Origin: Atractiella rhizophila
Taxonomy: Eukaryota
NCBI GenBank assembly: GCA_021432655.1
Contig: MU271638.1
Span: 1-36,656 of the forward strand
DNA: 36,656 nucleotides
Direction: 5' to 3'
Of this stretch, positions 1 through 36,656 are shown piece after piece. The notes beneath the pieces are model-generated. The model worked only from the letters and a program-made list of their open reading frames with translations. It made no database searches and was not told the origin of the DNA. Each line of letters opens with the position of its first letter. Position 1 is the stretch's first letter. A program made the translations under genes and the position numbers.

Positions 1-95
1 ACCCTAACCCTAACCCTAACCCTAACCCTAACCCTAACCCTAACCCTAACCCTAACCCTAACCCTAACCCTAACCCTAACCCTAACCCTAACCCT
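1..95. repeat. Telomeric repeat (CCCTAA)n, C-rich strand: left chromosome end
   Basis: Uninterrupted CCCTAA hexamers from base 1 to 95 (~16 units), then an abrupt switch to unique sequence. Confidence 0.99.
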
Positions 96-367
96 TGGGC
101 GACGGGTCTGCTGCAAAAATTGTCGGACGGGACTGTGCAAAGCCCTGCTCTCTTGATTTAAACAGGGCTGTGTGAAGGTCAATCCTTTTATATTGACAGG
201 ATTGACAGGACGTTGACTTCTGTTACTTCGTTCATTGCTGGTGCATTTGGAATTTGGAGCGAATTTACGCTTGACTTCACTTTCGCATTCTTCCTCCTAC
301 AAGTTAGCTTTAAAGCTCGACCTGGAAAAGTTCCTTTCCAGCTAGGGTTCGCCTCAAAGTTGCAACC

Positions 368-2462
368 ATGCCGAGGTCTTCCTTTTGCGCTATTTATCAG
401 AAGGTTATGTATGATGATCACTTTCATTGGCCTATCTATAATCCTCTGTACGTAGAAGACAACCGTACTGCAGTGAGGACAAACATTTCCCACTCGCCGA
501 CAACAGAAATGATACCTCTGTCCAATAACCAATTCTTTCACTTCAGCGTTGCAGCACCTGTTCCGTCAATTCAGGCTGAGTCCGCACAATGCCCTACCGT
601 TTTTTCGAAGGCACGGTCGACGTCCACAGACCGATGGTGTCTCGTATCCGCCACATGAAATCATGGTCTCCATGGACGATCCTTCGACGACGACACTCGA
701 CATCACTTCCTCCCCAAGGGTTAGGGTTCCCACCTTCCGAAGGAGAGGCTATGGTGGTGAATGGAGGGTTGGGGATTTTGGATATTGCACCGAGCTTGGT
801 ACCTTCAGCTTTTCGCAAAACGTGCAGGACTTTTTAGGGCCAGAAGACGAAAGGCTGGATTTTCCTTTGAGAGAGGTCGCGTTGAATGCAGAATCTCCGA
901 TTGCCAAAGGAAGCTTCACTGTCACGAGCGCTGCGGTGGATGCAGGCCCTCCAGTGTAGGTCCTCGCTTCGGCGCTTCAAGAGGATATTATTTAATGGAC
1001 GAGCGTAGCCCAGGCGGCGCTACTTTTGCGGTCAATTACTCCAGCCAATCCCAAGGAGGAGCCCTTCTTGCCACAACATCAGATGCTCTTCGATTTGCCG
1101 TCACTCACCAAGGTATCGGTGTTGACTACTTCAAACGGTATTTCAAAACAGTGTTGGAAGAAGATGCACGAGCCGGGCACTGTCCGAATGGTAAGAGGGA
1201 ACTCTGTATGATCATCGGCGTTGTCAAAACCTTCGGTTGGCTTCGAGCTGTATTCGGTCAATGCGGTGGTAGCTTTGGAATCAACGTTGGGGCGCACCCA
1301 GCCGGATTCCAAGTGGGTCGTGATTACGGTGCGATTTCAGGAGTCCACGTGCAACATGGCCCCAGGGTGCAACGTATGTTCACAGTGATGATCAGAACTT
1401 TATTAATGGCAATGATTATTAGGAAGCGGCGTCCTTGGTAGCGACGTGGGGGACCAGACACTATTTATCACTCGAATTATGTGTAAACATGCGGGAATTA
1501 CACAACTTGGTTGTCTCAAAGGAGGAGGGGAGTCAGGTTGGCCTTCCCCCGCAGATCCAGCAGATGAAAGCATGGAATCCGTCTTTTGTGATGGATCAAA
1601 TGAAACTGTGATATGCTCTCACTCTGCTGCTATCAAGCAGCATTAACTTGTTGTAGGGGTGCGACCCTTTGAGCGTGCTCCTTGAGGCTATGTTGACTGT
1701 GAGTATTCCGTATGTTCAAAAAAGATTCCTCATTCCTCTGAAGTTACGCCCTGCTGCCGAATTTGCTATTGCGTCTGACATCGACTTGTGCACCCTGTGC
1801 GAAAAGGTGCGTTGCTCCACGTCCAAGCAGGTCTCTATTTAAGCTGGCTAGTCGAATTGGAGCCTCAAATCTGGCGAATGGAATGTTCAAAAAGCGGTAA
1901 AACTGTTACAAGGTTGTGGGGACTGCATCAATGAAGAAGCTGTCGGTACATATCAGTCTCTCTTTGGACATCGAACTCACTTTGTCTGATAGGACTCACT
2001 CTCCGCTTCTCCACTCATTCTTCGGAGTCCGTTCTTGAAGGAATTGATCTACAAACTGTGACACACGAAGGAGGCAACCACCTGCCGATATCGTTCACAA
2101 ATGTGAAGCAGCCCGACGATGCGGAGGAGCCTTCTGTCGTTGGTGAATACGGGGACAATCAGGGAATGACCGAAGGCGGCGCCGCCCTCTCATTCGCAGG
2201 GGACTGTGAGGACAATGCCTTCTTGTCTACTGTCGTATTGGGAGGAAGACATGATAAGGCCAGCATGCCGAGAGACACACCTCAATTTCATGGAGACAGC
2301 CAGCTTCTGGAGTCGGAAAATGAGTCGATTCGATTGCACGAGTTGCCTACAGCGTCAGATATCGGAGATGACCTGTTGGTAAGTCCACTTCATTCTCTCA
2401 TTTTCCTGCATTTGCTAATATATCTCAAGCAATCTTCGCTGCTCCTGAAATTCTTGATGTAG
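368..2462 (+). CDS. Fungal gasdermin-like protein (RCD-1/HET-Q1-related), spliced, ~490 aa
   Basis: Exon model: 368-447, 725-955 (acceptor uncertain: 574, 724 or 742), 1009-1373, 1423-1607, 1657-1698, 1744-1806, 1852-1945, 1993-2378, 2430-2462. GT-AG introns of 45-53 nt (except the first) keep the frame; total 1479 nt. Motifs in order: IYQKVMYDDHFHWPIYNP; WRVGDFGYCTELGTFSFSQNV; TFAVNYSSQSQGGALLAT; LCMIIGVVKTFGW; HGP; DQTLFITRI; DPLSVLLEAML; AEFAIASDIDL. These resemble the basidiomycete gasdermin-like pattern as I recall it (GYPLW.P / IGDVG / GA.L / LVTG.DKT..W / NQC.F.RG / DPL..LL.Y / AI.HD.D). Confidence 0.78.
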
Positions 2463-3074
2463 CTTAACGGTCAGAAAACTGGAATTCAGGTGATGAAATA
2501 AAGCTTACAAGCACACGTTCTTGCTATTACGTGTTTATCTTCCTCTCAGCGTGACAAGTCATGCCGTTTCGTGATGCCGCAAACAGTCTCATCAAGCAAA
2601 AAGTCTCGATAGAGAATGAATAGTTCACTCTGCCTGGGGAGAACTCAAGTGCATACATCCATCCCGACCTATTAGTGCCATGCACATACAGCAGTCACCC
2701 CCGGTCCAAACCTGGATGAGCACGAGATTCAAGTTGATGCGGAAGGAATTGACATTTCCTGGTTCAGAGGGAATGCACAGGATCCCTTGAAAGATGGGCA
2801 GAGGGTCATATTGATGCACGGGGTTAACTCCTTGGGATCGGGGTTCTTCACCTGAAGGTAAGTCATCCACCTCACTCCTTTTTGATACATTCCTCTTGAA
2901 TAATTTATTTCTTACTGGTACCAAAGGTGAAATATTGTTGCTGCTTAACCAGTGGCCTGTGAACACGCATATATCTATTCATGGCTTCGCTTCTCCTATA
3001 CCCTATGAGGGACCACATCTGCAAACAGCGATGTTCTTATTTCTCGTGTGATGAAGAAGTTGCTAATCACGATG

Positions 3075-3935
3075 TTACTGAAAGACTTCCCACAGCGCTT
3101 TAATTCACGCTAATTACGTCCCAATTACGTGAGGAATCGAGGGAGATACAATGAGCATTGCTATTTCGCATACAATGGTGTCCTCGCACTCCGCTTTGTT
3201 AAATGTTAATCTAATGTTGAAGTCCTCAGTACTACCTGAAAGCCCTCTTTGAGCGCTTTAATGAGCGATGTTTGCATCTAGATTGTGTTAGAAACTAATG
3301 AGGCTATGATAAACATTGATATATCATTTTAGTGATGCTGAGTTTTCGCGCTCCGCTTTTTTTTGATATCTCTCTGATATTTACGTGCTTAGTACACCAT
3401 GAAAGGTCTCTTCCATTGCTTCAATCCACACTATTTACGTCCAGGTTACGGCGGGAATTGATGAAGATATCATAAACATTGTTCGCCTTAATCAAGACGA
3501 GTTTTCGCACTCCGCTTTTCTTAATGTTTGTCTAATACTGACGTGCTTAGTACTGCCTGAAAGCCCTCTCCAAACAATTTAATTCGCGCCATTTATGATA
3601 GGGTTTGATGAAGATATGATAAACATTAATATATTTCATATCGAGAGGTGAGCGTTCGCACTCCGCTTTTTCAGTGTTTATCTAATGTTGATATGCTTAG
3701 TACGCCATGAAACACATGGCCCAGCGTTTTAATTCACGCTATTTACGTGTGGATTGTGACCGGAGCTGAATGAGATACGAGGAACATCAATATTTCACAT
3801 AGGTCAAAGTGAGCTTTCGCTCTCCGCGTTTTTATTGATGTCTATCTAATGTTGATGTACTTAGTGTGCCTTGAACGACAACCCCCAGAGCTTCCATTCC
3901 CACTATTTATGTTGAGATGACGATAATAATTGATG
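3075..3935. repeat. Degenerate AT-rich tandem array, ~5.5 units of 151-162 bp (subtelomeric satellite)
   Basis: Core TCGC(A/G/T)CTCCGC with its CGC at 3185, 3347, 3506, 3657 and 3818. Each is followed by TCTAATGTTGA-like, TGCTTAGTAC-like, TGAAA and TTAATTCACGCTA-like blocks. A partial unit starts at ~3075. Confidence 0.9.
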
Positions 3936-4245
3936 AAGTTGTTTGTTTGTTTGTTGTCGGAGAGGAACGCTTCTTGCAGGAGAAAGCGCTCGAAAGTTTA
4001 TGCGATGCAAAATACACGTCAACTCAACTATTCGTTAGGACTCTCAGTAAATCCAATTCACCTGAACCGTACTCAAGGCTGGAAAGTCTAAAACATCGTC
4101 GCAGTCATGAATTTGGGCATGTTCGCATGCAATACCCAAATGACGCATGAGATAGGCTATTTCTTCCATTTCTGTAACAAATATAGAGCCGTTGCGACAC
4201 ACTAGCAAATCCCTCCGACCTCGTTTAAGGTGAGCAAACCCTCAC

Positions 4246-4873
4246 TTAGTTGCCTGGCTCTCCCTCTGTCAATTTAATGCCTCCCACACTTCTCCCTCCT
4301 TTGCGTCTTCCCCAAAAAGCACTCGCAAGGGTTCCGCCGACCTTGAGCGCCTTATCCCTCTCGTTCCCACGACCGCCATTTTGGTTGGGCACAATACCCA
4401 GCAGACGCTTCGCTTTGGAAGGCACCGGACGCCCGCTAGTCGGCAACTCGTCGTCGTGATCTGAGGTTTCTGAAGCTTCGGAGTCTTCGTCTTCCGCTTG
4501 TGCTAAAGGCTCGGATGGAGCGGTGGGGAGACGAATGCGGGAGGTGTTGAACGAGAAAGAGAGGGAAGGGAGGCGAGGGGACAGGCGACGGAAGGAGATG
4601 AATAGGATGCAGATGACGGAAATAGTGACGAGGGGACTGGATGTCCAACAAAAGAAAGAAATGAGCTGAATAGTAGTAGGAGGATGGAAGAATGCGCACA
4701 TCCAAATCCAGCCTGGGATGGTGGACTCAGGAGTTGCTACGGATTGACGGAAACCGTATCCTATTAAACCTTGGATTTCCAGCAGGTGGACACTCACAGG
4801 TCTCCGGTTCTCCCTCTTCCAAACTACCAACACCGCTAGCTAAGTAAGACTTCGTCAACTGGACGACAGGCAT
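4246..4873 (-). CDS. Hypothetical single-pass membrane protein
   Basis: 3-exon model gives MPVVQLTKSYLASGVGSLEEGEPETSTPESTIPGWIWIPLVTISVICILFISFRRLSPRL..., i.e. a hydrophobic helix followed by RR, then an acidic and basic disordered tail. Donors GTGAGT and GTGCGC. Confidence 0.6.
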
Positions 4874-5479
4874 TGTTATTCGGTATCTCACACCTCAGTC
4901 TCTCAGAGTGAGGCAAGAGTTGTGTCTGTAGCTGTCGGCGAATGCCTGAAGGGGCAATCGGATCCAGAACCACAGCGCAGCCACCAAGTTCGTTCACGAC
5001 CCCGTTCACGACCTTTCAACCATTCCCAAGGCTCTCACATCGTCTGAACGACCCTCCCTGGCCTCGGAGTAATACCTTTGCTAGGCTTTGAGAGTCTCTT
5101 CAGTTTCAGCGACCAAGATTACCTCGAGCCGTGCGTGCATCTCCTCCTTCACGTGTCTGTAGCTTTCCCATTTTTCACTCTTCCTTGCCTGTGAGCGACG
5201 ATAAAGAGCAAGTGAAGGAAACTTGAGACAATGTCGATGCCGTGAAATGTGGGTGCCGCCCCAATGTTGCAACATTTCCGGTTCCATTTAGCTGTGCAGG
5301 GCACCGCGAAGACGTTCTCCTTCCGGTATTTCGAGCTCACAAATATTTGAGGCGCTTTCAAGAAGCCGAATTAGAAGTTTCAATGCATCCATTTTCCGTC
5401 TTCAAGAGCATCAGTTCATTGAATGTGCCACTAACGTTCCTACGTTGCTACTAGTAAAGCGTCCTAATCTCATGTCAAC

Positions 5480-7605
5480 ATGTCGTCTTCTTCCTCCTCC
5501 ACCACTCCGTCACATCGACTGTCCAAACGAGCACTCCAAGGCTCCGGCCTCGCGGTAGTCATCGGAATCGTCGTCTTCATAATCGGCCTCGCTGTCGTCG
5601 TTGGTCTCGCTCTCTTCCTCCGTCGACGGCATGCTCGTAACAGCAAGGGGACTGCGAGAGGGAACCGTGCTGGATTCACCCGGATAAGTCACCAAGGGGA
5701 ACGGAGTCAGACTGCGTCACAGATATCGTCGCGGCCAACGAGCATGGCTGGAGAAGGAAGCTATGATTCCGCAGCGGAGGAGGTACCATTAGTGCAAAGG
5801 CAGGAGGGAAATAGTGCTGGGAGTTTGAATGCGAGGTTGTCAGCGAATGGTGGAGATTTCAGCATGAATGCGTCGAGGACGAGTTTCAGTCAAGAGGGGT
5901 ATGACGAGTTTGGAGCGCAGCAACCATATCAGCCTTACCGGATGGAACTTTGTCAGCCCTATTTTTCCCTTCCTTCCTTACTCTTACTTTGATAGCTGAC
6001 GTCTCCATAGCGCCTAATGGAGAATGGACACGAGTGCCTGCGAACACTTCGAACGATATTCCCACGCCGAACGGCCTCCAGCGGAATCCCATTGGGGCTT
6101 CATACGTTGCCTCCGTCCCTCGCTCCTCTCAAGGTGCTTCGTACCAACAATCCTCACCCCACCTCTCGAACGCCCAATACACCACAGGAGACTATTCAGC
6201 AGTTCAGTCTCCAGGATCTCAACCAGCTTCAGCCCGGGCAGAGGTGGAATATTACGTTCCCAGCAAGGGAGGGTATGTGGTCGATCCGATTACCGGGATG
6301 GGAAGGTCCCAACAAGCGTCCACTGCTCAGCCAGGTCAGGGGAATATGGAGGATATGTGGGAAAATATAAGGGCAGACGTGATGAACACAGCTGTCTCAA
6401 GTTCAAATCCGAATGCTCCTCTTAACGTCAACAGTTACGATCAATCACCTCAAACCGGGCACATCCGCAACCCAAGCGCCTCCTCACTCAATCCTCCCAT
6501 CACCTCGGCTCCCAGTGGCCTAACAGTCGTCCATCGTTCTCCTGGTCCAGAGGGATCATCATCCCAGGTTCAGAGTTCCAACCAATCGAACATCATATAC
6601 GGCGCTCCCCCCGCTTCGTACGCGCTTGTCAATCAACCTTCTGCCTTCATTCCTGCCCCGCAACAAGCCATTCCAGTCACGTATCAGCAGCATTCCATCC
6701 CTCAGTACTCAGCTTCAATGTACCCCGCTTCCCCCGTTTACGGTGGAGGTATAAGCAGCGGATATGGAGCTGTTCCGCCCTCTCGCGAAGCCATCATTAC
6801 TGGCTACGTCCCGTCTCAGCCTCCTCAGCAGCAGCAACTACCACAATTCCAATCTCCTCCTCCTCCATTTCAACAACAACAACCTACCCCGGCCCCAATC
6901 CAGCAGCAAGAGGTCTTCACTACTCTTCCCCAGCAAGGCTTTGCTCCGCCTCAACGTGGGAGCACACCGCAAGTGCAACTCAACACATCTAATATGCCGC
7001 AACCCGTGAATCCTCCGACCGCAGCTCCATTCACCTCATCTTCCGAGAGCTCAATGTTTAGCGGAGAGACGTCAGGTTCGCCGGATACGGAACCGACGAC
7101 TGGTGGAAGCCCAGATCAAGTGAACGAAGATCGTTTCTGGCGTCCGGATCGCGTCGTAGCCGCGAAAACTCCGGGAGGAGCGAAGAGGCGCCATCTCGTA
7201 GGACAACAAGTCGACAAAGACGGAATCCCCATTAATCCTCCTTCGGCCGCTCCGCGTTCTGCGGCGCCAACTCTTACTCCTGGGAGTAACAATCCCTTCG
7301 CATCTCCATCTATCCCCGAAGTTCCACCAGTTCCGCCCCTTCCTCCAGTTCCATCAATTCCCGCTGAGTACAGCAACCTCAAGACCGTCACTCCCCCACC
7401 TCCTCCAGTTACTCCAACACATCCGAGCAACCGAGCGTTCTTCCAGACTGGCTACCCAGCGGAAAAGGAGAGCGCAGAGCAATTCTACGCCGCCCCTCCG
7501 CCTCCACTTCCAGTCGTAGGAGGATCACATCCTCCGGAGCGACGAGGGAGCACGGACAAGGTTGGAGGGTTCTTCGCTTACGTTCCCCCTGATGGAGCGA
7601 GTTGA
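5480..7605 (+). CDS. Single-pass membrane protein with long Pro/Gln/Ser-rich cytoplasmic tail
   Basis: TM helix LAVVIGIVVFIIGLAVVVGLALFL followed by RRRH. Intron 5952-6010 (GTCAGC...CTGAC...ATAG) joins the 5480 ORF in frame to the 551-aa ORF. Confidence 0.8.
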
Positions 7606-7884
7606 GGACGTGGGTCATTGAAGTTTATTTAACGACAAAATGCACATAGTAAAGTTTTGCGTCATGATCTTGCTATCATGAGGAAGTTGACGAGAGATCG
7701 ACGGATTAATGATGGACTGTTTTTTGTTTCCCTCGTGTTTGGTGCATCTTTAATGTTTGCTATTACCCCGCTCGATCTTTTGTTCCGCACGAAAATGCTT
7801 TCCAAGTGTCGAGTTTGTAATGACAGACGATGCTTATTATTGGAACTGATCGTTCTACGATTGTGGCATGAGAGTGCAAGGGCT

Positions 7885-8874
7885 TCAATCGAACACGCTC
7901 AATCCCCGAATGAGCTGATCAACCTGACTCCTGAAGAAATCATTATCCACTCCCCTCTCTCCCTTCTCCTTCATGCTCGTCTTCTTCCACGTCTTCTCTC
8001 GTTTCCGCCTTTGCTCCTCAGTCTCTCCTTCCGGCCCTTGGGGTAACTCAAATCGTTGACGATTGTAGAGATGAGTGAGTGGATTGCGGACTACAAACTC
8101 CAGAAAACAGTTGGAGTAGAGTTGGCGGAGGACAAGGCTGAAGAAGATTTGGGGTTCTGATGACTGTCATAGAAGAAAACCAAGGACGAACCGTAGCGAA
8201 TCCACGCTCGGGGAGGATGTCAGGATAAAGGTGTAGCAAGTGGGAGTGTGTAACATGTGCAGCTTATACGAAGGCGTTTGATATGCGAGATACGGCTCTG
8301 ATCTGTTTACTCATGTCAAGCTGAGGCAAATCTAAGCAGGAGGGCAATCCAACGCACTTTCCACCATTGAGCTTCTTGATCATGGTCCTCAGCGAGAATA
8401 CCACTCCGTAGATCAGTTTACATTCCTCATCGAACCCCATCCCCTTCCCCGTTCCCTCCTCCACCGCTTGTTCCTTCTCTCCGGCTGCTGCCCATCCACC
8501 CCTAAGATCGAACACGGTCTGTCCTGGTTGGGGTGTCGGCGCGCCTCTAGCCACGAGAGTCCCACCGACACCAGAAAACCTCTCTGTAGGCGGTTTGTCG
8601 AGCTTTGAAGTTGATGCGCGTGTTTCAGTGGGCAGGAGGGGTGAAACTATGCGTGAAACGGATGGGAGGACTTCAGGTCCTGGTTGTGCCGGAGACGGGT
8701 TGGGAGATGGATGCCTAGGTTTCGGTAAGAGATGCGATTGACAAATAGGAGTATAGGGAAGCACCAGTTTTGATAATAGACGCTGCAGCCAGATCAGTGA
8801 ATGTTGCACAGTAGTGAGGGAGACACTGACCATGTGCAGGAAGGCGAAAAGAGGTAAAACGAGTAAATAGTCAT
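7885..8874 (-). CDS. BET5: TRAPP complex subunit Bet5/TRAPPC1 (sybindin-like longin fold), spliced
   Basis: MTIYSFYLF...CVYYQNW; EECKLIYGVVFSLRTMIKKL; YQTPSYKLHMLHTPTCYTF; VLRQLYSNCFLEFVVRNPL; GVDNDFFRSQVDQLIRGL. Confidence 0.9.
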
Positions 8875-9744
8875 GTCCTGCTGCAAATTATCGGTCACCT
8901 CAGGGTCAGCGTCACGGTGAGTTCCATGCCTCAGGGCATAACTCACAAGTTCAGTTCAGTTGGCAGGTTATCACAAAGCTTGTACTAGGTATACCCGATC
9001 GGCGAGTATTTGCCTCGGAACTACATATTCGCCTGCTCACCTGCTCACCTGCTCACTGTTTTTTTGTGCTGCAGTGCCAGTAATATGTCAGCCTTCCGAT
9101 TCATTGCAGGTATCGTTGATTACTGTCAGACACAAAATATCGTTTGAGGTTGCTGAGGATATGAGAACGAGAATGAAATCTCACCACCTGCAGAAGCAAG
9201 CAGAATCATTAAGGGTTCGCAACAACTGGTTCCAGTCAATATAATGAGGATTCGTCGGTTAAATCACAGTTTACATCATTTCTGCTTGCAGTATGTAACT
9301 GATGCGATACAGAGAGAAGTACTTTGGCCAAAAAAGTCATATTCACCGACCTCTGTGCCGATACTTTGTGGTGGCACTTTCTGTATTCCAAGGAATCATA
9401 CCTTGTCCCGAGAGTTGCTTTCGGGTAATTGATATCTCCTTTCCCCTTTCCACGCTGCCAAAAAGTGACAAACTACTCTTTGTTTGTAAACCTCCAGTTT
9501 TTTGTAACGACAGTGACTAACTGGCATCAACAGCCCCCCAAAGCAGTTGTTTATCCCTGAGACGTTAGGCGGCATAGAAGAAGCGCACGCCAAAGTTGTG
9601 TGGCAGAGAAGCCATCGGAAAGAGGGGCAAGCACGCGGACAGCTGTCGCGGCACAATGTAAAAACTTCCTCTAATAAGAGGGATAGGGCCTTTCTCGTCA
9701 AAGAGTCCACCACCCCTTCGATAATTAAGATTCATCTGTGAGAG

Positions 9745-12086
9745 ATGAATGAAGGGAACATGTACGATAAACGTTACTCCTTTGCATCCGAGCGCACGGT
9801 TCTTGAGAAGGATGGTACAGAAGGCCTTCAAACGCCGGAACAACATGGGGAGTCCAACTTGTCGGCTGGTAAAGATATCGAAGGAAGGGAGTATGGGCAG
9901 GACGATTGGGAGAGTGACCCCGCAAATGCGAGAAACTGGTCAGCAAAAAAGAAATGGACAGCTGTTTCAGTCGTCAGTCCTTCCCGCTCTTCACTTTGCT
10001 GCGCAAAGGCTCACGCAATTGTAGGTATCTCTGTACTGCTTGGTCAGTCCACTGGCAAGTAGTACGATGGCTCCAGGTATACGTTGCCGGATAGCAGCTT
10101 GAAGTGCTGACTGGTATTTCCAGGCTTGCCAGAAATTGCAGTCAAATACGCCATTTCGAGCAAAACAACCATCGCGCTCACTCTCTGCGTGTTCCTTCTC
10201 TCATTTGGAATTGGGGTCGGTATCGACTCCTCCATTTATTTCCTTCCTCACAGATGCTTAGCCCTTGTGCTTTGTCCGCTATCGGGTGCCTTCTGTTCCT
10301 GCTCTCAGCATGATTTGCTCAGATATCTCCTCCTTTAGAAATGTACGGTAGAACTTGGGTCCTCCACATCAGCAACCTCGCTTTTCTAGGGTTCAATCTA
10401 GGTTGTGCATGGGCACCCACTACCTCCTCACTGATCGGCCTCCGTTTCTTGGGTTCGTAGTTATGCTTATAATGACAACATTTGCTCAGTAACTCAATAG
10501 CTGGTCTTGCCGGATCAGCACCCGTTGCCATTGGGGGAGGAAGTATTGGTGATCTCTTCTCGGAACGCAATCGCGCTTCTGCGATGGCAATATTCACGTA
10601 CGCTGCTTCAATCAACATTAGAAAACTCAAGAAAGCTGATTAGGTTGGGCCCTTTGCTTGGCCCTGTCATTGGACCGGTTTGTTCTTCTGCAAGTTGAAA
10701 TGCAGCTGTCGCCTTACTCGTGTTCCGGCATAGATTGTTGGAGGGTTTGTAACACAAGAGATTGGTGTCAAATACGTTTTCATAATTGTTTCCTGTTAGT
10801 CCCCCCAGCCTACCTTTCTCGATCCTCCTTACAAAACTTAGCTCTTGCCGCTGTGGCATCCGCTTTCGGAATTCCGACTTTACGAGAGACCTATGCGCCT
10901 ATCATCCGGCTTCGCAGAGCTCGAAAGGAAGGTCCAGAGGCAGTAGCGAAGCTTCATGCCACGTATCCAGAATTTGCGCACCAGAAAGAGAGACCGCTGT
11001 GGACACTTTGGATCAACCTCTCACGACCTGTTATTATTCTTTGCACCAGTGTCGTCTGCTTTCTTCTGAGCTTGTACATGGTGCGTTCTGTCTTCTTTCA
11101 CCTGTTCAACACTACTCTGATAACAGGCATTCATGTTTGGGGTCTATTATCTCATGTTTACAACGTTCGCAAGTGAGTGATGCCCAGCCGATCCGAAGAC
11201 AAAACTTAAGTTGATGGTAACAGGCTTTTTCGCGGAAACATACGGTTTCAAAGCTGGAGTGGGAGGTCTCACATATTTGGGACTAGGAGTTGGGTTCTTT
11301 TCGGCTGCGATATTTGGTTCAAAAACAGCGGACCAGATTTATAATAAGGCGAGTTATTTCTTCATCCTCAGGCGATGATCATAATGCTGAGAGGTGCTGG
11401 AAAGCTCGCAAGCCGTACGCCTGATGGGAAAGGGAAACCGGAGTTTCGGTTACCAGCTCTGATCTTTGGCTCCCTTTTCGTCCGTGAGTGTGGTGATCCA
11501 GTTTCTGAGGTTTGGTAACTCACAACCTTCAGCAATCGGAATATTGTGCGTTAAGCTGTCTCCTCCATGGCACTTGCTAATAGACCCTAGCTGGTACGGT
11601 TGGTCAGCCGATCAAAAGGCTCACTGGATCTTGCCGATCCTAGGTCAGTACTCCTTGATCTTCTTCGTTAAGATACATAATGAACCGACCTAACTAGGCA
11701 CTGCTGTGTTCGCGTTTGGAATGATGTCGACTTTGTAACAAAACCATTTTCTTCCTATTGCGAAATGGACTGATAATTACTTCAGTCTTCCAATCCAGCT
11801 CTACCTCGTCGACACCTTTAAATTTGCAGCTTCCGCTACCGCCGCTGCATCACTCTTGAGGTCTCTGTTAGGTTTTGCCTTTCCCCTTTTCTCATCACAA
11901 ATGTTCGATGAGCTCGGTATTGGCGGTGGAAACTCTTTACTCGCTGGCAAGTTCATTACTTCATGGTAGAGGACCATAGTTGATAAGGACCAACAAGGCC
12001 TTGCTATCGTATTAGGAATTCCTTTTCCGATTGGGCTATACTACTATGGCGAGAGATGGCGAGCAAAAAATAAAAGAGACGACTGA
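9745..12086 (+). CDS. MFS transporter, DHA1 (12-TMS drug:H+ antiporter) family, many short introns
   Basis: WESDPANARNWSAKKKW; SEMYGR; GLAGSAPVAIGGGSIGDLF; GPLLGPVIGP; RETYAPIIRLRRA; GKPEFRLP; WYGWSADQKAHWILP; LYLVDTFKFAASATAAASLLRSLLGFAFPLF. Confidence 0.93.
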
Positions 12087-12606
12087 GGCTGATAGGATAT
12101 GTGCCGGTGCAGATTTGGTGCAGATTTTATGCTAATTTTCAGAAGTAACAGTGATCGAAACCAATTGTTTTGGTTGTGTTTGAAAGTTATAGACAAGAAC
12201 GGCACAGAATCACAGACGCATCATCTCTATCAAATTGAAAATGGAGAAAAGGGCCGCTGGAAACCGGAGCGTTTCTTTCATGATTGTGGGAAAGTCTAAG
12301 TGAAGCTTGAATGTTGTTATCGCGCCGCGAACTATCTGCCCAAGGCAAGACTATTGATCTGCCCAGGTAGTTATTGTAACCAGGACTGTCCAGTTCTCTG
12401 GCTGGATTACGTTGAGTAATGAGGGCAACGTAGAACTGATGTCCAGGCTTCATTCCCGTACAAATTTCACAATATTTACCGCAGCTCTGTGCAGTTGGAG
12501 TCTGTTCAGATTGGGAAAGAATCACATTCACATCGAAACTGATTAACTGTATAGCTAAGATGCAAAACAACATGCCGAGTCACGATGGCAAAGAGCTGGG
12601 CAGGAA

Positions 12607-13344
12607 TTAGTAGGACATTGGTGCTTGCGGCGCGGGAGGCTGTTGCAATCGGAAAAATGTAAGTGCTCGATCAAAGTCAAAGGGAGAATGTGGCAGCGTA
12701 CAGCATCGTGAACGACATTGGCGCGTGCCTGTTCCTCGAGTCGGATTTGATGAGACTCTTGCGACAACTCGCAAGGCGAGCAGCAACATGCTGTAAGACA
12801 GTCTGCGATAGTGCTACCCTTGATCCCATAGCGGGTTCTGTAGTCTCCTCTGGCAATGAACTGCAAGCATAAACCGTTAACGCGATCTCCGCCGAAGAGT
12901 ATGCCAAGGTGACTAGTACGAACCTGAAGAATCCAGCCAGCTCCAACAACACAAGTCAAGGCACAATGGAGCACACCGTCTTGCCCGCAGCCTTCGCCTC
13001 CTTGAGGATGAGGTACGCCAGTATCCCTCAGTGCTTTGAAACGCGATTGATTCCTTCCCTACAATGTTATGAGCGAGCTGACCCATCCCAGTCAAACGAA
13101 AAGAACTCGCATATTCTGTTAGAACGAAGACATCAACTCAGAGTCCTAGTGGCGGAATGGGCAACTTACGAATGCACGGACACCAACATGCCACACAGAA
13201 CTCCTTCAAGCCACATCCACAAAGTCCTTGATCCCAATCCTTGTCTTGTGTTCCCTGATGGGGATAATCAGGAGGAGGGACACCGGCTTCAGCAGCCTTG
13301 TTCATGGACATGGGGTCTTGAGGAGGGTAAGTTGTGTTCTCCAT
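12607..13344 (-). CDS. PLAC8 family cysteine-rich membrane protein, spliced
   Basis: DWDQGLCGC; FCVACWCPCI; RGDYRTRYGIKGSTIADCLTACCCSPCELSQESHQI is the PLAC8 signature. Confidence 0.92.
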
Positions 13345-14083
13345 AGGTGAGTCGAGGGCTTGTTTTGCAGCAAAAGCGACGCTGGGAAGTGGTCGTTAAT
13401 ACGATGAGATTCGAGGGAAAAGCTTGGACGGTTTTTTATACTTGGCCGCCGCGGGTCCAGCTGGCGGGCAGAGTGGGAATCTAACGTACATAAGTGTGCA
13501 CCAGAGGGAAGGGAAGCGGCACGGAAGCGCTTGGGCTGTGTAAGTGGAAAACAAAGACCATTCCCGTTTGACAACTTTGGAAGACGCATCTCACCCACCC
13601 CGACCAGACTCTTGCCTGAGGCTTGTGACGTACATCACGACTTGGCTCAGGGTTAGCATCCGAGGGACACCTTGGAGACCTCTCTTCTCTCACAAAACGA
13701 ACGGAAGGCAAAAAGCGAGGTACATCGCTCCTTCGGAGTTCAAGTTAGTATCGAAATTTCGGAGCGACGTAACACACAGCGAATTTCACAACGCATTGAA
13801 CATCAAGCCTCTTGATGTGATGGCCTAGTGCGAGAGAACGTTTGAAGTAAAGCTTTCATGCTTCTAGCAGGCAATGCTCTCAACGTTGAGTAAGTGAGAA
13901 ACGCATGAACACAACAGTGTTACTGGCGGAAGGAAAGAAAATCAGGTGAAACTTGCTTCCAACTACACGACACCCATATTGGACAGCAACTCGAAAAGCC
14001 TTCATAATTGGCAATCTAAAACTAATAAACGAAAGGCAATCAGCACCTTTCAGTCCCTCCTCCGATTCATTCCAAGAGCCCGC

Positions 14084-16424
14084 TCAGAAATTCTATCGCC
14101 AAAACGTATCAGCAGTTGTTCCTCGCTAGAATGAAGAGGTGAGTGAAGTAACGACGCACCTCCTTGCCCCAGAAAAACCTCGTCGCATCATCTCCCGTAT
14201 TCGTCCACTTATTGCACATCTGATGGAGCGTGCTTCCCAACGCTCTCGGACCGCAGAAGAAGACTCCTGCGTCAGTGGCCGGGTGCTTGTCCCTGATCGA
14301 TTGGAAGATACGGTCCCAGTTTGGCCTTCCGTAGTGTGTTGGAGCACGGAGACCAGTGATTGCATCCCTTTCTCCTCCAACGTCTTGCACAACGATGTTG
14401 GTAATATCGTCAGGCTTAACCTTTGTCAGATAGGTGTGGATCTCAATGTACTACCGCAGGCCTGTTAGCTTCCAAACCATGAATCAACCGTGGTGAAGAC
14501 GAACGTTCTCAAGATCTTGTGCCTCGATGGCAAGGAGCAAAGATTGGATCCATTCAAAAGCAGAGTAATCACCACAGATCCAGAAAAAGCTACTCCACAA
14601 TCAAACAATGTTCAACATAGGTAGAGGAGAAAGGACCCACTAAACCTTCCTCAGCCTCGTCGGCTTCCCCTGCGGGTAGTTAGCCCTATACCAAATGGAC
14701 TTCAAGATGCTCGCGAAGGGCGTGACACCGATACCGGCTCCCACCAGAACCGAGACCTCAAACTTGAACACGTCCTCGGAAGCAGAGCCGAAAGGACCAT
14801 CCACCATCACACGGGGGAGGACCTTGTTGATCGGTGGCGTGACCGCCGTAGGTCCCTTGTCCTTGTCCCCCTTCCTGTCCCAGTCGCATCCCAAGGCTTT
14901 AGCGAAGGCGGTGGTGAAGTCACCTTTGCAAGAGATGTGAACGGAGATATAGTCCTCTTCAGGAGCAGAAGTGAGAGTAAAGGGATGCCACTGGAAGTAG
15001 GAGATTTCGGGACAGTTGAGGAAGATGTATTGCCCAGCTCTTGTCTAACCCATCCAATACAAGCATCAGCAATCATTCCACCATGCACAGCCATGAGATT
15101 AGAGCGGAAGCTCGAGACAGACCGTGGTTTTCTCCTTCTTGATTTGAACTTCCACCACCTTTCCAGGATGCTGGATAACCTTGGAGACGTAGGTCTTGTG
15201 TCTCGCGCGAACTTCCCTCAATATCCTCTCATAGATGAAGATGGCACCGCCAACGATCCAATACTTCCAGAAAACACCGATCTGGTTCGCAGAGCAGTAA
15301 GGAGGTCTGTCAGGCTTGATCATACAGAACATTCTGTCAAACCGCAGGAGAATCAGCTACGACGGCACAGGAAGGGAGGAGAGGGGAAGACGAACCCGTG
15401 AAGCTGCCAACAGATGAAGAAGATGATGAACAAATGATGAGAATACCAAAACTTCTCGAATCCTCCGTTCGGCGCTCTCCTTCTCTTCTCGATCGCGAAA
15501 TAGACCATCACTCCGAGGGCAGCGTTCATGATCCAACCCGTCACTCCTGGTCCGGTCAAGAAGTTGGCACCGATGAAACCAACCACGCCAGTCTTGGTCT
15601 TGATGGCCAACACAGTGAAGTTTGACATGTGGGCAAGGGTGTGGACGGTGGTGAAGAAGACAATGGACCACGCAACTTGCTTGTCTATTAGTCCACTCAG
15701 TCGTCAGTCTCTGGCGCTCATTTTCGTGATGATAGGAAGATGAAAAGAACGCACGGAAAGTAATGTTCTTCTCAAACGGGATGATGGCGTTGAGGGGTCC
15801 CCTTCGCAGGATGGAAATGAAGTTCCTGCAAATGGGAAGGAGGATGAAAGCCACGTCAACGTGGAGACAGAGAGCAGCAGCACGAGCGATGGGGTACCCG
15901 TAAGAGAAAGTGTCTCGAGCATTCTGAAGGTTGTCTACCGCGCAGCGTTTCTATTTTAGAAAATGCTGCTGACGCAAGAAGGAAGCCAAGGAAGACGCAC
16001 CCTTGAATTGGTAGTTGAAGAAACCAAAGGTGAAGACGAGGATGTGGAGGAGGATCCAGACTCCCATGAAGATTCGCCTCCCTCCTTCATTAACCATCCA
16101 CGCCTTAAACTTCTCATATCCCTCCAGAACGGGTATTCCTGTGGGCTTTGATTCTACATCGATCAGCCCCTCCGTCTTCATCAACCCCTGCAGCCTCCTG
16201 CGGTCCGTCTTCTTCCTCTGCAGATGTACGGACCCCATGGAGGCGCCTTCTGGGTTCTTCTCCGCCAACCCCTTCTCCTTTTCGACGCTCCTGATGCTCA
16301 CGCTTCTTCCCATCGGAGCAGCGTGTGGGGTTAGAGGCACATTCTGGCCGTCGCTAAAGTCCAATCCTGAGGTACGTGGACCGCGGGTCATGCGCTTGGG
16401 GACGAAATTGGAGAAGTTTGGCAT
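14084..16424 (-). CDS. noxB: NADPH oxidase, NoxB/Nox2 isoform (gp91phox homologue), spliced
   Basis: N-terminal extension then [78 protein letters not shown]-terminal FFWGKE|NF split by an intron. No EF-hands (not NoxC); the extension and the WMVNEG motif favour NoxB over NoxA. Confidence 0.93.
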
Positions 16425-18046
16425 GTCGTATTAGTGTGAATACCGAGGTGTGTTAGGTAGATAGAGGAGACCGAAGAAAGAAAAGGAAGGAATGAAGTGG
16501 ACAGGTCTGTGCTGTTCCGCTCGGCGGTATCGATCAACGAAAAGGGGATGTTGATGAGACTCTTCTGTCAACAATATTAGACCATCAGACACCTTTCTTC
16601 CTTGACACCTTTCCCTCATGATATGATAAGGATAAAGCTACGCACCTATAAGTATAAGATGGCCCTTCCCAGCCCAGTGCCCAACGCAGAAAGCAGGCGT
16701 GAGTGGGTTGAAAGTTGAAGGAGTGAGTTGGAAGGGGAAGAGTTTTGAAGCCTGTGCCGCACAATCGCAGTTCCTTGACAACTTCACGGCACCGATATGT
16801 CTGCGACTCCGGACGGAACGGATATTGGTCGGATGTTGCGAAGCAGTAGAAGTAACCAGCAGGTTGGCTTTTCTGGACTCTCTTCAACGTTCTCAGCTTC
16901 CCGAGCTCCTTTTTTGGCCCAAGCTACATCAGAGGCGACAGCTTAGGATTTAGATGGACTCCCATGCAGAAGCTAGTCCAGCATGACGACGCTGCTGCAT
17001 ACAAATTGCAATCTGCTTTGGTCTCTCTCTCAGCATATGGTCACAGTTGTCAGATCAGCTATGCAGTATCGCACGGTTTGGGAGGAAGGCTCCATGGTAT
17101 TTAATTTGTGAAGGAGGCACAGAATAATATCTGCTGTCTCCTGCATCTCGCTCTTCGCATCGCATGCTCGCCTTTTCTTCCAGCTTCAAGTTGTTAGGCA
17201 CTATTTGCTCCAAAAATACCATTCACATCATCTCCAACACTGTTTTGCAACGGTTTTGTCTTGTTGCCATGATTATTGTCCCATTTTAGAAACTGGCAAT
17301 CGTCCAGTCAAACAGTCAAACATCTCCATATTATATCGGGAAGAGCCATCAATTTAAGCTTACCACCAAACATGATACCTCCCGTTATGATTCTTATCCC
17401 AGTCCCAATGTTCCTCACAATCCAATCCCTGGCTCATTTGTGCCGCCATAATCCGACACGCAGCATATCAGGCCCGCAATGGCCGTTTCGTTTCAATCCC
17501 CCGTGGTGACCCTCTGCGCGCAATTGGGTCATCCGCATAGAGACTCCCTCTGCCATACCGCCCAAAGCGGGAATACGAAAAGGCGATCTGCTCTTCGACG
17601 ACCTCGAGACGGATTGGCCGTGAGGAGGGGATAACAAGTGGCAACGGGTCATCCTCAGAATTGTCGGCTTGCATGGGAGCTGAAGGGGTCCTGCCAGCGT
17701 GATGTGAAAGGAACGGTCGAGATACAGTGCTCTTAAGATTCGGGAGGAACGGCCGTTAGATCAGATTCTGTAGCCTTGACACATAAAGGATAACGGGGGG
17801 ACGACGATGAAAGCTATTCTCTCCCTCATCGGCATCCATGGACCCAAAGCGATCATCAGAGTAACCGAGCAGCTTACAATGAGAGATTTAAAAAATATTA
17901 CCCAACACTGAAAATTACATCATGCAATGAGGTCTCAAACACACTTTGATCCCGATCAATCGAGGAGCGATTAAAGTGTAGCCAGTCACATCTTCACCTT
18001 GCGATGTTCTCACTCACAAGAACCAATACCTGCCATAGAAGGCAGG

Positions 18047-18431
18047 CTAACGCGATAGACATTCTGCCAGAACTGGGTTCTTCTCACGACAGTCGGATGT
18101 CGCAAGCTTAACCCTTACGAACCCCTTGACAAAATTCAAAGCAAACGACGAAATCACCGCGAACGCGGCAGGAATACGCGTTAAACCATCTTTAGGCATC
18201 GTCTGGGGATAAATGAGGGGAGGGGTTAACGGTGACGGCGTAGGGATTTGGCACCTGAAGGATGACAACATCGAGGATGGCTTCGTCCAATGAATCGCGG
18301 TACCCTCTTCTGCTGAACCGCCTCACGTCTTTCCCTTCCGTTAATCTATAAAATAGGGAGGCTGGAGCGTAAACTTCATAGCACACGTGTCCGGTAGGAC
18401 ATAGAGAGAACTTGACTTCCCCAACAACCAT
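18047..18431 (-). CDS. Possible small hypothetical protein (two overlapping ORFs joinable by one intron)
   Basis: A GTGCCA...CCAG intron would join VILQ to TMPKDGLTRIPAAF. No recognisable domain. Confidence 0.25.
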
Positions 18432-19650
18432 AGCAAGCGATCGGCTCTCGCTTAGCAGCTCGCTAATCTCGCGAAGTCCTGCGCCTCCCTGAGCACTGGA
18501 CCAGGGCAGACCTGAGCGCCCTGAGAAACAGTTCTAGGGGTTCAATTTACAAGGAGGCAGGGGTAGCAAAAACGTGTGCTCTCGAGCTCTTTCCCCTTTC
18601 CACGTATCGCTGAGCGCGGTCCAACGTTTCCGTCAGAATTGGACCATATTTTCACGCCGATCCATTTCGAGATGATCGACAAATTTCAGCTGATCGAGCA
18701 ATCATGAAGTCTGAAAGGTTCGTCTGTGCCATAGTGTATCCTTGGACTCGGCGTCGCACCAAAACGATTTCAGGTTCGGAATTCAGGGAGTCACGGTCAA
18801 ACCACACCATGAGCAAGAACATTTAGACATGGAGAGTCTTGCTTCAAGTTGAAATTTCATCGCCAACGGTGCCAAACTTGCACCGTAATTGGAAGAAAAC
18901 ACATCATCTTCGAGGAGAGGTTATCACGAACTTTCGATTTCAGTGATCACCGTTTCTTTTGATTGAAAGCGTTAGCATCACATTCATCGTGAAGACTCTC
19001 ACGTCTCACTTCTCCTTCCTGATTTGCATTGTAGCATCCATTCCTACTTCTCGACACAGATTAAAGTAGAATGAAACGGAGAGAGAGGTTTCCAGATGCA
19101 CTAGTACAGATATGCATGTCTAGCCTTCCTGAAGAAGGTGAGATTCCGAAGACGGGATTTTGTTGTACAAATCTCTCGGCCCAATTCAACAGTTGATTGG
19201 GTCATTGATGGCCATTATTGCTCGATAACACATGATCACACATTGCCAGTGGGGAAGTCGGAAGTGGATGAATGTTACTGCGCATGAAGCGACAACTGTC
19301 CCAACCTCACAACCTATGCTCCTTCCAGGCTCTAGTCTCTTCCAGAGCGACAATACAGCGAGATATTCGAGGGCAGAAACATGCAAATAGGATCGACGGC
19401 GACCCGGAGATCATTCGAAGGATCACAGCGTACCAACAACAAAATACACTAGCGCAATAGCTTGCGCACTAATGCCCACTCATCCCGCTCATCAGCAACG
19501 ACGACGACTGCCACTCCGGCTGCTCCTCCCTTTATAAGCATCCAGCTGGTTCACCCTCAAGCATCAAAGCTGATTTCAGCGTCAAAGCAGGTGAGCCTCG
19601 GTCGTTTGTTGATCGAGGTTGGCTGAGCGGAAGTTAGTTTAGTCGGCAGC

Positions 19651-20109
19651 ATGACCCTCCCTTCCCAAGCTTTTCCTCGTCCCCCGTCCCCTTCGCCGCC
19701 ACCTCCACACGCTTCACATTCCACCACTCCCCAAGCGAATGCCGCGCTCGAGAAGGAGCGAGAAGCAATGGACGAGACTCATTACCACGCGAGGACAATG
19801 TCCGACGCACCACCTCCTCCCTATGCGAGCGAGAGGGACATAGAGAACAAGCCACTCCCACTCCCACCCCAATCCGACCCCAACAATAACGCTAGTACCA
19901 GCGCAAGGGCAACATGGGGTAGGCGAAGTCGAAATACGGAGGGGAAGAGTGGAGCCGGAAGCGGAAGTACCAGCAGTGCAAGTGAAGAGGAGGGAAGGGA
20001 TAGATCGCGGGAGCGGAGGGAAGAGAAGAAACACGTACACGTCGTCGTGGGTGGGAAGGTGTTCAGGGTAGTGAAAGAGGGCAAATTCAGAGCTGGCATC
20101 GTTCGTTAA
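19651..20109 (+). CDS. Hypothetical disordered protein with PPPY motif
   Basis: 152-aa ATG-initiated ORF containing APPPPYA. TATA-like TATAAG at ~19533 and a likely 5'-UTR intron starting GTGAGC at 19591. Confidence 0.6.
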   Translation: MTLPSQAFPRPPSPSPPPPHASHSTTPQANAALEKEREAMDETHYHARTMSDAPPPPYASERDIENKPLPLPPQSDPNNNASTSARATWGRRSRNTEGKSGAGSGSTSSASEEEGRDRSRERREEKKHVHVVVGGKVFRVVKEGKFRAGIVR

Positions 20110-20441
20110 GTTTCGTTTCTTCTCTTTCGAAAATGGCGTGGTGCAGAATGTTCGTTCAGCTTTTATCTTACATTCTCCCTTTCCCTCGCCCAGACAGAAG
20201 TGTAATCCTTAGACCACACGGACTGTGTATATTATTTATTCGATCCTTCGCCTTTTACCTCAGCTTATTTGATTGATTCAGTGTGGTTGTGAAGAAGTGA
20301 GAAGTGAGAAGTGCATTCATTGGTTCCATTTCACCATTTACATAAAGATGCAATCTACCTTCATTCATTACTCCTCGAGTGACACAGAATGCCTGAGTTC
20401 ACACCATTTGGCAAGCTTTCTCTCTCAACTACTTGTAATAG

Positions 20442-20896
20442 TTAAATGATTTCAGGCTTCATTGGCATCGTGTCGAAGTAACGACTCGTCGGTACAGAAT
20501 ACAGCAAGCTAACTTTTTGTTTGAATAAATCCTCATCAACATTAAACCAACTCTGATCGAAATATGTCGTTGTATACTGTCCCGGTTCATAACAACTCAG
20601 AATGATGCTTTTGTCGGGATGAACGAGGAGTACATACTGCATTCGTCAAATACTGAACAAAACCAAAATCGGGAGCGGGAGGATCAAGGCTTGCAGCTTC
20701 CGTTTTTGCATCCTTTGCAGTCTATCAAGAAGCGGGGTATTAAGCATATCATGATGGAAAGAAGATACGATAAGCGCACTGGAATTACAGCTGCAGGATG
20801 GGCTGCAAGAAGAAGACCTTCCCATCTTCCCCTTGCAGCCTTGAGTGGTGCAGGGCGTTTGATGTCTCTCGTTCTCGGTATGTAAAGGTCAGCCAA
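20442..20896 (-). other. Possible exons of an unassigned or degenerate gene
   Basis: Short ORF pieces separated by GTGCGC..TAG and GTATGT.. intron-like segments. No complete model could be built. Confidence 0.25.
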
Positions 20897-21974
20897 ACGT
20901 ATAGAAGCTGATTATTTTAAATTTTCCAGGCTTGAAACAAGGCGAGAGACGAGGAGCAGAGAACCGACAGAAGGTCGCCTTTTATGATATCAGAGCCTGT
21001 GAGCAGACCGATCTTTCTTTGAGCGACTGGACTGGTGACCATGGCACCAATAGGGCTCGAATGAAGACGCAGTGCGGGACTGAGATGAGATGTGGAGACA
21101 GGGGTCTCACTTCAAACTTGATGCTATTTGTTCGGACGCCAGCTCAGGAAGGAAAGGAAAACCAACAATTGCTTGAAGGTCACCCACTAGCGCGTAGGTT
21201 GTCCATCAGCAAAATAGAAGGATGTAGACAAACATCGCTTCGTTCGTATTTCTCCTTTTTCCCGGAGAACCCCGCATATCCAAATATGAATAGTAGACCA
21301 TCCAAAGTCAGGCGAAGAAATCATGATCATCCCTTGTTCACACTCGCCCAAGTAGAATTTAGAAATCGGTGTCGTCTTTTAAGACATCGTGATCCTCTTT
21401 TATCATATGTCCATCATGTTTTGACGTGATGCATGATGCGTGACGTTGAGGCATCAACTGGGCTGGTCAAACGACGATAAGTAGAACTCAAAAGTCGAAA
21501 GCTCTCATTCTCTTCAATAGACACCACTGACTTCGCAATGGCGAAGAGCTATTTCAATTTGGCTACTGAGAAACTATGGCCTTTAATTGACATTTCCCTT
21601 ATTTTGAGTCAGATAGGTGATTGAACATGCCTTCTGCAAAAGCACACATTGCTGGCCGTATGGTTCCTGCTAGCTCTGCCAGCAGCCGGGACATTTTTAG
21701 CGCACAACATTGCCCATGCGTGACAATTGAGTCCAGTATGCATTGTAGCTCATGAACTCATTCGATCTTTCACACTCTGTATGTTAGTAGACGCTTGCTG
21801 CTTAGGAAAGCTAGTTACAACTGGTGTGTGCAAGCAATGCTATAATGTACGGCTTGCTGCTGAATAATGCTAACACTGACCGTGTGCTCAGCAACACCGC
21901 TACAATCGTAAACTGCATCAAATTGGAGGGGAAAGTGTATCTGAGCCATGAGCACCTCTGCCTCTTTGGGAAGT

Positions 21975-23111
21975 TCACTGAAGACTCAGCTCATCGTCCT
22001 CGCTGAAGCTTGGGGGATAGACACAGCTGTCTCTCCCTCTCCAAAATCGCTTTCTTGTAGCACCAACTGTTCTCCTTTCCTTAATCAAATCCAAAGGATC
22101 TGACTCACTCGACATCGGCGGCCGTTTATCGGGACTGTGGTGGGAAATGTTTGGTGGACGTTCCCTGGGACGATTGGAGGTAGAGGAGCTGGTCCGATTG
22201 ATCACATCTCTCATAGTTGACTGCAGAGGAAGAGAGACGGAATGGCATTCTTGATCCTGCAGTGGAGAAGCCGACGAGCTGACATCAGAAGAATTGTCCC
22301 TGTCGTCGTGGTCGGGTAAATGATCTGTGGAATCTTCTTCGAAATGTTCTGAACTATGGGAATTTTCCTCATCAGAAGGGAATGGCTCGTTTTCTTCATC
22401 TGATTCGACGACCATATAGTTCTTCGTTTTGCGAGGTGAACGCTTGAAAAGGTAGTGCTCGACAAGCTCCTCATCCTCTGATACATCGTCTGCAACAGAC
22501 TTGGTTGGTTCTTCATCTTCACGAGCCGAATCAGTCATAGTCGAAAGTGATCGCTCGAGAGTCTGACCGCCCACCGAGGCTAGAACTTTCGAATAAATAT
22601 CGTTCCAGTTCCTATGCTTCAGTATGCGAAGCACCTCTCCAATGTTCGTGTCCCCGAGATCTTTGAGCACATCCTGAAGATCGGATACTCCAAATGCCAA
22701 CAAATCGCAAATGACGTCTAACCGCATGGCATCCACAGCACAGTCCACAGCAAACTGCTTTATGGTAATGTTCTGAGGATTCTCAAAGGCCCAATCCAAG
22801 GCGCAATTAGGGAAGCCTTCTAATGCTTCCTCCACGTCTTCTCTCAATGAAGGAGGCAGGGGGAATGGCAAGCATAGAGTGAGTTCGGTATCGCACTTGA
22901 GGAGAGAAGCGACAACTGGTCCGATTTTGTCGACTGGGTGATCGTGGCAGGTTCGACAAACCGTCTCGGCGAATTGAAAACAATCTTGACGAGAAGTATA
23001 CCGAGATCGCAATGACGGAAGGAGATGGGGGAAGATGGTGAATATTGAGAGTTTGGCTGAAGTAGGACTGGATTGCTCGCAAAGGAGCGGGTACGATAGA
23101 AGATGCGACAA
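21975..23111 (-). CDS. Hypothetical protein (large exon; ends undefined)
   Basis: 378-aa open frame with a helical-looking N half and an acidic, disordered C half. No ATG start, so probably an internal exon. Confidence 0.6.
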   Translation of the reverse strand: MSHLLSYPLLCEQSSPTSAKLSIFTIFPHLLPSLRSRYTSRQDCFQFAETVCRTCHDHPVDKIGPVVASLLKCDTELTLCLPFPLPPSLREDVEEALEGFPNCALDWAFENPQNITIKQFAVDCAVDAMRLDVICDLLAFGVSDLQDVLKDLGDTNIGEVLRILKHRNWNDIYSKVLASVGGQTLERSLSTMTDSAREDEEPTKSVADDVSEDEELVEHYLFKRSPRKTKNYMVVESDEENEPFPSDEENSHSSEHFEEDSTDHLPDHDDRDNSSDVSSSASPLQDQECHSVSLPLQSTMRDVINRTSSSTSNRPRERPPNISHHSPDKRPPMSSESDPLDLIKERRTVGATRKRFWRGRDSCVYPPSFSEDDELSLQ

Positions 23112-24129
23112 AATGCTGAGAGCCTAAGAGTATTTCGTTAGTATATGTTCCCTTGAGCTTGAATTCCAATTACGTTGCATCACGAGATAATGGAGAGATT
23201 CACTGAGGAGCAGTTGTAGAACAAGGAAGCGTAAACTGCAATTCAAGGAATGGCAACGTCGTTTGGGCATCCGGATCACTCTGCAACAAGAGAAGACCAG
23301 ATTTGGGCAATTTGCATTTCTTCGGTTGATAATAGCATAATAGTAGTAATATAAGCCTTGAAATGCAGGGGATAGTAAAACAATGCCATGTCAGCAGACA
23401 GGAGGAAGGGTTTCCACGAGAGGATGAAAGATCCCAAGGAAGGTACACCGCTGCGTCCGCCTCTCGTCTGCTTTTTGCATCTTCACAACCAAAAACGATG
23501 CCAGCAAAGGTAAAATTGCCTCATGCGTTTCAAGACCGCGTAAAAGAACAGTGATAGTTGCAACCCAACAAGAGACATGGTGGCCCTCTCAAGAGCGAGA
23601 TGTTTGTCTTTCTCATATGCACTCTCCCATTTTTGTATTATTACTGATGACAGATCATACTGACGTGAGCAGCAGACAAACTAATATCTGCAAGAGGAGG
23701 GCACACGGAAGCCGAAGGACGGCAGACAAGAAGGCAAGAAGAGAGACAAGTTTATCAATTGAGCTCTGCCTCGCAGACAGTCCCAAGTCCGCCTTTCTCG
23801 CTCTGTCCAACGAAACAGTGTATGAAGGCGTATCAAGCAGAGGATATAAACAGTGCAACGGGTCAGTTGTAGATAATTGAGTGCTCCATGAGGAAAGAAC
23901 GCAGGATGTAGTCACGCTTAGGAATGTTATACCAGACGCACGGTGCTTACACTGTCGTAGCAACAGGCGACTATCGTTCAGCACCGTCCCTGTACCAAAA
24001 GGCGAGTCGGAGAATTGCTTCAGACCTGTGTGCTTCATCGCAACATACAAGACCCTAAACCAGGGAATGAAACCGACGATGAAGAGAGAGAGAAGGTCCC
24101 GCTAATCGTAAGACATTTTAGGCAGCTGA

Positions 24130-25068
24130 TTACAGGAGCATGCAGCGACTTTGGAACAGATTGCGCCACGAAAAGGAAAGAAAACGTTGATTAAATGGGG
24201 AGTAACGCACCTCTTCCTTCCATCCTCGTTCTCTCAGGGCTCCTTCAACTTCCCTCAGGACAATCACCCATTCTACCCTACCCTTCCTCTTCACCCGCTT
24301 CCTCCTCCTTCTTTCACGCAACCCCAAGCCGAGACTGGCTCTACACACCATCTCCACTGCCAATCCCACCACCAACTGCTTCCACTCCTTCAACGGTATC
24401 CTCTCCAACCAAGGCGCGAGGTCCAAAGACCTCTCCTTCGTGGATTCTTCGTCAGAGGAGCATGGGGGGTCGTCGTCTTTGTTCGACGGATGGGTGAGGA
24501 GAGAATTGGTCATAGAGGATGAGGACATGAGGATGGAGCGTGAAGGAGGAGGTTCTGTTGTTAGGATGACAGTGGGTAGCCGTCTGGCGGCGAGAGAGGA
24601 AAGCGAGGGGATAACGCCTCGTCCTCCGCTCGCTCCTTCTGGTTGGTGTTGTTGTTGCTGTTGGGGAACAGAACACGCGTCAAGTATCTTCTTCAAGGCC
24701 GCAACGACCGCTCTGCCCTCCTTACTCTGTACTTCCACCATTCCACCTTCAACAGAAAGTACCTTTCCTCTACTCCCCTTCCCTTTCGCTCCACCATTTG
24801 GATTCCTCCGCGCTTTCTTCCTCTTCCCTCCTTCTTCCCACTCGTCCTCCTCGCTCGCCTCATTCCTTTGTCTATTCCTTTTCCTCCCGTTCCCGTTCTT
24901 CAGAGACGAATGTCCATTCGTGCTGACAGCTACACTCCTCCCATTCGAAGTGTTTATGTTGTTGGAAGGACATGGGTTGTTGACGGCGCGTGTAAAGTGG
25001 GTGAGAGTAGACTGGAGAGGTCGGAGGAGGAGTGATATCTTTTGAGGAGTGAGTATTAATGGAGGCAT
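24130..25068 (-). CDS. Hypothetical protein with basic NLS-like stretches (first exon; continues after a GTGCGT donor)
   Basis: 312-aa ATG ORF containing RKRNRQR, GKRKKARR and VIPSLSSLAARRL. Confidence 0.6.
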   Translation of the reverse strand: MPPLILTPQKISLLLRPLQSTLTHFTRAVNNPCPSNNINTSNGRSVAVSTNGHSSLKNGNGRKRNRQRNEASEEDEWEEGGKRKKARRNPNGGAKGKGSRGKVLSVEGGMVEVQSKEGRAVVAALKKILDACSVPQQQQQHQPEGASGGRGVIPSLSSLAARRLPTVILTTEPPPSRSILMSSSSMTNSLLTHPSNKDDDPPCSSDEESTKERSLDLAPWLERIPLKEWKQLVVGLAVEMVCRASLGLGLRERRRRKRVKRKGRVEWVIVLREVEGALRERGWKEEVRYSPFNQRFLSFSWRNLFQSRCMLL

Positions 25069-26333
25069 GGATCACTAGAGAGTACCTCTTGTTGATGTCA
25101 AGCGCGCCATAGTGACTGCATCAACTATCTTCAACCTGCTTGTTGGGTTCCTATTGTGACCAACAACCAGACCACTTCTTATCTATGATACAGGATGGTG
25201 ACTGAAGGAGTGGAAGGAAACTAGGAAGCTCAGTGTATAAAGCTTGGACGCAAAAATTGTAACCGATTGAAAGCGACAAAGGTCAGTACTGCTTCCACAA
25301 TTCGGACCCTTTGAGTCGTCTTTGAGTTTTATTCTTTGTGCATCAAATAATTCATCCACAAGTCTCTGCTGGCGGCCTCAAACACATTTCCTTCACACGC
25401 AACCCTTGGCATAGCGATGTGACATGAATACTGCATCCAAGAGGGAGAGAGCCGAGTTGCAATACTCCACCTAGATCATAACAGTTCCATAATGCACAAA
25501 CCTGATGTACTACCCCTTAATGACATTGACATTATATGGACAAAAGTCGCTTTGCAGTGGCAGTCAGGAGAACACAATGCCTCCAGAGCATTCGTGGCTT
25601 ATACAGAAGTATGGCTGCCAATCAGATAAAAAACAGCATACAGTGGACCTCTTCATCGCAAAATAAGTTGTCACGGGACTTTTCTTGCCAAATCATTGAA
25701 ATATTCACTTTCCATCCATGCTTCTATCTCTAAACTCATTCTATGACATTACATTAGTCATCACGTTTCTGACCATGTTTCAGTGCTACCGCAGCCTCTA
25801 GAATCAAGAGCGTTTGTTTTGGCAGAATTCGTCAGAAGCTGAACCTCAGACTTTTCAAGTCCTCGTGACCCTATGTTATCTTCATTTCTGCGACTTCGCA
25901 TTGGTCTGGATCGAAATCTGGAACCTAACCTGAACGATAAACTTGCCCTATCGCTTACTTTACTGCTAACTTTACTGCGGTCGTAGCGGGGTGACGCTCC
26001 TCACAGCAAAAGGAGATGATCGAAGAGGTTTGCCGCTTTATTACTACCTTTCCCTTTAAATAACTTGATCGTCTTCCTTCTCTGATCTCCTAGGATCCTT
26101 GAGTCCAGTGTGCTTCAGGTTTCTATCCTCCCACTTTTCCTACTGCTCCTCCGTTTTCTTAACATCGAGTCCACACATAATGTCTACCGCTCTCGAGTTT
26201 TTCCGCTGGGATCTACTATTCGCAAACGCGGGTATCGTCTAGATTTAATTTGAAGTTCCGAGGTCTCCCATCTAGTTCCGCCCTAACCCTCATCCAGCAC
26301 AGACGCTGTTGTGAATACCAGCGCACCAAAAAA

Positions 26334-27023
26334 ATGTCCATCCCCCGTCCAAAGAACTATCCTTCCAACCTCCGCTTTCACCCGACCCCTCTCCCTTCAA
26401 ATCGAGTCTCGCTCTCCCTTTTGTACATGTCAACATACTGTACCCCGCTCCCTCCTTCCTCCGTCATCCCTACCGCGTCGTTAGTATCCATTCTCCCCAT
26501 CGATTCTCCCTCCCACCCTGCAAACGGCCAACGCGGTCTCTTCGCCCGCCGGAAACTAGAAAAAGGGACACAGATAGTTGATTACAGCGGTGTTGTACAT
26601 TTAGAAGCGGAAAGCGACCCAGCAAGCGAATACGACATTTGTATCGATTCCTTTTTCGTTCCCGTGTCAATGGCATCCGGCTCCAGACCGCAATCTGAAG
26701 GAGAGGATAGTAGCGAGGAGATAGGTGAAGTTGAAGGGACATGGGAGCGCATCTCCATCGACGCTCAGAACGGCGGAAATGAGGCGAGATTTGTGAACGA
26801 CTATCGGGGTGTTCCTGGAGTTGAGAGACCGAATTGCGAGTTTCGAATTCGGGAAGTGGATGCGGATAATGCGAACCACGGGACGATGGGTAAGATGAAG
26901 AGGATGTGTGTAGTTGTTTGTAAGAAAGAAGGGATCAAGAAAGGAGAAGAATTGCTCGTCAGTTATGGGAAGGGATTTTGGAGAGGAAGATTGGGGGAAC
27001 AAAAAGCGCCAGATGATGTCTGA
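26334..27023 (+). CDS. Small SET-domain protein (putative lysine methyltransferase), intronless
   Basis: GQRGLFARRKL; IVDYSGVV; IDAQNGGNEARFVNDYRGV; PNCEF; IKKGEELLVSYGKGFW. Confidence 0.92.
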   Translation: MSIPRPKNYPSNLRFHPTPLPSNRVSLSLLYMSTYCTPLPPSSVIPTASLVSILPIDSPSHPANGQRGLFARRKLEKGTQIVDYSGVVHLEAESDPASEYDICIDSFFVPVSMASGSRPQSEGEDSSEEIGEVEGTWERISIDAQNGGNEARFVNDYRGVPGVERPNCEFRIREVDADNANHGTMGKMKRMCVVVCKKEGIKKGEELLVSYGKGFWRGRLGEQKAPDDV

Positions 27024-27402
27024 ACGTCCTTTCGTACACTTCTTTCGGTAGCCAACTTGGTGACGAGTAGCTTTTTTACAGGAGATTACCGAGTGGAGCA
27101 AGCCGCTGCTCGACTGTTGGACAGTCCTTCTTGCATGTCGTTGTATCAGAAATTGCGCCGTTCTGTCTACAAGATCTCTAAGCGTCATTCATTTGCCCGC
27201 TTATCACGCAGTCCATGCAGCGGTCACTTCTGTCCATGCTCTAATAGTTGTAAGAAATATTGCTACTTCATTATCAATCCATATTGCTTAAAAATGAATG
27301 GAATAAACTCTAATCTTAGGATCTCCGATTATGATTACAATATTTGATGCTAATGGCAGCATAATCGACGAAACTGCTGGTCATTGGAATGATTCGCCTT
27401 TA

Positions 27403-30018
27403 CTAGCTCATTGGCGTTCCAGCTTTCTCTTCGTCCTGAGGTTTCGCCGGGGTGCTTTTGATACTGCAACCTTCATCAGCACTCCCTTCATTTAAATGGA
27501 GGGGACAGACTTGACGCTGTTGATGCAAAGGGCCGCTACAAACGCGACGCCTCCAGCCCCAACACCTGTTCGGAACCTCAGCTTCGAGAAACTAAGGCTA
27601 ACGAGGCACGTACCAAGCAAATAAACGTAGTCAAGCGCTTTGACATACTCATGAATAATTGCAGGCCGTTGTTGCACTGGAACAACAGTGTAGATAGCTT
27701 GCACCGATTCCTTCACAGCTTCCAACGCAGTTAAATCGTAGCCTCCTGCCAGGGCGAGGTGTTCTAAGTTCGAAGAAAGTCTGTTGCTAAAAATTGTCGC
27801 TGCAATAGAAACACCAATAGTCGTCCCTAGTCGCTGAAGGAAGGTAAAGCAAGCAGAGAAGAGGTTAAGATCTTTGGGATCTTGACAGTTGGCTTGAACG
27901 GATATGAGGACATTTTGAAGGGCTGCGCCAACGCCATAGCCAAGTAGAACTTGGTAGCCGTACAACTTCGCCCCATCATTCTGGACCACCGGAGTCATCG
28001 TGGTGGCTCTGACTGGATTATTATCTTACCTCATCAATTGTGTAGAATAACCCAGCAGCGACACAAATTGCAGGTGGACCAGAAGCAATGAAGAAATAAA
28101 AGTTTCCGGTCTTTTTGACGAGAATGCCCGTGAGAGCGGAGAAGACCAAGATGCCACCTAGGAAAGGGAGGAGGTCCAAGCCTGATTTCGTTGCTGAGTG
28201 ATTCTTTGCTGCTTGCCAGTTTATAGGAATCCAGAAAACGAAGACAATGCTGCTCACTTGCTCAATTCCAAGCGATCCAGGAGAAGAAGGTAGCCACGCA
28301 CAATGCCAAAAAGACGGTAAAGCTCGTGATCCCAGAGGCGACGTGAGTACGATGGGTAAAAAAGTTTAGCGGGAGAACGCGCTGAGGTCCGGCAAGGTAG
28401 TATTCGTCTGCGTAGATTGTTACTCTGCAGCCTCAACGCTGTCATGAATGGATGCAGACGAACAGGAGACGAGGACTGTCAGGATTACACCACAAGCTAC
28501 AAAGCAGCCAATGACGCGGCCATCGCCCCACGGGTAATCATTGCCTCCCTAATGTCCATAAAAGTTAAGAAGAGCGAGGTCAAATTTAAAAGACTGCACC
28601 CATTGAAGAGCCAACAATAAGCACGTAACATCTGCAAATTTGGTTTATCCCCCTATCCCTGGACTCTCCAGCAACAGAACTTACCTCCAAGTAGCAGCAC
28701 ACCGCCGACCCAGTCAAGCGTCAGCAAGCGGAAGAAAAGGTTCGTGGCGGGGACTTTTCGGGCTCCAATGAGACCAAGAAACCAGCCCATCCTTTGACGC
28801 GTACGATCTGCAATGGCTGAAGGAATGATTGGTGCAGTAGCGCTCTTGACACTGAAGGAAATGACCGCGATGCTGATAGCGCCAACAGGGAGGTTTCTTA
28901 AGGTGAACTGGGCTGAATATCTATAGTGTAAGATGTAAAGAGTAGAGCTCACACTACAGGTCAGGCATGAGTACCTAAAATCGTGCGGATTACCATGAAA
29001 GCTCACTGTAGAAACACCATCGCCATGTAACATGGTCTGTGAACGCACCTCCAATTAGTGGGCCAATGATACTCGATAATCTTGAAGGTCCTCATATGTC
29101 AGAGAGATGCACGTTGACTCGAAAAGGAGCATTTACCCAAATACTCCTCCGAATCCGCCTGCATCAAGGTGATTAGAGGGCTAGAGTATTTCGACGGGGA
29201 CGTACCGAAGAACACTGGTCGCTGCTCCAGAGTCGTAATTTCCGTGAGGATAGATATAATGGAAACATAAATCGCTATAGAGTTTAGACTTGAATACGGA
29301 GGTGTCGAGTACGCATACCTGATGCTCCCACACCAGCTACTGCTCGTCCAAAGATCAAGAGCTACACAAATGTTATCTCCTTGACCAAGGGAGAGCAAAA
29401 TCAAAGATGATGAAAAGACGAACCTCGACAGAGCCAGACACTGCGCAAAGGAGCGATCCGACTTCGAAAATAATGACCGAAGTGATAAAGATCCATTTAC
29501 GGTCGCAAACATTCAACACCGTGCCAAAGAACAGCATAAGACCACACTGCATCCTTCGTCTCGTTTCGTCCATGTCTAAAGAGCCAAATGACAAACCTGA
29601 GTTCTATTTGCGAAACGGAAACGTCACCGAATTTACTGAAAGAGGAAGAAGGAGGACGTACAAAAAGTAGGCAGACGAAACCCATCCGATCTTGTCCAAG
29701 GCGTTGAACTTAGAAACGATAACCGGAAGAGCAGGCGCGAGGATTGTTTGATCAAGTGCCACAAGGAGAATAGCGAAGAGCAGAGAAAAATAAACGATCT
29801 ATCCAGACTGAAATAATAAGTAGCCTGTTCGATTGATGGAATGAGCCCAAACAAACCCAAAGCTGAACTCCAGTCAGAATTTTCGACTCGGCGCCTGCGT
29901 ATTCGCTCTTTTCCGTCGCATCCCCCTCTTCTCCTGATGGAGTGAGTGAGATGTTTTTATGACTGTCTTCAGGGGTAGCGGCAGATGTATCCACCAATGT
30001 AGTACTTTCGTCGAGCAT
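27403..30018 (-). CDS. MFS transporter, DHA2 (14-TMS drug efflux) family, spliced
   Basis: [109 protein letters not shown]. Confidence 0.92.
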
Positions 30019-31382
30019 GGCTGTGGTAACCAGGTGGTAGTATATAGGTATTATAAGATGAAAGAGAGACAGGAAAATGATGGATTGGAAGATGTTCTCC
30101 CGTATTTATATGCTGTGGCGGCGGAAGGACAACATACTTGCATGGTATTGAGGAATGGTTGCAGTTCGCCGTTCCCCCTGGTACCTGTGCTCGGTGCGGT
30201 TGGTAGGGTAGACTATGCAGTTGCAAGAGCAAATGCAATACAGCAATCAAAAATGAGTACTGCTCCAGGAAACATCCTCTCTCAGGGCTTTGCGGAACTC
30301 CACAACAAAGAGGAGGGAGACACGGTGACAGGTTGACTAGTCATCATCGGAACGGCAGCTGCGGTGATGTTGTACGTCTGCATGCACTCTTGAACGGTCC
30401 TGAAGATTTCAGAGTGAAGATATCGACATTCACGATCTGCGCTAACAGGGGAACTACTGAACACCACGGACCATGCACGCATGGACGTCCTCAACAACCC
30501 CGCACAACTATTCAACTCCGGGGAAGTCACTTCAACTCGTCCGGCTCTCGACGGCAGGATTCTGACCCAAGTTCTCTGCAGAGGCGCCGCAATGCGCATG
30601 TATTTCGATTGGGCATCGTAGCAGGGATCATTACTGCTCACAAGTGTAGCAATAAGTGTCACAAGAGAAGTACGTCGAATGCGGTAGCCGCCTCGATACA
30701 CTGGTTTTAATGTTCAGTATCATTTGGGAACGGCTCAAGAAAAGTTAGATTGCACGGCAACTCGAACCAGCCGCAATTGGATTAGTACACGGTCTCAATG
30801 AACTTGGTGCAAAAGTCTTAAGGCAAGTGACTAAGCTCGCTTCTAACTGACTGCATGCTGGCCAGAACCTTTCCTGATGCAATCTTAGCCATAAACAGCA
30901 TTTCATTGCTCCGACGCCTTTTGTCATCTCTGTGGTGAAAGTTCCCCTCATAAAAATGAGAAGGCAGAATATCAAACACCTGGACAAACGCAGTCCCTGC
31001 GGACTTGCTTCCCCTTCTCGTCCATAGGAAATTCGAAGCTTCAGATTCTTACAGGGTGAATTCTGCCTCTCTCTACTCTCCCGATGCCTACTTGCCACTT
31101 GCCACTTTCGCCCATTGCTATTGTCACCCACAGATTGATCGATTCCTGATCGATTGATTGTCAACATTCAACATTCCATGAATTACAAATCGCGTCCTCA
31201 TTGCGTCCTTCCTCACGTGCATTTGAACGGAACCTTGTTGCCCATGGACTAGAATTCGTTAACTTCGAACTTCTGTCGAAGCAAAGGCCCCTTTCGGTTC
31301 CCTCTTTTCTCTTGCTCACGCCTCAGGCTACCATATCCTGCCGAGCAGTAAACAGTACTCATAGTATATTCTGTACCAAAAA

Positions 31383-32611
31383 ATGGCAGCGGCAAAGGTG
31401 CGTCTCTCTTCCTTATGGACATATCTCGGCGGTGTGTTGATTAGTCTCTTTTCGGCGTCGTTGCTGCACCATTCTGGATTCGTCCGGACCTACAGGCAGC
31501 GCAGTTTCTGAGGGAGTACAAACTCGTCGTTGTTGGAGGTGGAGGTGTGGGAAAGAGCGCTCTCACCATTCAATTCATTCAGTCTCATTTTGTGGATGAG
31601 TATGACCCGACCATCGAAGGTACGCTGTTTCTCTGCTTTGCATTCTTCATAGCGCATGTTGGGAACGAAACAGAAAAAGAGCCAGGGAAAAAAATTGACC
31701 GGTTTGATGCGCTGACGGTCATGACCGGTCATTTTCATTCCATGTTTCTCAATAGGAATGAACTGCTTTTACGTTCTTGTTCTCCCTCCCTGGAGACCTC
31801 GGCAGCCTCGTTTGCCCTGAGGGCTTCTGTCCTCACGCAGCAACTAATCTGCATCCCCGCACAGATTCCTACCGCAAGCAATGCGTGATCGACGAAGAAG
31901 TCGCTCTTCTGGATGTTCTTGACACCGCTGGACAAGAGGAGTATTCGTGCGTTTCCTTCTTCCTTCCCTTCCCTTGCACGGTGCTGAGTAGTGTTGGTGG
32001 GCAGGGCAATGAGGGAGCAGTACATGCGAACGGGAGAAGGATTTCTCTTGGTGTACTCTATCACTTCGAGATCTTCGTTCGACGAGATTGGGATCTTCCA
32101 TCAACAAATCCTCCGTGTCAAGGTTCGCATTCATCTTTATGACACTTACCGTCCGGTAGTGATGGTTCGACTTGGTCTAGGACAAGGACTACTTCCCCGT
32201 CATTGTTGTGGCGAACAAATGTGATCTGGAGTTCGAACGCCAGGTTGGCGCGCACGGTGCGTCCTTCCGTACCACTTACTGTAGCTACTTGTGAATACTC
32301 AAGTTGGACGAACGAAACAGAGGGTCGTGAACTCGCAAAACACTTTGGCTGCCGATTCATCGAGACCTCGGCCAAGCAACGTATCAACGTCGACGAGGCG
32401 TTCGGGAACCTGGTTCGGGAGATCAGAAAGTATAACAAGGTGAGCTTTACCCGCTTTCGATATGCGGGTGGGCCATTTCATTGAAATGGTATCTGCGTGA
32501 CAGGAGCAGCAAACTGGACGACCCGCTGGTGGCCAACAGGCCGGGGGACAGCAGGCATTCAAAGAGGATGGAGAGAAGCACGGAGGGGGATGCTGTTGCG
32601 TTCTGCTCTAA
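31383..32611 (+). CDS. ras1: Ras1 small GTPase, spliced
   Basis: [63 protein letters not shown]-terminal CCCVLL CAAX box. Confidence 0.97.
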
Positions 32612-33637
32612 GTTCCATCCATTCATCTGCACAATTTTCGTGTCGACTATTATCCACCTTACCATCCATTCTTCCATGTCCTTGCAGCTCTGACAAAGCT
32701 GAAACTACCATGCACTCCCTCCTTTCCTCTCTCCCTCTTATTCATTGTATTTTCTTGGTCAGCATCTTTCTTTCCTCCACCACCCATCCCTACAGGCAGT
32801 TACTTCTCTATCCGATTATAAGAAGGCAGTACCCATAAGCTATTTTCTCTTCTCTCTCTTATATCTCATAAACTACCGGGTTCACAGTCTCAGTACATTG
32901 TAGAATTCCTCCTCTTCCTTGACTTTTTGCAGACTTCTTCATCTTCCAATTTCATTGACTTGGTTCTTGACTGGATTTATTGGCAAGTTGATGGGGCGGT
33001 TGGAGAGATCTCTCGTTTATTCTTATATAAGAAGCTGAACCTCGTCGAGGGAATCGAATTGGTGTTTCATATTTCTACGGTCTCCCAACGCAAGCTAGAA
33101 ACCGGGCAGAATTAAGGCGGGAGTGTCAGGACGGGGAGAAATGACAAAAGTACGTGCTTCGGGACTCGGTTGGGGAGAAGCCGACGAACTTCCGCTGGCG
33201 GAGATGGGATTGTTCATCGAACGAGATGAACTGGAAGAGAAGAGAATGAAGCGTCCCTCAAAAGGCTAGAAAGCGCCCGGTTTGGGCATGAAAGCCCTCA
33301 TGAAATCGGTTCGCAAGAAGGAGACCAGTCAATTACGAAAATTGCAAACGGCAGGCAGACAGACGTCGCGCGTTGCGTGTGTGAGGAGTGTTCGTTCGCC
33401 GGTAGAGAAGAAACGGTTTGGATCCGTCTTTTGTGCCCAATCTGAGACTCAAGAGAACAGCTGGGCGTGCGTCTGCACGTAGATATAAAAGACGAGATGG
33501 ACGCTTCCTTTTTTTCCCGCTTTCTCCCTTTCCTTTAAATTATCCTCTCTCCCCGTTTCTCTGCTCTGCTGAAGAAAACTCTATTCCAAATTTCTGAGGT
33601 TTCGATATTTCTTAGGTTCTGATTGCAAATTCGAATC

Positions 33638-35002
33638 ATGCCTCATCAGATGAACGGGAGGTCCAATCGTGGTGGGCTGTCGAAGAGGAATTCGACCGGT
33701 GGTTTGCGTGTCGGCAGGAAGAGCGGGCCATCACAAGGCAGCGCTGCGAGCGTGGAAGTGAAGAATAGAAGGGGAAGAGGGGTGACCGTCAGCTCGAGCA
33801 TTGTCGACGTGAAGCTGTCGCTAGAAGAGCTCAACCAGTTCGCACTTTCCCTATGTTTCGCTTAAGATGATTCTCATCTTTTCCACCATCAGGCAGTTGT
33901 CTTCCCTCTCGCTCGTAGACGTCCATCCCCAGCGTCAATCACCTCTGCTTCGACTACCGCCTGAACTCCTACCGCTCATCCTCACACACCTGTCCTCATC
34001 CTTTCTCGTCCCCCTCCTCCCTGTTTGTCGATACCTCCATCCCATCGCTCGTCACGCCCTCCTCTCTCGAGTCTCCGTCCGCTCCTCCAACAGGTTCACC
34101 TCCTTCTCTTCCATCTTATCCCGTTGCGCCGATCCCGATCGGAAGGGATTCACAGTCCAAAGTCTCACGCTTGACCCGTCTGCTTTTCGGGAACGTCCCA
34201 GCAACGAAGAGATCAATCGTCTCCTTCGCTGTGTTCCCAGGTTGCAAGAGCTCGAATACTTCGGTTTCGAACCTGGCAACGTGGCCGTCACTCTCCCGCT
34301 CTCGCTCAGAAAATTAACCCTAGGATCCAGGAGAGGGATGATGTTTTCGCTCCCTAACTGCTTCTCGAACCTTCGTCTCTTGCGGCTTTTGAGGGTGCTG
34401 TCGTTACAAGGCCTAGACATCGGCGCAGAGGAGATACAACACAGTGCTTTGACTGACCTTCGGTCGCTTAAACTGTATGGATGCAATGGCTCAGTTCTAG
34501 CGTGGAAGACGCTCCTGTTCCCCCTCTCTCCTTTCGGGGGAAATCCGAAATGCACCTCCAATCTCTGTCGGTATCCCACGACCGCCTCCCGTGCCCAGAG
34601 GGAGAAGAATGGATCCAACTCCTCTGTTCGAGCGCCAAGATCAGCGCACTCGAGCTCTGGCGGACCATTTTCTGCCCTATGGACATCTATTTCAAGAACG
34701 TCCAACTTTTCTTCTCCACCTGGGAGAAGAGCAAGAAATCTCCGGAAACTTACCGTCGCGATTGTTCCCCCATTAGAAATCATTCGAGGACTTGGGGTAA
34801 AAGAGCTGTGTGTCAGGAACACAGACGATGTATCCGTCGAGTTAACTGGTTTGCTCGACGGCCTAAAAACAAGGAATTGGACGTGCTCGCTGTGTGGAGG
34901 AAAGGTTTGAGTTTAGAAGGCGAGCAGAACGTGGAGGAGATGGCTAAACGAAAAGAAGTGAGGGTTGTCGACGCTCTTACTGAATGGAGGTGGGAGTCTT
35001 AG
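33638..35002 (+). CDS. F-box / LRR-like protein, apparently frameshifted (pseudogene or consensus errors)
   Basis: F-box LLRLPPELLPLILTHL...LLPVCRYLHPIA and LRR-like LQELEY, LRKLTL, LRSLKL. An intron at ~33838-33892 joins the upstream ATG exon. The 3' part alternates between two frames. Confidence 0.75.
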
Positions 35003-35381
35003 TTCATGCCAGGCTGCTGTCACATTATGGATTGTTGTTTTCAACACGTTGTTGATATACCTCTACACGCTCGTCTGCTGATACCTATGGACTCTGTGTC
35101 GTTCTTCAAATCATACTGTATAAATAGTCATCATCCCCTTAAATTGCATCTCCGTTCTTCCATCTGAATGCCTATCGTGACGATGACGCTGTTATCGAAA
35201 ATGATTAATGATTGATTGTCGCAGCTGTACAACAAAAGGTCTTCACAAGGTAGAAACAGAGACAAGCAGAAAGGAATGGAAATGCAGGTACAAGGAACAA
35301 TCAAAAGAATGATACTCGAGCTCATCTTCAGAACCGAAACCAGCAACAACAAACTGCTCCTCCCCTAGAGGAATTTCAACT

Positions 35382-36656
35382 CTACATCCTATCGATGACT
35401 GATTTCACGACCTCCTTCTCCGCACCTTCCATGGTTTGATATTTACCAATGAGGTTCTCAAAAGTCTTGCTCCCTTTCATTTTTTCCTCCTCCTTCTCGG
35501 CCTCCTCTGAGAGCCTCGTCTCTAAGATTGACCCGGAGTTGCTCTTCCTGTCCTCCTGACTGCTTCGTTCGCCTCCACCCTCCACATCCAGCACAGACGG
35601 CATGACCTGATGCTCAATACCGACTGCAGGATTGGAAAAGTTTTTCTTAGTTGGACTGATCAAGTTCAAAAGCTTCCCGAATCCTTTCCTCCTCGGACTG
35701 TCGACTGAAATCACCATTCCGCCATTGAGAGACGGGGATGCCAATGCGTCGGAAGACGAGATGGAATCGTAGGATTTAAACTGTCCTGGCGTAAGGACAG
35801 AGGGTGATGGGGGATAACGTCTGGAGTTTGGGGAGCGAGGAGTAGAGGTTACCGGGGCAGAGATGGTGGGAGCGGCAGAGGTATTGATGAAAAGCCCCTT
35901 AATGTTCTTTTTCGATCCTCGTTTTTGTGTTTCAGCAGGGACAGCAGATACAATCGCTCCTAAGTCTTGCGAAGGTCGATCTCCTTCTGCAACAACAGAG
36001 TGTCCAGCTTCAGAAACAGAGTTAAGGGATTCGCGACTGATGCTATTCCTCAATTCGCTCATGAGAGGCGAGTTCAAACTCTTCTTGATCGTTTTCTCCT
36101 CCTTCAACAACTGATCGAAGTATCCATCGTCCATTCTCCCCTTCTCCGAGAACACGCTGCTCTTCGCGGTCGACACATTCGACAACGGCGAATACAGATC
36201 TTGTGATCCGGTCGTAGAGTTGGATGATCCAGACACTTGGAATTCCATCTCCCACGGTGCAGGAGAGAGTTTCCTGACCTTACCGGTGAGAGGAATAGCT
36301 TTCGAATGCCCGGCGTGCTCGTCAATCGAATACGAGGAATCATCCCTAGAAATGGGAATTGCGGGAGACCAATCTTCTTCCACCTCATCCTTCGGAGGGA
36401 CTGGTGGGGACGGCGTCTGCGGTCGTTCAGGCAACTCGTGTGCGTCCAGGGTCGCAGCCGGTCCCTCCATCTCAACTTCACCCCAATCTGCCTCTCCAAA
36501 AGGCACACGCAGCGCGCTCCCATCATCCACCGACTCTGCTGAACCCGCACAGCTCTCCGCCAGTTCGTTCAAGTTGTCGGGGACAGTGGGAGGCGTAAAG
36601 ATGAGGATCGGAGTTGAGGGAGTGGGTGGTTGTTGTCCCAGTACTGGCAGAGGAGG
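35382..36656 (-). CDS. 3' part of a Ser/Pro-rich hypothetical protein (runs off the window)
   Basis: The frame is open from the window edge to the stop at 35382 (~424 codons). Low complexity with many SP sites. Confidence 0.7.
   Translation of the reverse strand, partial: PPLPVLGQQPPTPSTPILIFTPPTVPDNLNELAESCAGSAESVDDGSALRVPFGEADWGEVEMEGPAATLDAHELPERPQTPSPPVPPKDEVEEDWSPAIPISRDDSSYSIDEHAGHSKAIPLTGKVRKLSPAPWEMEFQVSGSSNSTTGSQDLYSPLSNVSTAKSSVFSEKGRMDDGYFDQLLKEEKTIKKSLNSPLMSELRNSISRESLNSVSEAGHSVVAEGDRPSQDLGAIVSAVPAETQKRGSKKNIKGLFINTSAAPTISAPVTSTPRSPNSRRYPPSPSVLTPGQFKSYDSISSSDALASPSLNGGMVISVDSPRRKGFGKLLNLISPTKKNFSNPAVGIEHQVMPSVLDVEGGGERSSQEDRKSNSGSILETRLSEEAEKEEEKMKGSKTFENLIGKYQTMEGAEKEVVKSVIDRM

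What the first reader, a model, noticed from the sequence alone, without database searches (positions are those of the whole stretch)
368..2462. Cryptic gasdermin-like cell-death gene as the last gene on the chromosome
Seen in sequence: five unrelated-looking ORFs plus three small exons splice through GT-AG introns into one ~490-aa frame, with seven introns of 45-53 nt at unforced positions. The product carries, in order, WPIYNP, RVGDFGY, GGALLAT, MIIGVVKTFGW, DQTLFITR, DPLSVLL and AIASDIDL. Established: fungal gasdermins (Neurospora RCD-1, Podospora HET-Q1) are pore-forming executors of allorecognition or immune cell death, and the functionally studied cases are ascomycete. Inference: this is a divergent gasdermin from a probable basidiomycete, placed in the fastest-evolving compartment of the genome. 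The family call comes from my recall of motifs.
Basis: partly seen in the sequence, partly recalled or inferred. Interest (0 to 1): 0.88.

Follow-up and report, generated by a model that had tools for sequence, protein, structure and literature searches.

The report
Possible gasdermin-like gene beside a telomere
A real, expressed, intron-rich gene right next to a chromosome end of a root-associated basidiomycete fungus belongs to a small orphan protein family that may be a very divergent relative of the gasdermin pore-forming cell-death proteins, but that kinship could not be proven here.

Summary
The gene is real. Eight exons (663-2462) joined by seven GT-AG introns of 45-53 nt translate exactly to a deposited 486-aa hypothetical protein of Atractiella rhizophila (Basidiomycota, Pucciniomycotina). 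It lies 272 nt from a telomere repeat. A 696-nt contig of one public run skips three of the seven introns.

The WPIYNP motif sits in a separate upstream ORF (368-655, another frame) that the deposited model omits. Paralogs show that it belongs to the family's N-terminus. I could not determine how it joins the main frame.

By sequence the family is tiny: six members among 1.84 billion representatives, and every member that carries a name is from this species.

The gasdermin call is neither proven nor refuted. Pfam, PADLOC, NCBIfam and PDB sequence profiles give nothing. Both AlphaFold runs failed (pLDDT 33-35). The only support comes from one language model. For two paralogs the nearest named ESM Atlas clusters are bacterial gasdermin and Gasdermin (0.82-0.86). 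The Atlas's own low-confidence model of one paralog matches unnamed Basidiomycota proteins (TM 0.73-0.74), then gasdermin D, pejvakin and bacterial gasdermins (TM 0.37-0.47). No protease gene lies within about 11 kb.

I rate a gasdermin-like pore-forming module at about 50%. If true, it is a new variant of a known kind.

The parts
1..95 (.). Telomere repeat, ACCCTA x15.8 (the TTAGGG type read on the other strand); marks the chromosome end
96..367 (+). Region between telomere repeat and first ATG; presumed promoter and 5' UTR (inferred). One contig of an RNA-library run (X4) starts at 347
368..655 (+). Upstream ORF carrying the family's N-terminal motif (WPIYNP at 428-445); omitted by the deposited model. 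Only its first part (to about 464-564, depending on the donor) would be exon. The join to the next frame is unresolved
   Evidence: X4 contig 347-520
663..955 (+). Exon 1 of the deposited model (starts at ATG 663; in an extended model the exon would begin further upstream, e.g. at 575 or 555). Holds the GEWRVGDFGY block
   Evidence: X2 contig 742-955 stops at the exon border (weak hint)
1009..1373 (+). Exon 2: core of the conserved N-module (GGALLAT, YFK, MIIGVVKTFGW, glycine-rich alternating stretch)
1423..1607 (+). Exon 3: DQTLFITR block, then a variable Gly/Pro/Ser/acidic linker (about 1488-1607) that is absent from paralog P0007
1657..1698 (+). Exon 4 (small): DPLSVLLEAML helix
1744..1806 (+). 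Exon 5 (small): AIASDIDL...LCEK helix
1852..1945 (+). Exon 6: last conserved helix of the module (W..QKAVKLLQ)
   Evidence: (junctions on both sides bridged by X5 contig)
1993..2378 (+). Exon 7: poorly conserved acidic tail (with exon 8: 138 aa, net charge -17)
2430..2462 (+). Exon 8 with stop codon TAG at 2460-2462
2463..2580 (+). 3' UTR, at least to 2580 (end of the spliced X5 contig)

Best explanation
This is an expressed, 8- or 9-exon subtelomeric gene of Atractiella rhizophila. It encodes one member of a small paralog family. The family shares a conserved module of about 320-345 aa followed by C-terminal tails that differ from copy to copy. The most likely reading (inferred, not shown) is that the module is a very divergent gasdermin-like unit. 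It would consist of a mostly beta N-terminal pore-forming part (the GDFGY block through the DQTLFISRI block), a variable Gly/Pro/Ser-rich linker, and a short conserved helical segment that keeps the N-part inactive. Removing or displacing the helical segment, by a protease encoded elsewhere or by another trigger, would let the N-part oligomerise in the membrane and kill the cell, as in non-self recognition or defence. Shown here: the gene model, transcription and splicing of its 3' half, the paralog family, the conserved blocks, the linker-plus-helices layout and the telomere position. Inferred: the fold, pore formation, autoinhibition and the trigger.
For: Gene and family. The spliced model equals the deposited protein. 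Run X5 holds a 696-nt contig skipping 3 of 7 introns. Five A. rhizophila paralogs align at 28-52% identity, with 52 invariant columns grouped in blocks. Layout. The conserved module ends near P0001 residue 345. After it the tails differ: an acidic tail here, none in P0004, other sequence in P0002, P0003 and P0007. A variable linker precedes three to four helices. These helices are the only part that both AlphaFold runs predict with pLDDT above 50 (P0001 281-340; P0007 261-320). Gasdermin lead. In the ESM Atlas the nearest clusters with a Pfam family are PF26164 Bact_GSDM (in 11% of members; 0.85 and 0.86) and PF04598 Gasdermin (0.82), for P0001 1-320 and for P0007 1-340. In the structure search with the Atlas model of P0007, 4 of 9 listed rows are gasdermin clusters: Gasdermin D TM 0.37/0.26, pejvakin 0.39/0.37, and two bGSDM clusters 0.38/0.47 and 0.37/0.44. 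A 261-aa bacterial protein without a family scores 0.53/0.67. The alignments span residues 3-9 to 305-336, which is the whole module. The strongest beta-amphipathic window (99th percentile of shuffles) is the glycine-rich SFGINVGAH stretch.
Against: No sequence method links the family to gasdermins. Pfam found 0 of 7 members at E<=10, PADLOC 0 of 7 and NCBIfam none relevant. PDB profiles gave 0 hits at E<=10. The family profile run over 401 Bacteroidota genomes gave only two chance-level hits. Both AlphaFold2 models are unusable, and Foldseek against PDB gave no hit at E<=0.001 and no gasdermin among the rows shown. The Atlas feature scores (0.82-0.86) are under the tool's 0.9 bar; a third of shuffled proteins get a first hit of 0.8 or more. 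TM to the named gasdermin clusters is below 0.5. The Atlas model itself is poor (pLDDT 0.44). Both Atlas searches count as one source, and the two queries are paralogs. No S8 or CHAT protease domain was found in 0 of 107 ORFs of >=55 aa between 2463 and 13744, whereas 80% of ascomycete het-Q1 homologs have a protease-domain gene within 10 kb (PMC8851545, passages). Beta-amphipathic windows are barely enriched overall (7% against 5% expected). The N-terminal motif is not in frame with the main ORF in this copy and its join is unresolved.
Confidence: 0.5

Rival explanations
1. The gene encodes a member of a Basidiomycota protein family with a fold of its own, beta-rich but not gasdermin, and an unknown cellular role. 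The gasdermin neighbours in the ESM Atlas would then be a language-model artefact of low-confidence embeddings and models.
For: All sequence-profile tests against gasdermin families are negative. The 30 best Atlas neighbours of both queries are unnamed Basidiomycota clusters at 0.96, far above the named ones at 0.82-0.86. TM to named gasdermins is below 0.5, and a TamB cluster appears at similar TM (0.34/0.40). No protease neighbour was found.
Against: Two paralogs at 28-30% identity get the same two gasdermin families as nearest named clusters. Four of the nine structure rows belong to gasdermin families out of 7.7 million clusters. The layout of module, linker, short helical segment and variable tail fits microbial gasdermins as described in the passages read.
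Confidence: 0.35
2. Whatever its fold, this subtelomeric copy is a decaying paralog. Its N-terminal motif has fallen out of frame, so only an N-terminally truncated protein (from ATG 663, as deposited) or a 96-aa peptide is made, and the copy may be non-functional.
For: The motif-bearing ORF 368-655 ends in a stop 5 nt before ATG 663 in another frame. Paralog similarity was found for frame +2 at 374-478, and more weakly up to 637, and for frame +3 from 657. This leaves little room for a normal intron. None of the 16 frame-keeping GT-AG candidates combines a strong donor with the 45-53 nt size of the other seven introns.
Against: The rest of the gene is intact over 486 codons and is correctly spliced in a transcript-type contig. 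The region between the motif and the core is variable in length and sequence among paralogs, so weak similarity there proves little. An intron 520-574 (55 nt) keeps the frame open, and the X4 contig stops exactly where spliced and unspliced forms would diverge (weak hint).
Confidence: 0.2
3. The exon chain is a chance product of abundant GT-AG pairs and there is no gene here.
For: An unconstrained GT-AG search finds many open paths through the region.
Against: The model equals a deposited protein. Five paralogs conserve the peptide across the junctions. A 696-nt contig skips three of the introns exactly. Exon GC is 0.518 against intron GC 0.413.
Confidence: 0.01

Closest known systems
Fungal gasdermins HET-Q1 (Podospora anserina) and RCD-1 (Neurospora crassa)
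   Same: Both are multi-copy, fast-diverging fungal gene families. The N-part proposed here is of similar size and is followed by a short C-terminal segment rather than the large animal repressor domain (HET-Q1-like members have a 38- to 43-residue inhibitory peptide: PMC13475620 passages). No N-terminal hydrophobic signal is evident when reading the sequence. A subtelomeric position would suit allorecognition or immune genes.
   Different: There is no detectable sequence similarity. The host is a basidiomycete. No S8 or CHAT protease gene lies within about 11 kb, against 80% of het-Q1 homologs. This family has an extra N-terminal motif separated by a variable linker, a longer helical segment (about 60 aa) and copy-specific tails of up to about 400 aa. 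I did not compare it directly with HET-Q1 or RCD-1 sequences or structures.
Bacterial gasdermins (bGSDM, Pfam PF26164)
   Same: They are the nearest named cluster by language-model features for both paralogs tested (0.85, 0.86). TM is 0.37-0.38 by query and 0.44-0.47 by row over residues 4-336 of P0007. An unnamed 261-aa bacterial cluster scores 0.53/0.67.
   Different: All scores are below the tool's bars. PF26164 is not in the local Pfam copy, so it could not be scanned. PADLOC models gave no hit. The family profile found nothing credible in 401 Bacteroidota genomes.
Animal gasdermins (Pfam PF04598: GSDMD, pejvakin)
   Same: They are the second nearest named cluster by features (0.82). Gasdermin D and pejvakin clusters are among the 9 structure rows, aligned over 182-191 residues.
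   Different: TM is only 0.26-0.39. PF04598 gave no hit in any of 7 members at E<=10. There is no Gasdermin_C-like domain.
Unnamed Basidiomycota protein clusters of the ESM Atlas (286-532 aa; one 801-aa WD40-repeat form)
   Same: These are the closest relatives seen by any method. Feature score is 0.96 for all 30 best hits of both queries. TM is 0.73-0.74 by query over 295-311 residues. The 801-aa WD40 protein aligns over 280 residues outside its WD40 part (TM 0.68 by query).
   Different: They are not retrievable as sequences here and have no family name or function. HMMER with one exon (123 aa) did not reach them at E<=0.001, so the relation is below single-sequence detection and remains untested.

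Membership tests
Gasdermin superfamily (PF04598 Gasdermin, PF26164 Bact_GSDM) | Significant match to a gasdermin sequence profile | tested here: not met
   PF04598 gave no match at E<=10 in 7 of 7 family members or in the exon pieces. PADLOC gave none in 7 of 7. PDB sequence profiles gave 0 hits at E<=10. PF26164 is absent from the local library, so that half was not testable. HHpred-type profile-profile comparison was not possible, because no gasdermin alignment could be obtained.
Gasdermin superfamily | Gasdermin N-domain fold by comparison with solved or confidently modelled gasdermins | tested here: inconclusive
   AlphaFold2 with 7-sequence alignments gave pLDDT 35.0 (P0001) and 32.9 (P0007). 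Foldseek against PDB on the latter gave no hit at E<=0.001. The ESM Atlas model of P0007 (pLDDT 0.44) gave TM 0.37-0.39 by query and 0.26-0.47 by row to four gasdermin clusters, and 0.53/0.67 to an unnamed 261-aa bacterial cluster.
Gasdermin superfamily | Autoinhibitory C-terminal segment after a cleavable linker | tested here: inconclusive
   The alignment shows a variable Gly/Pro/Ser-rich linker (absent in P0007) followed by a conserved segment of about 60 aa. Both AlphaFold runs predict that segment as three to four helices at pLDDT 52-72. Inhibition and cleavage cannot be tested with these tools.
Fungal gasdermin two-gene clusters (het-Q1/het-Q2 type) | S8 or CHAT protease gene within 10 kb (true of 80% of 1,884 het-Q1 homologs, PMC8851545 passages) | tested here: not met
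   None of 107 stop-to-stop ORFs of >=55 aa in 2463-13744 has a protease domain at E<=0.01. The telomere lies on the other side. Short exons of an intron-rich protease gene could have been missed.
Gasdermin superfamily | Membrane binding, oligomerisation and pore formation by the freed N-domain; toxicity on truncation | not testable with these tools
   This needs expression and liposome assays. The only computational proxy gave one window above the 99th percentile and no overall enrichment of beta-amphipathic windows (7% against 5%).
Gasdermin superfamily | The two conserved ~10-residue blocks shared by RCD-1, bacterial homologs and animal gasdermins (PMC7414189 passages) | not tested
   The blocks are shown only in figures that I could not read. 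My impression that the CMIIGVVK and DQTLFISRI blocks correspond to them is recalled, not tested.
Atractiella rhizophila paralog family (unnamed; P0001-P0005, P0007, P0009) | Shared conserved blocks in order: N-terminal Y..MYD..HWPIYNP, GEWRxGDFGY, SQSxxAxLxT, YFK, CMIxGxxK, GxQTLxxSRI, DPLxVLLxAML, IASDxD | tested here: met
   The window's product has all blocks: E 1.7e-93 to 7.7e-76 to P0002-P0004 and 52 invariant columns among 5 sequences. The first block is in the upstream ORF.

The most novel reading that the evidence does not exclude
The window's gene would be the first recognised member of a Basidiomycota-wide gasdermin clade that sequence searches cannot see. That clade would be the unnamed Atlas clusters of 286-532 aa, including a form fused to WD40 repeats. 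It would explain why the sequence-based census lists zero gasdermins in all 27 of its Basidiomycota rows (Dataset S3 of PMC8851545). Basidiomycetes would then have a pyroptosis-like executioner with its own regulation: no adjacent protease, a longer helical brake, copy-specific C-terminal sensor-like tails, and in some species a direct fusion to a repeat sensor.
Probability: 0.35. Interest if true: 0.75.

Novelty: new variant of a known kind. Interest (0 to 1): 0.5.

Why it matters
Fungal gasdermins have been studied only in ascomycetes (passages in PMC10197012 and PMC12881547). The census I could read gives a gasdermin count of zero for all 27 Basidiomycota rows. My two full-text searches for gasdermin with basidiomycete or Basidiomycota (29 and 27 papers) and a third with Agaricomycetes, Coprinopsis, Pucciniomycotina or Atractiella listed no paper describing a basidiomycete gasdermin. 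I judged this from titles, abstract starts and the passages read.

If the module is gasdermin-like, basidiomycetes have a hidden family of pore-forming death executioners. It would be a candidate for the still unknown machinery of somatic incompatibility and defence in that phylum, and the truncated N-part could be tested directly. If it is not, the result is still useful. It corrects a public gene model that lacks its conserved N-terminal exon. It also defines an orphan family with a clear block structure at a chromosome end.

Tried and rejected
1. Structure route. AlphaFold2 on P0001 with alignment A3 and on P0007 with A2 (7 sequences each) gave pLDDT 35.0 and 32.9. Foldseek against PDB with the second model gave only rows at E>=0.64 from unrelated proteins. 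I did not run VIA-align, because almost no residues pass pLDDT 60.

2. Finding more relatives. A profile search of the 5.8-billion-protein set returned only the query's own first sequence. Earlier findings of this scan held nothing relevant.

3. Bringing bacterial gasdermins into the session for hhalign. I obtained Bacteroidota genome handles with an 18-nt 16S probe. PF26164 is not in the local Pfam. PF04598 over 401 genomes gave two sub-threshold hits inside 876- and 1792-aa frames, not gasdermins. The name bGSDM is not a PADLOC accession. I gave the route up, so no profile-profile test was made.

4. Family profile A4 over the same 401 genomes. It gave two hits (E 0.0019 and 0.028 per genome), which is chance level for 401 genomes.

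5. Beta-amphipathicity scan. There was no overall enrichment.

6. Of the 10 HMMER hits, I set four aside as chance matches to repeat proteins. P0006 and P0008 I inspected. P0010 and P0011 I judged only from their 9 and 7 matched stretches and lengths of 1679 and 4151 aa.

7. Reads. Parts of the gene without contig cover in X1, X2, X4 and X5 say nothing. The X1 contig 1600-1844 is unspliced, so it is DNA or pre-mRNA. The contig ends at 520 (X4), 955 (X2) and 1744 (X5) coincide with proposed exon borders, but each comes from a single run and is only a weak hint.

8. My by-eye match of frame +3 at about 531-580 to P0002 was not recovered by tblastn, and I dropped it.
Full report
WHAT IS THERE. 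The window opens with 15.8 perfect copies of ACCCTA (1-95), so it starts at a chromosome end. A word-index search with the longest exon (1007-1375) returned a 100%-identical, 486-aa 'hypothetical protein BT69DRAFT_1355560 [Atractiella rhizophila]' on a contig of 36,656 bases, the length of the window. A. rhizophila is a basidiomycete of the Pucciniomycotina, class Atractiellomycetes.

Mapping that protein back gave eight exons: 663-955, 1009-1373, 1423-1607, 1657-1698, 1744-1806, 1852-1945, 1993-2378 and 2430-2462. The seven GT-AG introns are 53, 49, 49, 45, 45, 47 and 51 nt long. The spliced sequence translates exactly to the deposit. Exon GC is 0.518 and intron GC is 0.413. An open GT-AG chain is not proof by itself, because an unconstrained search finds many alternative open paths. 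The support comes from paralogs and RNA.

RNA-TYPE EVIDENCE. I laid four of the five listed runs.
- Run X5 holds a 696-nt contig covering 1744-2580 that skips 1807-1851, 1946-1992 and 2379-2429. Three of the seven introns are therefore removed in a transcript-type molecule, and the 3' UTR reaches at least 2580.
- The same run holds a 1159-nt contig that matches only 753-788 with three differences. This is most simply a paralog's transcript.
- Contig ends at 955 (X2), 1744 (X5) and 520 (X4) coincide with proposed exon borders. Each is from one run, so these are weak hints.
- A contig of X1 (1600-1844) runs unspliced through two introns, so it is DNA or pre-mRNA.

THE N-TERMINUS. It lies in an ORF from ATG 368 to a stop at 656-658, in another frame.

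Paralogs P0002, P0003 and P0004 begin with this very motif. tblastn of P0002 residues 4-38 hits 374-478 with 22 of 35 identical residues, E 5e-14. The X4 contig covers 347-520. So the motif belongs to the gene and the deposited model is N-terminally short.

How it is joined is open. Sixteen GT-AG candidates keep the frame open. Intron 520-574 (55 nt, weak donor) gives 566 aa and 473-554 (82 nt, better donor) gives 557 aa. The X4 contig reads through 473 and ends where spliced and unspliced forms of 520-574 would part. A real frameshift, meaning a decaying N-terminus, is not excluded.

THE FAMILY.
- HMMER over 1.84 billion representatives with the 123-aa exon found 10 proteins at E<=0.001.
- I accept six of them as family: P0001, P0002, P0004, P0005, P0007 and P0009. 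Four are long repeat proteins hit in 7-11 stretches (two inspected).
- All members that carry a name (P0001-P0004, P0007) are A. rhizophila.
- A profile search, two metagenome scans and PDB sequence profiles added nothing.

The conserved part ends near P0001 residue 345. After that the copies differ: an acidic tail here (138 aa, net charge -17), almost nothing in P0004, and other sequence in P0002, P0003 and P0007. One member has a weak RNase III-like match.

IS IT A GASDERMIN? Sequence tests say no or nothing. Pfam gave no Gasdermin match in any of 7 members at E<=10 (pieces). PADLOC and NCBIfam gave nothing relevant.

The structural test failed technically. AlphaFold2 with the 7-sequence alignments gave pLDDT 35.0 and 32.9, and Foldseek on the second model returned noise. 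Only a helical segment after the linker reached pLDDT 52-72 in both runs.

The positive evidence comes from the ESM Atlas.
- For P0001 1-320 and for P0007 1-340 (28-30% identical), all 30 best feature neighbours are unnamed Basidiomycota clusters (0.96).
- The nearest clusters with a Pfam family are Bact_GSDM (carried by 11% of members; 0.85 and 0.86) and Gasdermin (0.82).
- The Atlas's own model of P0007 (pLDDT 0.44) matches two Basidiomycota clusters at TM 0.74 and 0.73 by query.
- It matches the non-WD40 part of an 801-aa WD40 protein at 0.68, and a 261-aa bacterial cluster at 0.53/0.67.
- It then matches Gasdermin D, pejvakin and two bGSDM clusters at 0.37-0.39 by query (0.26-0.47 by row), and one TamB cluster at 0.34/0.40.

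These values are below the tool's bars. Both searches count as one source, and the two queries are kin. This is a consistent lead, not a test.

My attempt to import bacterial gasdermins for a profile-profile comparison failed. The family profile found nothing credible in 401 Bacteroidota genomes. A beta-amphipathicity scan singled out the glycine-rich SFGINVGAH stretch (99th percentile) but showed no overall enrichment.

CONTEXT. Pfam scans of 107 ORFs of >=55 aa in 2463-13744, and of the larger ORFs of the whole window, found no protease. They found only PLAC8, SET, Ras, weak F-box-like and weak MFS pieces. In ascomycetes, 80% of 1,884 het-Q1 homologs have a protease-domain gene within 10 kb (PMC8851545, passages). 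In Dataset S3 of that paper all 27 Basidiomycota rows show a gasdermin count of 0. Reviews state that fungal gasdermins are clearly more abundant in, or found particularly within, Ascomycota, and that the studied systems are ascomycete (PMC10197012, PMC10989679 and PMC12881547, passages).

HOW IT MOST LIKELY WORKS. My preferred reading, at about 50%, is a divergent gasdermin-like module. It would have a beta-rich N-part held inactive by the conserved helical segment that follows a flexible linker. A trigger encoded elsewhere would release it, after which it would insert into the membrane and kill the cell. Copy-specific tails may set the trigger. None of the steps after 'conserved module plus linker plus helices' is shown.

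The main rival (about 35%) is an unrelated fold of unknown role. Independently of fold, this copy may be decaying at its 5' end (about 20%).

VERDICT. The public model needs an added N-terminal exon. The gasdermin idea survives as the best lead but fails the sequence-based membership test, and the fold test remains undone. If confirmed, it would be a new variant of a known kind, with real interest for basidiomycete cell-death biology.

Noticed in passing
window 3079-3912: A degenerate tandem array just downstream of the gene: five or six copies of a unit of about 150-165 bp at 60-80% identity. Tandem Repeats Finder missed it, but it shows as direct-repeat families D1-D5. It looks like a subtelomeric satellite-like block.
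   Followed up: partly
window 368-662: The deposited protein model starts at ATG 663 and omits the conserved N-terminal motif that all longer paralogs carry. The public annotation of this gene is probably N-terminally truncated.
   Followed up: partly
window 753-788 (run X5, record 4): A 1159-nt contig matches only the GEWRxGDFGY-coding stretch, with three differences, and runs on unlike the window on both sides. This is most simply the transcript of a paralog, so other family members are expressed too.
   Followed up: no
window 1600-1844 (run X1) and 347-520 (run X4): Rhizosphere and soil metatranscriptome runs hold near-identical contigs with one difference each (G>A at 1753, G>C at 465). 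The fungus or a close strain seems to occur in those samples. The X1 contig is unspliced.
   Followed up: no
paralogs P0002, P0003, P0005, P0007 (not in the window): The conserved module carries different C-terminal extensions in different paralogs. One member has a weak Ribonuclease-III-like match (Pfam E 2.6e-4). P0002 and P0005 share a long tail without any Pfam family.
   Followed up: no
window 12558-13058 (-), 26181-27020 (+), 31445-31885 (+), 33825-34907 (+): Neighbouring coding pieces with Pfam matches: PLAC8 (E 1.7e-11), SET (5.9e-13), Ras (1.1e-9) and a weak F-box-like (0.003). The large ORF 5905-7602 (566 aa) and most others have no family.
   Followed up: no
ESM Atlas, structure row 1 for P0007: An 801-aa Basidiomycota WD40-repeat protein aligns to the module over 280 residues outside its WD40 part (TM 0.68 by query). 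This suggests the module also occurs fused to a repeat sensor.
   Followed up: no
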